From Patescibacteria group bacterium (GTDB lineage Bacteria > Patescibacteriota > Saccharimonadia > Saccharimonadales > EFPC-124): a stretch of 61,555 nt of DNA. The stretch is from assembly GCA_035568355.1 (NCBI GenBank), contig DATMOD010000029.1:1-61555 (forward strand), written 5' to 3'. Positions 1-61,555 of the stretch are shown here, in pieces (positions within the stretch are counted from its first letter, which is position 1; every line of letters starts with the position of its first letter). The notes under the pieces were generated by a model that saw only the letters and a list, made by a program, of their open reading frames with translations, ran no database searches and was not told the origin of the DNA. A program made the position numbers and the translations under genes.

Positions 1-436
1 TATCAACACTGTATGTGTTGGCTATGTCGGCAGCCGTTAGGGTCTGCGATTGATCCATGCGCATATCGAGTGGGCCAGAACGTTGGATACTAAATCCTCG
101 TTCGGCATTGTCAAGTTGCGGTGACGAAACTCCCAAATCAATCAAAACCATATCAAAGCACTCACCGTCCGCTACAAGCTTTTTTGCATAAGAAGCAAAA
201 TCTTGTTTTATAACTCTAGAACCAGCTTTTTGCAACAGTTCTAGTGTTTGGATGGCATTATCGTCTTGATCTACCAGCGTTGCTAGAGCCGGCGAACCAA
301 TTTTTTCGATCACGCCCTTGGCGTGGCCACCATAGCCAGCAGTTAGATCAAGATACGTGTCACCTAATTTAGGTGACAACAAATCAATCACTGCCGAATA
401 TAGTACTGGTATGTGTAAGTTTGATCTGGTATTCAT
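1..436 (-). CDS. rsmH: 16S rRNA (cytosine1402-N4)-methyltransferase RsmH, N-terminal part. The 3' end runs off the window. This CDS is not in the ORF track.
   Basis: My translation of the reverse strand from the ATG at 436-434 gives MNTRSNLHIPVLYSAVIDLL..DLTAGYGGHAKGV..LIDLGVSSPQLDNAERGFSIQRSGPLDMRMD. These are the canonical RsmH motifs. The gene lies downstream of mraZ, as in dcw clusters. Confidence 0.9.
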   Translation of the reverse strand, partial: MNTRSNLHIPVLYSAVIDLLSPKLGDTYLDLTAGYGGHAKGVIEKIGSPALATLVDQDDNAIQTLELLQKAGSRVIKQDFASYAKKLVADGECFDMVLIDLGVSSPQLDNAERGFSIQRSGPLDMRMDQSQTLTAADIANTYSVD

Positions 437-729
437 ATTTGCGAGGTCACCTATACAGTAGTCAGTGTGTTTATTTTAAGAAAGCGTTTTTGTTTTTGAT
501 TAATGGAGTCGCGTTTGAATCAATAGAATTTCGAAGAAATCCTTGCTATCCATTAAAGTTTTTTTGAGAGACTTATGTGTGTGAGGTGGAGTTTTTGGGA
601 GATATCAAAGTTACAAGGCCCGATAAAAGCGTCGGCCTCTGTCCCGCTCACTGACTACCATATAGCTGACCTCGAAAAATCTATAGCTATACGGTATACT
701 AAAATGCCCGATTTGTTAAGGTGCATTGT

Positions 730-1080
730 CTAAGCGGCAGTTAAGCGCCAGTAGGCACCGGCCCTTATCGCCACTAGATCTCTGTCTATACCGGCCCATT
801 CAAGCAAATGTTGCTCTATGGTCAGCCTGCCCTGTTTTTGGTCGAGCGAGGCCTCGGTTTTGCCCAGTCGGAACTGAACATTGAGATCTGCGACATGCTC
901 GTCAAGGATATCACCTTGCAGAGCACTCTCTACTTGCTCATCCCAAACCTTTTTAGGGTAAAGATGTAAGTAGTTCTTAAAACCACGTGTCACGACTACC
1001 CCGCTCGCAAACTCTGGTCTAAGCTCAACTGGAATTGTCAGCCGATGCTTGTCATCAAGCTTGCGCTCAAAATAATCCAC
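730..1080 (-). CDS. mraZ: Transcriptional regulator MraZ, a short 116-aa form with two SpoVT/AbrB-like halves
   Basis: The two half-motifs DDKHRLTIPVELR and DQKQGRLTIEQHLL are present. It sits upstream of rsmH. Confidence 0.85.
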   Translation of the reverse strand: MDYFERKLDDKHRLTIPVELRPEFASGVVVTRGFKNYLHLYPKKVWDEQVESALQGDILDEHVADLNVQFRLGKTEASLDQKQGRLTIEQHLLEWAGIDRDLVAIRAGAYWRLTAA

Positions 1081-1194
1081 TGTGGTTACCTTTTATTTTT
1101 TTGTACTGTGGTTTTTGTTATTCACAACCCGGACCTGTATGTATGGCTTCGTTACCTTGCCCTACATAGGTGCTAGTGTTGCGATCTCGATGGC

Positions 1195-1243
1195 TTACCC
1201 ACCGTTACCCACTGCAAACAGTTTACTACCCACCATTACCCAC
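1195..1243 (-). promoter_or_regulatory. Candidate MraZ operator: four TACCCAC boxes (GTGGGTA on the mraZ strand)
   Basis: The boxes start at 1196, 1206, 1227 and 1237, giving spacings of 10, 21 and 10 bp. They lie 115-160 nt upstream of the mraZ start. Confidence 0.5.
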
Positions 1244-1332
1244 ATGCAAGACTTTTTATAACAGATGTTCCTTACGCTAATACGCAGTTATCCACAGAAC
1301 CGTGGATAACTGTAATGTTTTAGCACTCCTAA

Positions 1333-2172
1333 TTAGGCCCTCACAACAGTGTTGTTGGCGTGCAGCCAGCCTTCGACATTTCCGCAGTCTAGATACTCAC
1401 CCTTGACCGGCACAACGACAACTGGGTTACCAGTTTTAGAGTAGTTGGTCACAATATCGGTTACATAGTATTCCGTATTCAAGGCCTGCTTCATATAATC
1501 TTCGGCAAATTCAAAGATACGCTGGTTAAGTAGATAAAATGTAGCGTTGTTGAGATTAGACGGCGCAGATTCGACAGTTGGCTTCTCTACAATATCTTCT
1601 AAAAGCTGCTCGCCGTTTTCTATACGATATTTTACTATACCGTATCTGTACACTTCAGAATGAGGCACTTCAGCGACCATCATGACTGATGTGGCATTGG
1701 CTCTTTCTGCCTCGTTAATAAGATGGGCTGCTTCAGAGCCACCACCTGGATCATAGTAAAATTGGTCACCAGATACATATATAAAGCTCTCGTTTGGGTC
1801 TATCATCTCTTTGCATAACCATAGGGGTACTGCCGTACCATAAGGCTGATTCCGGTCTTGCACAACATAATTAAAGTTAGCCTTTTTAGAAAGATCGGTT
1901 ATTAAACTAAGCTCGTCTTGCTTACCCTTGTCAGCCAGGTATTCTTCAAGCAATTGGTTGTGCCCATAGTATGTTCGTATTTGGTCAGATTGCTCACCAA
2001 CCACAAAGATTATTTCTGTTATGCCCGCTCTTATACAATCCTCTACCACATAGTCAACAATTGGCCGATTACCAACTGGCAACATACATTTCTCTATGGC
2101 TTTAGTTATGGGTAAACGCCGGGTGCCAAAGCCCCCTACCGGAATAATTGCCTTAGTACAATTTATAGACAC
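1333..2172 (-). CDS. Sugar-1-phosphate nucleotidyltransferase, UTP-glucose-1-phosphate uridylyltransferase-like
   Basis: The N-terminus AIIPVGGFGTRRLPITKAIEKCMLPV matches the GalU/RmlA-type G-x-G-T-R loop. It has a GTG start with an AGAGGA Shine-Dalgarno upstream. Confidence 0.8.
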   Translation of the reverse strand: MSINCTKAIIPVGGFGTRRLPITKAIEKCMLPVGNRPIVDYVVEDCIRAGITEIIFVVGEQSDQIRTYYGHNQLLEEYLADKGKQDELSLITDLSKKANFNYVVQDRNQPYGTAVPLWLCKEMIDPNESFIYVSGDQFYYDPGGGSEAAHLINEAERANATSVMMVAEVPHSEVYRYGIVKYRIENGEQLLEDIVEKPTVESAPSNLNNATFYLLNQRIFEFAEDYMKQALNTEYYVTDIVTNYSKTGNPVVVVPVKGEYLDCGNVEGWLHANNTVVRA

Positions 2173-2284
2173 ATTAAAAGTCCTCTGTCAAAGTCGTAAT
2201 GCTACCTACAATACCTGCTTACGTTGATTCGGTCAATGGAGCAAACCCTACTACAATTAGAGCGTAAACATTATATAACAATAA

Positions 2285-2543
2285 AAGAGTCGAGAGGGAG
2301 GGCGGCGGGGTTGACCACGACATGAGAGTCGCAGCCAACCACCCACAGCTCACAACAGCAAGCATACTTCCGTGGCCGCGTAAGCGGCCAGTATTACGAC
2401 CATAGCCGCCATTGCAGACGGGAGAAGCTCGAGAAACTCGTTGATGAACTCATCGACGAGTCTCGGAACCTGAATATTCCTTAGGTCCCAAACGAGATTC
2501 CGGAATATGTCCACAGCCTTCATACACTCCCCCTCGACATATG
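2285..2543. other. GC-enriched hairpin-dense segment. It is either a candidate plus-strand structured RNA or a minus-strand 57-aa hydrophobic ORF at 2350..2523.
   Basis: I counted 141 G+C in the 260 nt of 2281-2540. GTCGAG (2289-2294) pairs with CTCGAC (2533-2538). A GGCCGC-GTAA-GCGGCC hairpin lies at 2374-2389. A plus-strand terminator follows. Confidence 0.35.
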
Positions 2544-2568
2544 CCAGAGCGTCGCTCTGGATTTTTAT
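2544..2568 (+). terminator. Rho-independent terminator on the plus strand with no plus-strand CDS upstream
   Basis: The stem is CCAGAGC-gtc-GCTCTGG, followed by ATTTTTAT. Confidence 0.55.
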
Positions 2569-2692
2569 ACATTATCATCTTTTATAAGATTTGTAAATGA
2601 TTTGACTCTAGTCACTCTGTATTTGACAGACCTATCAAAAATTTAATTAATACACCTATTGTTTTTAGCCTAGCCATGCTAAACTCACGGAC

Positions 2693-3361
2693 ATGCCAAA
2701 ACGTAGACGGATAAATCAGATACCAGTAGAAGATCGACCTCGCGAAAAATTGCAACGCAAAGGTGCCAGCGCCTTGTCTGACTTCGAACTACTTGAGGTG
2801 ATGATAGGCAGTGGCAGTAGCGGTGCGGACGTTGGTCAGATTGCCAAGCAAGTACAAAAACTATTGCAAAAAGGCACTGCGAGCTTAAGTTTAGAAGCCT
2901 TGACTGCGGTGCACGGCATTAGCGTTGCGATTGCCAGCAAAATACTCTCAGCTCTAGAACTTGCTAAACGCCATCTAGTGCAAGACAGCAAACCACTGCG
3001 GACAATCAATGACATTGTGGCCAGACTCGACGACATTCGTACTAAACAACAAGAATACGTTATAAGTTTATCGCTTGATGGAGGCCATCGTCTAATAGCT
3101 AGACGCACCATAACTATTGGCACATTAGATGCCGTGCTCGCCCACCCCCGCGAAGTATTTTCGGATGCGATCGTTGACCGTGCTGCCAGTGTTGTTGTAG
3201 CCCATAACCATCCGTCCGGCGACGTCCGACCTAGCCAAAAAGACATCACGCTCACTCAACAATTAGCTGCTGCCGGCCAATTGTTGGGCGTGCCGTTGCG
3301 TGATCACATAATAGTAACCAAAACTGAACATTTCAGTTATAGACAGAACCACATGTTATGA
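2693..3361 (+). CDS. radC: RadC-like JAB-domain protein (UPF0758)
   Basis: It has the HNHPSGDVRPSQKDITLT JAMM-like motif and an N-terminal helix-hairpin-helix-like region. Confidence 0.85.
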   Translation: MPKRRRINQIPVEDRPREKLQRKGASALSDFELLEVMIGSGSSGADVGQIAKQVQKLLQKGTASLSLEALTAVHGISVAIASKILSALELAKRHLVQDSKPLRTINDIVARLDDIRTKQQEYVISLSLDGGHRLIARRTITIGTLDAVLAHPREVFSDAIVDRAASVVVAHNHPSGDVRPSQKDITLTQQLAAAGQLLGVPLRDHIIVTKTEHFSYRQNHML

Positions 3362-4290
3362 GCAAATATTATTACGAAACACTAGATATACCCACCAAGC
3401 CAACCCCTAGCTTTGCATCCAATATCACTCGACACCTTCATGCCCGCAAGCATCTCGGCACATCCATGGTTATAGCCAACAATCCGTTCGGTCTAATGAG
3501 CGTAATACGCAAACAGTGGTTACGACTTACCAGAGCAGCCCAAAACCAACGAGCTTCCACCCTAAATGCTGACCGTATACTGCGTTTAACCTATACCATA
3601 ACCCACATGCAACGCATAAACTTTGTAGCCAAAACGCCAGTCGAGATGCCGAATGCACATATCTTTTTTGTAACTCCTGACCAAATATCACAGGCGCCTC
3701 GTAATTGCTTTAGTGTCTATGTGGCGGCCGATGTCGATGAGACTGATTTAGCCAAGCTAATAGAACAGATGCCCGCCTCAGGCTTGATTGTCGACTATAC
3801 TCATAAACTGGATGACGAGAAGCTCGGACTACACCCAAAATATGAGCTTGAAAACAAAATGGATGTTGAATGGCAACACGCCATAGCCTACTTAGAGGAA
3901 TCAAAGATAGATATCCACGATCTAGTACACAACACAGTGCAATATATGGGAGCCGTAGACGATGCATTAGACATCCTGCTAAACGATGGCCGAACTTTTT
4001 TGCAAATAGCCAGCAACTTCCAGCATGCTAGTATGCTAGCCCAACCTGTTAGAACAACCAACGTTATAGCCGAACAATACGAGATGATGGGATTATTGGC
4101 TCACCGCGTTCAGGCTCTATCACCTGGTACTTTCACATTACCAATAGATGACGCTTTCCACGAAGAACAAGCAACTTTCTTCTTGCATGATTACATCCCA
4201 GACGAAGAATATGACCAGCTTATAAAAACTGTAGATGACTCACCAACCCCACACGCCCACAAACTTATCAATCAAACGCAAACTTCTTAG
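3358..4290 (+). CDS. Hypothetical protein, translationally coupled to radC
   Basis: It is a 310-aa ORF. Its ATG overlaps the radC TGA as ATGA at 3358-3361. I recognise no motif. Confidence 0.65.
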   Translation: MSKYYYETLDIPTKPTPSFASNITRHLHARKHLGTSMVIANNPFGLMSVIRKQWLRLTRAAQNQRASTLNADRILRLTYTITHMQRINFVAKTPVEMPNAHIFFVTPDQISQAPRNCFSVYVAADVDETDLAKLIEQMPASGLIVDYTHKLDDEKLGLHPKYELENKMDVEWQHAIAYLEESKIDIHDLVHNTVQYMGAVDDALDILLNDGRTFLQIASNFQHASMLAQPVRTTNVIAEQYEMMGLLAHRVQALSPGTFTLPIDDAFHEEQATFFLHDYIPDEEYDQLIKTVDDSPTPHAHKLINQTQTS

Positions 4291-5108
4291 CGCACACCAA
4301 TTAAGTTGGAACTCTCGTAACGTCTAATACTGCGCTTAAATAACCATAAAGATACGATCAGCCAGAAAATACTCAAGGCAGCACCAACCACCACAAGTTC
4401 CCAATGTAAATTACGCAGAATATCAATCTGTATGGCACCCATAAACAGTCCGGGCACTACTAGTAACAATACTGTGCGCAACGCACCTGTTAAAACTCCT
4501 GTTGGATACATGCTTGTATCTAGAAACAAAGAAGCAAGATATCGTACCAAACGGTCACTGTCAAATAAGTAAAATGCTAATAGACCCGGCAATAGCAAGA
4601 AGAAGCACCAGAATAAAATACATCCCTCAAATACAACTACCAGAAACAACAGGGTACCAGCCAAGCTAGCATGAGCATAAGCAGCATACCAGATCATTAT
4701 GCCCAGCCCCATTAGTAAATCGCCAACCGCACTAACTTCAACACTAGAACTGGCGACCTGACTAAGCACAGAAACTGGTTTGGTCAAAAAGTTATCAAAC
4801 GAACCTTGGTCGACTCGTGTAGATAGATCATCAGATAAGCCGCCACTCATTAGCATTACTACGCCGAATATAAACATATTAATACCTTGCAGCCCAATCA
4901 ACTCGTAGCCACTCCAGCCGTTTATGTTACCGAAGTAGCCAAACATAAACAACCAAGCCAAAATCAAGGCTGAATTGTTAAGCACCATGCCAACAACCTG
5001 AGTGATAAAGGCGCCGCGCAGGGCCGCGGATGCATTAAACTGAGTCCGCAAGCTTAGCCAGTAAATATGTGTATCGTGTTTAAGATTTTTAAAGAAGTTA
5101 GCCACCAT
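4287..5108 (-). CDS. ABC-2 type transporter permease, second permease of a three-gene uncharacterized ABC system
   Basis: It is polytopic and hydrophobic, overlaps the upstream permease, and shares an operon with the ATPase. Confidence 0.75.
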   Translation of the reverse strand: MVANFFKNLKHDTHIYWLSLRTQFNASAALRGAFITQVVGMVLNNSALILAWLFMFGYFGNINGWSGYELIGLQGINMFIFGVVMLMSGGLSDDLSTRVDQGSFDNFLTKPVSVLSQVASSSVEVSAVGDLLMGLGIMIWYAAYAHASLAGTLLFLVVVFEGCILFWCFFLLLPGLLAFYLFDSDRLVRYLASLFLDTSMYPTGVLTGALRTVLLLVVPGLFMGAIQIDILRNLHWELVVVGAALSIFWLIVSLWLFKRSIRRYESSNLIGVR

Positions 5109-5892
5109 TGACCTCGATTCTTTTTTCGACCCGAGCCCAAATAAATTGACAAAAAACTAGCAATAACACGGACCATACAACCGCAGAGATCAACGTAGCT
5201 GGCAAATTAGCCACCATTGCTGGATTAAAAAGCTGAGTTGGGGCAGCGTACACCCCAAAAGGCGAATATCGAATTATAGACTGAACTACGCCTGGCAACA
5301 AAGCAATCGGCACAAAGCCACCGCCAAAAATTAAAACCACTTTATCTGTGAGCCTATAGACCGACTTGGCATCGTTAAGCCAAAAAGCGCTCAATCCAAT
5401 TGTCAAAAACAAACTAGCCGCGGCGACTATAGCCAAAATTGTCAGTAATATAAAGCTCAGCACCACGACTATTGATATATGTGATGTATCAGGCAACCCC
5501 ACAAACATATACAGCGCACAAGGGATAGCTACCAAACCGACTAGAAATTCCAGGCCATTCTTGCCAATTAGTTGGCAAACTTTGGTCAAGCGCCAGTCCA
5601 GTGGTTTAATTAAGCCGACCTCTACCATGCCGGTGCTTACTTCGTGGTTAACAATTTTAAAGACATTCCTGAGCCCCAAATTTAAAATCAAACCGAAATA
5701 TATGCCGATCCCCCAAATGGCGTTGGCATATGGTAGCGAGGCATGATTCAACTTCCTATAGGCCACGCCATAGATGGCAGCAATTAGCCCAATCCTAATG
5801 ACAGACACCGACACGCCAGCAATTAGCCGCTTGGCATTAGCAGCGTCTTCGTGAGCCGAGGTTTTTACAACCTGCCAATAAGCATTAATCAT
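5098..5892 (-). CDS. ABC-2 type transporter permease
   Basis: It is polytopic and hydrophobic, and its ends overlap both neighbouring genes. Confidence 0.75.
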   Translation of the reverse strand: MINAYWQVVKTSAHEDAANAKRLIAGVSVSVIRIGLIAAIYGVAYRKLNHASLPYANAIWGIGIYFGLILNLGLRNVFKIVNHEVSTGMVEVGLIKPLDWRLTKVCQLIGKNGLEFLVGLVAIPCALYMFVGLPDTSHISIVVVLSFILLTILAIVAAASLFLTIGLSAFWLNDAKSVYRLTDKVVLIFGGGFVPIALLPGVVQSIIRYSPFGVYAAPTQLFNPAMVANLPATLISAVVWSVLLLVFCQFIWARVEKRIEVNGG

Positions 5893-6871
5893 CGTAATCT
5901 ACCTCTGGTGCAGCCTTCGTGTATAGCTCATGGATTATATCTTCTAGTGGCATGTCTTCTATGGTTATATCTGCCACCTCCATCTGCTCAAACAGTTTTG
6001 GGATAAAAGTCTTAAGTTCAATGCGAGCAGTATCAACAGCAAATATCAATCGCCCAGCCTCGGGCTTAGCTTTAACACCGGCCACTTCGACCTGCCTAGG
6101 TAAATCCCCTGCCGGTACCACAGCCACAGTTTTAGTTTTTAGATAATCTTTTTTTAGCTGGTCTGTCTGGGCATCTAAAACTACCGTACCATGGTTGATT
6201 ATCATAGTGCGATTGCAAATCTCTTCGATGTCCCCAACATCATGGCTAGTTAAAAAGACTGTTGTGCCCTGAGTTCGATTGACGTCTTTTATCACCTCGC
6301 GCAATGCTCTTTTAGCAACAATGTCTAGACCAATAGTCGGCTCATCTAAAAATATAATTTTAGGGTTATGAATCAGGGCGTTAGCTACCTCTGCACGCAT
6401 ACGCTGACCAAGGCTTAACTTTCGCACCGGCTGGCTAATAAATTCGTCTAACCCAAATTGCTGGACTAGCGTTTTGATGCGCTTAGCAGATTCTATCTTT
6501 GGCACTTGATACATACTGGCGGTTAGCTCAAAACTATCTGTTAAAGGCAAATTAAACACTAGCTGCGAGCGTTGCCCAAAAACCGTGCCTATTTGCATGG
6601 CCAGCTCACGCCGCTCTTGTAATGGTCGCTTGCCAAGTACCAAGATCTCACCATTTGTAGGCTGCAAGATGCCAGTCAGCATTTTAATAGTTGTAGATTT
6701 ACCAGCCCCATTGGGGCCAATAAAAGCCACACTCTCACCCGCCTCTACGCTCAGTGAAATATTATCCACCGCCACAATGTCTTTGGTTTGTGGCTGCAAA
6801 AAGCCTTTCAGACCTTTGTGAATTTTGAATTGAAAAACTTTAGAGATATTAGTAGCTTGTATAGCTTTCAT
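5885..6871 (-). CDS. ABC transporter ATP-binding protein
   Basis: Walker A is GPNGAGKST, the signature is LSLGQRMR, and Walker B is IIFLDEPT. Confidence 0.9.
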   Translation of the reverse strand: MKAIQATNISKVFQFKIHKGLKGFLQPQTKDIVAVDNISLSVEAGESVAFIGPNGAGKSTTIKMLTGILQPTNGEILVLGKRPLQERRELAMQIGTVFGQRSQLVFNLPLTDSFELTASMYQVPKIESAKRIKTLVQQFGLDEFISQPVRKLSLGQRMRAEVANALIHNPKIIFLDEPTIGLDIVAKRALREVIKDVNRTQGTTVFLTSHDVGDIEEICNRTMIINHGTVVLDAQTDQLKKDYLKTKTVAVVPAGDLPRQVEVAGVKAKPEAGRLIFAVDTARIELKTFIPKLFEQMEVADITIEDMPLEDIIHELYTKAAPEVDYDD

Positions 6872-6914
6872 GACGAACTTTCTTGATTATTTTAGCAAAT
6901 CTTTTTGTAAAAGA

Positions 6915-7035
6915 GTGATTTACCTGACCCAGCACTTTTCCGTAATCATGAGCTGTCTACCGCCTAATTTGATACTAAGACTTATATTTTGCTAAAGAGT
7001 GATTACGGAAAAGTGCTGAAGGTCAGGTAGATCAC
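6915..7035 (+). mobile_element. MITE-like element, family 1, copy A
   Basis: The left terminal inverted repeat GTGATTTACCTGACCCAGCACTTTTCCGTAATCA matches the reverse complement of 7000-7035. The interior shares the GAGCTGTCTACC and TAAGACTTAT blocks with the other copies. Confidence 0.8.
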
Positions 7036-7055
7036 TTCCGCAATGTCATACCAAT

Positions 7056-8417
7056 TTAGATCTTTATATATTCGGCAAGTTTATCGATTTTGACACGTTG
7101 CTGTTTCATAGAATCTCGCTCACGCACAGTCACGGCGTTGTCTTCTAGGCTTTCAAAATCTATGGTCACACAATACGGTGTGCCGATCTCGTCTTGGCGA
7201 CGATAGCGCTTACCTATAGACTGAGTCTCGTCATATTCGATGTTGTAATTAGTGCTCTGAACAAGTTTTGTATACACTTCTCTTGATAGCTTACTCAGTT
7301 CTGGCTTCTTGCTGAGGGGTAGGATTGCTACTTTGACTGGTGCAAGTTTTACATCAATCTTTAGAACAACTCTTGTTTCCCCATTCACTTCTTCTTCATT
7401 ATAGGCATCTGTCAGGACGGCCATCATCATTCGGCCAACACCAACCGAGCTCTCGATAATATTTGGCACATAACGCTCTTTGGTAGCTTCGTCGAAATAC
7501 GATAAGTCTTTTCCGCTCTCTCGGATATGATTTTTTAGATCAAAATCAGTGCGATTGTGAGTTCCCCATAATTCTTTAAAACCTTGCGGGAAGTTAAAGT
7601 AAACATCGTGTGCAGCTGCAGCATAATGCGCACGCTCATCTGGTCCATGCTCGTGCCACTTAAGATTATCTTTTGCTAGTCCGACTCTCTCGGTCAAGAA
7701 ATCCCAACAAAATTCTCTCCAACGTTCATATTGCTGTTTTTGCATGTCTGGGCTTATAAAGTACTGCATTTCCATTTGTTCCAGCTCACGCACACGGAAG
7801 ATAAAGTCACGTGGACTAATCTCATTGCGAAAAGCCTTGCCGATTTGGGCAATGCCAAAGGGTATTTTGCTGCGAGTAGTCTCACGCACATTGTCATAGT
7901 TTGTAAAAATACTACCGGCAGTTTCAGGCCTTAGGTATGCCACCGAACTTTCATCTTCAACAGGGCCGACCCAAGTTTTCATCATCATATTATAGAAACG
8001 TGGCTCAGTAAGAGTTTTTTTGCCGCATTTTGGGCAAGGTTTATCTTTCAGTAAAAGTGCCAGTTCTTTTAAATCACTCGTGTCTAACCCGGCCAAGTGA
8101 TCCGCCCTGTGGCGAGCACCACAACTCTTACAATCTACTAGAGGGTCTGTAAAACTATCAATATGGCCACTAGCCTTCCAAAGCTTTGGGTTCTGCACAA
8201 TGGCACTATCTAGGCCATAAATCTCTGGCTGTTCATAAACCATAGCCCGCCACCAAAGCTGCTTGATATTATTGACCAGCTCCACACCATAAGGGCCGTA
8301 GTCCCAAAAACCGGCCAGACCACCATAAATTTCACTAGCTTGAAAGACAAACCCTCGCCTTTTGGCCAAGCTAACAAGTGTTTCTAATGTGACTGTGATT
8401 TTTTTAGTATGTGGCAT
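7056..8417 (-). CDS. glyQS: Glycine-tRNA ligase, dimeric class II type
   Basis: The N-terminus is RRGFVFQASEIYGGLAGFWDYGPYG, and class II motifs occur throughout. Confidence 0.95.
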   Translation of the reverse strand: MPHTKKITVTLETLVSLAKRRGFVFQASEIYGGLAGFWDYGPYGVELVNNIKQLWWRAMVYEQPEIYGLDSAIVQNPKLWKASGHIDSFTDPLVDCKSCGARHRADHLAGLDTSDLKELALLLKDKPCPKCGKKTLTEPRFYNMMMKTWVGPVEDESSVAYLRPETAGSIFTNYDNVRETTRSKIPFGIAQIGKAFRNEISPRDFIFRVRELEQMEMQYFISPDMQKQQYERWREFCWDFLTERVGLAKDNLKWHEHGPDERAHYAAAAHDVYFNFPQGFKELWGTHNRTDFDLKNHIRESGKDLSYFDEATKERYVPNIIESSVGVGRMMMAVLTDAYNEEEVNGETRVVLKIDVKLAPVKVAILPLSKKPELSKLSREVYTKLVQSTNYNIEYDETQSIGKRYRRQDEIGTPYCVTIDFESLEDNAVTVRERDSMKQQRVKIDKLAEYIKI

Positions 8418-8446
8418 AACATCTTAAATTATAACATCAATTACGA

Positions 8447-8468
8447 CTTAAGGGTTACGACCCTTAAG
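8447..8468 (-). terminator. Perfect 9-bp hairpin overlapping the recO stop codon; a possible terminator
   Basis: The hairpin is CTTAAGGGT-tacg-ACCCTTAAG. The downstream U-tract is weak. Confidence 0.35.
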
Positions 8469-9144
8469 TATCGATGGTGCGGGCAAGCCACAGGCAGTCG
8501 TTCAGCACTGGCTCTATTCCGCTGACATTTTTTAAAAAAGCCGGATTCTTGGTGTTGGCTAGTCGGAGAAACTTTATATGGCGGGGGCTAAAGCGCCCAG
8601 AGGGGTGAGCTATAAAACTCATACTTGCAAAGTCAAAATTATAATCTGAGCCTTGAACCAATACCTGCCCATCAGTTGAAGTCGCTAGGTTTGGGCCAAC
8701 ACCCAACATATCTAGAAGTCGAAGCCTAAACCACAGCTCTACTAGTAAATAATCTATATCTAAATCATCCAAATAAGCCAAGCTAGCGTGTAAAAGATGA
8801 TAGAAATCTGGCTCGGTCACAGTCTCTGTAGCTCGATTTATCATTTTGATGACTTCGTATCCAAACCGCAATCGGTCGTAATCATTAAGAATCTTGCCAT
8901 AAAAATGGATTAGCCGCGAAGATGTTACTAGCCACATATCACCCCGACCTTGCCTGATAATTAGATCACAAGCCGCAAACAGCTCCAACCCACCGGCCAA
9001 CTTACTTTTCGGACGTCGCACGCCCTTGGCAATAGCCGTAAGCTTGCCATGGTTGGGTGTTATTAAATTGAGTATGCGATCAGCCTCACCATAATTTGTA
9101 CGTCTTAGTACTATGGCCTCAGTGCGCAGGCTTTGGTGGTTCAT
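8464..9144 (-). CDS. recO: DNA repair protein RecO
   Basis: EAIVLRRTNYGEADRILNLITPNHGKLTAIAKGVRR matches the RecO N-terminal OB-fold signature. Confidence 0.9.
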   Translation of the reverse strand: MNHQSLRTEAIVLRRTNYGEADRILNLITPNHGKLTAIAKGVRRPKSKLAGGLELFAACDLIIRQGRGDMWLVTSSRLIHFYGKILNDYDRLRFGYEVIKMINRATETVTEPDFYHLLHASLAYLDDLDIDYLLVELWFRLRLLDMLGVGPNLATSTDGQVLVQGSDYNFDFASMSFIAHPSGRFSPRHIKFLRLANTKNPAFLKNVSGIEPVLNDCLWLARTIDT

Positions 9145-9514
9145 GTTCTAATACCTTCTTTACAAACGACACCAATTGTTTTGGCGTAACAGTGGCTTTA
9201 TTTAGCACTTCCCTTACGCCGTAGTGCCGTAGAGCGACTTGGTCAACATCTTGCGGCACAGCGTTACTGTACACAATTACTGGTATGCGAGCTAGATCGT
9301 AATGCGAAACTAACCCTTGCAAAAGCCCAATGCCATTCGCCCAAGGCAACAACAAATCTAAGATTATTAGCTGCGGTGGCGCATCATCAATACAATCCAT
9401 TGCCGCGTAAACATCTTGACACCACGTAACCTGATAGCCATTGCTATGGAGCACTTTTTTGTACAGCTCTCCTAACCAAGGTTCATCTTCGACTAGTAAT
9501 ATAGATTGTGCCAT
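9119..9514 (-). CDS. Stand-alone response-regulator receiver domain protein
   Basis: LLVEDEP...ILDLLLP is CheY-like, and there is no output domain. Confidence 0.85.
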   Translation of the reverse strand: MAQSILLVEDEPWLGELYKKVLHSNGYQVTWCQDVYAAMDCIDDAPPQLIILDLLLPWANGIGLLQGLVSHYDLARIPVIVYSNAVPQDVDQVALRHYGVREVLNKATVTPKQLVSFVKKVLEHEPPKPAH

Positions 9515-9518
9515 TGAA

Positions 9519-10250
9519 CTATAAAAAGCCTAATTGAAGTGACTGAACAAGATCCACTCTAAAATCCGTCCCACCACCAGAGCGAGCCAAACCGAGTTGC
9601 CCACCCATAGCCATTGCCAACTGCCCAGAAATGTAGAGCCCCAGCCCGCTACTGCTATTACCACCTTGATTAAAAGCCTGAGATTGATTGCCTAATCGAC
9701 TCGCCAAGCCGTTAAAATCTGACCGATCAATTCCAGCTCCAGTATCTTGCACGTGCACTCGAACTAAACCGGGTCGTTTTTGCGCACTCAAGCGAATGTC
9801 GGTTTTAGGTGGATTATGACGTACGGAGTTGTCTATCAGATTAAAAAACACACTGTGCAATAGACGTCTGTGAGCAACCACTAGATATTGGCGACGAGCC
9901 GGCTCAACAATTATAGACTGCTCTCTAGCCAAGGCAAACGGCGTTAATTCGTGAGCAACTTCTTCGGCGATCTGCATAGCATTAACTGGCTCAAGTTCTA
10001 GAGCCAAAGATAGCTGATCCATTTGACTAAGACGATAACCAAGTGTTAAATCTTGCACCATTCGGAGAGTGCGTTCGGCAGTATATTGTATACGCTTAGC
10101 GGTCTGCTGTAGTTCGTCGGCAGTCAAGATTACAGATGAGTCATCTAAAACTGAAGCCAGATGAGCAATAATGGTCAAAGGGGTCTTAAGTTCGTGGGCT
10201 GCCGCAGTTATCAAGCGCAGCTGCTCGCCAGTTGGAATATCACCCGTCAT
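9519..10250 (-). CDS. Sensor-less histidine kinase (DHp plus catalytic domain only)
   Basis: The H-box AAHELKTPLT is present. There are N-box and G-box-like segments (DNSVRHN, DTGAGI, GLGLYI). I see no transmembrane or sensor region. Confidence 0.85.
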   Translation of the reverse strand: MTGDIPTGEQLRLITAAAHELKTPLTIIAHLASVLDDSSVILTADELQQTAKRIQYTAERTLRMVQDLTLGYRLSQMDQLSLALELEPVNAMQIAEEVAHELTPFALAREQSIIVEPARRQYLVVAHRRLLHSVFFNLIDNSVRHNPPKTDIRLSAQKRPGLVRVHVQDTGAGIDRSDFNGLASRLGNQSQAFNQGGNSSSGLGLYISGQLAMAMGGQLGLARSGGGTDFRVDLVQSLQLGFL

Positions 10251-10301
10251 CTACCCCTCACCTTCTGATCTAATATTAGCACAAAACTAAGTGTAGATTG
10301 T

Positions 10302-10418
10302 GCGCACCTGACCCATCTGCACTTTTAAGAATCGCTCCTTAACGAAACACCTGTACTATGCATTATATCTGGGGTTGTCAGCTCGTGATTCTTAAAAGTG
10401 CAGATGGGTCAGGTGCGC
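10302..10418 (-). mobile_element. MITE-like element, family 1, copy B, in inverted orientation relative to copies A, C and D
   Basis: It has a perfect 32-bp terminal inverted repeat, GCGCACCTGACCCATCTGCACTTTTAAGAATC. Its reverse-complemented interior matches ACGAGCTG..ATATAATGCATAG..TTTCGTTAAGGAG. Confidence 0.85.
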
Positions 10419-10495
10419 TAACCAACCACCATTCCCTACTTGATCGGAAGTCTAAGTATGACGTAGTGCCCAAAAAAGTATCGGCGGATGAAGAC

Positions 10496-11155
10496 TTATT
10501 TATTGAACTTAAGAGAAGGCAAAACATAATTATCAAAATCCGACACAAAAATTTTAGACTCTGTAAACACCCTCAGGGTTTTGTCACGGATTTTCATAAT
10601 CACCATCGAACCTTGAACTTGATCGTTAAAACTACCGTCCAACCGTATACCAACAGAACCATCTATAGTAATCGGGCTAGATTTCAAATTACCCTGCCTA
10701 ACTATGTCAGTGTAGCTAGATAGCACTTGATCATACGGCGTATTAACAATAGATACTCGCAAAGCCGATAGCTTGGTGCCGATAGCTTGCACCACATCGG
10801 GCTGAAAATAAGTCTCAAACCCAGAACCATCTGCACCACTATTACCTAAATAGACACTCCAAGTTCTTGGGAAGTTAAATTGTACATGGCCAAGATCTTC
10901 TGGGCCATTAAAGGGACGGACTGGCTGCTTCTCTCTCTCAGCAAAATCCTTAGCGTCCGAATCTGCTTGCTCTTTTTTAGCAATTGCTACCGCGCTAGAG
11001 ATCTTAATATCCACATTATTCTTCTGGTCTGCATAACCCATATACGCCCAAATACTCAAACCGCCTAAACCAAAAACCAACAAAAGTAAGACAACCGTCA
11101 CAACTACTAACGGGTTAATTATGCCTTGTTGTTGATATCTGTTTTTGATATTCAT
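10496..11155 (-). CDS. Hypothetical membrane-anchored extracytoplasmic protein
   Basis: It has a single N-terminal transmembrane helix (LVVVTVVLLLLVFGLGGLSIWAY). I recognise no motif. Confidence 0.65.
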   Translation of the reverse strand: MNIKNRYQQQGIINPLVVVTVVLLLLVFGLGGLSIWAYMGYADQKNNVDIKISSAVAIAKKEQADSDAKDFAEREKQPVRPFNGPEDLGHVQFNFPRTWSVYLGNSGADGSGFETYFQPDVVQAIGTKLSALRVSIVNTPYDQVLSSYTDIVRQGNLKSSPITIDGSVGIRLDGSFNDQVQGSMVIMKIRDKTLRVFTESKIFVSDFDNYVLPSLKFNK

Positions 11156-11227
11156 CTAGATTTATAACGCTTGTCCTTAGTAATTATTATACTACATGCG
11201 CCCAGTAATTTATCCTAATAACACTTA

Positions 11228-11722
11228 CTAGAGCTTATATAGATACAAGCCTTCTTTCAAAAGAATCGGTTTTTTATTGGGTAGAGCAAAACCATAACTT
11301 ACTAGATGGATCGGTTTTTTGTGATCTTTGGCTACACCTTCTAATTTCTTGTTGAGCCGGTCCATAAATGCACCGTTCAAAAAAACATAAATCCCTTCAG
11401 TATCAAGTGGCAGAGTACTGAGCCAAAAATCTCGCAGATGGATGTGTGTTAACCCACGATATTTAAGACAACGCAGCCAAGCAATAAGGCACAGTATGGG
11501 ATTTATTTCGTAACCATGGGCAACCAACCCGCGCTTAGCGGCCGCGATCAAGAAACTTCCATCTCCGGAACCAAGATCTACAACAACACTACCAGCTGGC
11601 AGGTCAAGCAGATCGAGAGCCACCCCAATCTGGCGATTATGTGTGGGCACATAAGGCGCACCACGAAAGAAGCCTGCGAATACTAAAGCAAGCAGACCCA
11701 CACTCAAGAATATTAACGTCAT
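11228..11722 (-). CDS. Class I SAM-dependent methyltransferase with an N-terminal transmembrane helix
   Basis: VVDLGSGDGSFLIAAAK is a motif I sequence. The start overlaps the xseB stop. Confidence 0.7.
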   Translation of the reverse strand: MTLIFLSVGLLALVFAGFFRGAPYVPTHNRQIGVALDLLDLPAGSVVVDLGSGDGSFLIAAAKRGLVAHGYEINPILCLIAWLRCLKYRGLTHIHLRDFWLSTLPLDTEGIYVFLNGAFMDRLNKKLEGVAKDHKKPIHLVSYGFALPNKKPILLKEGLYLYKL

Positions 11723-11925
11723 TGATCGAACCGTTTCTTGATTATACTAACTTCGTGTTCAAGTGTAGTCAGGCGCAAATTTATAGTTTGTATTAGCGCC
11801 GTGCCATCCTGAAATTTAGCTAGACCCTCTTCGACATCAAAATCGTCTTGATTAAACCAGTCTACTAGTAAGTCTAGTTGTTTTAATAGCTCGCGTAGCG
11901 GAACTTCTTTAGACTGCTTGGACAT
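11719..11925 (-). CDS. xseB: Exodeoxyribonuclease VII small subunit
   Basis: It is 68 aa, helical, lies directly after xseA, and has an XseB-like EEGLAKFQDG segment. Confidence 0.85.
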   Translation of the reverse strand: MSKQSKEVPLRELLKQLDLLVDWFNQDDFDVEEGLAKFQDGTALIQTINLRLTTLEHEVSIIKKRFDQ

Positions 11926-13039
11926 GCTTAACTTCCGCCTCTATATTGGCATATTCTAGTGTTACATTAATCATATCACCCAATTTTAGGTCTTTGGCAT
12001 TAGCCCTTAGCAAATGGTCTTTGTTATCGCGCACCAGTGCATAACCTCTCTTTAGTGCCGCCTTAGGATCCAATTGCTTTAATAAGATTGAATATTGCTT
12101 AGCCTGCTGGCGATAACCAGCTAAAGAGCTCTCTAGTTTATTAACGCATTGTTGCATCTGACCATTCACATCCAATTTTGTGGTCTGCAATCTAGAAGCT
12201 AGCCTCCGGGCACAGACTTGTTGTTCGCGGACTATCTGTTGCAAAATAACATCGCGCGCCGGCACCAGTATCTCAGCAGCATTGCTTGGTGTGGCCGCCC
12301 TGACATCCGCTGCTAGATCGCATAGACTTATATCAACCTCGTGCCCTACCCCTACTACTGTAGGTATCCGACTAGCCGCTACTTCGCGCACTAATAGCTC
12401 TTCGTTAAAAACCGATAAGTCTTCGTTACTACCACCTCCCCGAATCAACACTAGCGCTTCTACTGGCTCTGCCTGCTGATTAAAATAATTCAGCGCCCGA
12501 ATGATTTGCTGGCTGGCCGCAGCACCCTGTACTTGCACATTAGCAACCGACACACTGGTGCCTGGCCATCGGTTGTTAAGGATCTTTATAAAGTCACTAT
12601 AGCCTGCTGATTCTACAGAAGCTATCAAGCCAATCCTCTCTGGGGCGAATGGCAGAGATCGCTTTCGCTCAGAAGCAAATAGGCCTTCGTGATCTAGCTT
12701 AGCCTTCAGTAGTTCAAACGAGCGTTTTAGGGCACCTTCACCCACTAAGGTTATCTCACGCACTGTTAAACTAAACTTGCCACCGACCGTCAAGCGTGGC
12801 TGAGCATATATTTGCACCTTCATACCATTTTCTAGCGGCATGCGTAGCTGATAGACCATCATAAAACAACTGAGCAGGGCCTCACTGTCTTTTAAATCAA
12901 AGAACACAAATTTACCCTTGTTGACTTTGAATGATGATATCTCACCTTCGACCATCACGCCCGGATAAGCATATTCTAATGTCTGATTAATTAGCGACAG
13001 GCATTCACTAACGCTAAAGACAGGCCTATCTGTCGTCAT
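11909..13039 (-). CDS. xseA: Exodeoxyribonuclease VII large subunit
   Basis: It has an N-terminal OB fold (VEGEISSFKVNKGKFVFFDLKD) and a catalytic region (LIRGGGSNEDL). Confidence 0.9.
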   Translation of the reverse strand: MTTDRPVFSVSECLSLINQTLEYAYPGVMVEGEISSFKVNKGKFVFFDLKDSEALLSCFMMVYQLRMPLENGMKVQIYAQPRLTVGGKFSLTVREITLVGEGALKRSFELLKAKLDHEGLFASERKRSLPFAPERIGLIASVESAGYSDFIKILNNRWPGTSVSVANVQVQGAAASQQIIRALNYFNQQAEPVEALVLIRGGGSNEDLSVFNEELLVREVAASRIPTVVGVGHEVDISLCDLAADVRAATPSNAAEILVPARDVILQQIVREQQVCARRLASRLQTTKLDVNGQMQQCVNKLESSLAGYRQQAKQYSILLKQLDPKAALKRGYALVRDNKDHLLRANAKDLKLGDMINVTLEYANIEAEVKHVQAV

Positions 13040-14060
13040 AATTCCTCAAAGCCTTATGATAAAACAAATAACCAGTAATGAGCGCTATGGTCAATGTGAC
13101 TACTCGGGATACCAATGTAGCACTAAGTGCCAAAGGCCCAGACACACCGGCAGCTATTAAAGTGGCCACCATCACCGGTTCGTAGACTCCTAAACCACCC
13201 GGGAAAATTGCCACCAGACCAGTAATAGTCGCGAGCGCGTAAGCAATAATTACTGCCCCAGGGTTAATCCACGCACCGTGAGCCACAAAAGCCACATAGA
13301 CCGTTGCTACCTCAAATACATTAGCAGCCAACGCCCACCCAAGAGCTGGCCACATTTTATGCACATCTTTACGTAATAACAAATAGTCTGTGTGTAGTTC
13401 TTCGAATGTTTTTTCTACTCGCTTAAGGTTAATACTCTCGGGGTGAGCCCGCCTAAAAACATGCAGTACCCAATTGACTGCTCGACTGATAGCATGTGCG
13501 AATTGCTTGATACGATTTATTGAGCCTATTACATAAACCAGTACTAAAGTGCCAAAAAGAATCGACAGGGTTAGCGTAGTCGCTAAAAATATAATTACTC
13601 CATTGGCCTTATTCTCAATTGCCAGCATGATGACAGCCACCAAAAGCAAGATTATAAAACTAACAAAAGCCAGCATGAATCGCATAAGGTGCGCGAGTGT
13701 CGATTTAGCAGTCGATATACCATACTGTTTTAAGCGCAGTGTCAGATAAGAAAAGCCAGACACTCCCCCACTGGGGAAAATATGGTTTACAAAATTGAGT
13801 TCGACTACTGCCTTAAATAATACTCGTTGCGACAGTTTACCGCCCGTAACGGTAAAATAGTGCCCCAACACACGCGACACAGCATAGAAAGCTAGTCCCT
13901 GCATTGGTAACATCAAAGCTAGAACCCATAGATTTAGGTGTCGCAACTTTTCTACAGCTACTAGAATGTCGCGCCTAGCCAAAAACAAAACAACAGCCAC
14001 AGCCAAAAAGGCCACTACATTCAACCAAAATTTAAACCGTGGTAACGTCTTCTTACTCAT
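13026..14060 (-). CDS. Flippase-like / lysyl-phosphatidylglycerol-synthase transmembrane-region family membrane protein
   Basis: It has roughly 8 transmembrane helices and a UPF0104-like architecture. Confidence 0.7.
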   Translation of the reverse strand: MSKKTLPRFKFWLNVVAFLAVAVVLFLARRDILVAVEKLRHLNLWVLALMLPMQGLAFYAVSRVLGHYFTVTGGKLSQRVLFKAVVELNFVNHIFPSGGVSGFSYLTLRLKQYGISTAKSTLAHLMRFMLAFVSFIILLLVAVIMLAIENKANGVIIFLATTLTLSILFGTLVLVYVIGSINRIKQFAHAISRAVNWVLHVFRRAHPESINLKRVEKTFEELHTDYLLLRKDVHKMWPALGWALAANVFEVATVYVAFVAHGAWINPGAVIIAYALATITGLVAIFPGGLGVYEPVMVATLIAAGVSGPLALSATLVSRVVTLTIALITGYLFYHKALRNYDDR

Positions 14061-14143
14061 TGGATATCATTATAGCAAACCCAGCTGACGCAAAATTCCC
14101 CCTGTTAGAAGACAGTCTTCTAGAAGAACTGTATAATAGCCGT

Positions 14144-15307
14144 ATGGTAATTTGTACACTTGGTCGCCAACCTGAACTTGGCATGGCAGAGTTGGAGTCG
14201 CTTTATGGCGCATCTGCTCTACATTCACTCAACAATCAAGTGGCGTCAGTTGATGTCGAGGCACGTGACATCAACCAAAATAACCTAGGCGGCACTATAA
14301 AAATCGCCACGCCGCTTATTACACTAAACACCACTAAATGGGACGCTATAATAGACGCTTGCCAGCAACAACTAATCAAGTTGGCACCAAATATACCTGA
14401 GGGCAAAATTACCATCGGCCTAAGTGCCTTGGGCGTCAGGGTCAACTCCAGAGATATGCAACGTGCCGGATTAAGTCTTAAAAAAAGTTTAAAAAACCTT
14501 GGGCACAGCGTAAGGCTAGTACCAAATGCTGCCCCAGAACTAAACAGTGCTCAAGTGCTTCATAATCAACTTACTGGACCACGCGGTGTAGAGTTACTGC
14601 TTATAAGTGGTGGCCAGCAAACACATATCGCCAGGACCACATCTGTACAAGACATAGATGATTACACTAGACGTGATTTCGGACGACCCAAACGCGATGC
14701 TCTTGTTGGCATGCTACCACCAAAATTAGCTCAAATTATGATCAATCTAGCCCAAGCAAAGCCGGATAATGTTTTACTCGACCCGTTTTGCGGTACAGGG
14801 GTAGTCTTGACCGAAGCTGCCCTGTTGGGGCTACGCCTACAAGGCAGCGATCTTGACTCCAGAATGATAGATTACACAATAGCCAATCTGGACTGGCTAA
14901 GCCAGACTTACGGCATAGTCCCCAGCATTATTGATTTATCGGTAGCCGATGCTCAGCAACACAACTGGCATAAGCCGATCGATACTGTGGTTTGCGAAAC
15001 CTACCTAGGCAAGCCGCTGGTCACATTGCCAGACGTTAAGCAGCTACAAAAAATCGTTAACGATTGCGACAATCTGGTCAGAAAATTTTTAATCAATTTA
15101 CAGGCTCAGCTAGACTCTGGTACTCGTTGCTGCATTGCCGTACCTGCTTGGCAGACACCAAAAGGGTTTATAACATTGCCAGTTATTGACGACCTCAAGA
15201 AAATTGGGTATAATCAGGTTAGTTTTTCAAATGGCACTGGCAATCTTAGGTATTACCGTAAAGATCAAATAGTCGCCCGCCAATTGTTAGTTTTAACCCG
15301 TCAGTAA
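14144..15307 (+). CDS. Putative RNA methyltransferase (UPF0020 / Trm11-RlmL-like)
   Basis: DPFCGTGVVLTEAALLG is a SAM-binding motif. I prefer the ATG at 14144 over the GTG at 14039, because the GTG overlaps the convergent gene. Confidence 0.7.
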   Translation: MVICTLGRQPELGMAELESLYGASALHSLNNQVASVDVEARDINQNNLGGTIKIATPLITLNTTKWDAIIDACQQQLIKLAPNIPEGKITIGLSALGVRVNSRDMQRAGLSLKKSLKNLGHSVRLVPNAAPELNSAQVLHNQLTGPRGVELLLISGGQQTHIARTTSVQDIDDYTRRDFGRPKRDALVGMLPPKLAQIMINLAQAKPDNVLLDPFCGTGVVLTEAALLGLRLQGSDLDSRMIDYTIANLDWLSQTYGIVPSIIDLSVADAQQHNWHKPIDTVVCETYLGKPLVTLPDVKQLQKIVNDCDNLVRKFLINLQAQLDSGTRCCIAVPAWQTPKGFITLPVIDDLKKIGYNQVSFSNGTGNLRYYRKDQIVARQLLVLTRQ

Positions 15308-15327
15308 AATAGGATCGAGCAACCAGT

Positions 15328-15600
15328 ATGTCACATGTCAAAGCAGGTGGAACCAGTAAAAATAATCGCAACTCACCCGGACAGCGTTTAGGCGTCAAAC
15401 GTTTTGGCGGTCAAAAAGTCACCACTGGTGATATCATCGTACGCCAAGTTGGCCAAACCAAGACCCCTGGACCTGGCACTTTTATTAGCCGTAACTTCAC
15501 CATCCACGCTGCCAAAGATGGCGTAGTTGGATTCAAGAAGGTGATGGTTAAGCGTTTCACTGGTACCACTACCCGTCGTACACAAGTTATTGTTGAATAA
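15328..15600 (+). CDS. rpmA: 50S ribosomal protein L27
   Basis: The sequence reads KAGGTSKNNRNSPGQRLGVKRFGGQ. Confidence 0.95.
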   Translation: MSHVKAGGTSKNNRNSPGQRLGVKRFGGQKVTTGDIIVRQVGQTKTPGPGTFISRNFTIHAAKDGVVGFKKVMVKRFTGTTTRRTQVIVE

Positions 15601-15653
15601 CCAAGAATCTCTACTCTACAGCACAGTTCTTTTTAGATTCTAGAAGTTCAGGC

Positions 15654-16061
15654 CTAATTTATTAGCTCAGTGTTTTGTGCTTGTTTCGCAAGTTTTTTGT
15701 CAAACGTCCAAAGTGGTTCAGCATTATTAAGTTTTGCATATACGGCAAGGCAGCAATCTTCAAATGACAGATTAGAGCGTGCCTCATAAACTGGTAACGC
15801 CTGATTAAACAGCGCTCGATTACAGTTAAGTTGGTCCATGCTCATAACACCTTCTACGGCTTCTCGAGCTTGAGCGCGACTAAAACCATATGTCTCCCCT
15901 GTTAGAACAAATACAATTTCCATAATGGCAATATCTGCAATCGCAAATTGACCAGCATGGCTTTTTATTAGAGCTACTGCCGATTGATGTTGATCAGGTA
16001 CATCTTTGAGCAACAACCTCAGCAAAACATTAGTATCTAGCGATCCAGAAACCCGGCTCAT
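15654..16061 (-). CDS. vapC: PIN-domain toxin (VapC family)
   Basis: LDTNVLLRLL is a PIN N-terminal acidic motif. The gene overlaps the upstream antitoxin. Confidence 0.85.
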   Translation of the reverse strand: MSRVSGSLDTNVLLRLLLKDVPDQHQSAVALIKSHAGQFAIADIAIMEIVFVLTGETYGFSRAQAREAVEGVMSMDQLNCNRALFNQALPVYEARSNLSFEDCCLAVYAKLNNAEPLWTFDKKLAKQAQNTELIN

Positions 16062-16312
16062 CGTACATGCTCTCGGCGATGTTTTTGATAATATTCATCA
16101 ACATCCGTCACTGGCTTGGCGCCAGGTTTAATGTAGCTCGTGAGTCTAGTACTGAGCTCTTCGATACCCACTGGCTTGGCCAAAGTGGCTGTCTGTGCGG
16201 CTTGATCCAGCTTAAGTAATAGTTTGTCCCCCGTCTGGATACGTAGCTTTCGCCGTACTTCAACCGGCAACGTAAGTTGACCTTTGGAGCTAAGAGTGAT
16301 CATTGTTTGCAT
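16058..16312 (-). CDS. vapB: AbrB/SpoVT-type antitoxin (VapB)
   Basis: LSSKGQLTLPVEVRRKL is a swapped-hairpin motif. Confidence 0.8.
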   Translation of the reverse strand: MQTMITLSSKGQLTLPVEVRRKLRIQTGDKLLLKLDQAAQTATLAKPVGIEELSTRLTSYIKPGAKPVTDVDEYYQKHRREHVR

Positions 16313-16494
16313 GTCTTGATAATAGCATGATGTCTTACTTATTGCAATGTAGTAAGCAATTATCCACTAGGTAAGCTAAGATCTTTACTGGGGGCAAACA
16401 AAATCTAAACCTGTTCTTGCGCTTACTCTATTTACAACTTGGTTCCTAGCATGCCAAGATAGTTATGTAACATTAACAACTTGGGGGTGCGGGT

Positions 16495-16698
16495 ATGGAA
16501 GAAGAACAAAAATCAACACAAGACTGTGGATGCCAGTGTGAGATGTGCAAGAGTGGTGAGCACAGCGCCTGCACTACTGGCATGTGTCAATACAACAAGC
16601 AAAAAAACACCTGTGGCTGCGATTGCGAGCAATGCAAAGCCGGCCAGCATCACAATAACGGCATGTGTAATTACAAGGGCAACGACAGTACTACTTAG
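16495..16698 (+). CDS. Cys-rich mini-protein with an internal tandem duplication (metallothionein-like)
   Basis: It has 11 Cys in 67 aa. The two repeat units are CGCQCEMCKSGEH..GMCQY and CGCDCEQCKAGQH..GMCNY. A GGGGGTG Shine-Dalgarno-like block lies upstream. Confidence 0.55.
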   Translation: MEEEQKSTQDCGCQCEMCKSGEHSACTTGMCQYNKQKNTCGCDCEQCKAGQHHNNGMCNYKGNDSTT

Positions 16699-16717
16699 AA
16701 TCTGACCTAAAATATGC

Positions 16718-17275
16718 TTAAGACTGAGAATATTTTTCTCTGTATAAAGCCGCTTCCAAAAGCGCCATGTCTACTGCCTCTTCTGGAGTATTTGCGCAGA
16801 TAACTTTCCTTCGATTGCGTGAGTCAAAATATTGGTCTGCCATTTTATCTGCCCAGCCGCCAAAACCTGTTAGGGCGATCATCGGTATATCAGCCTGATA
16901 AGCAACAGCGAGCTCATTAAGTGTGCCGGAGCCACCGCTAATAGCGATTACCGCATCACAAGCTAAAACTAGTACAAATTCGCGCCCACCACCACGTTCA
17001 AGACCACAAGGGATAATTATATCTGCGTCTTTTTGTATAATATTTTTGTCTTTACCATAGGTAACCCCTACTGTCAGCCCTCCATTGCGTTTGGCTCCTC
17101 GACAAGCCGCAGTCGAGAGAGAATCTGCATCTTTTTCAGCCCCAAAGAATAATATGCCGTTTTGGCCAGCGATTAATTCACCTAGTCGCTCGGCGACTTT
17201 CTCAAACTCCTTAGAATAATTTAGATCAGACATAGAACCCATGACTCCAATTTGTAATCTACGTTCACCCATCAC
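16718..17275 (-). CDS. SLOG/LOG-like Rossmann protein (TIGR00725-like)
   Basis: The motifs are GVMGS..., GGLTVGV and ISGGSGTLNE, followed by a PGGxGTxxE-like segment. Confidence 0.75.
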   Translation of the reverse strand: MMGERRLQIGVMGSMSDLNYSKEFEKVAERLGELIAGQNGILFFGAEKDADSLSTAACRGAKRNGGLTVGVTYGKDKNIIQKDADIIIPCGLERGGGREFVLVLACDAVIAISGGSGTLNELAVAYQADIPMIALTGFGGWADKMADQYFDSRNRRKVICANTPEEAVDMALLEAALYREKYSQS

Positions 17276-18087
17276 TGGCTCCTTTCAGCTATAGCGTTAG
17301 CAAGGACTTCACCCATCAACCCTCGTTTATATCCGACAAAGTTCGGGAAAGGCATCTCGGGTCGCAACAATTGGAGGTTACGTTCTAGACTTCTCAGACA
17401 AAAATCCGATGCAAAATCGACGGGGGTTGAAGACCATTCTAGCCTACTAAACCTGTCATCTATATAGAGAAAACTCTCCTCGTTATCTTTGACTTTTCGA
17501 CCAGAGCCTTCCTGCGTTGTGAAGTCGCGCTCACAAAGTTCATCCTCCACCTCCTCAAAGTCATTCACACTCTCAGTCACAATGCCACGTGCGGCTAACT
17601 TATCACGGCCTTCCCCTATAGCTACACCACAGGCTAGAGCAGCTATTTTAACTCCTCGACTTTTCAACTTACTTTCCAGATAATCCACCATACTTCCAGA
17701 AAAAAGAACATCATCCACTAATAGGACTTCTCTACCCCCATACCTTTTGCCCAATACATCAAGCTGTTTAGACAAAGGAGGGAACCCTAGTCTAGAATCA
17801 TAACCCGCGTCAGACATATCAGGATTTGCAGCGCGCGATATACCTAGACAATAATCAGCTTCAGATGCGCTGATATATCGTTGGTCCAGGCTAACGATAG
17901 GAAGTTTTGTATTAGCAACTAATCCCCTCAGACCGCTGCGAATCGCTTCTGCACTAAGCCAGACAGTGTTTTGACCCATTTCGCGCAAGTCGCTATCAAG
18001 ACTTTCCCTAAATCTGTCTATTTTTACTGGATCAACCGTTCCATCCAACTCTAACTCTCCTGAAATAACATATGGTAACTCACTCAT
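17272..18087 (-). CDS. Phosphoribosyltransferase-domain protein
   Basis: EVLLVDDVLFSGSM is a type I PRPP-binding loop. The stop overlaps the start of the SLOG gene (ATGA-type overlap, 17272-17275). Confidence 0.7.
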   Translation of the reverse strand: MSELPYVISGELELDGTVDPVKIDRFRESLDSDLREMGQNTVWLSAEAIRSGLRGLVANTKLPIVSLDQRYISASEADYCLGISRAANPDMSDAGYDSRLGFPPLSKQLDVLGKRYGGREVLLVDDVLFSGSMVDYLESKLKSRGVKIAALACGVAIGEGRDKLAARGIVTESVNDFEEVEDELCERDFTTQEGSGRKVKDNEESFLYIDDRFSRLEWSSTPVDFASDFCLRSLERNLQLLRPEMPFPNFVGYKRGLMGEVLANAIAERSQ

Positions 18088-18123
18088 AAAAACTCCGCAT
18101 CTATCTTTAAAAATATTTTGAGC

Positions 18124-18151
18124 ACAAAAAACGCCAGCGTCGTGCTGGCGT
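18124..18151 (-). terminator. Rho-independent terminator after the TrpR-like gene
   Basis: On the minus strand the hairpin is ACGCCAGC-acgac-GCTGGCGT, followed by TTTTTTG. Confidence 0.7.
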
Positions 18152-18173
18152 AAATACTTTTATAAAAAACTAA

Positions 18174-18539
18174 TTATTCAGCACGGGCTGGCGGAATATG
18201 AGTATGATGCGCATTAACAATTTTAAGAGCAGCTTCATAACCACCACGACCGTTTTGCATCCAATCACTAATACGAGCAATAGTACGACTACTAAGCTTG
18301 GTCTTTTCTATAATTTCTGTGTACTTTTTACCCTGCTGTAACATTTTGGCAGCCTCAAAACGTGAGCTAATCTCGATAATTTCTTTTTTGGTCATCACAT
18401 CACACAAGAAATTTTGCATAGTTTGTGCGTCGCCAATATCAACAATAGTTTCGGCGAGTTGCCGAGCCGAAGCTATCTTCCAGACTGAATCAACAGGTTG
18501 CATGCGCTTTACTTTATCAAAGTAAAGCGGGATTGTCAA
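18174..18539 (-). CDS. TrpR-like (YerC/YecD family) DNA-binding protein
   Basis: The sequence reads EIIEISSRFEAAKMLQQGKKYTEIIEKTKLSSRTIARIS. Confidence 0.7.
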   Translation of the reverse strand: MTIPLYFDKVKRMQPVDSVWKIASARQLAETIVDIGDAQTMQNFLCDVMTKKEIIEISSRFEAAKMLQQGKKYTEIIEKTKLSSRTIARISDWMQNGRGGYEAALKIVNAHHTHIPPARAE

Positions 18540-18585
18540 CGGAGGGAATATCGAACTAGGTACAATAGCGACAGTACAAGCAGAG

Positions 18586-18990
18586 CTAGATGGACGGCTC
18601 GTTTTTAGAATCTAGCCCCAGATGGTACTTGATTCTAGCAATTACGTCTCCGATCACAACTTGCGATTTCACAATATAATCATCTGCACCTAATTTCATA
18701 GCGCGATCTCTGTCTTTAGGTTGGCTAAGAGCGGTCAGCATGATAATTCGCACATTCATAGTCTCGGGTGTATTGCGCAGAATATCTAACACATCAAAAC
18801 CCGTAATCTTAGGCATCATAGCATCCAACAACACTAGATCCGGCCTGAACTCTGTAGCTGCTGATAGAGCATCCTCCCCATTTGTGACTAAACGGGTTTC
18901 AAAACCTTCCATCGCCAGCCGCGCCGTATAGACATTGGCCAGCGCTGCATCATCTTCTACTAAAAGGATCTTTTTTTTGTCGTCGCTCAT
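18586..18990 (-). CDS. Stand-alone response-regulator receiver protein
   Basis: KILLVEDDAAL...VLLDAMMP is receiver-like. I prefer the internal ATG (MSDDKKK) over the ORF-track start at 19026. Confidence 0.85.
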   Translation of the reverse strand: MSDDKKKILLVEDDAALANVYTARLAMEGFETRLVTNGEDALSAATEFRPDLVLLDAMMPKITGFDVLDILRNTPETMNVRIIMLTALSQPKDRDRAMKLGADDYIVKSQVVIGDVIARIKYHLGLDSKNEPSI

Positions 18991-19026
18991 AGGTATTAGT
19001 GTACTGGAAACTACAACCTGAAACAA

Positions 19027-20280
19027 CTAATGGTTTCTTAAAATTTCAAGCGCTTTATCTTTTTGAGCATCGTGATGATTTTTAATATCATCATCACTTA
19101 GCTTTACATCAACATCTGGCTGAATGCCCTCTTTAGATATATTCTTGCCGTTTGGCGTGAACCATTTTGCAATCGTGACCTTTAAGTCGCCCCCACTTGG
19201 TACGGTGGCAACATCTTGTACGCTACCTTTACCGAACGTTTTTTGGCCGACAAGCGTTGCGGCTTTGTTGTCGTGCAGTGCACCGGCCACGATTTCACTT
19301 GCACTAGCACTAGACGAATCCACCAACACCACCGTTGGGATGCCCTCAAGCTGAGGATTGTCGCCGGCATACATCGTATCTGTCACCTTGGACCCGCGGC
19401 GCTGTTCGACAATAACTTTTTTACGGAGCCATAGGCTGGCAACATCTTTAGCGGCTGATATATAGCCACCACCATCGCCCCTTAAGTCTAGAACCACTCC
19501 ACGGACCTTCTTGGCTTTAAAATCATCAGCCGCTTTGACAGCCAAGCCAGATGTATCATTGGCAAAACGTGATATACGCATATAGCCTATGTTATCGTCT
19601 GTGATCTCTGCCTTAACACTCGGATTGGTTAATACGTCACGCACGATAGAGAATTCTTTAAGATCTTGGCCGCGAGCTATCGCCAATTTAACGGTAGTGT
19701 CTTTCTCTCCTCTGACTAACGAAACAACTTTTTCTACAGACCAGCCACTGGCATCTTGATCATCAACTTTTAAGATCACATCGCTAGGCAGTAGACCAGC
19801 TTTTCTGGCTGGTGAATCATCCAGCGTGGAGACTACCACAATATGATTATTGCGCTGGTCTAATTCGGCGCCAATGCCAGAGAATTTACCATCAAGATCG
19901 CTTAAAAACTGTTTAGCTTCAGCGTCTGTAAAGAATGTTGTATAAGGATCTCCGGCTGCGGCGACCATACCCTTTTTGGCGCCGTCGACCAGCTTACTAG
20001 CATCGAGTTTGCCATCGTATTTAGATCGCATCATGTCAAATACATCCTGGACTGATGATAGGTCTAACTGTGATGATAATTGTTTGTTCTGGCTATCAGA
20101 AAACAAAAAAGACAGGTTGCTTGATCTCGTTCCTAATACAAAGGCCGATAATGATACCACCGCTGTCACAATCAGCAAAGTCCCAAACCCAACTTGCCGT
20201 TTTTTAAACACTTGCCTACCACCTATATTCACGCTCGCTCCTAGCTTTTTTAGATACAATCTATCAACCAATGCTACCAT
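19027..20280 (-). CDS. S41 family C-terminal processing peptidase with a PDZ domain
   Basis: It has an N-terminal transmembrane helix, a PDZ domain, and the catalytic region SASASEIVAGAL...TFGKGSVQ. Confidence 0.9.
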   Translation of the reverse strand: MVALVDRLYLKKLGASVNIGGRQVFKKRQVGFGTLLIVTAVVSLSAFVLGTRSSNLSFLFSDSQNKQLSSQLDLSSVQDVFDMMRSKYDGKLDASKLVDGAKKGMVAAAGDPYTTFFTDAEAKQFLSDLDGKFSGIGAELDQRNNHIVVVSTLDDSPARKAGLLPSDVILKVDDQDASGWSVEKVVSLVRGEKDTTVKLAIARGQDLKEFSIVRDVLTNPSVKAEITDDNIGYMRISRFANDTSGLAVKAADDFKAKKVRGVVLDLRGDGGGYISAAKDVASLWLRKKVIVEQRRGSKVTDTMYAGDNPQLEGIPTVVLVDSSSASASEIVAGALHDNKAATLVGQKTFGKGSVQDVATVPSGGDLKVTIAKWFTPNGKNISKEGIQPDVDVKLSDDDIKNHHDAQKDKALEILRNH

Positions 20281-20346
20281 TATAGCAGTCTAAAATAAAA
20301 ATTATTTGGTTCATATCTATAACATAATTAGGGCCTTTAGATCTCT

Positions 20347-21447
20347 CTAGAAATGGATAAATCTTAAGCCTTGGGCTTGCAAAGTCCCGCTTGATATCAT
20401 GCGCTGGCTATAACGCCCACTCCAGTCATAATTGTACTCGCTGATAATTATGGATCCGTCGCCATTTACCGACTCAACATACATAGCATGCCCATAATAA
20501 CCGGCCATCCAAATAGCCACATCGCCAGCTTTTGGAACATTGCTAACTGGTATGCCAGCCGCTTGCGCATTACTCGGCCATTGGTTAGCGTTACCAACTC
20601 CACCCCAGTAAGGCATATGTCGGCCGGATGCCGCTACTCTAAAGGCGGCATAAGATACGCACTCGCGATTATACATGCCCCAATCATCAGCCGTACTATC
20701 CATTGCTAGATCTGCCCAGAACGAAGGATAGCCACCACCCCGCGCCTGGAAGTTAACATGACCACCACTCCACTTAAGATTGGCTGCTGCTTGTTCTGCG
20801 CGCAATTTGGTAATGTTATCATTCTGCTGTTTAATGACTTGCTGATAATTTGCCTCTTGCCCCTGTGTATCGGCAATAAGTTTGTTTTTTTGCTGTTCTT
20901 GGGTAATAAGCTGGCTTTGCATGTTAGTTTGGTCACCTAGAGTACGTGTTGTCTCAACCTTTTGCGCATCAAGCTGTTCTTTAAGCTGCTTAACAGATTT
21001 CAGTGATTCTTGTATCTGGTTATTCAGCACATCCCTATACTGTTGCTTATCTACAAAATCGCTAATACTCTTACTAGAAGCTACCATCTCTAGCGGAGTT
21101 ATAGTGCTTTCTAGATAAGCCGAGCGCAAATTTGTAGCCAAGGCGTCTTTTTGGTTGTCTATCTTTTGCTGGTTGTCTGCTATTGATTGGCTTAGCTGGT
21201 CTAGTTTAAATTGAGTACCAGAAATCTGTGCTCTAACTTCGGCTTGTTGCGCATTGATAATACCAACTTGATTTATTAGTGTATCCGCTTGATTGTGTAG
21301 ATCAGCAGCTTGATTTTGATATTGTGTTACCTGGCTCTTAATAGCATTGATCTGGTCATCAAAATGGTCAGCATAGGCAACAGTAGCTGGATAAACCAGC
21401 CAGACCAACACTACCCCGATTAGTTTTGTCTTTTTTAGTATTTGCAT
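20347..21447 (-). CDS. Secreted coiled-coil plus CHAP-domain peptidoglycan hydrolase (PcsB-like)
   Basis: It has a signal peptide and a Q-rich coiled coil of about 200 aa. The C-terminal CHAP region contains NRECVSYAAFRV and GHAMYVESV. Confidence 0.85.
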   Translation of the reverse strand: MQILKKTKLIGVVLVWLVYPATVAYADHFDDQINAIKSQVTQYQNQAADLHNQADTLINQVGIINAQQAEVRAQISGTQFKLDQLSQSIADNQQKIDNQKDALATNLRSAYLESTITPLEMVASSKSISDFVDKQQYRDVLNNQIQESLKSVKQLKEQLDAQKVETTRTLGDQTNMQSQLITQEQQKNKLIADTQGQEANYQQVIKQQNDNITKLRAEQAAANLKWSGGHVNFQARGGGYPSFWADLAMDSTADDWGMYNRECVSYAAFRVAASGRHMPYWGGVGNANQWPSNAQAAGIPVSNVPKAGDVAIWMAGYYGHAMYVESVNGDGSIIISEYNYDWSGRYSQRMISSGTLQAQGLRFIHF

Positions 21448-21561
21448 TTTGGATGTACCCTTAGTATCATCTTGAACTTTAAAGCTCGATCTGTCAATAT
21501 GCTTACGCTGCCTTGAGCTACTCTGCTATACTCACAGATATATTAAAGGGCTATTTGAGCT

Positions 21562-21969
21562 ATGGACTTACAAGTTGGGGTAAAGGCACTCATTAGAAAT
21601 AATGCTGGTGAATATCTTTTTATTCGACGCAAAAAACTTATGGCAGGCGATAATCAGCTTCGTTGGGACATACCTGGTGGCCGAATTGAACCCGAGGAGA
21701 CATTGGTTGAGGCGCTGCGCAGAGAGATTGCAGAAGAAACAGATCTTGAGCTTACAAAGATTATTGAGCTGCTAGATGCCCAAGACATTATTATTCCTAA
21801 ATCACAGCTGCATGTTGTGCGCCTAACCTACCAAGTTGAAGTAGGCAAAGAATTACGTCTAGGAGACGAACATACTGACCATAGATGGGTATCACTCATG
21901 AAATCTACAGACCTATTTGTTGACGCTCAGTTGCATCAAGTACTAACAACGCTACAGAAAACCAACTAA
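21562..21969 (+). CDS. NUDIX hydrolase
   Basis: GGRIEPEETLVEALRREIAEETDL is a Nudix box. Confidence 0.85.
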   Translation: MDLQVGVKALIRNNAGEYLFIRRKKLMAGDNQLRWDIPGGRIEPEETLVEALRREIAEETDLELTKIIELLDAQDIIIPKSQLHVVRLTYQVEVGKELRLGDEHTDHRWVSLMKSTDLFVDAQLHQVLTTLQKTN

Positions 21970-22071
21970 CTACGCGGTATCCCTTCTCTGGTATTCATAA
22001 CATGGTGGGCATTTAGAGAGTATAGATAAGTAGCAAACTTACTCGCGCTGACCAAGAGGTCTAAAGAATAA

Positions 22072-22512
22072 TTATCTGCCAATCGCTTTTAATAGGTCTT
22101 TAGAAAAAGCTTCGGGCTCCTCCACTTCTATGACAATCTCATTATATTTCTCATCTTCCAAAGAAATGACAACAACTTTTTTTGGGCGATAAAAATCATA
22201 GAAAACTCGTTTGCCTTTGTGATAAAAAGTGCCAGCCTTAACAATAAACGGTATATCGGTGCCAAAGCTCCTAAAGCCATGCCACCAACGCTGCGGTATG
22301 ACAGAGTCAGCCCTCACATTGGTTATATGATTCAACGGTATCTCAAGCCGACTTCTCAAGGCCAGCACCTTATCAAATCCCAAGATCTCGAGCTGCAATT
22401 TATCTGAAGTTATAGTCGGCTGAACCATGCTCTGATTGTACCAGACAGTGAGGTGACAAGTGCAATCACTTCGCACTCTTGCATCTATCTCAAACATATG
22501 TTTTAATAACAA
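22072..22512 (-). CDS. Hypothetical protein; the start is uncertain and the real start is probably the internal MVQPTITS at 22428
   Basis: The ORF is present, but the first 28 codons have no Shine-Dalgarno and abut the GC-rich element. Confidence 0.5.
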   Translation of the reverse strand: MLLKHMFEIDARVRSDCTCHLTVWYNQSMVQPTITSDKLQLEILGFDKVLALRSRLEIPLNHITNVRADSVIPQRWWHGFRSFGTDIPFIVKAGTFYHKGKRVFYDFYRPKKVVVISLEDEKYNEIVIEVEEPEAFSKDLLKAIGR

Positions 22513-22524
22513 TTATTCTGCGCC

Positions 22525-22850
22525 GTCTCCCACACAGGGAAGCGGGTGGATAGAGGAACGGAGCACGACATGGCAAGGCGTAAGAAGCTGCAGCAGCAAT
22601 CCACGAGCGTGGCCACCCCGGCAGCCCCGCCCGCAGCTAGGTATAGCTGCGGACACACCGCCGACATCACCACCGCAGGTGGTGTGTGCCAGCAAAAAGA
22701 TGGCGGGGCCCGCTGGCTCAGCTGTGGAGGCATAAGAATCGTGTCGTCTTAGCTCTCCACCTCCCCCCGGCCACGCATCGCGCGCGGTCGGGGGCTCAAC
22801 CAAAGTTCAGGAATCAAACTGCATAAGAGATTCGAGGATTTTGGTTGAGA
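22525..22850. ncRNA. Candidate structured RNA of unknown family, or a foreign GC-rich fragment
   Basis: I counted 170 G+C in the 260 nt of 22541-22800. All six frames are open but none looks protein-like. Nested hairpins lie at 22632-22651, 22668-22684 and 22764-22794. The long-range pairs are 22625-22631/22702-22708 and 22795-22804/22840-22849. Confidence 0.35.
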
Positions 22851-22910
22851 TAGAGAAGTTAGAGGAAAACCAAAAGTTGCTTTGGATCAATAATAGGTGT
22901 GTAAATCAAG

Positions 22911-23837
22911 TCAAAGCTTTAAATACCGCCTCATAGCTAGAAGCGAAGAGATTATACCTATAGCTATCCCGACTGCAATTTGACCTAGTACTATAAGTAC
23001 TGGCCATTGACGCATAAAATGAATCGTCCCACCAATTTCTATGCCTTGGCTAGCTATATAATCTGCCTTGGTCAGCAATAAAGCGTAGACAAATGTTATA
23101 GAAACAATCGCCGACAACACTCCGTAAAGCGAGGCTTCCACAATGAACGGCCCGCGTATAAAGTATTTTTCGGCGCCGATTAATCTCATAATCTCTATCT
23201 CATCTTTGCGATTAAAAATTGCCATACGGATGGTATTAAAAATAATCAATACCGATATAATCACAAATATCACTGCCGATATCACACCGGCCGACTCTAA
23301 GAACTGCGTCACATCAGCAATTCGCTTGACAGCCTGCTTTTGTGACTCAGAATTTGATGATTGTTGCCCAAGCAGATCTTTATTTTGATCACTACTAATA
23401 ACTTTATTCAAATCATCAATTTTATTAGGATCTTTTACTTTAATTTTAAGTGAAGCCGGCAACGGATTACTGCTCAATTGGGTCAACGCCTCTAAACGGG
23501 TTAGCTCCGTTTTATTTTGCTGCTGAAAGATAAGGCTAGCCTGGTCTTTTGAAATATACTCTACTGATGTAACAATTGGTACCTTTTTGATTTGGGTGAT
23601 AAAACGTTGAAGATCTTCTTCGGCTATGCCGTCTTTTAGATAGACTGATACATCAATCTTTTGGCGTACTTGTTGAATAGTGTCATTAAACACCATCCGC
23701 GCCAAAAGCGTGCTCGCTATAATTACGAGGGTAATCGTCATTACAGCTGCAGCGGCCGTCGTTAACCAAGCGTTACGCGAAAGATTTCGCACGCCATATT
23801 GCAGAATTCTCAAGAAGGTTGTCCATTGTCTACGCAT
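22911..23837 (-). CDS. ftsX: Cell division permease FtsX
   Basis: It has 4 transmembrane helices and a large first extracellular loop, and lies immediately after ftsE. Confidence 0.9.
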   Translation of the reverse strand: MRRQWTTFLRILQYGVRNLSRNAWLTTAAAAVMTITLVIIASTLLARMVFNDTIQQVRQKIDVSVYLKDGIAEEDLQRFITQIKKVPIVTSVEYISKDQASLIFQQQNKTELTRLEALTQLSSNPLPASLKIKVKDPNKIDDLNKVISSDQNKDLLGQQSSNSESQKQAVKRIADVTQFLESAGVISAVIFVIISVLIIFNTIRMAIFNRKDEIEIMRLIGAEKYFIRGPFIVEASLYGVLSAIVSITFVYALLLTKADYIASQGIEIGGTIHFMRQWPVLIVLGQIAVGIAIGIISSLLAMRRYLKL

Positions 23838-23858
23838 TTTTAAAATCCCATCCTGGCA

Positions 23859-24545
23859 CTAGCCTTGCTTATAGCCACCCTGGGCTACATCAGCTATAAC
23901 TTTGCCATGATCGATTGTTATAACTCGGCGTTTTAACTTATTAACAATGTCTTGATTGTGAGTAGTAAGTAACACTGTCGTGCCATATCGATTGATTTTT
24001 TCTAGCAAGCGCACAATATCCCAAGAGTGCTTAGGATCGAGATTACCAGTCGGCTCATCAGCAATCAATATTTTGGGTTGGCGCACCACAGCCCTGGCAA
24101 TCGCCACTCGTTGTCGCTCACCACCCGATAGTTCATCAGGGAACTGTTTTTCTTTACCTTTTAAACCAACTAGATCTATGACTTTAGGCACAGTGTGGTT
24201 GATCTCGCGATTGGTCATACCTACAATCTCTAGCGCAAAGGCGATGTTTTCGAACACATTACGCTGAGGCAATAGTTTAAAATCTTGGAATACTGTACCG
24301 ATTTTACGACGCAGTAACGGCACGCTCTTGTCTTTTAGTTCATCGTAATCGATACCACCAACAATAATCTTGCCACTAGTAGGCCGTTCTTCGCGCGTTA
24401 AAATTTTTAGCAACGTCGACTTACCTGCCCCACTCGTGCCAACCAGAATAACAAACTCTTTAGGGTCTATATGCAGGCTGACTCGATTCAGTGCTGGTTT
24501 GCTATCTTTGCCATAAAGCTTGGTCACACGGTCTAAAAGAATCAT
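23859..24545 (-). CDS. ftsE: Cell division ATP-binding protein FtsE
   Basis: It has Walker A GTSGAGKST, signature LSGGERQR and Walker B ILIADEPT. I moved the start to the ATG at 24545 (MILLDRV). Confidence 0.9.
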   Translation of the reverse strand: MILLDRVTKLYGKDSKPALNRVSLHIDPKEFVILVGTSGAGKSTLLKILTREERPTSGKIIVGGIDYDELKDKSVPLLRRKIGTVFQDFKLLPQRNVFENIAFALEIVGMTNREINHTVPKVIDLVGLKGKEKQFPDELSGGERQRVAIARAVVRQPKILIADEPTGNLDPKHSWDIVRLLEKINRYGTTVLLTTHNQDIVNKLKRRVITIDHGKVIADVAQGGYKQG

Positions 24546-24655
24546 CGCTCTTAATTGTAGCACAAGCAAGATGATGCTTCTCGATAAATGGCTTACATAC
24601 ATTACATTTGCCACTATGTAAAGCTGCCATCTCAGGCAAAGCTATCAAATGAACT

Positions 24656-27600
24656 TTATCTTTGCAGTATTTCTATAGCTGTCAGGTTCCATCGATCGTT
24701 AGTGGGCGCCGTGTCATTAATCGTCACTACCGTGCCAGAAGCCGGCGTAATGTTAGTTTGGCGTTGTGCCCAATAGGTATCACCAGATGAAGCCAAAAAC
24801 TCATCAACCTTGGTCTGGTTAGTACCAACAGTTCGAGCGGTTGCTGAATCCCAGTCGTTACCAACACCCCATACCCACGAGTTAGCAGCTGTGGTGGTAA
24901 GTGAAACGCTAGGTGCGCCCGTAGATGCATTAGCACTGGCTACCGCACCATCGACAGCCGTATTAGCGTTAAGGAAAGCTACCACATTGATTGAGCCGAT
25001 AAACGAGCCGCTATTTCTAGTAGCTACAGTGGCTATGCTAGTACCAGCTGTTGGAGCAACTGCTGTCCAGATCTCAGAAGTACCAGCTTGGGTGTTGGTA
25101 CGTTGTCGCAACTTCCAGGTCAGGCCGCCCCCACTAACGGATGCGAAGTTAATGGTGCCCGGGTTTGGGCCATCTGAGTTAATAAATGCTACCAGCAGTT
25201 CATTAGCTGCCGCCGTAGTCAAACTCGGGGCATTAATAGTATTGCTTGCAGTTGTTTGATGGAAGCTGACTGCTTTATCAACTGCCAGTGCTGCAGAAGC
25301 AGCTGGGGTTGTAACTGCCGCCGAATTAGACGCTGGGCTGACATTACCAGCCGCATCACGAGCTGTAACCGTATAGCTATAGCTTGTGCTGGCGACTACG
25401 GTGTTGTCTGTGTATGTAGTGCTGGTTCCGGCTGTTGTGCCAACAGTCACGCCGTTGCGGAGTACAGTGTATCCAGTCACACCAACATTGTCGGTTGAAG
25501 CTGCCCAGCTTAGAGAAACTGAACTTGAGCTGGTAGCGCTGGCTGTTAGGTTAGCTGGTGCTGTTGGCGGGGTGGTATCGGCAGTAACGACCACGCTAGT
25601 TTCGTTAGAGGATGAGCTAATATTGCCGGCAGTATCTTGAGCTTGAACCTTGTAATAATAGGTACCAGCTGCTAAACCACTGTCAGTAAAACTAGTAGTA
25701 GCACTGGTGCCAATCTGGTTAGACGCGCCAGGAGTAAATCCGGTAGTAGTAGAGCGATAAACAACATAGTTTGCTATTCCTGCACTACTAGTCGATGCAG
25801 TCCAGCTGAGAGTTGCCTTGCCGATACTTCCTGTCCCTGTTAAGTTAGCTGGTGCTGTTGGCGGGGTGGTAGATTCGTAAGCAGCTGGAAACCGAACCAT
25901 CGAAGCGACCGATGGCACGCCATTACTATTAACAATAAATAGCATGTAGTATCCGGGAGGAGCCGTATTGCTGTTTGGGGGCATCTGAATGTTTAAGCCA
26001 CCCGCAGTTTGGGTAAAGCTGAGTGGTACAGCTCGACCGTTTTGATCAAACGAATGAGTTGTTGACCCAGTACGAATCAGAGTCACCTTGCTGATACTCG
26101 CACCATCTGGCGTGCCAACAAAGGTATTTGACCCATAAGCTACCGTACTAGGTGCTGAACTGATGGTTGGTCGTGCCCCCTTAAAAAGATACGATGGGGA
26201 GTAAATCTGGTAACTTTTTTGGTCTGGTACACCGGCGTCACCACCGCTTCCAGATTCAAATATACGACCGTCGGGCATAAGAAGAGCGGTTGAATGATAC
26301 AAGCGAGCCACACTCATGCTGGCGAGAGTTGACCAACTACCGCTACTTGGGTTCCAAAGCTCAGCCTGTAGGACACCGTTGGCATTGCTCGAACCAGTCT
26401 TAGTTGTATCGCCACCCGTAGCCAGCACCGTGCCATCTGGCAAATTTACAAGATTCACAAAACTACGCGGGAAAGCCATGCTGCCAGTTGGTTGCCAAGT
26501 TGGGTTGGGTTTACTCATATCTAATGTGAAAGCTGTGTTGCTTGAAGCGCCAGTGTTGCCGCTATCAGCAGCCGAACCAGCCTTCATAAACAGATTAGGG
26601 GCATAATTGGCAATGCTGGCACCATCAATTATGCGAGCGTCAATTGTGCTCCACTGCTGGGTAGTAAGATCGAGCACTTTTGTTGAGGTGGCGACTTCGG
26701 ATGCACCAGCTTGTAGAACCCGCCCGTCTGGTAACTGATACATAAATGGATAGACTGGTATTGACTGAGTAGCGCTAGTAGCCATGTCAGTCCATGTATT
26801 GTTCTGGACATTATATATCTCTGGGATAGTAACCAGATCATTTATGGCCGTGTTGTAGCCAGAGGTTGCCATTACTCTACCATCACCTAGTGTAGTGCCC
26901 GTAGCGTACCAACGAGGATGGTGCATTGGCGCAAGACTTTGCCAGGTTTCGGTAGTTGGATTAAAGGCAGTTACAGCAGTAGTGCCAAGGCCGCCACTAG
27001 TTGAGGTTCCGCCGATAACCAATATGCGACCATCAGCAGTTACTGCTTGCCCAGCACAGAAAAGATCGGCTGCAGCATTCGGTACTTGATTGATACTATC
27101 ATTAGTCGGATTGTAGAGATATTGTTGCCCACCTTGCGAAAAGTCTCCCTGCATTGTTAGGATTTTGCCAGTAGGCGTTAAGGCAGCGTGAATCGAAACC
27201 TCTGGGTAAGTAACCACTGGACCCCACTGTCCAATCAACGACGCATTTGAACCGGCATTAGAAACAGTCACGCTTACACCACTGGTAGTTGCAGTACCGC
27301 CAGCTGCATTTCGGGCACGCGCTGATAAAACGTGACTACCATTTACGGTTTGGGTGGTATCCCAGTTTATATTGTAAGGCGCTGTCGTAATCTCGGCTCC
27401 CAGGTTTGCACCGTCGAGCAAGAATTGTACGCCAACAACTCCCACGCTATCGCTAGCAGTGGCGCTAACGACCACACTATTCGAAACTGTGGCTCCACTA
27501 CTAGGCGCTGTCATCTGAACAGTTGGTGGAGTAACGTTAGTGGTTGCTGGTAGAATTTCTATAAGCGACAGGTTCCATCGGTCGTTGATAGGTGCAGTGT

Positions 27601-28285
27601 CGTTAATAGTCACGGCTGTACCAGCAGCTGACGTGACATTGGTTTGGCGTTGTACCCAATACGTATCACCAACAGGAGCCAAGAACTCATCAACCTTGGT
27701 CTGGTTAGCACCAACAGTTCGAGCAATCGCTGCATCCCAGTCAGTACCAACACCCCAGACCCACGAGTTAGCTCTGGTCGTGGTAAGTGAGGCACTTGGT
27801 GCACCGGTAGTCGAGTTGCCAGTGCCAACAGCACCGTCAGTAGAAATATCAGCACCAATAAAGGCTACTACATTCATAGAAGCTGTGTAAGCCCCTGAAT
27901 TGCTAGCCGTTACGCTCATATTACTCATCACATTTGGTGCGACAGCAGTCCAGATTTCAGCTGTACCGGCTTGGGTATTAGTGCGCTGTCTCAGTCGCCA
28001 GGTTAGACCACCGCCACTAACACCAGAGAACGTTTCGTTAGTAGATCCGTCAGAACTTAAGAAAGCCACCAGTAGCTCGTTAGTCGTAGCAGTGTTAAAA
28101 GCTGGCGAAGTTATAGTACTAGAAGCTGTCGACAAGTGTTGACTAACTTGCTGGTCTACTACCAGGCTAGCCGCCGAAGCTGGTCGGGCAAAGAATATGC
28201 TCGATATCCCGCTCGAGCCAAATACTAAAAATATAGACAACCCCACCAAAGAAAAGCGGCGCAGCCATTGATTAAGCCTTTGCAT
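24656..28285 (-). CDS. Large secreted multidomain protein. Order: signal peptide, domain X, Ig-like domain, galactose-oxidase-like kelch propeller plus DUF1929-like domain, 2x FN3, domain X'.
   Basis: There is a strong CAGGAGGT Shine-Dalgarno. The motifs LFCAGQAVTADGRILVIGG, HPRWYATGTTLGDGRV, RLYHSTALLMPDGRIF and GSTTHSFDQNGR align with the Cys-Tyr/Tyr-His/His copper ligand set of galactose oxidase. FN3 repeats follow the PPTAPANLT segments. Confidence 0.85.
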   Translation of the reverse strand: MQRLNQWLRRFSLVGLSIFLVFGSSGISSIFFARPASAASLVVDQQVSQHLSTASSTITSPAFNTATTNELLVAFLSSDGSTNETFSGVSGGGLTWRLRQRTNTQAGTAEIWTAVAPNVMSNMSVTASNSGAYTASMNVVAFIGADISTDGAVGTGNSTTGAPSASLTTTRANSWVWGVGTDWDAAIARTVGANQTKVDEFLAPVGDTYWVQRQTNVTSAAGTAVTINDTAPINDRWNLSLIEILPATTNVTPPTVQMTAPSSGATVSNSVVVSATASDSVGVVGVQFLLDGANLGAEITTAPYNINWDTTQTVNGSHVLSARARNAAGGTATTSGVSVTVSNAGSNASLIGQWGPVVTYPEVSIHAALTPTGKILTMQGDFSQGGQQYLYNPTNDSINQVPNAAADLFCAGQAVTADGRILVIGGTSTSGGLGTTAVTAFNPTTETWQSLAPMHHPRWYATGTTLGDGRVMATSGYNTAINDLVTIPEIYNVQNNTWTDMATSATQSIPVYPFMYQLPDGRVLQAGASEVATSTKVLDLTTQQWSTIDARIIDGASIANYAPNLFMKAGSAADSGNTGASSNTAFTLDMSKPNPTWQPTGSMAFPRSFVNLVNLPDGTVLATGGDTTKTGSSNANGVLQAELWNPSSGSWSTLASMSVARLYHSTALLMPDGRIFESGSGGDAGVPDQKSYQIYSPSYLFKGARPTISSAPSTVAYGSNTFVGTPDGASISKVTLIRTGSTTHSFDQNGRAVPLSFTQTAGGLNIQMPPNSNTAPPGYYMLFIVNSNGVPSVASMVRFPAAYESTTPPTAPANLTGTGSIGKATLSWTASTSSAGIANYVVYRSTTTGFTPGASNQIGTSATTSFTDSGLAAGTYYYKVQAQDTAGNISSSSNETSVVVTADTTPPTAPANLTASATSSSSVSLSWAASTDNVGVTGYTVLRNGVTVGTTAGTSTTYTDNTVVASTSYSYTVTARDAAGNVSPASNSAAVTTPAASAALAVDKAVSFHQTTASNTINAPSLTTAAANELLVAFINSDGPNPGTINFASVSGGGLTWKLRQRTNTQAGTSEIWTAVAPTAGTSIATVATRNSGSFIGSINVVAFLNANTAVDGAVASANASTGAPSVSLTTTAANSWVWGVGNDWDSATARTVGTNQTKVDEFLASSGDTYWAQRQTNITPASGTVVTINDTAPTNDRWNLTAIEILQR
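24659..25288 (-). repeat. C-terminal copy of the intragenic direct repeat of about 0.63 kb (domain X')
   Basis: It aligns along its whole length with 27545-28165 at both the DNA and protein level. Shared blocks include GGGLTW+LRQRTNTQAGT.EIWTAVAP, NSWVWGVG.DWD and NDRWNL. Confidence 0.9.
27545..28165 (-). repeat. N-terminal copy of the intragenic direct repeat (domain X)
   Basis: See 24659-25288. Confidence 0.9.
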
Positions 28286-28432
28286 ACCCTATACCTCCTG
28301 TTTAACTTTCGTTAATCACATAATTTCACATTCTTATTTTTTTGTCTATAATGTTTATTAGCTTAATCAGAATCATGCCTTGATCAACTATACGGACAGC
28401 AGTTTACAACAAACCTGGTACCTGACCCACGC

Positions 28433-29515
28433 TCAGTTAAGAGTCGTCTCTCCATAAGACTCAATAAATCCGTCCAATTTACCATCTAGCACAGCTTGAG
28501 CATCATGCTCTTCGTACTTAGTGCGATTATCTTTAACAAGCGTGTACGGATGGAGTACGTACGATCGGATTTGACTCCCCCATTCCGCCGACTGAGTTGG
28601 CCCCTTTAAATTGGCGACGGTTTCTTGGTGCTGTTCGAGTGCTAGCTGGGCCAGCTTAGAGCGCAGAACCTTCATGGCGGTCTCTTTGTTTTGTAGCTGA
28701 CTGCGTTCGTTCTGGATACTAACTGTAATGCCGGTCGGCAAATGAGTCACGCGCACTGCAGAATCAGTCGTATTAACACTCTGGCCACCATGGCCTCCAG
28801 CTCGATAGACATCAATCCTAAGGTCTTTATCGTCTATTTGCACTTCATCAGGCGCATCAATCTGAGGCAAAACCTCAACTAATGCAAAGGATGTCTGCCG
28901 TAAATGATCGGCATTAAATGGGCTTAGCCGCACCAAACGATGCACGCCATGCTCACCACGTAACTTACCGAAGGCATAGGCGCCACTCACGCTAATCATT
29001 ACACTCTTTATGCCGGCTTCTTCACCCCTTGATTCTTCAATAAGCTCAGTCTTCATGCCTGAACGCTCTGCCCAGCGCAAGTACATACGCAATAACATTT
29101 CTGTCCAATCTTGGGCATCCGTGCCACCAGCGCCAGCATGTAAGCGCAAGATCACGTCGTGATCATCATACCTGCCAGAAAACTGCAAATCCTTTTTGAG
29201 CTTAGAATATTGCTGTTCCGCCTCTGCCAGCTGTTCGGTCAGCTCAACAAGCAAAGCCTCATCACCAGCACCCGCTAGTTCTAGAAGATCTTTTGCTTCG
29301 TTCTCGATCTTTAACCAAGGCTCTAGCTGCATTCGTAGCTTAGCTTCTTTTTGCACAACCAGCTGGGCTTTAATATTATCTTGCCAAAAATCCGTCTCGG
29401 CCATCTGTGCTTGCAAAGTCTTTAGTTCAGCCTGCAGCTTATCGGCACCAAGTTTAGCCAAAGCTTGTTTGATTTGGTCGTTGAGTTTTTGGATTGATTT
29501 TTGGATTGGCTGCAT
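28433..29515 (-). CDS. prfB: Peptide chain release factor 2, encoded as an uninterrupted ORF
   Basis: It has the SPF motif (RLSPFNA) and the GGQ motif ([16 protein letters not shown]). Confidence 0.95.
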   Translation of the reverse strand: MQPIQKSIQKLNDQIKQALAKLGADKLQAELKTLQAQMAETDFWQDNIKAQLVVQKEAKLRMQLEPWLKIENEAKDLLELAGAGDEALLVELTEQLAEAEQQYSKLKKDLQFSGRYDDHDVILRLHAGAGGTDAQDWTEMLLRMYLRWAERSGMKTELIEESRGEEAGIKSVMISVSGAYAFGKLRGEHGVHRLVRLSPFNADHLRQTSFALVEVLPQIDAPDEVQIDDKDLRIDVYRAGGHGGQSVNTTDSAVRVTHLPTGITVSIQNERSQLQNKETAMKVLRSKLAQLALEQHQETVANLKGPTQSAEWGSQIRSYVLHPYTLVKDNRTKYEEHDAQAVLDGKLDGFIESYGETTLN

Positions 29516-29573
29516 TTAGTAACTAGTATAGCTTATGGGATAGGCAATCAGCTGTCACATTCTATCCAGATGA

Positions 29574-30890
29574 TTATAATTTTCGCACTGACGCGATAAA
29601 CTGATCACCTCTATCATTATAATTCTTGAACATATCAAAACTCGCACAAGCTGGTGACAGCAGAACGACATCGCCAGGCCTAGCAATTTTATGAGCATAC
29701 CCAACGATCTCGTTCATATTGCTCTGCTCGTCGAATAATCTTACGTCTTCGAACCCGACTCTTTTTAGCGCTGTCTGCAATTTAAAACGCATGTTGCCGA
29801 TCAGAATCGCCTGCCTGATATCCTGCTTGGCAACTTCTGCGGCCAACTCATCAAAATCCGCACCTTTGTCGGAACCACCCAGAATTATTATCTTGGGTGG
29901 TATAAAAGCCCGTAATGCCACGATAGCCGAATCTGGTGTGGTGGCAAAACTATCATCATAGTACTTGACCCCATCCACAGTTCGCACCAATTGCAGTCTA
30001 TGATTCAAACCCTTAAAATCTTTTATAGCCTCTCTAAAACCTCTGATTGCCTCGCGAAAAGCAGCATCATCACCCACAAGTTGCCAAGCTGCACTTATGG
30101 CAGCGCAGATGTTTTCTAGGTTATGAGCCCCAGGGATATTAACGTCGCTGAGCTTACAGACCTCGTAGCCCTCAATCACAATACGATCACCGTCTATGTA
30201 AGCAGCCTCTTGAGTACCAAAACGGAACTTAAACGTAGCTGGTGATTTCTCAGCAATACGACGAGCATATACATTGGTTGGATGATAGATGATAAAGTCT
30301 CCTGGCTTTTGCCAACGAGCAATATTGCTCTTAGCAGCTAAATACTCATCAAAATCGGTATGAACATCTAGGTGATCAGGAGCAATCATACCAACCACTG
30401 CAATATGTGGGCTTTGGTGTAAATCCCATAACTGAAAACTAGAGAGTTCTAGCACTACAATGTCATCGGGCTTAATGTCATCTAGCATATCAAGCACCGG
30501 CACGCCAATATTACCGCCGATATGCACACGCTTACCAGCAGCTTGCAGCATTTTATATATCAGAGTCGTAATAGTGCCCTTGCCCTTGCTGCCAGTCACG
30601 CCAATTATATTTTTGGATGGGCAGACCTCAAAGAATTTTTTAACAGTTGAAGTTATCTCGCCGTTGGCTTTAATACGATCTGGCCTAATGCTTGGTGTTC
30701 GCACTACAATATCAAAATCGGTCAGTTCGGCAAAAATATCTTTGCCAATTAGCTGTTTGGCTCCAGACGGCACATCACTAATCGGATGTTCATCAGCAAT
30801 AGTCATGTCATAGCCACCCTGAGCTGCAAAATATTTATACGCCGAGTGACCTTCAATGCCAAAACCAGCAATGGCTACCTTTTTGTTCAT
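29574..30890 (-). CDS. murD: UDP-N-acetylmuramoylalanine-D-glutamate ligase
   Basis: The sequence contains GVTGSKGKGT. I moved the start to MNKKVAIAGFG at 30890, because the ORF-track extension is encoded by a repeat element. Confidence 0.9.
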   Translation of the reverse strand: MNKKVAIAGFGIEGHSAYKYFAAQGGYDMTIADEHPISDVPSGAKQLIGKDIFAELTDFDIVVRTPSIRPDRIKANGEITSTVKKFFEVCPSKNIIGVTGSKGKGTITTLIYKMLQAAGKRVHIGGNIGVPVLDMLDDIKPDDIVVLELSSFQLWDLHQSPHIAVVGMIAPDHLDVHTDFDEYLAAKSNIARWQKPGDFIIYHPTNVYARRIAEKSPATFKFRFGTQEAAYIDGDRIVIEGYEVCKLSDVNIPGAHNLENICAAISAAWQLVGDDAAFREAIRGFREAIKDFKGLNHRLQLVRTVDGVKYYDDSFATTPDSAIVALRAFIPPKIIILGGSDKGADFDELAAEVAKQDIRQAILIGNMRFKLQTALKRVGFEDVRLFDEQSNMNEIVGYAHKIARPGDVVLLSPACASFDMFKNYNDRGDQFIASVRKL

Positions 30891-30925
30891 AACAATAGTA
30901 TAGCAGTTCACTAACGGAGCCAGCT

Positions 30926-31077
30926 CTGACCAACCCACACTCACGTTTTCGCACATATCATCCCCAAGCCTTGGCTGGGAATCCAGGACAAAATGGAATA
31001 CATTCTAACTGGATCCCCGATCAGGTCGGGGATGACGGCAATGTGAGCTTAGAGATAAAAAGTGAGCGTGGGCCCAG
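30926..31077 (+). mobile_element. Composite palindromic element, family 2 core with family 1-like ends (copy 3)
   Basis: The ends are CTGACCAACCCACACTCACGTTTT and AAAAAGTGAGCGTGGGCCCAG. The core at 30958-31066 differs at 1 of 109 nt from the reverse complement of 35820-35928. Confidence 0.85.
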
Positions 31078-31091
31078 CTTCTGCTGAAGTC

Positions 31092-31595
31092 TTATTTGAT
31101 CGTATAAGCTCCCGAGGTCTCAAAAACTCCATTGGTATATAACTTGATCTTATAAGTACCTATTGGATGAGTTTGGCCAGGCTTGAGGCTAAAGTTAAAA
31201 CCAATACGTTGCGCTCCATCTTTTATAATGTTTACGGCGCCGTTATCAACCATAAAATCATCCCGATAACGAATATACTCTATGCGACTGCCTTTTTTAG
31301 CGTTATTTAGCCCTACGGTAATATAAATTGTGCTGTCTGTTTGCTTAAAATCAACACCGGGGGTTTTTATATTGCCAGCAGAATCCAGCACAGTGCCGAA
31401 TCTCAAAGCTTGGACTACCCCCGGGCGCTTAAGTTTTGCAACTACAGCCGGGGTGACAGGTGCGGCTGGCTTGTTACTGTTCTGATAAACATAGTAGCCA
31501 GCACCACCGGCAAGCACGATAACTAGTAAGACAATCAATATAACGTCCAAAGACCCTGCCATTGATTCAGACTGTGTCTTTAATCGCTTATTCAC
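31092..31595 (-). CDS. Hypothetical membrane-anchored protein
   Basis: It has one N-terminal transmembrane helix and overlaps the upstream ORF. Confidence 0.6.
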   Translation of the reverse strand: MNKRLKTQSESMAGSLDVILIVLLVIVLAGGAGYYVYQNSNKPAAPVTPAVVAKLKRPGVVQALRFGTVLDSAGNIKTPGVDFKQTDSTIYITVGLNNAKKGSRIEYIRYRDDFMVDNGAVNIIKDGAQRIGFNFSLKPGQTHPIGTYKIKLYTNGVFETSGAYTIK

Positions 31596-31924
31596 TGATT
31601 AGCTCCCCCGTTGTTTTGGCTAGCAGCTGGTACCGAATTGTCCATCCCACCCGAGCCAGACGTTCCATCGTCCATTTGGCTTTCTTGCGGACCAACGGTT
31701 TGATCAATCTGTACTTGGCCATTGTCAACTTGGCTTTGAACATTCTCGCTGTCTTTTACTTCTTGTTCATAAGCTGCAATGTCAGAATGAGCCTGAGCCT
31801 CAGCCTGACCGTCAGCTAGATCTCTAGCATAATCACTCTGTATTGGGGCGGCAAATGCCACACCAGTCGATACCGTTGCAACAAGCATCGCTCCGGTTGT
31901 CATTTTTAATATTTTGTTTCTCAT
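31592..31924 (-). CDS. Hypothetical small secreted acidic protein
   Basis: It has a signal-peptide-like N-terminus, MTTGAMLVATVSTGVAFAAP. Confidence 0.55.
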   Translation of the reverse strand: MRNKILKMTTGAMLVATVSTGVAFAAPIQSDYARDLADGQAEAQAHSDIAAYEQEVKDSENVQSQVDNGQVQIDQTVGPQESQMDDGTSGSGGMDNSVPAASQNNGGANQ

Positions 31925-31976
31925 AGGTCCCCCCTAATATGTCTGCTAATAATATAGCATAAGTATCAAAATCAAT

Positions 31977-33263
31977 TCAAATGAATAATTTAGAAAGTTG
32001 CTCGTGGAATCCATCAAGTTCAGCCTTAGTGCATTGCCCCAATCCACCAAAAGCCCAACGCTTGCCAGACATTAGATTATTAAGCGATTGCACGATTATG
32101 TCTTTATTGACGGCTTCGATTGCCAGCGGTCGCTTGTCGTAATCGTTAATATAACCATCAAAAAAATAACGCCCGCTATACCAGTTAGCAATCGAGCCAA
32201 CGGTCTGACAGCCCATTTGATGTTTGCCCAGCGCAAACTGTTTGGCGGCTTCTATATCTTTTTGTTTGATATCGCCCTTCATGACCTTAGAGACCTCTTG
32301 GACTATAATATCGAATAATTTTGGAGCATTCTTTAGGCTAACTTGACCTTCAAAGTCCCACTCGCTCGTACTATCACTCACTTCAAAATGTGATCCCATT
32401 CCATAGATCAATCCCTGTTCTCTGGCCTGTCCCAGAATGTGTGAATGCAATGTACCAGTCAACATATGGCTAAGTACTCGCATTGCATCACGTTCGTTAT
32501 CATGAAACCGCCAGTTAGCCTCAATCGCTAGACCAAATATCATGTTTTCGACATCTTTGCGGACAACTCGAATTGGTTCAGGTGCCCCCACCAGCTCTTC
32601 GTGTCTCATAGAAAATCGCTCGCCACGTGGTAATTGCCATTTTTCGAGCTGCTGGATTACAGTTTCGCGTCGCCCGTCTTTTAGGCTACCAGCAATTACA
32701 AACCGCATGTTATCACTAGTATGTGTGCGGTGGTAGTGCTCCTTGATGTGCTCTAACTGAACATTTGGCATATTTTTAAGACGCTGTTCATCATTCAAGA
32801 ATCTTTCACCGCTGGCCTGGCCTAATCGCTGCCACAGGACCATCCAATTATTGTTGAGCAGCCCGGTAAGTTCTTCTTTGACGTTGCCAGACTCTGCCTT
32901 AAACTCGCTTTCTAAAAAGAGTGGTTTAGTTATAGCCAATCGCAACAAGCCAAAAATGCGATCCCATTCAAAATCAGCACAATCGGCTACGTATTTGAGA
33001 CTAACCTTGCCGGTCGATGCGTTAGAATAAGCACCATTTTTTTCTAGCTCGGCATTAAAGATTCGAGCATTATCGTATTGCTCGTTAGCACCCAGAACCA
33101 TGTGCTCCATGATATGGGCTGTTTCGTAGATATCATCACCTTGGGTATATTCGTCCCCTGCCCTAAATTCAAAGTCGTAACTCATAACCGTGGCGTTTGG
33201 GATATGAATTAGCAACCCACGGCTACCATTTTGTAATACAACTTCTTCTACGGAATGTTTCAT
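31977..33263 (-). CDS. M16 (pitrilysin/insulinase) family zinc peptidase
   Basis: HIMEH is an inverted HxxEH zinc motif. I moved the start to MKHSVEE at 33263. Confidence 0.85.
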   Translation of the reverse strand: MKHSVEEVVLQNGSRGLLIHIPNATVMSYDFEFRAGDEYTQGDDIYETAHIMEHMVLGANEQYDNARIFNAELEKNGAYSNASTGKVSLKYVADCADFEWDRIFGLLRLAITKPLFLESEFKAESGNVKEELTGLLNNNWMVLWQRLGQASGERFLNDEQRLKNMPNVQLEHIKEHYHRTHTSDNMRFVIAGSLKDGRRETVIQQLEKWQLPRGERFSMRHEELVGAPEPIRVVRKDVENMIFGLAIEANWRFHDNERDAMRVLSHMLTGTLHSHILGQAREQGLIYGMGSHFEVSDSTSEWDFEGQVSLKNAPKLFDIIVQEVSKVMKGDIKQKDIEAAKQFALGKHQMGCQTVGSIANWYSGRYFFDGYINDYDKRPLAIEAVNKDIIVQSLNNLMSGKRWAFGGLGQCTKAELDGFHEQLSKLFI

Positions 33264-33297
33264 GCTAGGCCTTAGTTTAACACATTTTAATCTGTTT

Positions 33298-35673
33298 TTA
33301 CCTGTCACTTTCTATATAGGCCCAAGCAATTCTAATGTGAGCAATGGCTGAAGTTAAAGTAGTTACTGAATCGTTATAGCGCATTAATATGTTGGCGGCT
33401 GGTATATTAGTAGCAACTAAGCAAACATCGTTACCATCGATTTTAAACTCAGCTTGAGAGCTAGTTAGAATAATCTCAAATTTATGACCGCTAGTACTAA
33501 TTGCCGTACCAGAATCAACGATTGTCTGTGTAACACCAGCTTTTGTAATACATTTATAGGTTGTATCGCCAGCACTGGTGTCATATCTAAAGGACGCATA
33601 GTTTCCAGCCGGGTTGGCAGCTCCGGCCATTGTTGTTGAAGTTTGGTCAGTCAAACCCAACCACAAACGTTCGCTAGTAGTGGCTGTCAGCGCTACATAA
33701 GTCTGAAAGTCTGGATTAGTTGAGCTATTGTAATTAGTGTTACCAAAAATATTTGTGAAGTTACCACTAACAGCAGTGGTGGCATTATCCAACTGGGCTG
33801 GCTCGGTTGCAGTTGTAGCAATCGCCGTTTTAGTACCCGTACCATTAGTGTCGGCTTGGTCTCCCAGATTACTGAACGTGGTATTGCTAGAGCCATTAGC
33901 TATCGCACCCGTGTATTTAATATATGCCCAAGGCCTATTACTTGGTTTCGGCGTACCAACACAGTCTGCCCAGCCCCTAGAGCCTTCATAACAACGTGAT
34001 GTTTGCGACTTAGTATTGTAATACCTAGCACCAGCCACACCTGATGGATCCCCAGCTGTGCTCTTGTTGCTCAATACTAGTAAGGTAGGCGTGCTGCTAG
34101 GGCTGACATCCCCGCCGCCGATTTTAATAGCCATATTCGTGGTGTCGACCACAAATTCACTATTACCAGAGGTATCCTGAATCCTGAAAGCCGTTGTTGT
34201 GTTAGTACTGTTCTGGAATCCTGCCCCACTAGGCCCAACTGTCATCAGATTGGCTCCACCATTGCTTCGGACTATAAAGATATCGCCGCTCTGCTGGCTA
34301 TTGCCTTTTACAACAAGCTGAGCAGTATCGCTAGTACCGTTTATATTTATAGCTGCTATAAAAGTGTTAGGGGCGCTTAGCTGAGCAAGATTAGCACCGT
34401 CTGATAAAGCAGCTGAGGATATCTGAGAACCATTAATCTGGTATTGGCTACTAGTACCGGTTATATTTACACTACCAGTGGTTGCTGTCAGATTAGCGGC
34501 GGTGACATTACCTACGGTTGATATGTTGCCAATAGTAGTCACGTTACCTGCTGAGCTTATACTGAATTGACTGACGGCGTTGACTTGCAAATCAAGTAAG
34601 TTGCCGGCTGAGCCAGTCACAGCATTGACTAACAACATGGGGTTAGCCCCATTTAAAGATGATAATGTTAGCTGACCAAATGTTGGTTTGGCGCTAATAT
34701 TAATATCTTGCACAGTGTTAATTACACCTCCAGCTGAACTAAAATTACCGGAGTTAAACTGAGCGATACCTTTATTAGTGACCGAGGCATCATCAATGGT
34801 AACAGTTGCACCTACAGCACTAGAATTTGCCAAGTTAAGTGCGCCGACTTGCGAATTTAGGCTTATCACACCCGAATTAAATAGCTGCCCTTCTGTTGTC
34901 GTGGCCAAGCCATTACCAATAATAATAGTACCGCTAAAACCGCCTATGTCTAAGACTCCACTATTGCTGAGTTGAGAACCTGATACAGCTAATCCATCTC
35001 CAAGAGTAATTGCACCAGTCTGACCCGCGATACTCAGTATGCCTTTATTAGCGATAGTGAGATCAGTAATATCAATACCTGGACCAGCCTTAAAACTGAC
35101 ATCACCCACAAATCCCTGCATCGACAATACCCCGGAATTCTCAAGCTGACTACCAACTAATTCCAGCCCATCCCCCAACACTAAACTGCCATTCAATATT
35201 AACGAGCCCATAACACCTTTGCTGGTGCCGCCCTGCAAGGTGGTGTCGGTAGTTGCAGGAATCGCTCCCAGATCTATAAACTGAACACCATCGTAGTAAG
35301 TCAGCGCATGGCTGTCTTTATCAAAATAAAGCTGCCCAGTAATTGGCTTACTGGGCTCTGCTGTTGGTGTTAGTACTATCGAACTACCAACCTTGACCTG
35401 CCCGACAACATTAAGATCCTTAGCGATCACAGGGGTTAGTTGATTAGCCTTCAAGTCCTGCAGGCCTAATTCTACAGCCCGTATGCGATCATTGATCTGT
35501 TTATTCGGTGTGTCTAACCGGTTAACCGTCTCGGCCAGGTGATTATGCGATATATGAATATATGCAGCTTCAACCAACACCAGAGACAGCAAAAAATACA
35601 GACCAGCGATAGCTAGCTTCTCTGTTTTCGGCGACCAGTCCCAAAAATTATGTGCTTTTCGCCTAATAAACAT
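33298..35673 (-). CDS. Membrane-anchored fibre-like surface protein with repetitive beta-helix-like repeats and a C-terminal jelly-roll-like domain
   Basis: It has an N-terminal transmembrane helix and degenerate repeats (GDGL.V.GSQL.NSGVL). I prefer the start MFIRRKAHNF at 35673. Confidence 0.75.
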   Translation of the reverse strand: MFIRRKAHNFWDWSPKTEKLAIAGLYFLLSLVLVEAAYIHISHNHLAETVNRLDTPNKQINDRIRAVELGLQDLKANQLTPVIAKDLNVVGQVKVGSSIVLTPTAEPSKPITGQLYFDKDSHALTYYDGVQFIDLGAIPATTDTTLQGGTSKGVMGSLILNGSLVLGDGLELVGSQLENSGVLSMQGFVGDVSFKAGPGIDITDLTIANKGILSIAGQTGAITLGDGLAVSGSQLSNSGVLDIGGFSGTIIIGNGLATTTEGQLFNSGVISLNSQVGALNLANSSAVGATVTIDDASVTNKGIAQFNSGNFSSAGGVINTVQDINISAKPTFGQLTLSSLNGANPMLLVNAVTGSAGNLLDLQVNAVSQFSISSAGNVTTIGNISTVGNVTAANLTATTGSVNITGTSSQYQINGSQISSAALSDGANLAQLSAPNTFIAAININGTSDTAQLVVKGNSQQSGDIFIVRSNGGANLMTVGPSGAGFQNSTNTTTAFRIQDTSGNSEFVVDTTNMAIKIGGGDVSPSSTPTLLVLSNKSTAGDPSGVAGARYYNTKSQTSRCYEGSRGWADCVGTPKPSNRPWAYIKYTGAIANGSSNTTFSNLGDQADTNGTGTKTAIATTATEPAQLDNATTAVSGNFTNIFGNTNYNSSTNPDFQTYVALTATTSERLWLGLTDQTSTTMAGAANPAGNYASFRYDTSAGDTTYKCITKAGVTQTIVDSGTAISTSGHKFEIILTSSQAEFKIDGNDVCLVATNIPAANILMRYNDSVTTLTSAIAHIRIAWAYIESDR

Positions 35674-35700
35674 AAACACCAGGCGCTTTTTCAAGCGCCT
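35674..35700 (-). terminator. GAAA-capped 8-bp hairpin immediately 5' of the fibre-gene start. It is either a terminator of secA read-through or a translational hairpin.
   Basis: On the minus strand the hairpin is AGGCGCTT-GAAA-AAGCGCCT, followed by GGTGTTTATGTTTATT. Confidence 0.35.
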
Positions 35701-35808
35701 CCTCACCACCTCTTTTAGCACGTACCATAAGAGACTCGTGTTTATCACTAAAAAGCTAGTGATAAAGTCTCTGCTTATAAGTGTACTTTGCTTATGCTTT
35801 TAGGACAA

Positions 35809-35956
35809 CCTAACCAAGCCTCACTTTTTATCTCTAAGCTCACATTGCCGTCATCCCCGACCTGATCGGGGATCCAGTTAGAATGGATTCCATTTTGTCC
35901 TGGATTCCCAGCCAAGGCTTGGGGATGACGAGGATGGAAAAGTGAGGGTGGGTCAG
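35809..35956 (-). mobile_element. Composite palindromic element (copy 4), inverted relative to copy 3
   Basis: See 30926-31077. An extra solo end, CTGACACTCACATTTTT, lies at 35964-35980. Confidence 0.85.
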
Positions 35957-36001
35957 CGAGGCAACTGACACTCACATTTTTAGAGGTAAAATCGGATACT
36001 A

Positions 36002-38590
36002 CTAATGGTGCTTTTTCTTATTCTGACGTTCTTTTTTGCGTTTTTTACGAGCATCGTCCTTCTTCTTTTTGGCAACATTATCATTAGTGGTTGTGTCGAA
36101 ATTAACGTTGTGTTCGACTTCAGCAATCTCATTTACGCCCTGCTCGACTGCGCGTTCGGCAGCCCTAGTCAGTTCGGTATCAAAGTTCTCTTCTTTTTCT
36201 ACAGCTGCATCACGCTTGGTTATATGGAACATAGCCCGCACAACTTCCGATCGTAGGGTTAGTTGCAACTGATCAAAAACTCGCTGTGATTCTTGGCGAT
36301 ATTCTACCAACGGGTCACGCTGGCCAACGCTGCGCCAATGAATGCCATCTCGTAAGTGACTCATGTTCTCTAGATGTTGCATCCACAGTGTATCAAGCAC
36401 CTGCAGGTAGATCTCACGCTCTAGTTTACGCATCGTCTCTGGACCGAACTCTTGCTCGCGCACCCCATAACGCTTCTGGGCTAGAGACATTGCGACCTTA
36501 GATCGTTCCTTCTCTTTAGCACTACGGATTTTTGCAAAATCGTTTTTATCTAGAGGGATAACTGATTCAAATGCAGTCACTGTTTCGCGATCTTCTTTAG
36601 GCCAAAGGTTAGTCATAGCGGCTGCTTGTTCTGCCACTAGATCTTTGACACGATCACTAATGTCCCCACTCTCTAAAATCTTGCGTCTAATAACATAGAC
36701 AGCTTTGCGGTGTCGGTTCATAACGTTGTCATACTGCACAACATTCTTGCGAGTATCAAAGTGATAGCCTTCAACCTTCTTCTGGGCGCTTTCTAGAGTT
36801 TTGCTGACTGCCCGGTTTTGGATTGGGGTGTCATCGTCTACGCCTAATCGGTCCATAAGTGTTGCGATTCGCTCACCCTGGAATATACGCATTAGATCAT
36901 CTTCTGTAGACACATAGAACTGCGTTAAACCTGGATCACCCTGGCGACCACAACGACCTCGTAACTGGTTATCTATGCGCCTAGCTTCGTGCCTCTCTGA
37001 GCCAACAACCACTAAGCCACCTAGCTCGCGTACACCTTCGCCTAACACAATGTCTGTACCACGGCCAGCAATGTTGGTTGCTAAAGTAACTGCGCCCTTT
37101 TGACCAGCCGCAGCGACAATCGCCGCTTCTCGTTCATTGTTCTTTGCATTTAAGATTTCGTGTACAACACCAGCCTTGGTGAGTGCCCGACTAAGTTCTT
37201 CGTTCTTATCGATTGAAGCTGAACCAATCAAGACTGGCCTTCCCTCTTGGTTGTATTCTTTGACAGTCTTGACTATAGCCCGGAATTTGCCAGCCTCAGT
37301 CTTGAATATCATGTCTGGACGATCGTCACGCGCAATCGGTTTGTTAGACGGTATCTGTATAACATCCAAACCATAAATCTGCTGGAATTCTTCAGCCTCA
37401 GTAAAAGCCGTACCAGTCATACCAGACAGTTTGTTATACAAACGAAAATAGTTCTGGAACGAAATCGTGGCAAGCGTCATGCTCTCTTGCAGCACCGGCA
37501 CTTGCTCTTTGGCTTCTATAGCCTGATGCAGCCCCTCGTTGTAACGTCGGCCATGCATCAAACGACCAGTGAACTCGTCGACAATTATCACTTCTTTATC
37601 AGACGTCACTACATAGCTTTTATCGCGTTTATACAGAGTTTCTGCACGCAAAGCTTGGTCGATGTGGTACACCAGTTTGACATTATCAGGATCATAAAGG
37701 TTCTTAATGCCCAGAAGTTTTTGGACTTTCTCTACGCCCATATCCGTTAGACTTACCGCTTTACGCTTTTCGTCTAACACGTAATCTTCAGGGACAAGTT
37801 TCTTGGTGATTGTGGCGAAGGTATTGTAGCTGGTCCCACTGTCGCTAGCTGGAGCCGAAATGATTAGTGGCGTACGAGCTTCGTCTATCAAGATTGAGTC
37901 GACCTCATCCACAATTGCAAAGTTCAGTTCTCGCTGACGCAGCAAATCGACTTCGTTGACCATATTGTCGCGCAGATAGTCAAAACCAAACTCGTTGTTA
38001 GTGCCGTAAGTAATGTCAGCCGCGTAGGCTTCCTTACGAGTGCAAGGGCGGAGTTTGCGCATTCGTGGATCAGTGTGAGCATCATTATCGTATTTGGCAT
38101 CAAACAGATAAGATTGGTCGGCAATAATAACACCAGTCTTCATACCCAAGAAATCATAAACCGAACCCATCCAACCAGCATCACGTTGTGCCAAGTAATC
38201 GTTGACCGTTACTACGTGCACACCCTTACCCGCTAGAGCATTCAAAAAACTCGGCAGTGTCGCCATCAGAGTTTTACCTTCACCAGTTTTCATTTCGGCT
38301 ACGTTGCCTTCGTGCAAGGCCATACCAGCAATAAGCTGTACGTCAAAATGGCGCTCTTTAAGCACTCTATCCGAAGCCTCACGCATCACTGCAAAGGCCT
38401 CTGGCAAAATATCTTCGAGTGTTTTCTTCTGTAGTTGCTCTCTCAATAAGCCTGGCTGTTTTTTAAGCTCCGGCACCGACATGGCTTTGTAATGCTCGGC
38501 TAGATTATTAACAGCAATAACACGCTTTTTAAGGCGCTTGATAATTTTAGCTTGCGGATCACCGAAAATCTTAGTTAGAACTTTTTTCAT
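36002..38590 (-). CDS. secA: Preprotein translocase ATPase SecA
   Basis: The sequence contains MKTGEGKTL and DEVDSILIDEARTPLIIS. There is a Lys-rich C-terminal tail. Confidence 0.97.
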   Translation of the reverse strand: MKKVLTKIFGDPQAKIIKRLKKRVIAVNNLAEHYKAMSVPELKKQPGLLREQLQKKTLEDILPEAFAVMREASDRVLKERHFDVQLIAGMALHEGNVAEMKTGEGKTLMATLPSFLNALAGKGVHVVTVNDYLAQRDAGWMGSVYDFLGMKTGVIIADQSYLFDAKYDNDAHTDPRMRKLRPCTRKEAYAADITYGTNNEFGFDYLRDNMVNEVDLLRQRELNFAIVDEVDSILIDEARTPLIISAPASDSGTSYNTFATITKKLVPEDYVLDEKRKAVSLTDMGVEKVQKLLGIKNLYDPDNVKLVYHIDQALRAETLYKRDKSYVVTSDKEVIIVDEFTGRLMHGRRYNEGLHQAIEAKEQVPVLQESMTLATISFQNYFRLYNKLSGMTGTAFTEAEEFQQIYGLDVIQIPSNKPIARDDRPDMIFKTEAGKFRAIVKTVKEYNQEGRPVLIGSASIDKNEELSRALTKAGVVHEILNAKNNEREAAIVAAAGQKGAVTLATNIAGRGTDIVLGEGVRELGGLVVVGSERHEARRIDNQLRGRCGRQGDPGLTQFYVSTEDDLMRIFQGERIATLMDRLGVDDDTPIQNRAVSKTLESAQKKVEGYHFDTRKNVVQYDNVMNRHRKAVYVIRRKILESGDISDRVKDLVAEQAAAMTNLWPKEDRETVTAFESVIPLDKNDFAKIRSAKEKERSKVAMSLAQKRYGVREQEFGPETMRKLEREIYLQVLDTLWMQHLENMSHLRDGIHWRSVGQRDPLVEYRQESQRVFDQLQLTLRSEVVRAMFHITKRDAAVEKEENFDTELTRAAERAVEQGVNEIAEVEHNVNFDTTTNDNVAKKKKDDARKKRKKERQNKKKHH

Positions 38591-38640
38591 TAAATCTGAA
38601 CCTTACTCCACACCCAGTTGCTACGACCCTGTCCGTAGTT

Positions 38641-39048
38641 TTAGTTTTTACTGATAGGCCGGTTGTCATCGTCTGATCGAGCCAAGAATCTTGCTGCTAG
38701 CCTCTTAAAAGCTCCGCGCCGACGCTCCCTAAGATGGGCAATGTGCGTTTCTTTATAGGAACGTAGTTGGTTTTTAAGTTTGGCTTCGACAATATCAACT
38801 GCTGCAAACATATTGATAGTTGATTCCTTGGCTATCACTCGTTCGCCAGGCAGGTGCATAACAACTTCGCACATATACTTATTGCCGCTCTTTTCGTTGA
38901 CTTCGTGTATTTTTACTTCAATATACAAAGACTTACGAGCAGACCGTTGCACATACCGGCTTAAGCGACCAATCTTTTTATCGATGTATTTCTTTAGATC
39001 ATCCTCTAGTTCGAGATTGATTCCAGATTTATCAATATTGATTGCCAT
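38641..39048 (-). CDS. hpf: Ribosome hibernation factor (RaiA/HPF family)
   Basis: It has S30AE-like features: YIDKKIGRLSRYV and the MFAAVDIVEAKLKNQL helix. Confidence 0.8.
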   Translation of the reverse strand: MAINIDKSGINLELEDDLKKYIDKKIGRLSRYVQRSARKSLYIEVKIHEVNEKSGNKYMCEVVMHLPGERVIAKESTINMFAAVDIVEAKLKNQLRSYKETHIAHLRERRRGAFKRLAARFLARSDDDNRPISKN

Positions 39049-39132
39049 ATTTTTAATACTAACCCTTTCTAATCACGAAAGCCCGGCTCTAGGTTTTATT
39101 ATAGCAAATCAACTGGCAAGACTAGCAACCTT

Positions 39133-40428
39133 TTACAGAACCGTTCTGCCACCCATATACGACTGCAAGACTTTTGGTACACGCACGGTGCCGTCAGCTT
39201 GTTGATAATTTTCGATTATGGCAACCAGAGGGCGTTGAGAGAACGCTGTGGCATCATTAGTATGAGTTAGTTCTACACTACCGTTCTTGCCGCGCACACG
39301 AGTATTCATACGACGAGTCTGATAGTCAGTAATGTAATCGGCGGTATGTGTTTCGCGATATTTGTTTTGGCCAGGCAACCAAGTATTAATATCAACGCCA
39401 GCCGCATTAGGGCCACCGATATCAGCAGTACATTTTTGCAATACCTGGTATGACAATCCGAGTTGCTGCATCAGGTATTCCTGAATGGCAACCATAAGTT
39501 TGTGTTCTTCTAGACCAGTGTCGCCAGTAGTAAAACTCTCCATCTCTAACTTATCAAACTGGTGCATGCGTAAGATGCCTTCCATGTCTTTGCCATAAGT
39601 GCCGGCCTCGCGGCGGAAGGCCGTTGTATAGCCGACTAAACGAATCGGCAAATCAGCCTCGCTCAAAATCTCACCCATATACATTGGCGCCATAACGTGT
39701 TCGGCACTGGCATTCAGCCATAGATCATCATCGGCCAGTTTATATGTTTGCTCTTCTTTATTTAGCCTACCGGTAGCATCGTAGACTTCAGTCCTAGCCA
39801 CAGCTGGGGGCATAACTAGAGTAAATGGTTTAGAGCTTAAGTTCAGATTATTATCAGCAATTATCTTCTTAAGTATGTCTTCATTTGTAAGCACATCCAT
39901 ACCAAATTGGATCATAGCAAAATGCAAACGTACTAAATCACCTTTAACGTAGGCAAAGCGTGCACCGGCTACTTTAGCAGCCCGCTCTTTATCTATCCAG
40001 CCTCTTTTTTGGCCAATCTCCCAATGGTTTTGAGGTTCAAAATCGAATTTTGGTTTTTCGCCAACTGTTTTTTCAATGATATTTTCGTCTTCAGAGGCGC
40101 CAACTGGAACGTAATCTAGCGGCATGTTTGGGACTTTTTTGAGTAAGGCCAAGAGCTCCGTTTCTTGCGCACCAAGCTTATCGTCTAGCTTTGCGATTTC
40201 TGTTTTAAGCTTGCGTCCTTTGGCTAGCTGCTCTTCAGACGGTTTACCTTGCTTGAGCTGCCCTGCTAAATCGTTGCGCTCTTTACGCAAAACCTCGACT
40301 TTACCAACAAGCTCACGACGCTGCTCATCGATTTTTAATAGCGCTGATACATCAATATCGTAGCCTTTTTGTTTGGCTTTAGTTTGCACTAGCTCCGGGT
40401 TATCACGGATGATTTGGATGTCTATCAT
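39133..40428 (-). CDS. serS: Serine-tRNA ligase
   Basis: It has an N-terminal coiled coil and the class II motifs TAFRREAGTYGKD and HQFDKLE. Confidence 0.95.
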   Translation of the reverse strand: MIDIQIIRDNPELVQTKAKQKGYDIDVSALLKIDEQRRELVGKVEVLRKERNDLAGQLKQGKPSEEQLAKGRKLKTEIAKLDDKLGAQETELLALLKKVPNMPLDYVPVGASEDENIIEKTVGEKPKFDFEPQNHWEIGQKRGWIDKERAAKVAGARFAYVKGDLVRLHFAMIQFGMDVLTNEDILKKIIADNNLNLSSKPFTLVMPPAVARTEVYDATGRLNKEEQTYKLADDDLWLNASAEHVMAPMYMGEILSEADLPIRLVGYTTAFRREAGTYGKDMEGILRMHQFDKLEMESFTTGDTGLEEHKLMVAIQEYLMQQLGLSYQVLQKCTADIGGPNAAGVDINTWLPGQNKYRETHTADYITDYQTRRMNTRVRGKNGSVELTHTNDATAFSQRPLVAIIENYQQADGTVRVPKVLQSYMGGRTVL

Positions 40429-40480
40429 TGTCTGATCCTCGCAAAATACACTTCTTAATCTGTATGGATTCTAACACAGA

Positions 40481-40726
40481 TTATAAGTCTTTATAGGTCT
40501 GCTCATCTCGACGATCGATCCGAATAATCGTAAAGACTATTAGATTTTTCTTGTAGACAATCCTCAAGCTGCCCTTTCTAACCCTCAATAGATCTGAATG
40601 GCCCTTTAGGCGTTTTATATCTAGCCCTAGAGTATCATCTAGCTTTATCCTTAGAATCAGCAACTTTACAAGCTCTCGCTCTTTAGATGTTAGTTTGGCG
40701 AGCAGTTTTTTAATTTTATCCGCCAT
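40481..40726 (-). CDS. RelE/ParE-family toxin
   Basis: It is 81 aa, has an LRVRKGSLRIVYK core, and is paired with the upstream antitoxin. Confidence 0.75.
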   Translation of the reverse strand: MADKIKKLLAKLTSKERELVKLLILRIKLDDTLGLDIKRLKGHSDLLRVRKGSLRIVYKKNLIVFTIIRIDRRDEQTYKDL

Positions 40727-40734
40727 TAAGTAAC

Positions 40735-40977
40735 TCAGCCTTCAAGTGCGGCCAAAACTTCGTCAGCCGATACACCATCATTAGAGATATTGGTAAAATC
40801 AGCTATAGTTTGCCAGTTTCCTTCGTCACTAACAGGATTAATTTGGAATATAGGCTTCGAGCGCTTCATAACAGTAAAACTTTGTCCCTTTTCAACAGCA
40901 TCAATATACCTCGGGAACTGTTCTCTAAGTTCTTTAAGACTGACCGTATTATTTGTGTCTGTTTGTGTTGCGTTCAT
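40735..40977 (-). CDS. Phd/YefM-type antitoxin
   Basis: It is 80 aa and has the Phd-like N-terminus VSLKELREQFPRYIDAVEKGQSFTVMKRSKP. Confidence 0.75.
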   Translation of the reverse strand: MNATQTDTNNTVSLKELREQFPRYIDAVEKGQSFTVMKRSKPIFQINPVSDEGNWQTIADFTNISNDGVSADEVLAALEG

Positions 40978-41034
40978 GATTAAAGTTTATCTGAAGATAA
41001 ACTTTCCGTCAAATTAACAGGATCTCTGTGTTAT

Positions 41035-41541
41035 TCAGTCTATTGGAGCGTACGACACAGGACAGCCACCCTGCCCGGTTTTCTCAAAAAACTTTTGATG
41101 ATAATCTTCAGCTTTATAGAATTCACTAGCTTTAGCGATCTCTGTAGTAATTGGCTTGTCTAATTTTGTTTGAGCTTTATCACGCACTGCTTCAGCAATT
41201 TGCTTTTGCGAATCATCAAAATAAAAGATAGCTGAACGATAGTTATCGCCAATATCTGGCCCTTGTCGATTGACCTGAGTGGGATCGTGCATTCGAAAGA
41301 AATGTTTGACTAACGTCTCAAAACTGACCTTTGCAGAATCAAATTCGATCTGAACCGATTCAGCCTCATGAGTAGTATGCGATATTACTTGTTCGTAAGT
41401 CGGATTGCGAACATTGCCGTCTGTATAGCCAACCACAGTACTGACTACCCCTGGCACTTGGTCAAAATAAGCTTGCACTCCCCAAAAACAGCCAGCTGCA
41501 AAGATTGCGGTTTGTGTTGCCATAACCACTTCATTATACAC
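41035..41541 (-). CDS. msrA: Peptide methionine (S)-sulfoxide reductase MsrA
   Basis: The GCFWG motif is present. Confidence 0.9.
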   Translation of the reverse strand: MYNEVVMATQTAIFAAGCFWGVQAYFDQVPGVVSTVVGYTDGNVRNPTYEQVISHTTHEAESVQIEFDSAKVSFETLVKHFFRMHDPTQVNRQGPDIGDNYRSAIFYFDDSQKQIAEAVRDKAQTKLDKPITTEIAKASEFYKAEDYHQKFFEKTGQGGCPVSYAPID

Positions 41542-41621
41542 TCACCTAAGTCTATCCTCCCAAATTCACAAAATCCACACCTGTTAAAGGACAGCCCCCT
41601 GGAAATCCCATAAGCTTATCC

Positions 41622-41715
41622 GCGCTACGTCATTCCCAACTTGACTAAGGAATCCAGGACAAATACAGAATTCCATTTTCACTGGATTCCCGCCTCCGCG
41701 GGAATGACGTAGCGC
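41622..41715. repeat. Family 2 palindromic unit (copy 5) with a perfect 16-bp terminal inverted repeat
   Basis: The sequence is GCGCTACGTCATTCCC...GGAATCCAG...CTGGATTCC...GGGAATGACGTAGCGC. Confidence 0.8.
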
Positions 41716-41779
41716 AATTAATACATCTTGATAACACCATATTACACAATTACAGAGGTAACAGGTATAATAGAATAAC

Positions 41780-43429
41780 ATGTTGCTATCTGTTAACATC
41801 GACACCAAAACTATGGGCTCCAAGCAACTTATGCAAGGGCTTAATTTTGTGGTTGAAGCCGGCGAAAAAGTGGCGATTATCGGGCGCAACGGTGTTGGCA
41901 AAACTACCTTATTCCACCTGCTAACTGGCGAAGATAAAGATTTTTACGGCGAAGTGCAAATCCGCCGCGGCACACGCGTAGTCAGCACAGCCCAAGAACA
42001 CCACGCCGTTGGCGACCAAACCGTGCTCGATTACATACTGACCAACCTTCCCGACTACACCAAACTCAAACACATTATCGACACCTATCCCGACCATATG
42101 GGTGATGACCTAAAAAAGATCGAAGAATACTCTAGTGCCTTGGAACATTTTAGTAGCCTCGGCTATTACACTGTCGATGATGATATTGTACGCAGTCTAG
42201 GCGATTACCAGATTAAAGAAGAACTTGTCCTTGGCCCACTCCAGCGCCTCAGTGGTGGCCAAAAACGGTTTGTAGAGCTGGTGCGGATTGAATACTCCGA
42301 CGCCGATATAGCTCTAATAGACGAACCTACTAACCACATGGACTACATAGCTAAAGCCGCCTTTGTCGACTGGTTCAAAGCCGTAAAACATACTGTGGTA
42401 GTTATTAGCCACGACCGTGACGTGTTAGGGCAAGTTGACCGTATTATAGAGATGAAGGATCGCAAAGTATCAATCTATAAAGGCAATTACGATGCCTATC
42501 TCAAGCAAAACGCCACCAACACCAGTGCCAAAATGCACGACTACGAGGTTGGCCAACGCACTTTAGAGAATTTACACAAACAGATCCAATCCGTGCGCGC
42601 TAAGAAGGCCAGTACAAACAAAACCCCTAACCCTTTCATCCCACTAGAAAGGCGACTACTCAAAGAGCGCGATGAGTTAGAAAAATCTTTGCAAAAACCT
42701 AATTTCTGGATCGATCGTGAATCCGCCGATAATCTCAGCAAAAAGGCTGGCGATAATTACGAAAAATATAAAGCCAAAAATATCCGTGTCGGTAAGACTA
42801 CTCAAACCGAAGGCGTTCGTGAACTACTAAAAATAGAGGACATTCAATTGAGCTACGGCCAAGCTCCTCTATTCCAACCAATCTACTTTAGCTTGCAACA
42901 CGGTGATCGCTTGCAACTAATTGGCCGCAACGGTGTCGGCAAGACTACTCTAGTTAGAGCAATCATCGATGCCGCCAACGGCAAGCGCGCTGACACATGG
43001 CGATCTGGTAGCATATTCACCGACAGTAAGTTACGCCTGAGTGTTTACGAGCAAGAGATAAGCAGCGAAGTGCTAAAAATGACCCTAGAAGCCGCCATAG
43101 AACACATCTACGCCCAACTTAGCCAGCCGGTAACTGGCCAAACAGTCATGCGCCTGATGGGCGACTACTTGTTTAACCCGCATGAAGACGGCCGTCTGCT
43201 AGTAGAGCAGCTAAGTGGTGGCCAAAAAGCCCGCCTGCAAATTATTAAGATGTTGGCCAACAATCCCAACTTGCTAATACTAGACGAGCCAACCAACCAC
43301 TTAGACCTACCCTCTATCGAAGAGCTAGAGAACGCCCTGTCTAGCTACAACGGCGCCCTGCTATACATCAGCCATGATAGTTATTTTGCCAAGAATATGG
43401 GTGGCGAGAAGATTGTGTTAAAGGCTTAG
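41780..43429 (+). CDS. ABC-F family ATPase with two nucleotide-binding domains and no transmembrane domain
   Basis: It has two GRNGVGKTT Walker A motifs and two LSGGQK signatures. A TATAAT lies upstream. Confidence 0.9.
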   Translation: MLLSVNIDTKTMGSKQLMQGLNFVVEAGEKVAIIGRNGVGKTTLFHLLTGEDKDFYGEVQIRRGTRVVSTAQEHHAVGDQTVLDYILTNLPDYTKLKHIIDTYPDHMGDDLKKIEEYSSALEHFSSLGYYTVDDDIVRSLGDYQIKEELVLGPLQRLSGGQKRFVELVRIEYSDADIALIDEPTNHMDYIAKAAFVDWFKAVKHTVVVISHDRDVLGQVDRIIEMKDRKVSIYKGNYDAYLKQNATNTSAKMHDYEVGQRTLENLHKQIQSVRAKKASTNKTPNPFIPLERRLLKERDELEKSLQKPNFWIDRESADNLSKKAGDNYEKYKAKNIRVGKTTQTEGVRELLKIEDIQLSYGQAPLFQPIYFSLQHGDRLQLIGRNGVGKTTLVRAIIDAANGKRADTWRSGSIFTDSKLRLSVYEQEISSEVLKMTLEAAIEHIYAQLSQPVTGQTVMRLMGDYLFNPHEDGRLLVEQLSGGQKARLQIIKMLANNPNLLILDEPTNHLDLPSIEELENALSSYNGALLYISHDSYFAKNMGGEKIVLKA

Positions 43430-43442
43430 AAGCCTTGAATAG

Positions 43443-43745
43443 CTATTCTGTGCTCTCATCAGGAATCATTTCGACAATAGCCAATCCTCCAAGCTCGATA
43501 GTCTTATCTGCCGGCTTACCTGTTTCACTACTATCAACCGATTCGACTCCAGAATCGGATTGTTCCCCATTGAATTCAGTCAAGGCAGACTCGCTAGCAG
43601 TGGTAGCAGGCTTATTGCCCTCAGAACCAGTTTCACTAGATAGCCCACTAAAACCTGGTGTGCCTGAGCTATGTCGCTCACGATGATGAGATGTCACTGA
43701 GGGATCAGTGTTAGGTCCATACCAATATGGCACTCTATTACGCAT
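43443..43745 (-). CDS. Hypothetical acidic Ser/Thr-rich low-complexity protein
   Basis: An AGGAGA Shine-Dalgarno lies 10 nt upstream of the ATG. The opposite-strand ORF lacks one. Confidence 0.45.
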   Translation of the reverse strand: MRNRVPYWYGPNTDPSVTSHHRERHSSGTPGFSGLSSETGSEGNKPATTASESALTEFNGEQSDSGVESVDSSETGKPADKTIELGGLAIVEMIPDESTE

Positions 43746-43885
43746 TTTTATTTATCTCCTATGTTAAATGCCAAAACAAAAACCGCCATCCAAATCAGGT
43801 AGCGGCCGTTGAGTTTTGGCGTCTTGCCTTTTTTAATCCATATATTGTTTTACGCCTGTGCGCCTGGGTTGTCAAGCACAATACA

Positions 43886-43920
43886 GGGGGATCCCCGATC
43901 AAACTGGGAATGACACAGCG
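43886..43920. repeat. Half copy of the family 2 unit
   Basis: GGGGGATCCCCGATCAAACTGGGAATGACACAGCGC resembles the right half of copies 3 and 5. Confidence 0.45.
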
Positions 43921-43952
43921 CAAGTAGGCTTTTGTCGCTCTGAGTTACGTAT

Positions 43953-45671
43953 CTACTGAGTAGTAGTATTCGATGCGGCAGAGTTATCAGCTGTAGCCGC
44001 TTGCCCGATTACTACCACAAACTGCGCTGTACTTTTAATGCTGGCTGGGAGCGGATCAGTCGAAGCTGTAACTCCGAGCAGTTGCTCTAGTTTTTTCTTG
44101 GTTGCTGGTGCTGGTTTGTCAGTCTTAGTTAGATCATAAAGTTTGACCTTACCGTAATTACCTGGGTCTGAGCTACTAACAGTGCCGATATTTATGCCCT
44201 CGCCAGCTAGCGTATCAGCTTGCTTCTGGGCTAAGCCTGGTGTGCCCGAAGCGTTAAACACATCAACAGTTGCCTTCTCGCTTAGTAATTGACCATCACC
44301 AGTCAAGTAAGCATGTGTGATAGCTACCAAATCACTATAATCGTATAAGCCTTTAGCCGGCTGAACTATGCTAGCCCCATTAGGGCCGGTGCCAGTCGTA
44401 AAGATTGCCGGGGTTTGATCTGCCAAGCTAACTGAATTGATATCCTTAGAGTTAGTGTTTTTTATGATGTCTACAAATGTGTTAATCTCGCCCGTATCAA
44501 TATTTGTCCGCACATTATTACCTAGCGAATTAAGCAGGTTTGTAATTGCTATGGGATTAGCCAAAAAACCAACACTAGACGCTTTGTTTTTAGTAGCTAA
44601 TATAATTTTGCGCTGATTAGCCTCACGATCAAAGTTACCACGTGGCAAACCATAGCCCCCGGCATCGTTCCTAGCCTGAGCCAAGAAGTTGGCGTGTTTA
44701 CCATCCAAGTGTGCTGGGCCATTTGGCCATTTAACTAAGTAGCACTTATATTCACAGCGCCAATCAAAGTTACGATCTAAAATACCACGGGGGTCAGGAC
44801 TCTCGATAACTATATCTATACCACCTACAGCATCCACGACACCAGTTAGCACCGTATCGTTAACGTGTACGCTGTATTGCAGATCAATACCGAACTTTTC
44901 GCCCACCACACTACGCAGGGCTTGCTGACCAGACATTTCGTTGCCACCTTTTGCCATTTCACTATTAAAACATTCATAGACGGCATTGATTTTTTCTTCG
45001 CTGTACTGCGTGCAACCCGGGATCTTAACCCATAGATCGCGCGGCACACTAATCATAAAAGCATTGTGTTTCTTCTGGTCAACGCTAATGAACATAATAG
45101 AATCAGTCAGGCTAGAACCAGGGTGCCCAGGATCGTCTTCTGTAGTCCCAAAGACTAGAATATTACTACGCCCATATTTATCTGTTTTAAGTGGCTTATT
45201 GCCCAACAAACCAAGTACGCCACCATTAAACACACGACCAGTATTACGCAAAAGAGTCCCGCCCATATAAACACCTACGCCTACCAGTAAAATCAATACA
45301 ACTATCACGCCCCACTTTAGATATTTTCTACGTGGTTTTAGAGACTTTAGCGCCTTTCTCTTTGGATCATCTGACTTTCTTTTACCGCCGAATGGCCACA
45401 GACGCCTACGCTTTTGTTCTTTATCTTGCTTGGGGCGCAGAATATCTTCAATATCTAATGACAAACTCGAGGAGCTTTGTATAGGAACAGCTGCAGCAGC
45501 CATATTCCTAGACGACAATCTATTGGATTGCAAGCGCGTCGAGCTAGACGCAACATCACTTACGTCTTCTGCGGTTTTTGGGACTTTAAGTCGAGGTCGG
45601 TCTATCCGACTTCCAGCCTGCTTTTGCGACGCAATAGGTCGACGTCGTAAAAAACCATCTGTGCTATTCAA
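43953..45671 (-). CDS. LytR-CpsA-Psr (LCP) family cell-wall polymer transferase
   Basis: SLTDSIMFISVDQKKHNAFMISVPRDLWV is LCP-like. It has an N-terminal transmembrane helix after a basic tail. Confidence 0.85.
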   Translation of the reverse strand: MNSTDGFLRRRPIASQKQAGSRIDRPRLKVPKTAEDVSDVASSSTRLQSNRLSSRNMAAAAVPIQSSSSLSLDIEDILRPKQDKEQKRRRLWPFGGKRKSDDPKRKALKSLKPRRKYLKWGVIVVLILLVGVGVYMGGTLLRNTGRVFNGGVLGLLGNKPLKTDKYGRSNILVFGTTEDDPGHPGSSLTDSIMFISVDQKKHNAFMISVPRDLWVKIPGCTQYSEEKINAVYECFNSEMAKGGNEMSGQQALRSVVGEKFGIDLQYSVHVNDTVLTGVVDAVGGIDIVIESPDPRGILDRNFDWRCEYKCYLVKWPNGPAHLDGKHANFLAQARNDAGGYGLPRGNFDREANQRKIILATKNKASSVGFLANPIAITNLLNSLGNNVRTNIDTGEINTFVDIIKNTNSKDINSVSLADQTPAIFTTGTGPNGASIVQPAKGLYDYSDLVAITHAYLTGDGQLLSEKATVDVFNASGTPGLAQKQADTLAGEGINIGTVSSSDPGNYGKVKLYDLTKTDKPAPATKKKLEQLLGVTASTDPLPASIKSTAQFVVVIGQAATADNSAASNTTTQ

Positions 45672-45771
45672 ACCGTTATCCTTGTGATATTAGCCAATAA
45701 AGATTTACTTAAAAACAAAAGATTGTACCATTTAGTATAAGCTGTTTGAGGTTTAAAGCCAAGCACTTCAA

Positions 45772-46140
45772 TTATCGAAGGTCCTTCAATGGATTAGTCA
45801 GTTTTAAACCTTCAATGTGCTGAAAATCATTAACGTTCGCGGTCCACAGCTCTATATCGTTCTCTAAAGCTGTGGCAGCTATGATGGAATCACCCAAACT
45901 CATATGCATATACTGACGAAGTTTAATCGCCCTATCAATGACAGAATCAGTAAGTGCCAAGTTGTAGGATTCATTAAATAATGCGCTCATAAGATGCAGC
46001 TCGTTAGCTAGTATATTAGAATAGCCCAGGGACTCAAGTCTAGTGATACTCGCATGCGCTATATCGATATCCGATATAATCCGCCTATCAAGAGTCCCCT
46101 TAGAGAGATAAACAAATATATTAGTGTCAAGAATAACCAT
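45772..46140 (-). CDS. vapC: PIN-domain toxin (VapC family)
   Basis: MVILDTNIFVY is present, along with C-terminal acidic residues. Confidence 0.85.
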   Translation of the reverse strand: MVILDTNIFVYLSKGTLDRRIISDIDIAHASITRLESLGYSNILANELHLMSALFNESYNLALTDSVIDRAIKLRQYMHMSLGDSIIAATALENDIELWTANVNDFQHIEGLKLTNPLKDLR

Positions 46141-46146
46141 AGAGCT

Positions 46147-46410
46147 TTAATGCCTTCCTGGCAGAGAACGATCTTCACGAATCTCACGCTGCCAAGCAGC
46201 CGGATCTTGAACGCTGCTATAAGCTTTAACTTCTTGCAATTGTTGCAACAAACTTTGTATGCGCTCATGATTTTGCGTAGATTGTGGCACAGGAAGTTCA
46301 ATTATTGCTTTCTGCCCAAGCTGCAACTGGGCATCTTCTACATATTTCTTTGGCACCCTCAGGGCATAAGAGTTGCCGGTTTTAATAACTGTGGTTATGT
46401 AGTTACTCAT
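46147..46410 (-). CDS. AbrB/MazE-type antitoxin
   Basis: The sequence reads VIKTGNSYALRVPKKYVE. Confidence 0.8.
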   Translation of the reverse strand: MSNYITTVIKTGNSYALRVPKKYVEDAQLQLGQKAIIELPVPQSTQNHERIQSLLQQLQEVKAYSSVQDPAAWQREIREDRSLPGRH

Positions 46411-46437
46411 TGTAAATACAAGTATACTTACACTTTT

Positions 46438-47973
46438 CTAAGTGTCAAGTTCTGCATTCACGCGCTCTAATTTTAGTGCAGGGTAAATTGCTTTAGTGGT
46501 CTCATCTATATCATGGCGCAATTGAGGAAAAGGCACGCCTTCACGGGCAGTGACGCCTTCAAAGGCCCAGAAGACACGCTCGGAAAAGCCTAGACCACAG
46601 GCTGGGGGCATACCGTATTCTAGCATTTCGACAAAGTCGATATCTAACATCATCGCCTCGTCATCACCAGCATCACGCATCTGCTGCTGCTCCGCAAATC
46701 GTTCCAGTTGGTCAAGTGGATCATTTAGCTCTGAAAACAAATTGCATAGCTCCGACCCAGCAATAACTACTTGAGCACGCTGGGCTGTCTCTGGGCTATC
46801 GGGGTTGGTTTTAGCCAGCGGGCTAATAAATGTCGGCGTATTAACAAGCCATACAGGCCCGACTACATCCTTTCGGATGTGCTTCCAGAGTTTATCAATA
46901 CCGCGAGATTTGTTCTCGGATTTTTCAACCTCGAGCTTATTATCTTTGAGCGCTTTGGTAACTTCTTCTAGTGTGCAAGTGTGCGGATCAATATTATAAC
47001 GTTTCTTTATAGTCTCAGCGTAGTCCCATTCTTCCCACTTTTTGTTAAGATCGACATCAAAATTGCCAAGCTTAAACTGTAGGGTGCCAAATGTCTTTTC
47101 TAGCACGAATTTAAACATGGACTCTTGGAATGCCATACCCTCTTTCCAGTCTGCAAACGCCCAATACCATTCCATCGCCACGTGCTCTGGCAAATGCTCA
47201 TCACTATAATTCTCGTTTCTAAAACGCGGGCCAATATCGTAGACTTTTTCGTAACCTGCCCCAAGTAGACGCTTAAGTGGCAGCTCATGGCTAATTCTCA
47301 AATAAAAATCTTGCCCCAAGGCATCCATATGAGTCACGAAAGGGTTAGCATCAGCCCCACCAGTAGTATGTTCGAGGACTGGCACGTTAACTTCAATAAA
47401 ATCATGTTTATTCAGATAATCGCGAGTAGCCTGCCAAAATTTGCTACGACGAACAAAACGATCTCGCACCTCTTGGTTCACATTCATATCTATGTAGCGG
47501 CGACGTAGGCGCTCTTCTTTATTCGTAAAGCCGTCGTGCGCTGTCGGCATCGGTCGCAGGCTTTTAGCCAGCAGGCGCAAGCTCGCCACTTCTATCGAAA
47601 TTTCATCTGTCTTGGTCTTTATAACCGAACCATGGGCTTCAATAAAGTCACCAGCATCCAGCAACGGAAGCTGATCGAACCCAAGTTGGGAATCATCAGC
47701 CTTTAAGGCTTCTACTCTATCGGCACCCAAGAATAGTTGCAAAGTACCAGAAACATCTTTAATAACCACAAAGGCAATTTTGCCAAACTTGCGAATATTA
47801 GTGATACGCCCCACCACGCTCACCTGCTTGCCTTCTAGAGTGTCGAACTTAGAACTAATCTGCTCTAGAGTATGTGTTCGCTTTGAATCTGCCGGATATG
47901 GATTGACTCCTAGCTTTTTCAGTTCATCAAGTTTTCTTAACCGCTCATTGCGTAGCTCTTGTAGTGTAGCCAT
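46438..47973 (-). CDS. lysS: Lysine-tRNA ligase, class II
   Basis: Class II motifs are present. I moved the start to the ATG at 47973, which is preceded by an AAGGAG Shine-Dalgarno. Confidence 0.95.
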   Translation of the reverse strand: MATLQELRNERLRKLDELKKLGVNPYPADSKRTHTLEQISSKFDTLEGKQVSVVGRITNIRKFGKIAFVVIKDVSGTLQLFLGADRVEALKADDSQLGFDQLPLLDAGDFIEAHGSVIKTKTDEISIEVASLRLLAKSLRPMPTAHDGFTNKEERLRRRYIDMNVNQEVRDRFVRRSKFWQATRDYLNKHDFIEVNVPVLEHTTGGADANPFVTHMDALGQDFYLRISHELPLKRLLGAGYEKVYDIGPRFRNENYSDEHLPEHVAMEWYWAFADWKEGMAFQESMFKFVLEKTFGTLQFKLGNFDVDLNKKWEEWDYAETIKKRYNIDPHTCTLEEVTKALKDNKLEVEKSENKSRGIDKLWKHIRKDVVGPVWLVNTPTFISPLAKTNPDSPETAQRAQVVIAGSELCNLFSELNDPLDQLERFAEQQQMRDAGDDEAMMLDIDFVEMLEYGMPPACGLGFSERVFWAFEGVTAREGVPFPQLRHDIDETTKAIYPALKLERVNAELDT

Positions 47974-48175
47974 GGAACTCCTTCGTACACCCCGTATTCT
48001 ACCATAAAGCGCCACTAACTCTGGTGGACTCAACAATTCACAAAATACCGCTCTATTAAAGGTAAGGGTCTCCCTCCTTTAGAATGAGGCATTAAATTCT
48101 CGAAGACTGTCTTCTAGCAGAAAGGATTTTGCGTCAGTCGCTAGAAGAGTTGTTGTTTAGAATCTTTATCTGGCT

Positions 48176-48631
48176 TTAAGATATAGAAACAACTTCGTAG
48201 CTCATATTGCCGCGTGGTGTCTCAATCTCAACCTTTTCGCCAACTTTTTTGTCGAGTAGTGCCTCACCAATTGGCGATACGTCAGAAATCTTGCCTTCTA
48301 ATGGATCGGCTTCTACAGAGCCAACCACTGTGTAAGTAACTTTCTTGCCATCAGTTTTAAGCTCTACAGTACTACCTAGTACGACCTTAGAGGTCTTGCC
48401 ACTACGAATTGTAGTAGCGTTCTTAAGAATGTCTTCAATCTCAACGATGCGCGTTTCTACCCTACCCTGTTCAGTTCGAGCTGCATCATATTCAGCATTT
48501 TCGCTCAGATCTCCAAAATCACGAGCTTCAGCTACTTTTTGCGCTAGATCTACTCTTAATGATTTAAGCTCTTCAAGCTCTTTTTCAAGCTCCTGTTTGC
48601 CAGCTTGAGTCAATTGATAGGCCTTCTTCAT
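48176..48631 (-). CDS. greA: Transcription elongation factor GreA
   Basis: The sequence reads AEARDFGDLSENAEYDAAR. Confidence 0.95.
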   Translation of the reverse strand: MKKAYQLTQAGKQELEKELEELKSLRVDLAQKVAEARDFGDLSENAEYDAARTEQGRVETRIVEIEDILKNATTIRSGKTSKVVLGSTVELKTDGKKVTYTVVGSVEADPLEGKISDVSPIGEALLDKKVGEKVEIETPRGNMSYEVVSIS

Positions 48632-48755
48632 ATTTTTTCTCTTCTTTCTGTGATTGTCTTAGGATAGACTCTGTTACTTATTAACGTCTGATGGCCGAGC
48701 AGCTAACAGCAAAACACCAACATACAAACTTTTGTTAGGGTAGTATAGCACATAC

Positions 48756-50453
48756 TTAGAACCTGGCAAGCAGTTGATCGATATTATAGTTATCTGTCTT
48801 TTGCGAAGTGCGGGCCTTATACTCGTACATCTTTGTTGCCGTGAGCTTGTCGCTCACAACTACTCGATGCGGTATACCTAGAAGATCAGCATCTGCGAAC
48901 TTTTCACCAGCTCGCAAGTCACGATCGTCGTGGAGAGTCATTATACCACGCTTGGTCAGTACTTTGTAAAGCTCGTCGGCTTGTTTTACAACAGCTGGGT
49001 TGTCGCCAAGCTGCACAATGATCACCCTAGCTGGAGTAATGTTCTCTGGCCAGACAAGGCCTCTATCATCTGAAAACTTTTCTACGATTACGCCCATAAG
49101 GCGCGTAATACCTATACCATACGAGCCAAGATGCACGAATTGTTTCTCGCCTTTTGCATTTGCAACACCAAAGTCTGTATCTTTGCTTTTTTGAATTCCA
49201 AAATTAAAAATATTTCCGACTTCAGCAGACTTCAATACTTCATAGACTTCGTTAGTTTTCGGGTGCAAATCCCCCTGTTGAGCAATTTTAATATCATAAT
49301 ATTGCTTAGGCTCGGCAAAATCCCGACCCCAGTTAACATTAATGCTATGGTAATGCGTCTTATTAGCACCCATCTCAAAATTCAGGCGTTCAGCACACGA
49401 ATCATCAACAACTACTTGAACATCCTTTGGTAAATTGAGTAATCCAGCGTATCCAATTTCTGCACCCGTAACCCTTTTAACTGTTGCTTCGTCAGCTAGC
49501 TTTAAGCGCCCAGCGCCTACAACTGCCTGAAGCTTCTCTTCATTGATACGATGATCACCCCTGACCGCCGCTGCAATAACTTTTCCAGAATCCGTGCTAT
49601 AAAGCATGGTTTTTGTTGTCTTCTCAACCGGGATTTTCAGAAATGCAGCCAGCTCATCCACGCCTATTATCCCCGCGCCCTTTACCTCAGCCATAGGCGC
49701 TGTACTCTTATCGATTTCGACATAATGAGCCTTAGCGGGAGCGATCTCTTCGTTAAATGCTTCACCAGTGCTGGGTACCCGATAAATAGTATCTTCACCA
49801 GCATCACATATCGTTTGAAATTCGTGGCTGTACTGCGTAAATGCCCCTCCACTCGCAAATGTGATAAACGTGTCCTTGCCGATGCCCAAACGCTCGAACA
49901 CACGATTATAGGCCTTAATAGTAGCATCGTAGAACTTATCATGCTGTTTGGCGTCAAGGCTACATGAATACATATCCTTCATAACGAACTCTCGACCGCG
50001 CATGATACCACTTTTGGCACGAAGCTCGTTACGGAGTTTTGTTTGAAACTGATAGACACTAACCGGCAGATCTTTGTAGCTGCTTATATGTTGCTTCATC
50101 ATCTCGATGATTGCTTCTTCGTGAGACCACGCTAACCCTACTTCTGTTTCGTCTTTCAATTTCGTTTTAAACCAAATATCAACAACTTCATCATCCCAGC
50201 GCCCAGTCTCCTCCCAAGTTTCCCTCTTCTGGAGACTGGTCATGATAAGCTCTTGCCCACCAATGGCATTCATTTCTTCACGAACAATTTGTTTGATGTT
50301 CTCTTGCACGCGTAGACCTAGTGGAGTGTACGCATAGACCCCAGCCATAACTTTGTACACAAAACCAGCCCTAATTAGTAGCTGGGCGTTCTCTGCGACT
50401 TCATCCGCGGGCGCATCTTTACGCGTTTTAGTAAACAATTGTGACATTCTCAT
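48756..50453 (-). CDS. proS: Proline-tRNA ligase, bacterial type with an insertion domain
   Basis: It has class II motifs and the length expected for the form with the INS domain. Confidence 0.95.
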   Translation of the reverse strand: MRMSQLFTKTRKDAPADEVAENAQLLIRAGFVYKVMAGVYAYTPLGLRVQENIKQIVREEMNAIGGQELIMTSLQKRETWEETGRWDDEVVDIWFKTKLKDETEVGLAWSHEEAIIEMMKQHISSYKDLPVSVYQFQTKLRNELRAKSGIMRGREFVMKDMYSCSLDAKQHDKFYDATIKAYNRVFERLGIGKDTFITFASGGAFTQYSHEFQTICDAGEDTIYRVPSTGEAFNEEIAPAKAHYVEIDKSTAPMAEVKGAGIIGVDELAAFLKIPVEKTTKTMLYSTDSGKVIAAAVRGDHRINEEKLQAVVGAGRLKLADEATVKRVTGAEIGYAGLLNLPKDVQVVVDDSCAERLNFEMGANKTHYHSINVNWGRDFAEPKQYYDIKIAQQGDLHPKTNEVYEVLKSAEVGNIFNFGIQKSKDTDFGVANAKGEKQFVHLGSYGIGITRLMGVIVEKFSDDRGLVWPENITPARVIIVQLGDNPAVVKQADELYKVLTKRGIMTLHDDRDLRAGEKFADADLLGIPHRVVVSDKLTATKMYEYKARTSQKTDNYNIDQLLARF

Positions 50454-50569
50454 GATATTCTCCTCTGTTTAGACTGTTCAAAAATAAAACTAAATAGACA
50501 TACAAATCAGCGGCCGCCCGGCCGGGAGATGCATAACAAAGCTTAGACAGAGATGATTATATGAGTGAT

Positions 50570-51304
50570 TCATTTGAATAAAATTATATGATAAAAGACA
50601 ATAAAGGCCACTGAGTTCTTCAACATATGCAGTATAACACATGACCAGAGATTGTCAGTTCTCTCACGCAAATAACACAGTACCAGGCTAAAAACAAAAA
50701 CATCTATCTGCACATTCAAATGCGCGTGCACAGCAGCGAACAATAGGCTCACAGACAACGTAGCAATCAAAAGTCCAAATCGACGACGATAAGCTCGAAA
50801 CAAAAATCCTCTAAAAAGAGTTTCCTCCACAAACGGAGTCAGCAAAACTAGGACCACAAAAGCAAAAAATAATTCTATAGCCGATGGAGACACAAAGCCA
50901 ATATCTTGCGGTTGATCAAGGTTAACTTTAGTGATAATAGCTATAAAACTTACAGCCAGAACAGTTATTGCAACGTAGGCCACATAGGCAGTGGCGGTCC
51001 AACCGATCTGCCTCAACTTGATAGATCGATAGCCCAAACTACTCCAATTTAGGTGGTATACCTTAAATACCACCCAGAGAATAACCCCTAACACTAGTAA
51101 TCTCATTAGGATTTCTTCGACAGCCGTTTTAATATTAGCGGCCAAAGGCAATCCTTCAATCAACGGCAACATAGCCCCGACCCAAAACTGTGGTGCCAAG
51201 AAAGCCATAGCCCCCCAGAAGGTAGCTCCTAGCACCCCCCAGCCATCATTGGAATCGGCTGGCTTGTGCAAAATACTACTTATGTATGAGGCGCCCAATA
51301 TCAA
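50570..51304 (-). CDS. CPBP (CAAX/Abi) family intramembrane metalloprotease
   Basis: It has EETLFRG and a downstream His motif (FAAVHA). Confidence 0.8.
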   Translation of the reverse strand: MILGASYISSILHKPADSNDGWGVLGATFWGAMAFLAPQFWVGAMLPLIEGLPLAANIKTAVEEILMRLLVLGVILWVVFKVYHLNWSSLGYRSIKLRQIGWTATAYVAYVAITVLAVSFIAIITKVNLDQPQDIGFVSPSAIELFFAFVVLVLLTPFVEETLFRGFLFRAYRRRFGLLIATLSVSLLFAAVHAHLNVQIDVFVFSLVLCYLRERTDNLWSCVILHMLKNSVAFIVFYHIILFK

Positions 51305-52376
51305 CCACCGTGATTACTAAAACTAATGCAGTGAGTGTTAAGAAGCCAGCTATTTGGATAGTTTCTTCGCGCTTTTTTGTAAGCTTCAGTTTTGTCACCC
51401 TAAATAGCACGGTTACAAACAAGCGGCCGCCATCCAATGCGGGGATTGGTAACACATTCATAATAGCTAGTGTTAAAGAAATAATACCGATAAAGAATAT
51501 TACTGGCGTCAGGCCAATCACGCTGCTCTGTTGCAGTATGCTAAAAATCCCTATTGGACCAGCCACACTAGCACCCGCCTGTTTATACTCCTGATGGAAT
51601 AGATGAGCAATTGTAGAGCCCAAATTTGCAAAAGTAGCTACTGTAAATTGCATAGTAACGCCAACGCCAACAATCGGCGCCGACCAAGTTGAATGGTTCA
51701 GACTAAGCCCTTGATGGCTCGTTCCGATACCTGCATAACCCTCGTTTGGTACGCGATTTTTGTTGAGTTGAATATAGGCTTGTTGCTGACTGCCTTGGCG
51801 CACAAAAACTGCCTTAACAGTCTTACCCGCACCGGCCGCTGTAGATTCTACCAACTTCTGATTACTTGTTATAGATTGTCCGTCGATTTGCAAGATTTTA
51901 TCACCAGCTTTAAGCCCTGCTTTATCGGCTGGCGAACCAGCTACCACCGAAGCCGCTATAACATCTTGTTTGTTGGTAGCCGTATCACTAGCCACTGTAA
52001 ACTGATTATCTATTAGCTGCGGCATACCAGTCAAAGCTAAAATAGTAAAGATAACCACAGCAGTTAACCAGTTAACCACCACGCCAGCTAACAGAATTTT
52101 AGTCTTTACCCACAGACTAGACCCTCCATATGTACCAGGGCCTTCGGCTGAATCGTTCTCACCTTTAAGGCGCACAAAACCACCTAGCGGCAATAGATTA
52201 ATGGTAAACAGCGTGCCATTATTAAGCTTCTTGCTCCACAAGCGTGGCGGGAAACCAATGCCAAACTCTTCTACTCCTACCCCGTTGCGCCAAGCTACAA
52301 AAGCGTGACCAAGCTCATGCAATACTATCAAGCCTACAAAACACAGTAAGCCAAAGATGAGTATCAGTACTGCCAT
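51276..52376 (-). CDS. rseP: Site-2 protease RseP (M50) with a PDZ domain
   Basis: It has the HELGHAF zinc motif, a PDZ domain, and NVLPIPALDGG. Confidence 0.9.
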   Translation of the reverse strand: MAVLILIFGLLCFVGLIVLHELGHAFVAWRNGVGVEEFGIGFPPRLWSKKLNNGTLFTINLLPLGGFVRLKGENDSAEGPGTYGGSSLWVKTKILLAGVVVNWLTAVVIFTILALTGMPQLIDNQFTVASDTATNKQDVIAASVVAGSPADKAGLKAGDKILQIDGQSITSNQKLVESTAAGAGKTVKAVFVRQGSQQQAYIQLNKNRVPNEGYAGIGTSHQGLSLNHSTWSAPIVGVGVTMQFTVATFANLGSTIAHLFHQEYKQAGASVAGPIGIFSILQQSSVIGLTPVIFFIGIISLTLAIMNVLPIPALDGGRLFVTVLFRVTKLKLTKKREETIQIAGFLTLTALVLVITVVDIGRLIHK

Positions 52377-52942
52377 TAAATCGTCATAATCTCTATTTCT
52401 TTAGTTTTGGCTAGTGCTTCTATTTTAGTCTGAGCTGTGTCCATAAAACCATCAAGAGTTTTTTCTACTCGTTTTAGATCGTCTTCGGTGATTTGCTTGT
52501 CGTCTTTAGCTTTTTTAGCATCACGAATCGCATCATGTCGAATATTACGCAAAACGATTCGGCAGTCCTCTACTCTACTAGACAGCTGTTTGGCGATAGC
52601 CGCTCGACGCTCGGTAGTCAGCTGCGGAATTGGCACTCGCACGACTCGTCCGTCATCGCTAGGGTTCAAACCCAAATTTTGATTATCGCGAATCGACGAG
52701 ACAATCGCTTGCAAATTGCTCTGATCAAACGGCGTTATTTGCAATAATTGCGATTCGACAGCTACAACGTTTGCGGTCTGGTTGAGTGGCACTTTAGTGC
52801 CGTAAACTTCTACGGCAATTCCATCGAGCATACTAGCGTGGGCTCTGCCAGTACGGATTTTTTTTAGGTCGTCTTCAAAATGGCTGATCGTCTGATTTAT
52901 TTTGACTTCAAACAGTTTGGCGTCAAACATTAAGCCCCTCAC
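52376..52942 (-). CDS. frr: Ribosome recycling factor
   Basis: The sequence contains IRTGRAHASMLD and TTERR. Confidence 0.95.
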   Translation of the reverse strand: MRGLMFDAKLFEVKINQTISHFEDDLKKIRTGRAHASMLDGIAVEVYGTKVPLNQTANVVAVESQLLQITPFDQSNLQAIVSSIRDNQNLGLNPSDDGRVVRVPIPQLTTERRAAIAKQLSSRVEDCRIVLRNIRHDAIRDAKKAKDDKQITEDDLKRVEKTLDGFMDTAQTKIEALAKTKEIEIMTI

Positions 52943-53528
52943 CGATTTCTATACGCTTGAATTGGCGTACAACAATGTTTTCGCCAAGCTTGGCGATGCT
53001 TTCTTTAACCAGGTCACCAACTGTAGCCTCTGGGTTCTTAATAAAAGGTTGGTCCAGTAGACACTGCTCGGCAAAATCTTTCTGTAACATGCCACCAACA
53101 ATCTGGGGCACCATGTGTTCTGGTTTGCCTTCAGTCTTTACTTTTTCGGTAAACTCTAACTCTTTGTCAGTGCGCACTTTAGCCGGCACATCATTTGTGC
53201 TGACATAAACTGGGGACGCAGCAGCAATGTGCATAGCTATATCATGCACTAAAGCCTTAAAGTCATCGGTGCGAGCCACAAAGTCAGTCTCACAATTAAT
53301 TTCTACGACAACACCAATACGACCACTGTGTACGTAGCTATCGACTAAGCCTTGGCGAGCCTCGCGTTCACTTTTCTTTTCGGCTCTAGTCAGGCCCTTT
53401 TTGCGCATGGCTGTAAGGGCTTTATCAAAATCACCATCAGCCTCTGTTAGAGCTACTTTTGCATCAGTCAAACCAACCCCAGTTAGAGTCCTAAGTCGTT
53501 TTACTTCATCCAACGAAATATTGGCCAT
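52923..53528 (-). CDS. tsf: Elongation factor Ts, short form
   Basis: The sequence contains LRTLTGVGLTDAKVALTEADGDFDKA and CETDFVA. Confidence 0.9.
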   Translation of the reverse strand: MANISLDEVKRLRTLTGVGLTDAKVALTEADGDFDKALTAMRKKGLTRAEKKSEREARQGLVDSYVHSGRIGVVVEINCETDFVARTDDFKALVHDIAMHIAAASPVYVSTNDVPAKVRTDKELEFTEKVKTEGKPEHMVPQIVGGMLQKDFAEQCLLDQPFIKNPEATVGDLVKESIAKLGENIVVRQFKRIEIGEGLNV

Positions 53529-54248
53529 CTACTCCCCCTTTGTTGTTTCAGTGCTTTTACGCTGTGACACACCCTCTGATACTGCTGCTACCATGTAATC
53601 ACAAATCAATTGGATAGTTTTCAAGGCATCATCATTGCCAGGGATTACATAATCAACTACGTCCGGGTTTGCATTTGTGTCTACCAAAGCTACTACTGGC
53701 ACGCCCAATTTATGAGCTTCTTTGATAGCAATGTCTTCATTCAAAACATCCACCACAAATACAGCGCCAGGGGCACCGTTCATAGCTTTAATACCACCGT
53801 ATTTAAAGTTTAGTGCATCAATTTCTTCTTGAAAACGCTGTACTTCAAGCTTGTTGTAACGACTAGCAAGTTCACCGCTCTGCATGCGAGTCTCAAGATC
53901 ATTCAGATGTTTAATCTGGGTATTTACGGTCTTGATGTTAGTCAACATACCACCCATCCAACGCTCAGTCACGTATGGCATTTTAGCTTGTTCGGCAGCT
54001 AATTTTACGATGTCTTTAGCTTGGCGCTTGGTACCAACAAATAGGACCTGCTTACCCTTAGCCACAGTCGTGGTTATATATGGCAGAGCTTTTTCTAGAC
54101 CTTCAACAGTCTTGGTTAAATCAATAATATGATTACCGGCTCGTTTGCTGTGAATGTATGGTGACATTTTAGGGTGCCAACGACTGGTCTTGTGACCAAA
54201 ATGTGCTCCGGCAGCAAGCAAAGCTTTAATATCTATGGTAACTGGCAT
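53529..54248 (-). CDS. rpsB: 30S ribosomal protein S2
   Basis: The sequence contains LLAAGAHFGHKTSRWHPKM. Confidence 0.95.
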   Translation of the reverse strand: MPVTIDIKALLAAGAHFGHKTSRWHPKMSPYIHSKRAGNHIIDLTKTVEGLEKALPYITTTVAKGKQVLFVGTKRQAKDIVKLAAEQAKMPYVTERWMGGMLTNIKTVNTQIKHLNDLETRMQSGELASRYNKLEVQRFQEEIDALNFKYGGIKAMNGAPGAVFVVDVLNEDIAIKEAHKLGVPVVALVDTNANPDVVDYVIPGNDDALKTIQLICDYMVAAVSEGVSQRKSTETTKGE

Positions 54249-54363
54249 ATCCTTTTACTCCTTCACCCGCGCACGCCCCAAAAAGGGAGGATGTAAGCTA
54301 CGGGTTGTTTTATGGTTAAAATTTACTGCATTATTGTATCTGATACAGGGCTTTTTGTCTACA

Positions 54364-54475
54364 GCCTGACCCATATGTATATTTTCATAACCACGAGCTG
54401 TCTACTACTTAATATAATAATTAAGACTAGTGTTTCATTAAAGAGAGGTTATAAAAATATACATATGGGTCAGGC
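54364..54475 (+). mobile_element. MITE-like element, family 1, copy C
   Basis: The left end GCCTGACCCATATGTATATTTTCATAACC matches the reverse complement of the right end with 1 mismatch. The interior is ACGAGCTGTCTAC..TAAGACTAGTGTTTCATTAAAGAGAGG. Confidence 0.85.
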
Positions 54476-54608
54476 TTATAGTGTCTGGGGACTATGGGCT
54501 TTACAGAACATGACCGTGGCGCTGGCGCAGAGTCTTACTCATAATACAAGTAGACCTTGACATATGTCTCATATTTTTTCATAGTATTCAAATACTAATG
54601 AATGGATT

Positions 54609-55262
54609 ATGATGGCCCAACAGATCCCCGCGCCTTGGTGGGACGCCTATTCAAATATCATACCTCATGGTTATCGTAGCTTTATTGCTGCTGAGTCGCA
54701 GGCCACAGAGATGCAGCTCTTTAGCGCTTTGGTTGTGCCCGGCATTTTGCAAACTCAGCGCTATGGCGAAGAATGCATAGGCACCACACCGTTCCGCTTG
54801 TCTTCAGAGATAATGGAGCAGCTACTTGAGGTACGCATGAAACGACAGTGGCACACTCTTGAACAATCAAATCCGCCAAAGATAGACGTTGTCTTAGAGG
54901 AGCCCGTATTATATCGACAGTTAGGCGGGCCACAGATACTAAAAGAGCAACTGCGACATCTCCTCGCCCTTAATAAGCAGTCAAACATAACAATTCGTAT
55001 ACTGCCGCTAGAGGCAATGACAGTACTATCTTGGCAAATGGCAATTTATACGCTTTTCGTGAATAAAATTCCACATAATTCATCAATATTCTTTGAAGAT
55101 TATATGGGCGCCATGATAGAAGATAACACCTCGGCTGTAACTAATTATTATTCACTTTTATTCAGCCAACTCCTGCTAAAAGCACTGGATAAAACCTCGA
55201 GTGACGCCTTAATAAAGACGGCTATCAAATGGCTAGATACCACAGTAGCCGCTCATGACTGA
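54609..55262 (+). CDS. DUF5753-like domain protein (C-terminal domain of actinobacterial XRE/Scr1-type regulators) lacking the helix-turn-helix
   Basis: The blocks LVVPGILQTQRYGEE, RMKRQ and VVLEEPVLYRQLGGPQILKEQLRHL..NITIRILP follow the DUF5753 pattern as I recall it. Confidence 0.6.
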   Translation: MMAQQIPAPWWDAYSNIIPHGYRSFIAAESQATEMQLFSALVVPGILQTQRYGEECIGTTPFRLSSEIMEQLLEVRMKRQWHTLEQSNPPKIDVVLEEPVLYRQLGGPQILKEQLRHLLALNKQSNITIRILPLEAMTVLSWQMAIYTLFVNKIPHNSSIFFEDYMGAMIEDNTSAVTNYYSLLFSQLLLKALDKTSSDALIKTAIKWLDTTVAAHD

Positions 55263-56646
55263 ATATGCTCTACAACGCAGCGCATTGTTCATGGACTCGT
55301 GGCTGAAATCTCAAACAGAGCAGCACGATCTGCCTGGTTTTGTGGTTGGCGTGTACTACAAAGACCGCTTTGTGTTTAAACAAGCGTTCGGTATGGCTAA
55401 TTTGCAACAACAAGAAAAGCTGACTGTCGATCACCTATTTAATATAGGCTCCCAAGCAAAAATGTTTACAGCCCTTGCTATGCTTAAGCTTGTCGAAAAC
55501 CAAGAACTCAAGCTCGATGACCGCGTTGTACAATATCTGCCATGGTTAGCACAACATACTGATCAGAATTTTCGGCTCATAACGTTGCGACAGTTGCTTT
55601 GGCATGGAGCAGGCATGATGCGCGAAGGCGGTCAGGTAGACTTCTGGCAGCTACAGTCACCTTTCCCTGGCGATCAAGACCTTAAAAGACTCGTACTAGA
55701 CTCCAAGCTGGTTCAAACAAGTGGCGATAAGTTCAAGTATTCTAACTTGGGGTATGCCCTTCTAGGGCAAATTATCGCCAAAGTGAGCGGGCGTTCGTAT
55801 GCAGCTTACGTACATGAACATATCCTTGCTCCTTTACATATGACCACAACCGACGTCTATAATCCTGCAAATGAGTTTGCCACGGCGACAGCATATTTAC
55901 GACCTTTCAGTGGTAGTCGACCCGCCATGCCAAAAGCCGTGCCAACACATACCTTCGACTCTGCCACTGGTTGGTATAGTAATCTTGATGACCTTGGTCG
56001 CTTTGTAGATGGCCTATCCGGTAACACACCGCAGTGGCTAGACTCAGCCACGCTTGAGCAATTATTCACAAATGAGCGTCAACATTGGCTACCACCCGAG
56101 CAGCGCGGCACAGAATATGGGCTTGGTTTCTTTATCGAACACAGAGATAATCGGCGAATTGTAGGTCACTCTGGTGGTTTTAGCGGTTACCATACCTGCA
56201 CTTACGCTGATGTCGATAACAAGCTAGCGGTTATAGTTCTCGCCAACGCCAAAGATACACCTGTGTCACATATGGCTGAAGGCATCTTTGGTATCTATGA
56301 CTTTTTTGACGAGTACGCCACTCAGCCCCTACCGCCTAAACTACAGAGATGCAATGTTCGATTAATGAACCTCTGGGAGACATTCGAGATTGTATGCACC
56401 TCGAAACTTATAGCGTGCATCGATCCTAAAAGTTGGTCACCTTTCGATGACCTAGCAAAGACTCTGCAGATAATTGATGACACAACTTTACGCGTTATGA
56501 ATGATGATGACCTGTCTTATAATGCCGAGTTAGTAAAATTCTACTTTGATCATAATGATACCGTAACCCACGTCAACTACGCCGGCATAACCTGCGTACC
56601 CGAAAAGAGATACTCTCAATGGATAGCAAACAAAAAGATCACATAG
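55255..56646 (+). CDS. Beta-lactamase-family serine hydrolase (class C / penicillin-binding-like)
   Basis: It has SxxK (GSQAKMF), YxN (YSNLGY) and HSGG. It overlaps the upstream ORF by 8 nt. Confidence 0.85.
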   Translation: MTEYALQRSALFMDSWLKSQTEQHDLPGFVVGVYYKDRFVFKQAFGMANLQQQEKLTVDHLFNIGSQAKMFTALAMLKLVENQELKLDDRVVQYLPWLAQHTDQNFRLITLRQLLWHGAGMMREGGQVDFWQLQSPFPGDQDLKRLVLDSKLVQTSGDKFKYSNLGYALLGQIIAKVSGRSYAAYVHEHILAPLHMTTTDVYNPANEFATATAYLRPFSGSRPAMPKAVPTHTFDSATGWYSNLDDLGRFVDGLSGNTPQWLDSATLEQLFTNERQHWLPPEQRGTEYGLGFFIEHRDNRRIVGHSGGFSGYHTCTYADVDNKLAVIVLANAKDTPVSHMAEGIFGIYDFFDEYATQPLPPKLQRCNVRLMNLWETFEIVCTSKLIACIDPKSWSPFDDLAKTLQIIDDTTLRVMNDDDLSYNAELVKFYFDHNDTVTHVNYAGITCVPEKRYSQWIANKKIT

Positions 56647-56670
56647 ATTGATATGTGATCTTTTTGTTTG
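56632..56670 (+). terminator. Rho-independent terminator of the hydrolase operon
   Basis: The hairpin is AAAAAGATCACATA-gattga-TATGTGATCTTTTT, followed by GTTTG. Confidence 0.75.
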
Positions 56671-56938
56671 ATCGTTGCTCCTAGCTAACTAATTAACCGA
56701 AGCAAAACCTTTTGATTTCTTGATGACTACAGTCTTGGTTGCGCCTAAATTCGCGCCGCTACCCAAGTTTGCGCCACTTCCGTTTAAAGTTGTCATAATA
56801 CTCTACCCCCGTTAGTGATAATACCTAGTATAGGTGGGGGCATTTCTACCGTCAAGCCATATCGATAACATAAAAATCGCCCTTTTAACTAATAATTAAA
56901 ATGCGAAACCTCACTACGTCATCTGTTATGATTTAAGA

Positions 56939-57937
56939 ATGTCGTCCCTTTTTGCTTGGCCAATCATCCTTACTATTCTAGTCTCCGTCATTGCCTGGCG
57001 TGTGGCCGGCGTGCAAGCCTTTATGCTTACGGCCATATTAATTATATTCGAGATATCACTGTCGTTCGATAACGCTATTGTCAATGCCACGGTTTTGGTC
57101 AAGATGAATCAGTTTTGGCAAAAGATGTTTTTGTCGATTGGCATTGTAATCGCTGTTTTTGGTGTCAGATTAGTGTTACCTGTACTTATTGTCAGCTTAA
57201 CCACTCAGCTTGGAATCAATAAAGTCGTGGATATTGCTCTCAACCACCCAGATCGATACTCAACCTTACTACAGACCACTCATCCAGCCGTTGCCGCTTT
57301 TGGTGGTGCATTTTTGTTGATGATCTTCTTGACGTTTGCGTTCCAAGATAAAGAAGTGATGTGGCTCCGCCCATTAGAGAAGTTATTGACTAAAGCCGGC
57401 AAGCTTGACCAGTTGCCCACTTTTACAACCTTACTAGTTTTATTAGGTGTATCGCAAACCCTATCCGATCAACACAAAACGACCGTCATGATCGCTGGCA
57501 TATTAGGGCTGGCCACTTTTTTAGCGATTAACATTTTTAACCACCTGCTCACAAAAAACCAAGCCAGCAACCATCGCAGTTCAAATCTATCTTTATTTAT
57601 ATATCTTGAGCTAATAGACTTGTCTTTTTCTTTAGATGGTGTAATCGGCGCCTTCGCCATTAGTAATAATATTTTTATTATTGCCACAGGCCTTGGTGTA
57701 GGCGCCATCTGGATAAGATCCCTCACCCTGCATTTAGTAAGACAAAAAGCTCTTCAAAAGTATATTTATATAGAGCATGGCGCTCACTATGCAATAGGCG
57801 CATTGGCAATATTATTGCTCATGTCTATTGAGCACAGTCTGCCCGAAATAATAACTGGCTTAGTAGGTATCAGTTTTATAGCAGCAGCCTTTATATCTTC
57901 GCTATTACATAACAAACGATCACCAGCACTGGAGTAG
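56939..57937 (+). CDS. DUF475 / TerC-like integral membrane protein
   Basis: It has the EISLSFDNAIVNA motif and is polytopic. Confidence 0.7.
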   Translation: MSSLFAWPIILTILVSVIAWRVAGVQAFMLTAILIIFEISLSFDNAIVNATVLVKMNQFWQKMFLSIGIVIAVFGVRLVLPVLIVSLTTQLGINKVVDIALNHPDRYSTLLQTTHPAVAAFGGAFLLMIFLTFAFQDKEVMWLRPLEKLLTKAGKLDQLPTFTTLLVLLGVSQTLSDQHKTTVMIAGILGLATFLAINIFNHLLTKNQASNHRSSNLSLFIYLELIDLSFSLDGVIGAFAISNNIFIIATGLGVGAIWIRSLTLHLVRQKALQKYIYIEHGAHYAIGALAILLLMSIEHSLPEIITGLVGISFIAAAFISSLLHNKRSPALE

Positions 57938-58136
57938 GCCTGACCCACATGCACTTTTTCAGAACACGAGCTGTCTACCACTGATCTAATTAATTCCAAG
58001 GAGTCACCCTGGAAGTAAAACTCCAGGGTGACTCCTTGGAATTCTGGGAGGGAGTAAGCTGTCTACCACAAAATATAATGCATAAGACTTATTGTTTCGT
58101 TAAGAGAGGTTTTGTAAAAGTGAGTGTGGGTCAGGC
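57938..58136 (+). mobile_element. MITE-like element, family 1, copy D, carrying a nested 76-bp insertion at 57981-58056
   Basis: The ends are GCCTGACCCACATGCACTTTTTCAGAAC and GGTTTTGTAAAAGTGAGTGTGGGTCAGGC. AGCTGTCTACCA is duplicated at 57969-57980 and 58057-58068. Confidence 0.85.
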
Positions 58137-58202
58137 AGTAGGTTGAGCGCAACCATCAAATTTTGACAAATCACCCAAGAACAGATACAATTTGTCTCAG
58201 TT

Positions 58203-58532
58203 ATGAAAAAAGATCTACACCCATCAGATTATCGCACTGTCGTCTTCCAGGATACGACCGCCGATTTTAGATTGCTAACCAAGTCTACCGCCACCACTAA
58301 AAAAACAATTAAGTGGGAAGATGGCAACGAATATCCTCTGATTGACGTTCATGTTTCTAGTGCCTCACACCCCTTTTATACCGGTAAAGAAAAGTTATTA
58401 GACATCGCTGGCCGAGTCGATAAATTTGCTGCTCGTACTAAAGCCGCTAAAGAACTCCGCTCTGCTCTAGCCAACAAAGCTAAAAAAACTGCTGCCCAAG
58501 CTGCTAAAAAATCTGCAGATAAAACTGACTAA
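58203..58532 (+). CDS. rpmE: 50S ribosomal protein L31, type B (no CxxC zinc motif), with a Lys/Ala-rich tail
   Basis: The sequence contains MKKDLHP and [11 protein letters not shown]. Confidence 0.9.
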
Positions 58533-58554
58533 AGATTGCAGGCTCTAGAGTCTT

Positions 58555-59622
<1,068 letters not shown>

Positions 59623-60126
59623 TTGGTTGGCCCTGGCAGAAAAGCAATTAGCTGAAGCCAGTATCGAAACTAGCAGATTAGATGCTCTAGTCTTACTAAG
59701 TGACGAGCTAGATCATGACAAAGCTTGGCTCTTAGCTCATCCTGAACACAAATTAACTACAGCACAACAGATACGACTAAACAAAAATCTATCCAAACGA
59801 CAGCTACACATGCCCCTCGCCTACATTCGAGAACGCAAAGAATTTTACGGAAGAGAGTTTTTAACAACGAATAAAGTTCTTATACCCCGGCCAGAAACCG
59901 AGACTTTAATAACCAAGTTTTTAGAATTGCCTGCCCAACCAGCTGACAAGTTAATTGACGTAGGCACAGGCTCGGGCGCGATTGCAATAACTGCTAAATT
60001 GGAGCGACCCGAGCTTGATATTTACGCCACAGACATTAGCCAAGCAGCTCTAGTTGTAGCTACTAAAAACGCTAAGCATCTGCAAGCAGACATCGTATTT
60101 CAGCAGAACGACCTTCTCTCTACTCC

Positions 60127-60209
60127 CCGTCATTCCCAACTTGATTGGGAATCCAGTAAGAAAAGGAATTCATTATTGACTGGATACCCGATCAAGCCGG
60201 GTATGACGG
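60127..60209. repeat. Family 2 palindromic unit (copy 9) inside the prmC coding sequence
   Basis: CCGTCATTCCCAACTTGATTGGGAATCCAG...CTGGATACCCGATCAAGCCGGGTATGACGG aligns along its length with copy 5 (41622-41715). Confidence 0.8.
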
Positions 60210-60509
60210 AGGCCAACTATAAATTTGATATGACCAATAGCCATTTCAAATTTATAGTCGCCAACCTACCCTACGTGTCTAAGGACTGGGAGGTATCACC
60301 AGAGATAGCTTTCGAGCCCAGTAGCGCAGTATTTGCAGATCAAGACGGTTTAGCTCTGATCAAAAAATTAATAGTCCAAGCTAAAAACCATCTTTTGCCT
60401 GACGGTTATCTATTACTTGAATCCGACCTTAGACAACACCCAGCAATCACCCACTATGCCAAAACCCATGGTTACACACTGCATAGTCATCAGGATCTTA
60501 TTTTAGTTT

Positions 60510-61555
60510 TCACTGCGCCATAGGTGGCGTAGCTGGGCTAGTAGGCGTCGGATAAGCCTCTAAGGTCACTGTCACTACAGACTCTTTACCATCACGCTGA
60601 ATAGTCAGTTTTATTTTATCGCCTGCCCCAAAGCCAGATATAATACTGGCTAAGCTCCTCTGCTGAGTCACATCGATATCATTAACCTTAAGTATTATGT
60701 CGTGCTCACGCAGGCCGGCTTTATCCGCCGGGCTACCAGGCAAAACAGCAGGCTGGCTGGGGCCACCAGATATATAGGCCCCGTGATCAACGCTTACATT
60801 AATTGAACTAGCAGCCTCAGGGGTTAGGCTAACATAGCGCGCGCCAAGATACGGTTTAACAATCTTGCCAGTCTTGCGGACAGTATCTACTAAACGCTTG
60901 GCGTCATTAATCGGAATTGCAAAGCCAATCGTCTGAGCCGACTCAGCCGTAGCAACATTTATACCTATAACTTTACCGTCAAGCGTTACAAGCGGCCCAC
61001 CAGAATTCCCAGGGTTGATAGCTGCGTCTGTCTGCAAAAGATTCTCTAATTTTTCGGAGCTACCAGTACTACCATCAGTGGCTTGCAGCGGACGGCCGAT
61101 ACCAGAGATAATACCGGCTGTTATACTATTCCGAAACTGCCCTAACGCATTACCTATGGCAGCCACCCGTTGCCCAGGCTGCACTAAACTAGAGTCCCCA
61201 AGCTCAGCAACTGCCATACTATTCACACCTGCGATTTTAAGAAAGGCTATATCGTTTAGCGGGTCACGGCCCACAACAGTAACATCGTTGTACTGCTTGC
61301 CGTCAGCCATCATCACACTCACTTTGGTAATTCCTTCTGGTACCACATGCTTGTTAGTCAGTACATAGCCATCACTAGAGATAATCAAGCCACTACCCGC
61401 CCCTTTTTGCACAGAAGTTGTACCAAAAAAATTAACCGGAGATACCGACTCCGTGATAACCGAAACAGTAGCCGGACTAACCTTTTTGAATACGTTAGCC
61501 ATAGCTTCGCCTTCTTGCAATACAATCTTTTCACGATTTTGAGTTATAGTTCTAG
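60510..61555 (-). CDS. HtrA/DegP-family serine protease with a PDZ domain; the 5' end probably lies beyond the window
   Basis: It has a trypsin-like GNSGGPLV motif and a PDZ domain. The frame stays open upstream of the TTG at 61520 to the window edge. Confidence 0.85.
   Translation of the reverse strand, partial: RTITQNREKIVLQEGEAMANVFKKVSPATVSVITESVSPVNFFGTTSVQKGAGSGLIISSDGYVLTNKHVVPEGITKVSVMMADGKQYNDVTVVGRDPLNDIAFLKIAGVNSMAVAELGDSSLVQPGQRVAAIGNALGQFRNSITAGIISGIGRPLQATDGSTGSSEKLENLLQTDAAINPGNSGGPLVTLDGKVIGINVATAESAQTIGFAIPINDAKRLVDTVRKTGKIVKPYLGARYVSLTPEAASSINVSVDHGAYISGGPSQPAVLPGSPADKAGLREHDIILKVNDIDVTQQRSLASIISGFGAGDKIKLTIQRDGKESVVTVTLEAYPTPTSPATPPMAQ

Follow-up and report, generated by a model that had tools for sequence, protein, structure and literature searches.

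Introduction

A structured RNA is usually proved by conservation and covariation among its homologues. A housekeeping RNA such as 6S RNA is expected to be conserved across related species, and actinobacteria have a 6S-like RNA, Ms1. High GC content in a long intergenic region is an established hallmark of genes for structured RNAs (PMC8632094), and the GC-IGR motifs of the Breaker laboratory were accepted only where several homologues showed both conservation and covariation (PMC8632094).

With this in mind, we analysed a GC-rich island next to ftsX in a 61,555-nt window, the contig DATMOD010000029.1 of a Saccharimonadales bacterium (GCA_035568355.1), which a sequence-only reading had proposed as a candidate novel structured RNA. 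The island resembles the GC-IGR candidates (PMC8632094) in being a long intergenic region that is far GC-richer than its genome, dense in stable helices and without a protein or known RNA match, precisely the combination by which that approach picks its candidates; it differs from them in being a singleton for which we found no homologues. Since its predicted structure is strong and strand-specific, the island is still best read as a candidate novel structured RNA that stands alone on the plus strand. The element is, however, absent from every relative examined, and is thus an unvalidated singleton, a candidate and not a demonstrated RNA class.

Results

The GC-rich, highly structured core of the island spans 22515–22850 (plus strand; 61% GC overall, 65% in its centre) and is regarded as a candidate non-coding RNA on the basis of its composition, its folding z-scores and the lack of an Rfam match. 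It lies in an intergenic region of 413 nt between called genes. The G+C count that had been given for 22541–22800 is exact (170 of 260 nt, 65.4%), and this value is indeed far above that of the flanking DNA (33–42%) and above the genome mean of 44.6% (s.d. 4.0%, 250-nt windows). The best 250-nt window of the island (65.6% GC) ranks third genome-wide, the top two lying inside GC-rich protein genes, and the island is the highest-GC non-coding window in the whole 975-kb genome. The statement that all six reading frames are open proved wrong, as 22541–22800 is free of stops in a single minus-strand frame, the other five frames having 11 stops between them. The lack of a protein-like pattern, on the other hand, was borne out: no convincing protein similarity was found in Pfam, NCBIfam or large protein collections, the large databases having been searched with two of the six frames of the island. 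The phase GC range (period-3) of the island is 0.10–0.12, compared with 0.13–0.28 in the GC-rich coding-like islands of this genome.

On the plus strand, the island folds with a minimum free energy (MFE) of −169.5 kcal/mol versus −127.6 ± 5.7 kcal/mol for dinucleotide shuffles (z = −7.4; z = −9.8 in a second run), so that the fold exceeds what chance would give. These z-scores are somewhat inflated by compositional heterogeneity (GC-rich core, AT-rich ends), and GC-rich coding islands also reach about −5.5; in eight control windows, taken from seven further islands of high GC in this genome, z ranged from +0.4 to −5.6. The minus strand gives z = −3.8 to −4.2 with a centroid that differs from the MFE structure, i.e., a poorly defined fold. 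Furthermore, the fold of the plus strand exceeds that of the minus strand in stability by 16.5 kcal/mol, while the shuffles differ by +4.5 ± 4.6 kcal/mol (z = −4.6) and none of 120 reaches the observed value; base composition alone would favour the minus strand, contrary to this asymmetry. The plus-strand helices contain 11 G-U pairs versus two A-C mismatches. Most helices have pair probabilities of 0.9–1.0; for the rod described below, MFE and partition-function calculations give 0.89–1.0 for most helices and 0.53–0.75 for minor, weaker ones.

From 5′ to 3′, the predicted plus-strand architecture has three parts: one hairpin, a rod of 211 nt that ends in a three-way tip, and a pair of further hairpins. 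The 5′ hairpin (22517–22550) has 13 bp in three segments, including three G-U pairs, with pair probabilities of 0.70–0.99. The rod (22553–22763), which was seen in the MFE and partition-function results and recovered in separate folding runs, is predicted to comprise basal helices (22553–22572/22740–22763), an asymmetric internal loop of 23/8 nt (22573–22595, with a small hairpin, opposite 22732–22739), an upper stem (22596–22628/22705–22731) and a tip of three hairpins (22631–22652 with a GGUA loop, 22653–22687 and 22688–22704). It is followed by a hairpin (22764–22794; pair probability 0.98–1.0) that has a GC-rich stem of 9+3 bp including a single G-U pair, lacks a U-tract behind it and was not called as a terminator, and by an AU-richer, irregular hairpin of 21 bp (22795–22849), for which a miRNA model gave a chance-level match only (E = 3).

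Most helices that had been drawn from the letters alone recur in this fold. The stem with the GGUA loop is present with 9 bp (22631–22639/22644–22652), as is the stem enclosing it, GCCCCGCC/GGCGGGGC (22624–22631/22702–22709), and the GC stem at 22764–22794. The 10-bp pairing CTCAACCAAA/TTTGGTTGAG (22795–22804/22840–22849) is found as well and extends to 14+5 bp. The 7-bp stem at 22668–22684 can be formed on paper, but it is out-competed by a 10-bp helix, 22653–22662/22678–22687, with a probability of 0.95–0.99. Finally, the 3′ side of the 22795–22849 hairpin can, as had been pointed out, pair alternatively, as TTTTGGTT/AACCAAAA (22839–22846/22868–22875).

A search of the whole window with Rfam 15, the scope of which includes riboswitches, ribozymes, introns, OLE/GOLLD/ROOL/HEARO, SRP and 6S RNAs, gave no match at the gathering score. 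In 22350–23000, at E-values up to 10, only two chance-level matches appeared, the miRNA model mentioned above and a snoRNA model (E = 4.1), so that the claim of novelty withstood this check with no family matching at the gathering score or at E < 1. The island is not RNase P RNA or tmRNA, as had been concluded from missing motifs: the genome has its copies of both on another contig (C42:8931–9290, 255.6 bits, and C42:5773–6172, 98.9 bits, respectively). ARAGORN found neither tRNA nor tmRNA in the window. A retron msr-msd was also considered, yet a reverse-transcriptase gene is absent from the surrounding insertion, which encodes only a NUDIX and a bPH protein, and from its flanks, ftsX and pcsB. 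We also rejected a genome-internal repeat family, as the island is single-copy and its longest other match in the genome is at most 18 nt, and paralogy with the other GC-rich islands of the genome, the sequences of which are unrelated and several of which read as GC-rich protein genes.

The plus strand contains a 60-codon open reading frame (22570–22752, MARRKKLQQQ...) behind a GGAG at 22560–22563, and we considered that the island may be a small protein gene translated from a highly folded, GC-rich mRNA. The spacing of the Shine-Dalgarno (SD) sequence is good (GGAG, 6 nt, ATG), the same SD+ATG+GCx context begins real genes elsewhere, and another GC-rich island, on contig C24, seems to carry a small basic ORF. 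A phmmer search against 1.84 billion representatives even gave E = 2.7e-10 to a repeat protein, P0168, where composition shuffles reach at most 7 bits. This score, however, sums five to seven near-identical repeats, each contributing at most 30 bits, which is chance level for such a database, and the remaining matches carry large bias corrections. Pfam, NCBIfam and PADLOC gave no match to the ORF, gene finders called neither it nor any other gene in the island in four assemblies, the ORFs of the island are absent from a collection of 15 billion proteins, and the GC1/GC2/GC3 values of this ORF, 0.60/0.63/0.72, are not coding-like. Moreover, its SD sequence, AUG and stop codon are all buried in the basal rod helices (probability 0.9–0.99). 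Altogether, the ORF is probably not a real gene, and a protein-coding role of the island appears most improbable. An ORF of 96 aa on the minus strand has no homologue among 5.8 billion clusters.

If the island is a stand-alone RNA gene, it may have its own promoter. A consensus scan of the plus strand at the island found no promoter and no intrinsic terminator, and below its threshold a weak sigma-70-like candidate can be read from the sequence at 22479–22507 (TTGCAT, 17 nt, TTTAAT; 8 of 12 consensus positions). This site would start transcription near 22515, exactly at the first hairpin. When the 5′ flank is included in the folding, a possible end-closing helix (plus strand; 22479–22491/22853–22867), available to a transcript that begins further upstream, enters the MFE structure (−177.1 kcal/mol, from a single sequence). 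Its 5′ strand holds UUGCAU and overlaps both the promoter-like −35 box and one arm of an inverted repeat (22484–22496/22842–22854); for the same bases, the helix and the promoter-like reading are mutually exclusive.

The island might instead act on the minus strand, either as a structured 3′ UTR, terminator or insulator of ftsEX, or as a 5′ leader or riboswitch of the gene on its other side by means of the exclusive helices in 22795–22875. The latter gene (22072–22428, minus strand) encodes a bacterial PH domain protein of 118 aa (bPH_5, Pfam PF10882) and is divergent from the island. The mutually exclusive helices, in which 22839–22846 pairs with either 22795–22804 or 22868–22875, are indeed a likeness to riboswitch and attenuator leaders. 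In addition, ftsX has no recognisable terminator, which makes minus-strand read-through into the island likely, and a weak terminator-like hairpin is found on the minus strand at 22537–22518. The island differs from such leaders, however, in that its best fold is on the wrong strand and that no U-tract follows the 22795–22849 hairpin or its alternative on either strand, and the riboswitch classes of Rfam gave no match; the earlier suggestion of a riboswitch expression platform was thus not confirmed. The much weaker fold of the minus strand, where the G-U pairs of the plus strand turn into A-C mismatches, also speaks against this alternative.

A leader function is further contradicted by the bPH gene itself, which had been taken to extend to 22512. 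Its homologues (at most 50% identical) have 117–122 aa, so that its real start is the ATG at 22428. Only 6 nt upstream of this ATG, we read from the sequence a promoter-like site with a TGn-extended −10 element (TTGCAC at 22465–22460, TGGTACAAT at 22443–22435), which suggests that the bPH mRNA is leaderless, and the alternative helices are 370 nt away from the bPH start. The proposed check of whether a similar element precedes bPH homologues elsewhere also had a negative outcome: at three such loci, the upstream gaps are 3–40 nt long or hold unrelated sequence, and blastn gave no island-like match. We thus consider a minus-strand role of the island improbable.

The island is part of a species-specific islet of 1.4 kb (21497–22910; boundaries from junction alignment, about ±10 nt), which further contains the bPH gene and a gene for a MutT-like NUDIX hydrolase (21562–21969, plus strand; Pfam PF00293, NCBIfam MutT-type matches below cut-off). 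The islet is inserted between the stop codon of ftsX (22911–23837, minus strand; Pfam FtsX_ECD and FtsX, and homologues), which forms its upper boundary, and the conserved promoter region (GCGTAAGCATATTGACA) of a pcsB-like gene for a coiled-coil CHAP hydrolase (20347–21447, minus strand; Pfam CHAP and CC_PcsB, and synteny). In all 18 family genomes, a CHAP/pcsB gene of ~375 aa directly follows ftsX and the islet is missing. It is also missing from the three closest metagenomic relatives (FtsX 84, 80 and 76% identical), where the ftsX-pcsB spacers measure 55–143 nt. The bPH and NUDIX genes have a resident-type GC content of 41–42%, so that the high GC is limited to the folded segment of the islet. 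A link of the islet genes to defence was sought with PADLOC, which returned only a generic NUDIX match to the candidate PDC-S07. Identical sequence over 6.9 kb is found in Logan (SRR7098091) and ENA (ERZ27253736) assemblies from other samples, and a JGI assembly (3300050821), compared by layout only, has the same gene order; the recurrence in assemblies from other samples, four independent assemblies in all, excludes that the island is an assembly artefact.

Such an islet could hold an element that acts as DNA, either MITE-like or a single-stranded hairpin site (such as an origin or a site of recombination), with the 13-nt inverted repeat mentioned above as its boundaries. This repeat (12 of 13 nt matching) flanks the island, ~0.1 such repeats being expected by chance in 550 nt by our estimate, and the two ends of the islet share CTTGA...TCAAG. 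Yet the element is single-copy in the genome, no target-site duplication is seen next to the repeat, the islet contains no transposase, Rep or integrase gene, and no similarity to phages or plasmids was seen. Since its right arm doubles as the 3′ strand of the final hairpin, the repeat may simply belong to the fold. A DNA-level element is therefore highly improbable in our view.

Conservation in relatives, by which the sequence-only reading had asked to be judged, was not found. The island had no homologue by blastn in 40 relatives and 400 genomes of the class, and a covariance model of the 136-nt core had no match in 400 genomes of the class, 400 of the phylum and two non-CPR genomes. A blastn search for a donor in 400 Actinobacteriota genomes returned chance matches of 30–50 nt only, plasmid and phage collections contained no match, and scanning contigs of metagenomes, genomes and viruses with exact seeds gave chance matches of seed length or none. 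Two short similarities were dismissed. In one, 22560–22590 resembles (31 nt, 87%) the beginning of a virB4-like gene from a different genus of the Saccharimonadales, which we judged to reflect a generic SD+ATG+GCx start context; the virB4 start of the genome itself is unrelated, and the same 18-mer begins unrelated viral genes. The other, a 31-nt match to an actinobacterial MAG, lies inside an ordinary ORF of 318 aa and is therefore due to chance. As no homologues were found, neither conservation nor covariation is available for the island.

Discussion

Our preferred reading, which we hold tentatively, is that the island is an orphan, horizontally acquired gene for a stand-alone structured RNA of the plus strand. 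The element would have arrived within the 1.4-kb islet by horizontal acquisition and insertion between ftsX and pcsB in one Saccharimonadales species. Transcription from the weak promoter-like site near 22479–22507 would yield an RNA of ~340–390 nt with the 5′ hairpin, the 211-nt rod with its asymmetric internal loop and three-way tip, and the two 3′ hairpins. Since the neighbouring genes of the islet have a resident-type GC content of 41–42%, the GC-richness of the island may be maintained by selection for folding. As to function, we would expect a stable protein-binding or regulatory non-coding RNA and not a cis-regulator of a neighbouring gene.

Among known RNAs, 6S RNA (RF00013) may offer a structural likeness to the irregular rod of ~210 nt predicted here from a single sequence, with a large asymmetric internal loop (23/8 nt) between closing and upper stems. 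The island differs from 6S RNA by its three-way tip and its extra hairpins, does not match RF00013 even at E = 10, and is absent from the 18 family genomes and the 400 class genomes. A search of the whole genome with RF00013 gave no match either; the model failed in 9 of 14 control genomes as well, and the absence of 6S RNA elsewhere in this genome thus says little. A broader proposal is that the island is one case of a wider, undescribed phenomenon in Saccharimonadia, in which GC-rich, tightly folded, end-closed cassette RNAs, each unique to its genome, are horizontally exchanged; the island would then belong to a new mobile class of structured RNA and not be an isolated relic. Streamlined epibionts might maintain such stable RNAs as a decoy or scaffold, e.g., as a 6S/Ms1-like binder of RNA polymerase or of another host or self protein. 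We regard this extension as speculative and improbable.

Should the island encode a real RNA, it would be the first and so far only member of a family of structured RNAs of medium size, hosted by a bacterium of the candidate phyla radiation whose genome of ~1 Mb can spare very little space for non-essential sequence. Its carriage on a small islet of recent insertion would also suggest horizontal movement of structured RNAs as cargo in these epibionts. The insertion matters for its surroundings, too: foreign DNA here splits the cell-division operon FtsEX-PcsB, which is unbroken in all relatives examined, and the split raises the question of how the expression of pcsB stays coupled to that of ftsEX. 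At present, the practical use of the element is that its well-defined position can guide metatranscriptome mapping and the study of future genomes of the genus.

Nearly as likely as a structured RNA gene, and by itself still unlikely, is a non-functional relic of foreign high-GC DNA, be it from a mobile element, from a structured RNA or single-stranded DNA element of a donor, or from a decayed gene. Such a relic, captured with or beside the islet, would so far have escaped amelioration and deletion, and its fold would reflect its origin and not a role in this cell. The element is species-specific, missing from all family genomes examined and even from the relative with an FtsX 84% identical, and it has neither homologues nor a promoter or terminator by consensus scan, all of which would suit a relic. 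The generic SD+ATG motif at 22560–22577 recurs at unrelated gene starts, as expected of a leftover 5′ end of a gene. The genome carries several further GC-rich, foreign-looking segments, mostly protein genes, so that DNA of high GC and foreign origin is in itself no rarity in this genome, and GC-rich genes, e.g., an ACP gene, also follow groEL in other Saccharimonadales. Downstream of groEL, neither the present genome nor 40 sampled genomes of the order showed an obvious RNA cassette, and the GC-rich stretches found there are protein genes. A donor, however, was found neither among the 400 Actinobacteriota nor in the seed scans, the period-3 GC signal is weak and no per-domain protein similarity is significant. 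A fold that is so well defined and so strand-asymmetric is unexpected for a random gene fragment, and a streamlined genome of 975 kb would be expected to retain ~400 nt of junk only rarely.

As a separate observation, groEL of the present genome lies on another contig (C27:14166–15812) and is followed by a terminator and ordinary ORFs.

Insertion of a GC-rich island between ftsX and pcsB

Going by the names attached to its FtsX homologues, the organism is a Candidatus Saccharimonadales bacterium. In 18 of 18 other family genomes, ftsX is followed directly by a gene for a pcsB-like CHAP hydrolase and then by ctpA, and the same order, with spacers of 55–143 nt, holds in the three closest relatives from metagenomes (FtsX 84, 80 and 76% identical). 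Alignment of the junction revealed that the conserved TTGACA box upstream of pcsB (GCGTAAGCATATTGACA) is retained here and that ~1.4 kb (roughly 21497–22910) is inserted directly after the ftsX stop codon. This islet carries a MutT-like NUDIX gene on the plus strand, a bPH_5 gene on the minus strand (bPH, 22072–22428) and the GC-rich island, for which the plus strand gives the best fold. An assembly artefact does not explain this arrangement, since it recurs in Logan and ENA assemblies from other samples, where 6.9 kb around the locus is base-for-base identical, and in a JGI assembly, for which the gene layout only was compared. The ftsE-ftsX-pcsB-ctpA operon (20347–24614), contiguous in the 18 family genomes and the three closest relatives, is split here by the islet. 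Upstream of ftsE, positions 24656–28285 encode a 1209-aa Kelch/glyoxal-oxidase-like protein where close relatives encode a peptide chain release factor (PCRF/RF-1 domains); hence the ftsEX pair has lineage-specific DNA on both sides.

The sequence-only reading had counted 170 of 260 nt as G+C for 22541–22800, a figure that our recount reproduces exactly (65.4%), while the genes and spacers flanking the island have 33–42% GC. Across the genome (975,135 bases in 56 contigs, 97% complete), GC averages 44.6% with a standard deviation of 4.0% in 250-nt windows, and the island's best such window (65.6% GC) ranks third. The two GC-richer windows and several other GC-rich ones are protein-gene-like, with a period-3 GC signal. 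Within the islet, high GC is limited to the island, the NUDIX and bPH genes having 41–42%.

Predicted fold

The plus strand of the region folds at -169.5 kcal/mol, compared with -127.6 ± 5.7 for dinucleotide shuffles (z = -7.4), and a second shuffle run on 22515–22850 gave z = -9.8, values that are somewhat inflated because the GC core was shuffled together with AT-richer ends. In that second run, eight windows from seven other GC-rich islands of the same genome scored +0.4 to -5.6, and the RNase P RNA and tmRNA of this genome, each on its own strand, -2.3 and -4.7. Most island helices have pair probabilities of 0.9–1.0, so that the predicted structure is unusually well defined. It comprises a 5' hairpin (22517–22550), a 211-nt rod (22553–22763) in which an asymmetric 23/8-nt internal loop separates the basal helices from an upper stem with a three-way tip, a GC hairpin (22764–22794) and an AU-richer 21-bp hairpin (22795–22849), all on the plus strand; when the 5' flank is included, a helix pairing 22479–22491 with 22853–22867 is predicted to close the whole unit. 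Every helix listed in the sequence-only reading exists, but its 7-bp stem at 22668–22684 is outcompeted by a 10-bp helix, 22653–22662/22678–22687 (probability 0.95–0.99). Two plus-strand copies of the octamer GCAUAAGA, at 22730–22737 and 22821–22828, fall mostly at positions predicted to be unpaired, one in the rod's internal loop and the other in the apical part of the last hairpin; chance alone would give about two 8-mer repeats of this kind per 550 nt, and the repeat may be meaningless.

The minus strand folds less distinctively (z only -3.8 to -4.2), with a centroid unlike the minimum free energy structure. The plus-strand energy is lower by 16.5 kcal/mol, where shuffles of the same composition give a difference of +4.5 ± 4.6 (z = -4.6; 0 of 120 as extreme), and the plus-strand helices contain 11 G-U pairs and two A-C mismatches. 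This strand asymmetry suggests that the structure took shape in a single-stranded molecule of plus sense. A mobile or hairpin element acting at the DNA level, with a 13-nt inverted repeat as its bounds, appears quite improbable.

Relatives and known RNA families

Searches with blastn, the conservation check that the sequence-only reading had proposed, found only chance matches of 24–32 nt in 40 relatives and 400 genomes of the class. Actinobacteriota are presumed to be the phylum of the host and may include the donor; blastn against 400 of their genomes likewise gave nothing beyond chance. With the 136-nt core as a covariance model, no hit came from 400 genomes of the class, 400 of the phylum or two non-CPR genomes. 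The island had no match in plasmid and phage collections, and exact 18–20-nt seeds returned seed-length chance matches or none from metagenome, genome and viral contigs. A similarity to the start of a virB4-like gene from another genus was dismissed as generic Shine-Dalgarno and ATG context, and 31 matching nt of an actinobacterial MAG because they fall within an ordinary ORF.

Against Rfam, nothing in the whole window reached the gathering score and nothing convincing appeared at E values up to 10 for 22350–23000, and ARAGORN found no match in the window. RNase P RNA and tmRNA are encoded elsewhere in this genome, both on contig C42, which rules out these identities for the island. In predicted shape, the rod with its asymmetric bubble is loosely reminiscent of 6S RNA, from which the element departs in all other testable features; the Rfam 6S model finds none in this genome, a result of low weight as it also fails in 9 of 14 control genomes. 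The island is novel in the sense of matching nothing, an orphan for which no homologues were found.

Coding potential and the bPH gene

Protein readings of the island are weak. All six frames had been described as open, which is wrong: a single frame is stop-free in 22541–22800, and 11 stops fall across the other five. Pfam, NCBIfam and PADLOC gave no match for the island ORFs, none of six was present in a collection of 15 billion proteins, three other assemblies carry no gene call there, and a 96-aa minus-strand ORF has no homologue among 5.8 billion protein clusters. A 60-codon plus-strand ORF (22570–22752) with a good GGAG upstream matches a 907-aa repeat protein at a nominal E = 2.7e-10, yet this score sums over 5–7 near-identical repeats, each giving at most 30 bits, which is chance level against 2.4e11 residues; its remaining matches, all Asp-box repeat proteins, carry large bias corrections. 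The period-3 GC signal of the island is weak, and the Shine-Dalgarno sequence, AUG and stop of the ORF all lie inside predicted basal helices. A small protein gene is considered very improbable.

The island had also been proposed as the minus-strand leader, possibly a riboswitch, of bPH. Homologues of bPH among 5.8 billion protein clusters are at most 50% identical and only 117–122 aa long, so that its start is ATG 22428 and not TTG 22512; the nearest ones belong to Acidobacteria or to unnamed metagenome contigs, although the GC content of the gene (41%) is resident-like. A putative TGn-extended -10 element (TGGTACAAT) lies six nt 5' of this ATG, with TTGCAC 19 nt further upstream, which suggests a leaderless mRNA with an independent promoter. 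At three loci of bPH homologues, upstream gaps of 3–40 nt or unrelated sequence show no similarity to the island. The mutually exclusive helices at 22795–22875, likened to an expression platform, do exist, but neither strand has a U-tract after them. We rejected the leader or riboswitch reading, and any minus-strand UTR element seems improbable.

A candidate plus-strand RNA

The element is real, well mapped, species-specific and, by prediction, structured on the plus strand. We tentatively favor a stand-alone structured RNA element that arrived with the islet, because high GC is confined to the folded segment beside islet genes of resident-type GC, because the predicted fold is exceptional, well defined and strand-asymmetric, because a coding signal is absent, and because GC-rich long intergenic regions generally mark structured RNA genes (PMC8632094). 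Such an RNA would probably be stable, protein-binding or regulatory, and would act in trans rather than as a cis-regulator of neighboring genes. A weak promoter-like site, TTGCAT-17-TTTAAT (22479–22507; 8/12), unreported by the promoter scan, would start transcription at ~22515, the foot of the first hairpin; alternatively, its bases could pair as the 5' strand of the end-closing helix, and the two readings are mutually exclusive. Nearly as likely, though itself doubtful, is that the island is a relic of foreign high-GC DNA without function here, with a fold that would reflect its past in the donor; this genome and other Saccharimonadales have clearly taken up GC-rich foreign genes.

Other GC-rich segments

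A second GC-rich (60–66%) intergenic island, C24:3440–3750 (locus L003) on another contig of this genome, has no Rfam match and folds strongly on both strands (z ~ -5). A 58-codon ORF on its minus strand, with GAGG upstream and a GC-rich hairpin 3' of it, would encode a very basic peptide that contains Cys (MAKKHGLFCACKRC...). Six protein-gene-like segments of 58–68% GC (C9:11714–13321, C34:1346–1894, C13:3789–4461, C3:12368–12789, C39:2624–3089 and C8:27450–27822), which include a 496-aa ORF at a contig end, an SGNH/GDSL-like fragment and small membrane proteins, look like horizontal acquisitions from high-GC organisms. GC-rich foreign genes also seem to gather after groEL in some lineages: one other Saccharimonadales genome has a strongly GC-rich acyl-carrier-protein gene directly 3' of groEL (L085; G028:C1, ~235–480), and at the same place another (L080; G450) has a GC-rich gene for a small membrane or secreted protein. 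The genes after groEL are ordinary in the present genome, and the GC-rich stretches found there among 40 order-level genomes are protein genes.

Follow-up and report, generated by a model that had tools for sequence, protein, structure and literature searches.

CGTC-tagged REPs, which include the dRS3/NTS repeats of Neisseria and the RPE-4/-6 repeats of Rickettsia (Di Nocera, De Gregorio and Rocco 2013, PMC3733652), go under the name Ssn-related motifs (SRMs) in PMC11893778. An unpaired tag, CGTC (or TGTC/CCTC), is located at one end of the hairpin, and the published definition comprises the CGTC tag, a stem of 8–9 bp starting with A-T, a loop of 4–5 nt and a CCA tail, HH dimers being predominant (PMC3733652). 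The cognate enzyme of the Ssn-SRM system is a single-domain GIY-YIG (cd10448) nuclease of ~94 aa, which is usually flanked by SRMs; in Neisseria, NTS repeats cluster around surface-protein genes, and a fencing role has been proposed (PMC11893778). No description of a Saccharibacteria family of REP- or MITE-type repeats of this kind was found in the literature searched.

The locus studied here lies in a window of 61,555 nt, positions 1–61,555 of contig DATMOD010000029.1. A repeat search of the whole window yielded a sole long inverted pair, 30933–31066 and 35820–35953 (134 nt, 93% complementary, 4753 nt between the repeats; blastn E-value 5e-52). The repeats are further referred to as copies 3 and 4. 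According to the original prediction, they bracket a surface-protein cassette that is either a composite transposon or an invertible segment. The four enclosed genes (two small membrane or secreted proteins, an M16 peptidase and a fibre-like protein) are as described there. The features of the locus are as follows.

29574–30890, minus strand: murD, 438 aa (TIGR01087, 336 bits, match from model position 1)
30898–30906: conserved extended −10-like motif TGCTATACT, outside copy 3 (upstream alignment)
30929–31077, plus strand: copy 3, the element type of copy 4 in the opposite orientation
31092–31595, minus strand: 167-aa protein with an N-terminal hydrophobic membrane anchor
31592–31924, minus strand: 110-aa acidic protein with a signal-peptide-like N-terminus
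31977–33308, minus strand: M16-family peptidase (Pfam Peptidase_M16 and M16_C), an ancestral neighbour of secA and murD
33298–35673, minus strand: fibre-like protein of 791 aa, lineage-specific, membrane-anchored, Thr/Gly/Ser/Asn-rich, mostly beta
35780–35808, minus strand: promoter-like motif TTGTCC-17 nt-TACACT upstream of the fibre gene, within the bracketed segment
35810–35956, minus strand: copy 4, a palindromic element of ~147 nt including its terminal arms, with the left arm CTGACCCACCCTCACTTTT followed by a CGTC-tagged REP hairpin, a spacer of ~30 nt and an inverted REP
35810–35827: right arm of copy 4, diverged
35965–35981, minus strand: solo arm-like motif AAAAATGTGAGTGTCAG, 8 nt upstream of the copy 4 left arm and directly after the secA stop (read from the sequence)
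36002–38590, minus strand: secA (Pfam SecA_DEAD, E 7e-116)

We conclude that the repeats are very probably ordinary copies of a small non-coding hairpin family, located in two gaps of an ancestral gene row, and not cassette boundaries. Two separate insertions of one element of the dRS3/NTS/Ssn-related-motif kind would explain the arrangement, the insertion sites being two intergenic gaps of the collinear row secA – fibre protein – M16 – two small envelope proteins – murD.

Copy 4 is located just after the secA stop, and copy 3, 43 nt upstream of murD. Both elements are non-coding, the 66-aa ORF across copy 4 having no Pfam match, and the 460-aa murD ORF that starts at 30956, within copy 3, is an over-extension. 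The repeats thus present an annotation hazard, as gene callers start murD within copy 3 and call the spurious ORF across copy 4. The start of the fibre gene is most likely ATG 35673 rather than that of the 816-aa ORF-track version: alignment to relatives gives 791 aa, in agreement with the length of ~790 aa predicted originally. The fibre-like protein has an N-terminal membrane helix and only 12 homologues among 5.8 billion proteins; it has no match in Pfam, NCBIfam or PDB, nor in PHROG with a function, and its AlphaFold model is unusable (pLDDT 40.7).

In each copy, MITE-like terminal arms (CTGACCCACCCTCACTTTT ... AAAAGTGAGGGTGGGTCAG) enclose two CGTC-tagged REP hairpins arranged as a head-to-head dimer, and the terminal inverted repeats expected of a MITE, that is, both arms, were found in copy 3 as well as in copy 4. 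The REP unit of both copies is CGTC-ATCCCCGA-CCTGA-TCGGGGAT-CCA, with a stem of 8–9 bp having A-T in the first and second pairs, a loop of 4–5 nt and a CCA tail, whereas the second (left) hairpin is an extended-stem variant (CCCCAAGCCTTGGCTGGG). In copy 4 both hairpins are flanked by CGTC or its complement GACG, in copy 3 only the right one; the left tag of copy 3 is mutated to ATATC, and both arms of copy 3 have diverged from those of copy 4. The SRM pattern HGTCWYN(0-2)YYVSBRHN(0-5)WNVSBRGN(0-2)RNCYNB from PMC11893778 is matched exactly by one unit per copy, at 31009–31037 (minus strand) and 35849–35877 (plus strand). Folding energies are −62 to −72 kcal/mol for copy 4 (z −4.7 to −6.0) and −57 and −70 kcal/mol for copy 3. 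No direct repeat that could represent a target-site duplication flanks either copy. The solo arm AAAAATGTGAGTGTCAG and the left arm of copy 4 form a small hairpin followed by TTTT, which may serve as a terminator, and an RNA-hairpin or insulator effect of the elements themselves is likewise conceivable.

The family was searched for with nhmmer in the whole genome, a MAG of 56 contigs (975 kb, 97% complete). In total it comprises 57 loci, 43 of which are intergenic, though ~90% of the genome is coding; the copies adjoin all sorts of genes and occur inside 13 ORFs. The 28 aligned copies are built of CGTC-AT(C/T)CCC..GGGAAT-CCAG units, paired in inverted orientation so that the tags face outwards, and most of the copies retain CGTC...GACG. 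Strict SRM matches number 15, whereas ten Markov-1 random genomes have 3.2 on average; most of the AT-richer family units fall outside the strict pattern. The arm motif has 53 matches at ≤3 mismatches, mostly paired 90–105 nt apart. Most of these are the ends of a separate MITE family of ~110 nt, whose variable centre is complementary within each copy.

The gene row was compared with that of other Saccharibacteria. In 79 of 79 loci secA is followed by a co-oriented M16 gene, and in 69 of 70 M16 is followed by murD. For the full four-gene row the comparison covers L083 and L084, the two closest relatives (SecA 88% identical at the amino acid level) and the only ones close enough to share it. 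In both of them the row is secA-p785-M16-p123/125-p166-murD, all genes being co-oriented and having the same order and orientation as in the window; the orthologues of the 110-aa and 167-aa proteins are 57–59% and 58–63% identical, respectively. The enclosed genes are resident chromosome, not cargo. Compared with both relatives, the window contains an insertion of ~190 nt, comprising the solo arm and copy 4, immediately behind the secA stop; in the orthologous gap of L083 and L084 the copy 4 site is empty. Therefore, copy 4 was inserted after that split. At the murD-side site the close relatives have either a divergent member of the family or another palindrome, and in L083 family-like palindromes occupy three other gaps of the row. 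The orthology of copy 3 and a shorter element in the murD-upstream gap of L083 is uncertain, because the hairpin variants differ. A shared arrangement with diverged repeats in relatives had been named as evidence against the cassette. This was half borne out: the arrangement is identical in both relatives, with one repeat site empty and the other occupied by a diverged member or a different palindrome.

These data decide against a composite transposon, in which the two elements would mobilise the four genes as a unit. Its only support is the geometry, similar inverted repeats around a few genes. The elements of ~147 nt encode nothing, including no transposase, the M16 gene is a universal neighbour of secA and murD, and no composite-level target duplication is seen. 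This part of the original prediction is refuted, since the row is collinear and co-oriented in relatives with the secA-side repeat site empty; with M16 in place in 79/79 loci and the full row present in the two relatives devoid of copy 4, we rejected the composite transposon and leave it next to no probability.

The fibre and small proteins within the bracket diverge faster (57–73% identity) than the proteins next to them (84–88%). By analogy with NTS repeats, an Ssn-type nuclease might cleave the SRM elements in single-stranded form, which would limit replacement of the surface locus by natural transformation. The faster divergence is consistent with such fencing, as are the exact SRM in each copy and the hairpin unit CGTCAT(T/C)CCC-N-GGGAATCCAG, which almost equals the Neisseria NTS consensus quoted in PMC11893778. 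However, a search with PF01541 gave only a 542-aa UvrC-like ORF, and a motif scan of ORFs shorter than 300 aa revealed no credible GIY-YIG. The Ssn-type nuclease is likely, but not certainly, absent, because the genome is 97% complete; in a MAG of 56 contigs a small partner gene could sit in the missing 3%. The low number of strict SRM sites and the scatter of the family beside all sorts of genes and within ORFs further argue against fencing, which we regard as highly unlikely. If true, fencing in a CPR bacterium without a recognisable Ssn nuclease would imply an unknown partner enzyme.

Four recombinase/nuclease classes are absent from the set of genes at hand. No Y1/RAYT, serine recombinase or IS110/Piv gene was found genome-wide in this 97%-complete genome; none of the four transposase families searched is present, and the IS1595 transposase of L083 has no homologue here. 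The only Xer-like tyrosine recombinase is encoded on another contig (C26), and the bracketed segment, encoding just the fibre protein, M16 and the two small proteins, has no recombinase gene. RecA is present. A RecA-mediated crossover between the 109-nt cores of the pair could be envisaged that flips the 4.75-kb segment at a meaningful frequency: 109 nt at 99% identity in inverted orientation is enough for homologous recombination, and the conversion-like tract described below suggests that the copies have already interacted. Several observations speak against this. Invertase-type recombinases of the serine, IS110/Piv and Y1 classes were not found, and the repeats are not particular to this locus but belong to a generic family with 57 loci. 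The segment is assembled in its ancestral orientation, that of 79/79 distant and 2/2 close relatives, and the comparison of orientation and presence proposed originally gave the same row in the same orientation in L083 and L084. The GC skew does not change sign between the segment and its flanks, and a flip would place four genes on the strand opposite to the one used uniformly across the window. The k141 assembly is unbranched through both junctions, and an independent ENA contig of 72 kb has the same orientation, with 100% identity over 20.5 kb. The two assemblies at hand thus show one orientation, while Logan contigs with k=31 cannot phase the fully identical stretches of 42 and 66 nt shared by the copies.

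Inversion had also been expected to uncouple the cassette from transcription coming from secA. This expectation is weakened by the conserved promoter-like motif and 5' leader of the fibre gene, which are located downstream of copy 4 and thus within the segment, so that a flip would change little. Across the window, L083 and L084, the motif TTGTCC-17 nt-TACACT shows little or no variation. Only 8 of its 12 positions agree with the sigma-70 consensus, and its putative promoter function is therefore deduced from conservation. Overall, flipping at a meaningful frequency is improbable. That the pair is an active recombination substrate with a biological role, be it RecA-dependent flipping of the fibre segment or SRM fencing against transformation, is distinctly improbable. 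Copies 3 and 4 delimit neither a transposon nor a dedicated invertible switch. A mobile or invertible surface-protein cassette, if true, would be notable in an ultra-small episymbiont; the evidence points instead to ordinary repeat biology.

The near-identity of the two copies was confirmed by pairwise alignment: the core 30958–31066 and the reverse complement of 35820–35928 differ at one of 109 nt, at position 31000 (A vs C). The rest of the family is, as predicted, much more diverged, with identities of 72–88% (blastn). Over the 83-nt core, copies 3 and 4 are 96.4% identical, the runner-up pair 91.7%, and the mean over 378 pairs is 72%; other neighbouring family pairs, at 64–81%, are not unusually similar against this background. 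In contrast to the interior, the outer 25 nt (30933–30957 vs 35929–35953) contain 7 differences (Fisher p = 2.6e-5 for 7/25 against 1/109), and the right arms, ~6 differences in 11 nt. In total, ~13 of 36 arm positions differ.

The explanation offered originally, recent transposition or ongoing gene conversion, was reasonable. Of its two parts, gene conversion is favoured over recent transposition of the whole element by the mosaic pattern, in which near-identity is confined to the interior and the arms on either side have diverged. One RecA-dependent conversion event between the inverted copies 4.75 kb apart would suffice to produce the near-identical 109-nt interiors. As judged from one pair in one genome, this origin of the identity is on balance probable, if only just. 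The main alternative is recent templated copying of one copy from the other, or of both from one master, in which case the identity would reflect youth. It is in line with the insertion of copy 4 after the split from both close relatives, with copies 3 and 4 being the most similar pair of the family, and with a third subfamily member at C56:14148 (85% identical). On the other hand, the identity ends within the element on both sides, and the identical tract excludes the left CGTC tag and extends 28 nt past the right one. As the tract does not coincide with the tags and ends inside the element, neither a TIR-bounded nor a tag-bounded unit fits, and we consider recent copying possible but rather unlikely.

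The sequence was assembled from short metagenome reads (contig names k141_...), and the assembler might have homogenised two diverged repeat interiors. Such an artefact is extremely unlikely, given that the 134-nt repeat is shorter than the final k of 141 and that the assembly retains the internal SNP as well as every difference between the arms. Over the inner 30 nt, a Logan unitig (run SRR7098091) has the same sequence, and the single Logan contig ends exactly 30 nt into copy 3. With gene conversion as the preferred reading, the two repeat copies provide a clean example of patchy homogenisation in a CPR genome, which points to active homologous recombination there.

Among known systems, site-specific invertible segments (Hin/Gin/Cin, Fim, Piv of Moraxella, Bacteroides invertons) share with the locus the inverted repeats around a few kb with a surface-protein gene. 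In those systems, however, the repeats are short and specific to the locus, and a dedicated recombinase is encoded close by, while here the repeats belong to a generic family and the sole tyrosine recombinase is Xer-like and located on another contig. Concerted evolution by gene conversion (IS copies, REP/BIME elements, rRNA operons) provides a precedent for a patch of near-identity inside diverged copies in a RecA-positive genome, although here a single event is deduced from one genome and other neighbouring family pairs are not homogenised. Hairpin MITEs (Correia/NEMIS of Neisseria, ERIC, RUP, BOX) resemble the elements in their length of 100–150 nt, non-coding nature, terminal inverted repeats and long whole-element hairpin, as well as in the dispersal in intergenic DNA beside promoters and gene ends and the presence or absence varying among relatives. 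As a difference, neither a target-site duplication nor a parent IS with the same ends was found here, and the interior of the elements is formed by a REP dimer instead of unique sequence.

CGTC-tagged REPs are separated from the elements by the host, here a ~1 Mb Saccharibacteria (CPR) genome with no Ssn-type GIY-YIG partner found, by the enclosure of a subset between terminal arms that belong to a MITE family of the same genome, and by the extended left hairpin of copies 3 and 4. The likeness extends to the terminal CGTC tag, the 8-bp stem starting with A-T, the 5-nt loop and the CCA(G) tail, the head-to-head dimers with a spacer of 20–100 nt bearing its own small hairpin, and the multi-copy, mostly intergenic distribution with some in-frame intragenic copies and no RAYT. 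Even the nesting of dimers in longer palindromes has a precedent, in H. neapolitanus. Well-defined CGTC-tagged, NTS-like REP dimers thus occur in a Saccharibacteria genome of ~1 Mb without a RAYT or Ssn-type nuclease, which narrows the search for the spreader or user of these repeats to about a thousand genes.

The window contains a single long inverted pair (30933-31066 and 35820-35953; 134 nt, 93% complementary, 4753 nt apart), formed by the elements referred to here as copy 3 and copy 4 (blastn E-value 5e-52). The near-identity described in the original prediction is real: when 30958-31066 is locally aligned with the reverse complement of 35820-35928, position 31000 is the only mismatch in 109. 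All genes around the pair lie on the minus strand, and the row reads, in order:

36002-38590, minus strand: secA
about 35810-35956: copy 4, REP dimer within a MITE-like shell
minus strand: gene of the 791-aa (fibre) protein, membrane-anchored and Thr/Gly/Ser/Asn-rich
minus strand: M16 peptidase gene
minus strand: gene of a 110-aa secreted-type protein
minus strand: gene of a 167-aa anchored protein
about 30929-31077: copy 3, REP dimer within a MITE-like shell
minus strand: murD
minus strand: release factor gene
Terminal ends of the elements: CTGACCCAC...

The genome of the window (975 kb in 56 contigs, 97% complete, 0.2% contaminated) was searched for further members of the family by blastn and three nhmmer rounds, which yielded 57 loci. 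Each of them was matched on both strands, hence the family is quasi-palindromic. For copies 3 and 4, folding of each strand gave a long hairpin (−57 to −72 kcal/mol, z from −4.7 to −6.4). The alignment of the 28 best copies revealed a conserved core of about 90 nt, CGTC-AT(C/T)CCC(A/G)A-loop-T(C/T)GGGAAT-CCAG, followed by a spacer of about 30 nt with a small hairpin of its own and an inverted unit ending in GACG. Copies 3 and 4, like a dozen further members, have arms CTGACCCACCCTCACTTTT / AAAAGTGAGGGTGGGTCAG around the dimer. This arm motif occurs 53 times at up to 3 mismatches, mostly as both ends of a separate MITE family of about 110 nt (e.g. 10308/10412 and 57940/58134 in the window). Given the combination of a dimer core with MITE-type arms, copies 3 and 4 are REP dimers enclosed in a MITE-like shell. 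Although coding sequence makes up about 90% of the genome, 43 of the 57 loci are intergenic and 13 are inside ORFs. No Rfam family matched the window at gathering thresholds, nor was any tRNA found there. A blastn search with copy 4 against 40 GTDB relatives showed that the family is essentially confined to the genome of the window.

A further short palindrome with the core TAGAAGACAGTCTTCTA (window 14085-14125 and 48097-48137; contigs C55 at about 30140 and C56 at about 50300 in the genome) sometimes directly adjoins REP dimers of the family. A solo arm motif (AAAAATGTGAGTGTCAG, within 35957-35981) lies directly after the secA stop, 8 nt from the left arm of copy 4, and forms with it a right-end/left-end junction with a short hairpin and then TTTT; it may be what is left of a second element, or may act as a de facto terminator.

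The enclosed content agrees with the original prediction, comprising four genes that encode the 791-aa protein, the M16 peptidase and the 110-aa and 167-aa proteins. The fibre protein has an N-terminal hydrophobic helix followed by Gly/Thr/Ser/Asn-rich repeats of the type GDGL..SG.QL.NSGVL. It had no match in Pfam, NCBIfam or PDB sequences, and PHROGs provided only a weak match to a function-unknown family; for the small proteins, PDB profiles, PHROGs and NCBIfam gave nothing informative. The AlphaFold2 model of the fibre protein (10 sequences) had a pLDDT of 40.7, too low for use. The label "fibre-like" is thus tentative, drawn solely from the composition and the predicted beta content of the protein. 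The start of murD was placed at 30890 (438 aa; TIGR01087, 336 bits), in agreement with the relatives. Two ORFs may mislead annotation here: the murD ORF, including the 460-aa public call on the ENA contig, begins inside copy 3 (30891-30956), and a 66-aa ORF that spans copy 4 together with the solo arm (35775-35975) is almost certainly spurious. Elsewhere in the window, a 300-nt direct repeat with 77% identity (24666-24965 and 27552-27851) lies at either end of a 1209-aa galactose-oxidase-like gene with Kelch, GO-like E-set, Big and fn3 domains.

SecA places the window within Saccharibacteria, the best match (77% identical) coming from Saccharimonadales MAGs. In 80 Saccharibacteria loci fetched through SecA, a same-strand M16 gene follows secA in all 79 of 79 cases and murD follows M16 in 69 of 70. 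The fibre protein and the two small proteins occur in none of these 80 loci, and nhmmer found no member of the repeat family there. The fibre protein has very few homologues (12 in 5.8 billion proteins); a metagenome scan with the fibre alignment gave 12 distant, partial ones, none syntenic and none with the repeat. The two nearest homologues, 72% identical, led to the contigs L083 (JGI 3300060314) and L084 (Logan SRR33086928). Both carry the co-oriented row secA-p785-M16-p123/125-p166-murD, where p785, p123/125 and p166 are the relatives' proteins. The four-gene row is therefore ancestral to the clade and stands in its ancestral orientation in the window. Relative to these contigs, the fibre protein (72% identity) has diverged much faster than SecA (88%), M16 (84%) and the release factor (84-85%), as have MurD (57%) and both small envelope proteins (57-63%).

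That M16 is the regular neighbour of secA and murD, and that the row is kept in L083 and L084, refutes the suggestion that the pair bounds a composite transposon. In the alignment of the secA-fibre gap, the window has an insertion of about 190 nt directly after the secA stop, consisting of the solo arm motif and copy 4, versus about 15 nt in L083 and L084. In the gap upstream of murD, L083 has a shorter diverged family member with one hairpin and an outer arm ending in AAAAAGTGAATGCGGG, and L084 has a different GC-rich palindrome. Family-like palindromes are also present in the p785-M16 and M16-p123 gaps of L083, the same gaps being short and empty in the window and L084. Elements that are gained and lost independently in the gaps of a stable row behave like REP/MITE repeats and unlike the boundaries of a cassette. 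The palindromes of L083 (12359-12595, 13883-14089 and 14959-15086, in three gaps of the row) are nested and of the same modular kind: CCACCCTTACT-type arms enclose one CGTCATTCCC...GGGAATGACG hairpin, which in turn sits within another palindrome.

The other reading of the geometry, an invertible segment, is unsupported, and indirect evidence speaks against a functional switch. The inverted repeats that suggested it are generic, no invertase was found, and the ancestral orientation is seen in every relative. The k141 contig is unbranched through both junctions, and the GC skew of the segment has the same sign as that of its flanks. Moreover, a promoter-like region lies inside the segment: the part of the gap downstream of the insertion is shared by the window, L083 and L084 and contains TTGTCC-17-TACACT, a leader, GGAGG and, immediately next to the start codon, a hairpin. 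The fibre gene thus retains a promoter-like region of its own within the bracketed DNA. Rare RecA-mediated flips between the 109-nt near-identical repeats are physically possible. The single Logan contig (SRR7098091) stops precisely 30 nt (k−1) inside copy 3, which is expected at any repeat and is uninformative on orientation; in these k=31 contigs, identical stretches of 42 and 66 nt cannot be phased. The 5' leader of the fibre gene (35673-35760), conserved in the three lineages, includes GAGTCTCTTATnGTACGTnCTAAAAGAGGTGGTGAGGAGG and, 7 nt upstream of the ATG (35671-35673), the GC hairpin AGGCGCTTGAAAAAGCGCCT (35681-35700), which could be a translational or attenuator element.

Over the 83-nt core, copies 3 and 4 are the most similar pair of the family (96.4%; next pair 91.7%, mean 72%). 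The identity is mosaic. In the outer 25 nt of the pair (left arm region) there are 7 differences (Fisher p = 2.6e-5 versus the 109-nt interior), and the right arms differ at about 6 of 11 nt. The boundaries of the near-identical tract match neither the terminal arms nor the CGTC tags: it leaves out the left tag, mutated in copy 3, and extends 28 nt beyond the right one. No target-site duplications were seen flanking copies 3 and 4. Recent movement of a whole element is expected to produce identical ends, while gene conversion typically leaves a bounded patch of identity between homologues that have diverged elsewhere. Recent templated copying, the main alternative, is less probable, as the identity stops short of the element ends and the arms differ. 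The bounded patch favours gene conversion, and a single RecA-dependent event of this kind is the best account of the interior near-identity, if only slightly more probable than not. Proximity-driven homogenisation as a general rule was rejected, since eight other family pairs within 10 kb are only 64-81% identical. The near-identity is unlikely to be an artefact of assembly: the final k-mer (contig name k141_...) exceeds the repeat in length, and the copy-specific SNP and arms are preserved. An independent ENA contig of 72 kb also agrees with the window at every position of a 20.5-kb overlap (100% identity). A DGR template/variable repeat pair was also rejected, the repeats being inverted, intergenic and part of a 57-locus family.

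RecA is present in the genome. The only tyrosine recombinase, on a 2.7-kb contig, looks Xer-like by its sequence (HTLRHSFAT ... GHSNIATTQIYTHV). Searches of the genome found no Y1 (RAYT) transposase, no serine recombinase and no IS110/Piv-type recombinase, the last sought because, according to PMC11893778, a specific phage recombinase targets dRS3. An IS1595-type transposase and a Replic_Relax-domain gene are located about 4 kb upstream of serS-hpf-secA in L083 (1207-3026); the genome of the window has no homologue of this transposase. No small GIY-YIG protein was found in it either, the sole PF01541 match lying in a 542-aa UvrC-like ORF (contig C14, 6432-7985). This open frame carries an intragenic family copy (7562-7663), which recalls the published observation that intragenic REPs are enriched in genes of excision repair.

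The pair thus consists of CGTC-tagged REP dimers in a MITE-like shell, a known kind of repeat; literature searches for REP- or MITE-type repeats in Saccharibacteria turned up no account of such a family in this lineage. The family shows every feature by which CGTC-tagged REPs are defined (PMC3733652), namely CGTC at the end, a stem of 8-9 bp that opens with A-T pairs, a loop of 4-5 nt and a CCA tail. HH dimers, with the tags outside, predominate among such REPs (PMC3733652), and the dimers of the family have this layout too. One unit per copy (31009-31037, minus strand; 35849-35877, plus strand) exactly matches the degenerate pattern of the Ssn-related motif (PMC11893778), which has 15 matches genome-wide versus about 3 in random sequence. 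The hairpin unit of the family closely resembles the NTS consensus of Neisseria that PMC11893778 quotes, CGTCATTCCCGCGMAVGCGGGAATCYRG.

Follow-up and report, generated by a model that had tools for sequence, protein, structure and literature searches.

The locus described here lies on a 61,555-nt contig (DATMOD010000029.1 of assembly GCA_035568355.1, hereafter the window) from a bacterium of the Saccharimonadales within the Patescibacteria. An unbroken open reading frame (ORF) on the plus strand (59588–60523) encodes the release-factor N5-glutamine methyltransferase PrmC, and is part of a cluster comprising rpmE (L31), prfA (58555–59622), prmC and, on the minus strand from 60510 onward, a gene for an HtrA-like protease; the order L31-prfA-prmC-htrA is also kept in the nearest relatives, L001, L002 and L003. 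The database protein (P0001, 311 aa) starts at the ATG at 59588, while a TTG at 59627 provides an alternative start that gives a product of 298 aa, and residue numbering herein counts from this TTG. The product matches the TIGR03534 RF_mod_PrmC model at 202.2 bits, against a cut-off of 199.1, and carries the Pfam domains PrmC_N and MTS. An initial annotation made from the sequence alone had remarked that the catalytic tetrapeptide, encoded at 60263–60274 on the plus strand (N213–Y216), reads NLPY in place of NPPY. The reading is correct, and it has no tie to the insert described below: NLPY is invariant in 29/29 aligned Saccharimonadia-type PrmC proteins and is thus a clade-wide trait.

The same annotation had reported a palindromic unit of about 83 bp that sits inside prmC in frame and ends in CCGTCAT and ATGACGG. 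We found the unit in frame and both ends in place (60127–60133 and 60203–60209), with its size in need of refinement: the conserved core spans 81 nt (60128–60208, plus strand; 27 codons, R168–T194, from CGTCAT to ATGACG), and the full block homologous to other doublets reaches over about 60123–60218 on the plus strand, extending the core by CTCCC to the left and by GAGGCCAAC(T) to the right. In total, prmC exceeds its orthologues by 105 nt, or 35 residues, which appears as a 105-nt gap when its DNA is aligned to that of L001–L003. Approximately 9–24 of these extra bases have no clear derivation from the element, and they include an inverted copy of downstream codons. The frame in which the core is read is the sole stop-free frame of the six; the intergenic copies of the element have one to three open frames apiece.

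The core is composed of two hairpin arms, inverted across a spacer and with their tags facing outward. The left arm (60128–60156, plus strand) consists of a CGTC tag (60128–60131), an 8-bp stem ATTCCCAA/TTGGGAAT closed by the 5-nt loop CTTGA, and a CCAG tail (60153–60156). The right arm (60180–60208, minus strand) reads CGTC ATACCCGG CTTGA TCGGGTAT CCAG, its tag lying at 60208–60205 of the minus strand and the complement of the CCA(G) tail at 60180–60183. Between them is a spacer of 23 nt (60157–60179, plus strand; TAAGAAAAGGAATTCATTATTGA); alignments show that the remaining copies of the genome have homologous spacers. The two arms differ at 5 positions with each stem preserved; relative to the left arm, the right arm has its own compensated stem change (T>A paired with A>T), and its stem comprises seven Watson-Crick pairs and one G-T pair. 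Since the arms differ and each stem is nonetheless kept, it is the hairpin, and not a long duplex between the arms, that appears to be the conserved unit. Folded as single-stranded DNA, the unit has a free energy of −23.4 kcal/mol (z = −6.8 relative to shuffled sequences). Scans of the window with Rfam at gathering thresholds and for tRNA and tmRNA genes found nothing.

Adjoining the element is a local hairpin (60216–60258, plus strand) with the perfect 13-bp arms ACTATAAATTTGA and TCAAATTTATAGT, present as first described at 60216–60228 and 60246–60258, around a 17-nt loop. Perfect inverted repeats of at least 13 bp with a loop of at most 60 number five in the window, compared with 0.035 in simulations. 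The right arm of the hairpin corresponds to conserved F-K-F-I-V codons, and the left arm, which falls within the extra DNA, is an inverted copy of them; the orthologue in L001 has the right arm only. The 13-mer arm is not part of a repeat family, and a flanking inverted duplication was absent from the six other in-frame copies that were inspected. The inverted F-K-F-I-V copy may be a scar left by fold-back repair, the trace of some small event that came earlier, or a hint at the chemistry of insertion.

The insert within the PrmC protein

We aligned the window protein with 28 PrmC relatives, the closest of which, P0002, is 74% identical. Those PrmC and UvrC relatives for which a source is named are assigned to Saccharimonadales or to 'Patescibacteria group'. 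Where the window protein has 41 residues, 27 of the 28 relatives have 5–9, and the remaining one, P0026, has a long insert of different sequence at this site. E. coli PrmC aligns to residues 12–162 and 202–277 of the query, with residues 163–201 matching only about 5 E. coli residues, and so the initial placement of the insert, by comparison with E. coli, after the strands that bind SAM and before the N(P/L)PY loop holds. The inserted residues are missing from all 27 aligned orthologues, which contradicts the possibility, raised at the outset, that they form an ancestral loop. As the insert is both missing from orthologues and homologous to intergenic repeats of the same genome, it represents a lineage-specific repeat insertion. 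A protein search, a cluster look-up and a metagenome scan for a closer insert-free gene returned only the identical allele or relatives of at most 74% identity, and the nearest gene without the insert is therefore 74% identical at the protein level.

The long insert of P0026 is itself a palindrome. In its prmC gene (contig L124), an unrelated palindrome of 106 nt with 31-nt arms that are 90% complementary (L124 3529–3634) lies in frame in the beta3-beta4 loop, and no relatives of it were found among the sequences compared. The occurrence of an unrelated palindrome at the same loop marks it as an evidently permissive site.

On both sides of the insert, the window protein keeps 40/40 of the columns that are invariant in the 29-sequence alignment. 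Its identity to P0002 is 0.79 before and 0.67 after the insert, and its identity to P0003 is 0.63 on either side. A second prmC was not found in the approximately 103 kb of sequence attributed to the organism. With an intact ORF, all invariant columns kept and no second copy in those 103 kb, the gene is unlikely to be the pseudogene that had been considered as an alternative. The AF2 model of the window PrmC, built from the 29-sequence alignment, averages a pLDDT of 91.4 and places the insert between the strand at 156–160 and the strand at 207–212 as a low-confidence excursion: the 10-residue blocks 161–170, 171–180, 181–190 and 191–200 have pLDDT values of 79, 59, 60 and 56, respectively, and all remaining blocks are at or above 91. 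The top structural match of the model is E. coli PrmC from its complex with RF1 (2B3T_A), with a target-normalised TM-score of 0.88. The fold of PrmC is thus predicted to be intact despite the insert.

Copies of the doublet in this genome and elsewhere

Eight occurrences of the 16-mer GTCATTCCCAACTTGA, allowing up to 3 mismatches, are present in the window, where 0.43 would be expected. Apart from that in prmC, the window contains three further doublets, all intergenic. The doublet at 41628–41709 (plus strand, 82 nt) is extended by a GCGCTA/TAGCGC palindrome, and its collinearity with the prmC unit, noted initially for 41622–41715, extends to the other two. The doublet at 30956–31037 (plus strand) has a degenerate left tag, TATC, and is central in a larger, different palindrome (30933–31066), and that at 35849–35930 (minus strand) lies within an outer palindrome of the same kind (35820–35953). 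A lone arm, TGTCATTCCCAGTTTGATCGGGGATCCC, is also intergenic (43888–43915, minus strand). The tags of the other copies are CGTC, TGTC or the degenerate TATC. At the DNA level, the prmC insert is 77–91% identical to the intergenic copies and to a copy in uvrC described below, non-palindromic spacer included. Spacers measure 22–24 nt across copies and are homologous, which shows that the doublet is copied as a unit. Alignment of the doublets further revealed a common CCTCCC preceding the tag and a G.RG..AA tail following it; these shared flanks seem to belong to the element.

Scanning metagenomes with a pattern specific to the spacer, we identified four contigs, all from JGI sample Ga0210403 (L125, L126, L127 and L129). 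L126 is 100% identical to 29101–32152 of the window, and L129 is 100% identical to 58259–61555 and extends past the end of the window; L125 and L127 match the window in GC content and carry both this repeat family and the larger one described below. Identical prmC and uvrC products are encoded in an ENA assembly (ERZ27253736) and in a further JGI sample (3300050821). That the same sequence occurs in JGI and ENA assemblies excludes an assembler artefact. All DNA compared between the assemblies is 100% identical, so that they may share the same reads and perhaps do not represent independent populations. The contigs that co-occur with the sequence of the window contribute two further doublets and one further lone arm to the four full copies and one lone arm of the window, giving six doublets and two lone arms in the approximately 103 kb attributed to the organism. 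The relatives L002 and L003 have no arms in their syntenic regions of 20 kb. This pattern resembles an expansion specific to the lineage.

Two of the six doublets, those in prmC and uvrC, lie in frame in housekeeping genes. The uvrC gene (L125 4950–6500, minus strand, equivalent to L131 6432–7985; protein P0121) contains a doublet that is 91% identical to the prmC copy in a BLAST alignment over 60123–60211 of the window. It falls within the RNase H-like endonuclease domain and is read in a different frame from the prmC copy, and is absent from the closest UvrC orthologues, which are 79–81% identical. The reading frame of the element thus differs between the two genes and the encoded peptides are unrelated, which argues against any peptide function.

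In Saccharimonadia, the loop of UvrC into which the doublet falls is hypervariable: long unrelated inserts are found there in several lineages (P0129, P0175, P0236 and P0237), and P0172 has a 60-residue insert elsewhere (UvrC alignment, columns about 470–570 and 370–430). The contig that carries uvrC also encodes, at L131 9293–13361, the heme-copper oxidase subunits COX1, COX3, COX4_pro and COX_ARM together with a UbiA prenyltransferase, a hint that this member of the Saccharimonadales respires aerobically.

The genome contains other repeats. A second, larger palindromic family that resembles MITEs is found in the window at 10302–10418, 54363–54476 and 57938–58136, with a partial copy near 6925–7000, and at L125 536–644. 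It has terminal inverted repeats of approximately 30 nt (GCCTGACCCA.ATG.A.TTTT...) and the internal conserved blocks ACGAGCTGTCTACC, TAAGACT and GTTTC.TTAA.GAGAGG, and has no Rfam match. The same family forms the outer arms of the palindromes at 30933–31066 and 35820–35953, the CGTC doublet being central in these two copies. These composites, which show 93% complementarity along 134 nt, flank, in inverted orientation, a 4.75-kb block of four genes that includes an M16 peptidase gene, where they could serve as a substrate for inversion. A 41-nt sequence with the palindrome AGAAGACTGTCTTCT is present at 14085–14125 and 48097–48137, inverted, 85% complementary and 34 kb apart, and may be a third small repeat. 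Finally, an ORF of 1209 residues (24656–28285, minus strand) contains a direct repeat of about 300 nt (24666–24965 and 27552–27851, 77% identical) as well as a 35-nt repeat at 25543 and 25837.

Beyond this organism, a pattern scan of one genome per species identified at least 120 loci. The matches listed come from Proteobacteria, Nitrospirota, Desulfobacterota, Chloroflexota, Planctomycetota, Gemmatimonadota, Armatimonadota, Parcubacteria, Paceibacteria and Saccharibacteria, and nearly all of them contain the canonical arm GTCATTCCCGCGAAAGCGGGAATCCAG. The 28-mer of the prmC left arm recurs exactly among these listed matches in an Armatimonadota MAG (L037). At least four cases among the matches listed are doublets in frame within conserved domains, namely in tgt of a Parcubacteria MAG (L012 6522–7505, minus strand), ileS of a Sphingomonadales MAG (L024 1458–4454, plus strand), truB (L019 1255–2295, minus strand) and the gene for a radical-SAM enzyme of a Nitrospirota MAG (L054 3–1217, plus strand). 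On the minus strand of L092, around 4959–5455, five units of CGTC doublet plus flank are arranged head to tail with a period of 124 nt, and the family therefore occurs also as tandem arrays. Viral contigs yielded 11 matches in 2.9 million, such that phages are not an obvious vector.

Kinship with CGTC-tagged REPs and other known repeats

Di Nocera, De Gregorio and Rocco (2013; PMC3733652) described CGTC-tagged REPs as elements with a CGTC tag, an 8–9-bp stem, a 4–5-nt loop and a CCA tail, in which the stem opens with A-T and T-A pairs and the terminal tag is CGTC, or TGTC/CCTC. They occur mostly as inverted dimers with spacers of 20–100 bp and were reported without RAYT association, and no dedicated transposase was found (PMC3733652). 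Each prmC arm has the tag, an 8-bp stem starting with AT, a 5-nt loop and the CCA tail, and the repetition of inverted dimers with spacers in this range is seen here in the six doublets and two lone arms of the approximately 103 kb. Judged by these sequence features, the prmC arms belong to the CGTC-tagged REP superfamily. What they have in common with its known members is the geometry of tag, stem, loop and tail, the dimers with outward tags, the many copies and the in-frame cases in housekeeping genes. They differ in the stem interior, which is CCCGC/GCGGG in the known elements and CCCAA/TTGGG here; the 5-nt loop of the prmC arms has the geometry of CGTC-2, while their ends are CGTC-1-like. 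The host phylum is also different, as Patescibacteria are not among the five phyla listed for CGTC REPs in 2013 (PMC3733652). The initial statement that such insertions had not been described for this lineage is consistent with our searches of open-access literature, in which we found no report for Saccharibacteria or Patescibacteria.

The 2013 study equates CGTC-1 with dRS3 of Neisseria and RPE-6 of Rickettsia conorii, and CGTC-4 with RPE-4 (PMC3733652). The prmC arms being CGTC REPs, the description of the insert as RPE-like in the initial annotation is literally correct; where it went too far was in treating in-frame insertion as a hallmark of the Rickettsia elements. In-frame insertion has been tabulated for both CGTC and GTAG REPs in many Proteobacteria (PMC3733652), and we found in-frame CGTC insertions in four more phyla among the matches listed. 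The tabulated intragenic CGTC dimers encode 20–30 residues (PMC3733652, Additional file 3). One of them is in R. conorii RC1314, a 524-aa protein listed as a tRNA-G-N7 methyltransferase with a CGTC-1 unit at residues 109–117 (PMC3733652); it has the same length as the NCBIfam PrmC/TrmB fusion model PRK01544. Others are in R. conorii uvrC (RC0864) and in truB and ileS of Sphingomonadales, and intragenic REPs were found to cluster in replication and repair genes (PMC3733652). Rickettsia RPEs are likewise palindromic, inserted in frame in essential genes of a small genome and tolerated at surface positions, and an in-frame palindromic repeat missing from orthologues is what we observed in both prmC and uvrC. 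RPE-1 is longer (approximately 100–150 bp) and unrelated in sequence, and the kinship with RPE-6 and RPE-4 is that drawn in PMC3733652.

In Neisseria, Chenal et al. (2025; PMC11893778) described the NTS, CGTCATTCCCGCGMAVGCGGGAATCYRG, which contains dRS3 and which the small GIY-YIG nuclease SsnA binds and cuts solely as single-stranded DNA. Related SRM hairpins and Ssn homologues occur across bacteria, where ssn encodes a small single-domain GIY-YIG protein (cd10448) and is often flanked by the motif (PMC11893778). The prmC arms have the same outer sequence as dRS3/NTS, CGTCATTCCC...GGGAATCCAG, with within-arm compensation in the hairpin. They do not match the NTS consensus CGTCATTCCCGCGMAVGCGGGAATCYRG at one mismatch or fewer, having the inner stem CCCAA/TTGGG and a 5-nt loop, and read ATTCCC-N9-GGGAAT where the dRS3 rule specifies N8. 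Only the right arm of the intergenic doublet at 41628–41709 (CGTCATTCCCGCGGAGGCGGGAATCCAG; 41683–41709, minus strand) fits the Neisseria NTS consensus, with a single mismatch. The prmC arms also fall outside the SRM string HGTCWYN(0-2)YYVSBRHN(0-5)WNVSBRGN(0-2)RNCYNB, whose only matches in the window, 31009–31037 (minus strand) and 35849–35877 (plus strand), are both arms of the doublet family (simulation mean 0.13). The Neisseria elements are clustered, intergenic and linked to transformation, and no link to transformation was seen here. The REPINs formed by GTAG REPs likewise have a doublet of inverted hairpins as the replicating unit and a presumed non-autonomous mobility; the REPIN/RAYT system differs in its GTAG tag and its RAYT, whereas here the tag is CGTC and no RAYT (Y1/HUH) gene was present among the ORFs scanned.

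Proposed origin, mobility and fate of the prmC insert

Collectively, these data make it very probable that prmC carries an in-frame insertion of a CGTC-tagged REP doublet. We propose that a non-autonomous, REPIN-like doublet, made up of two CGTC REP hairpins in inverted orientation on either side of a short spacer, became inserted into the coding part of prmC in this Saccharimonadales lineage. The insert would have survived because the net gain of 105 nt is a multiple of three, because its frame has no stop and because the site is a permissive surface segment, located between Rossmann strand beta3 (…FQQND) and beta4, where it would add approximately 35 residues as a floppy excursion. The insert is most likely translated, and PrmC probably stays active. 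In our view, the insert is a neutral passenger that neither serves as a new functional module nor kills the gene.

How the doublet moves can be addressed only tentatively. By analogy with REP/RAYT systems, it might spread as one unit, by way of a hairpin intermediate of single-stranded DNA that is handled in trans by a hairpin-specific nuclease, for which an Ssn-type GIY-YIG protein is a candidate; we consider this scheme possible, though the balance is somewhat against it. The doublet is found both in coding DNA and in the centre of other palindromes (30933–31066 and 35820–35953). We searched with phmmer, using a Devosia Ssn fragment against all ORFs of the window and of L127, L129 and L131, and with Pfam on 37 ORFs, and found no Ssn-like or small GIY-YIG gene in the approximately 103 kb, an estimated tenth of a typical genome for the group; the sole GIY-YIG domain in these searches was that of UvrC. 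Transposases, Y1/HUH included, were also absent from the ORFs scanned in these 103 kb, and the flanks of six copies compared had no consistent target-site duplication. As no ssn gene was found in this sequence, the proposed mobilising enzyme has no support here, and the way of moving is one that we infer.

A different account of how the copy arrived is that recombination, gene conversion or template switching, and not transposition, brought it into prmC, with the F-K-F-I-V inverted duplicate as a fold-back repair scar. The 13-bp inverted copy of the downstream gene that adjoins the element is far beyond chance, no target-site duplication was found and PMC3733652 found no dedicated transposase for CGTC REPs, all of which would fit this account. 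We nevertheless consider it unlikely, as the six other in-frame copies inspected lack a flanking inverted duplication, and the spread of the unit to many sites, palindrome centres included, looks like active insertion. It is slightly more doubtful still that CGTC/NTS doublets have recently been mobile in this Patescibacteria lineage with the inverted codon copy at the right junction in prmC as the footprint of a hairpin- or fold-back-primed insertion. If true, this would be a first mechanistic clue to the movement of these 'transposase-less' repeats, perhaps without a resident ssn gene.

Other readings concern the protein. A PrmC loop of ancestral or independent origin that is repeat-like by appearance only has a negligible probability as the source of the extra residues: the beta3-beta4 loop does vary slightly in length among orthologues and is long in P0026, but the sequence is common to no orthologue, its DNA is homologous to the intergenic and uvrC copies through the spacer, and the long loop of P0026 is a palindromic insertion of a different kind. 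The insertion might instead have inactivated prmC, leaving a young pseudogene or a gene whose function has moved to another copy. The insert is close to the SAM and substrate pocket and would place a strong pair of hairpins in the mRNA (−61 kcal/mol as RNA, z = −8.9). Inactivation is nonetheless improbable given the intact ORF and invariant columns, the similar identity before and after the insert, the intact predicted fold and the lack of a second prmC in the approximately 103 kb; moreover, the sole open frame is the one used, as selection for a readable gene would leave. We regard domestication of the insert as a shade less probable again, whether the peptide or the mRNA or DNA hairpin were adaptive for PrmC, for example by regulating expression or providing a new interaction surface. 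Its appeal is that the allele with the insert is the sole one seen in the assemblies and that uvrC, the second case here, matches the reported clustering of intragenic REPs in replication and repair genes (PMC3733652). Against it stand the unrelated peptides that result from the differing frames in prmC and uvrC, the low model confidence of the insert region and the presence of the doublet family in many unrelated proteins.

The prmC insert is a new instance, in a new phylum-level lineage, of a known repeat and of a known kind of in-frame insertion. On how CGTC repeats move, it adds little beyond one odd junction in prmC. The protein-decorating CGTC/NTS repeats of Rickettsia, Neisseria and many Proteobacteria are now extended to an ultra-small CPR bacterium, where the presence of one element in two frames in two essential genes constitutes a natural experiment in which tolerance, and not function, explains such inserts. 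It also carries a warning for annotation, in that peptides of the type 'RHS..GNP', 'VIP..GIQ' and 'LDSR.RGND' within conserved enzymes are derived from repeats.
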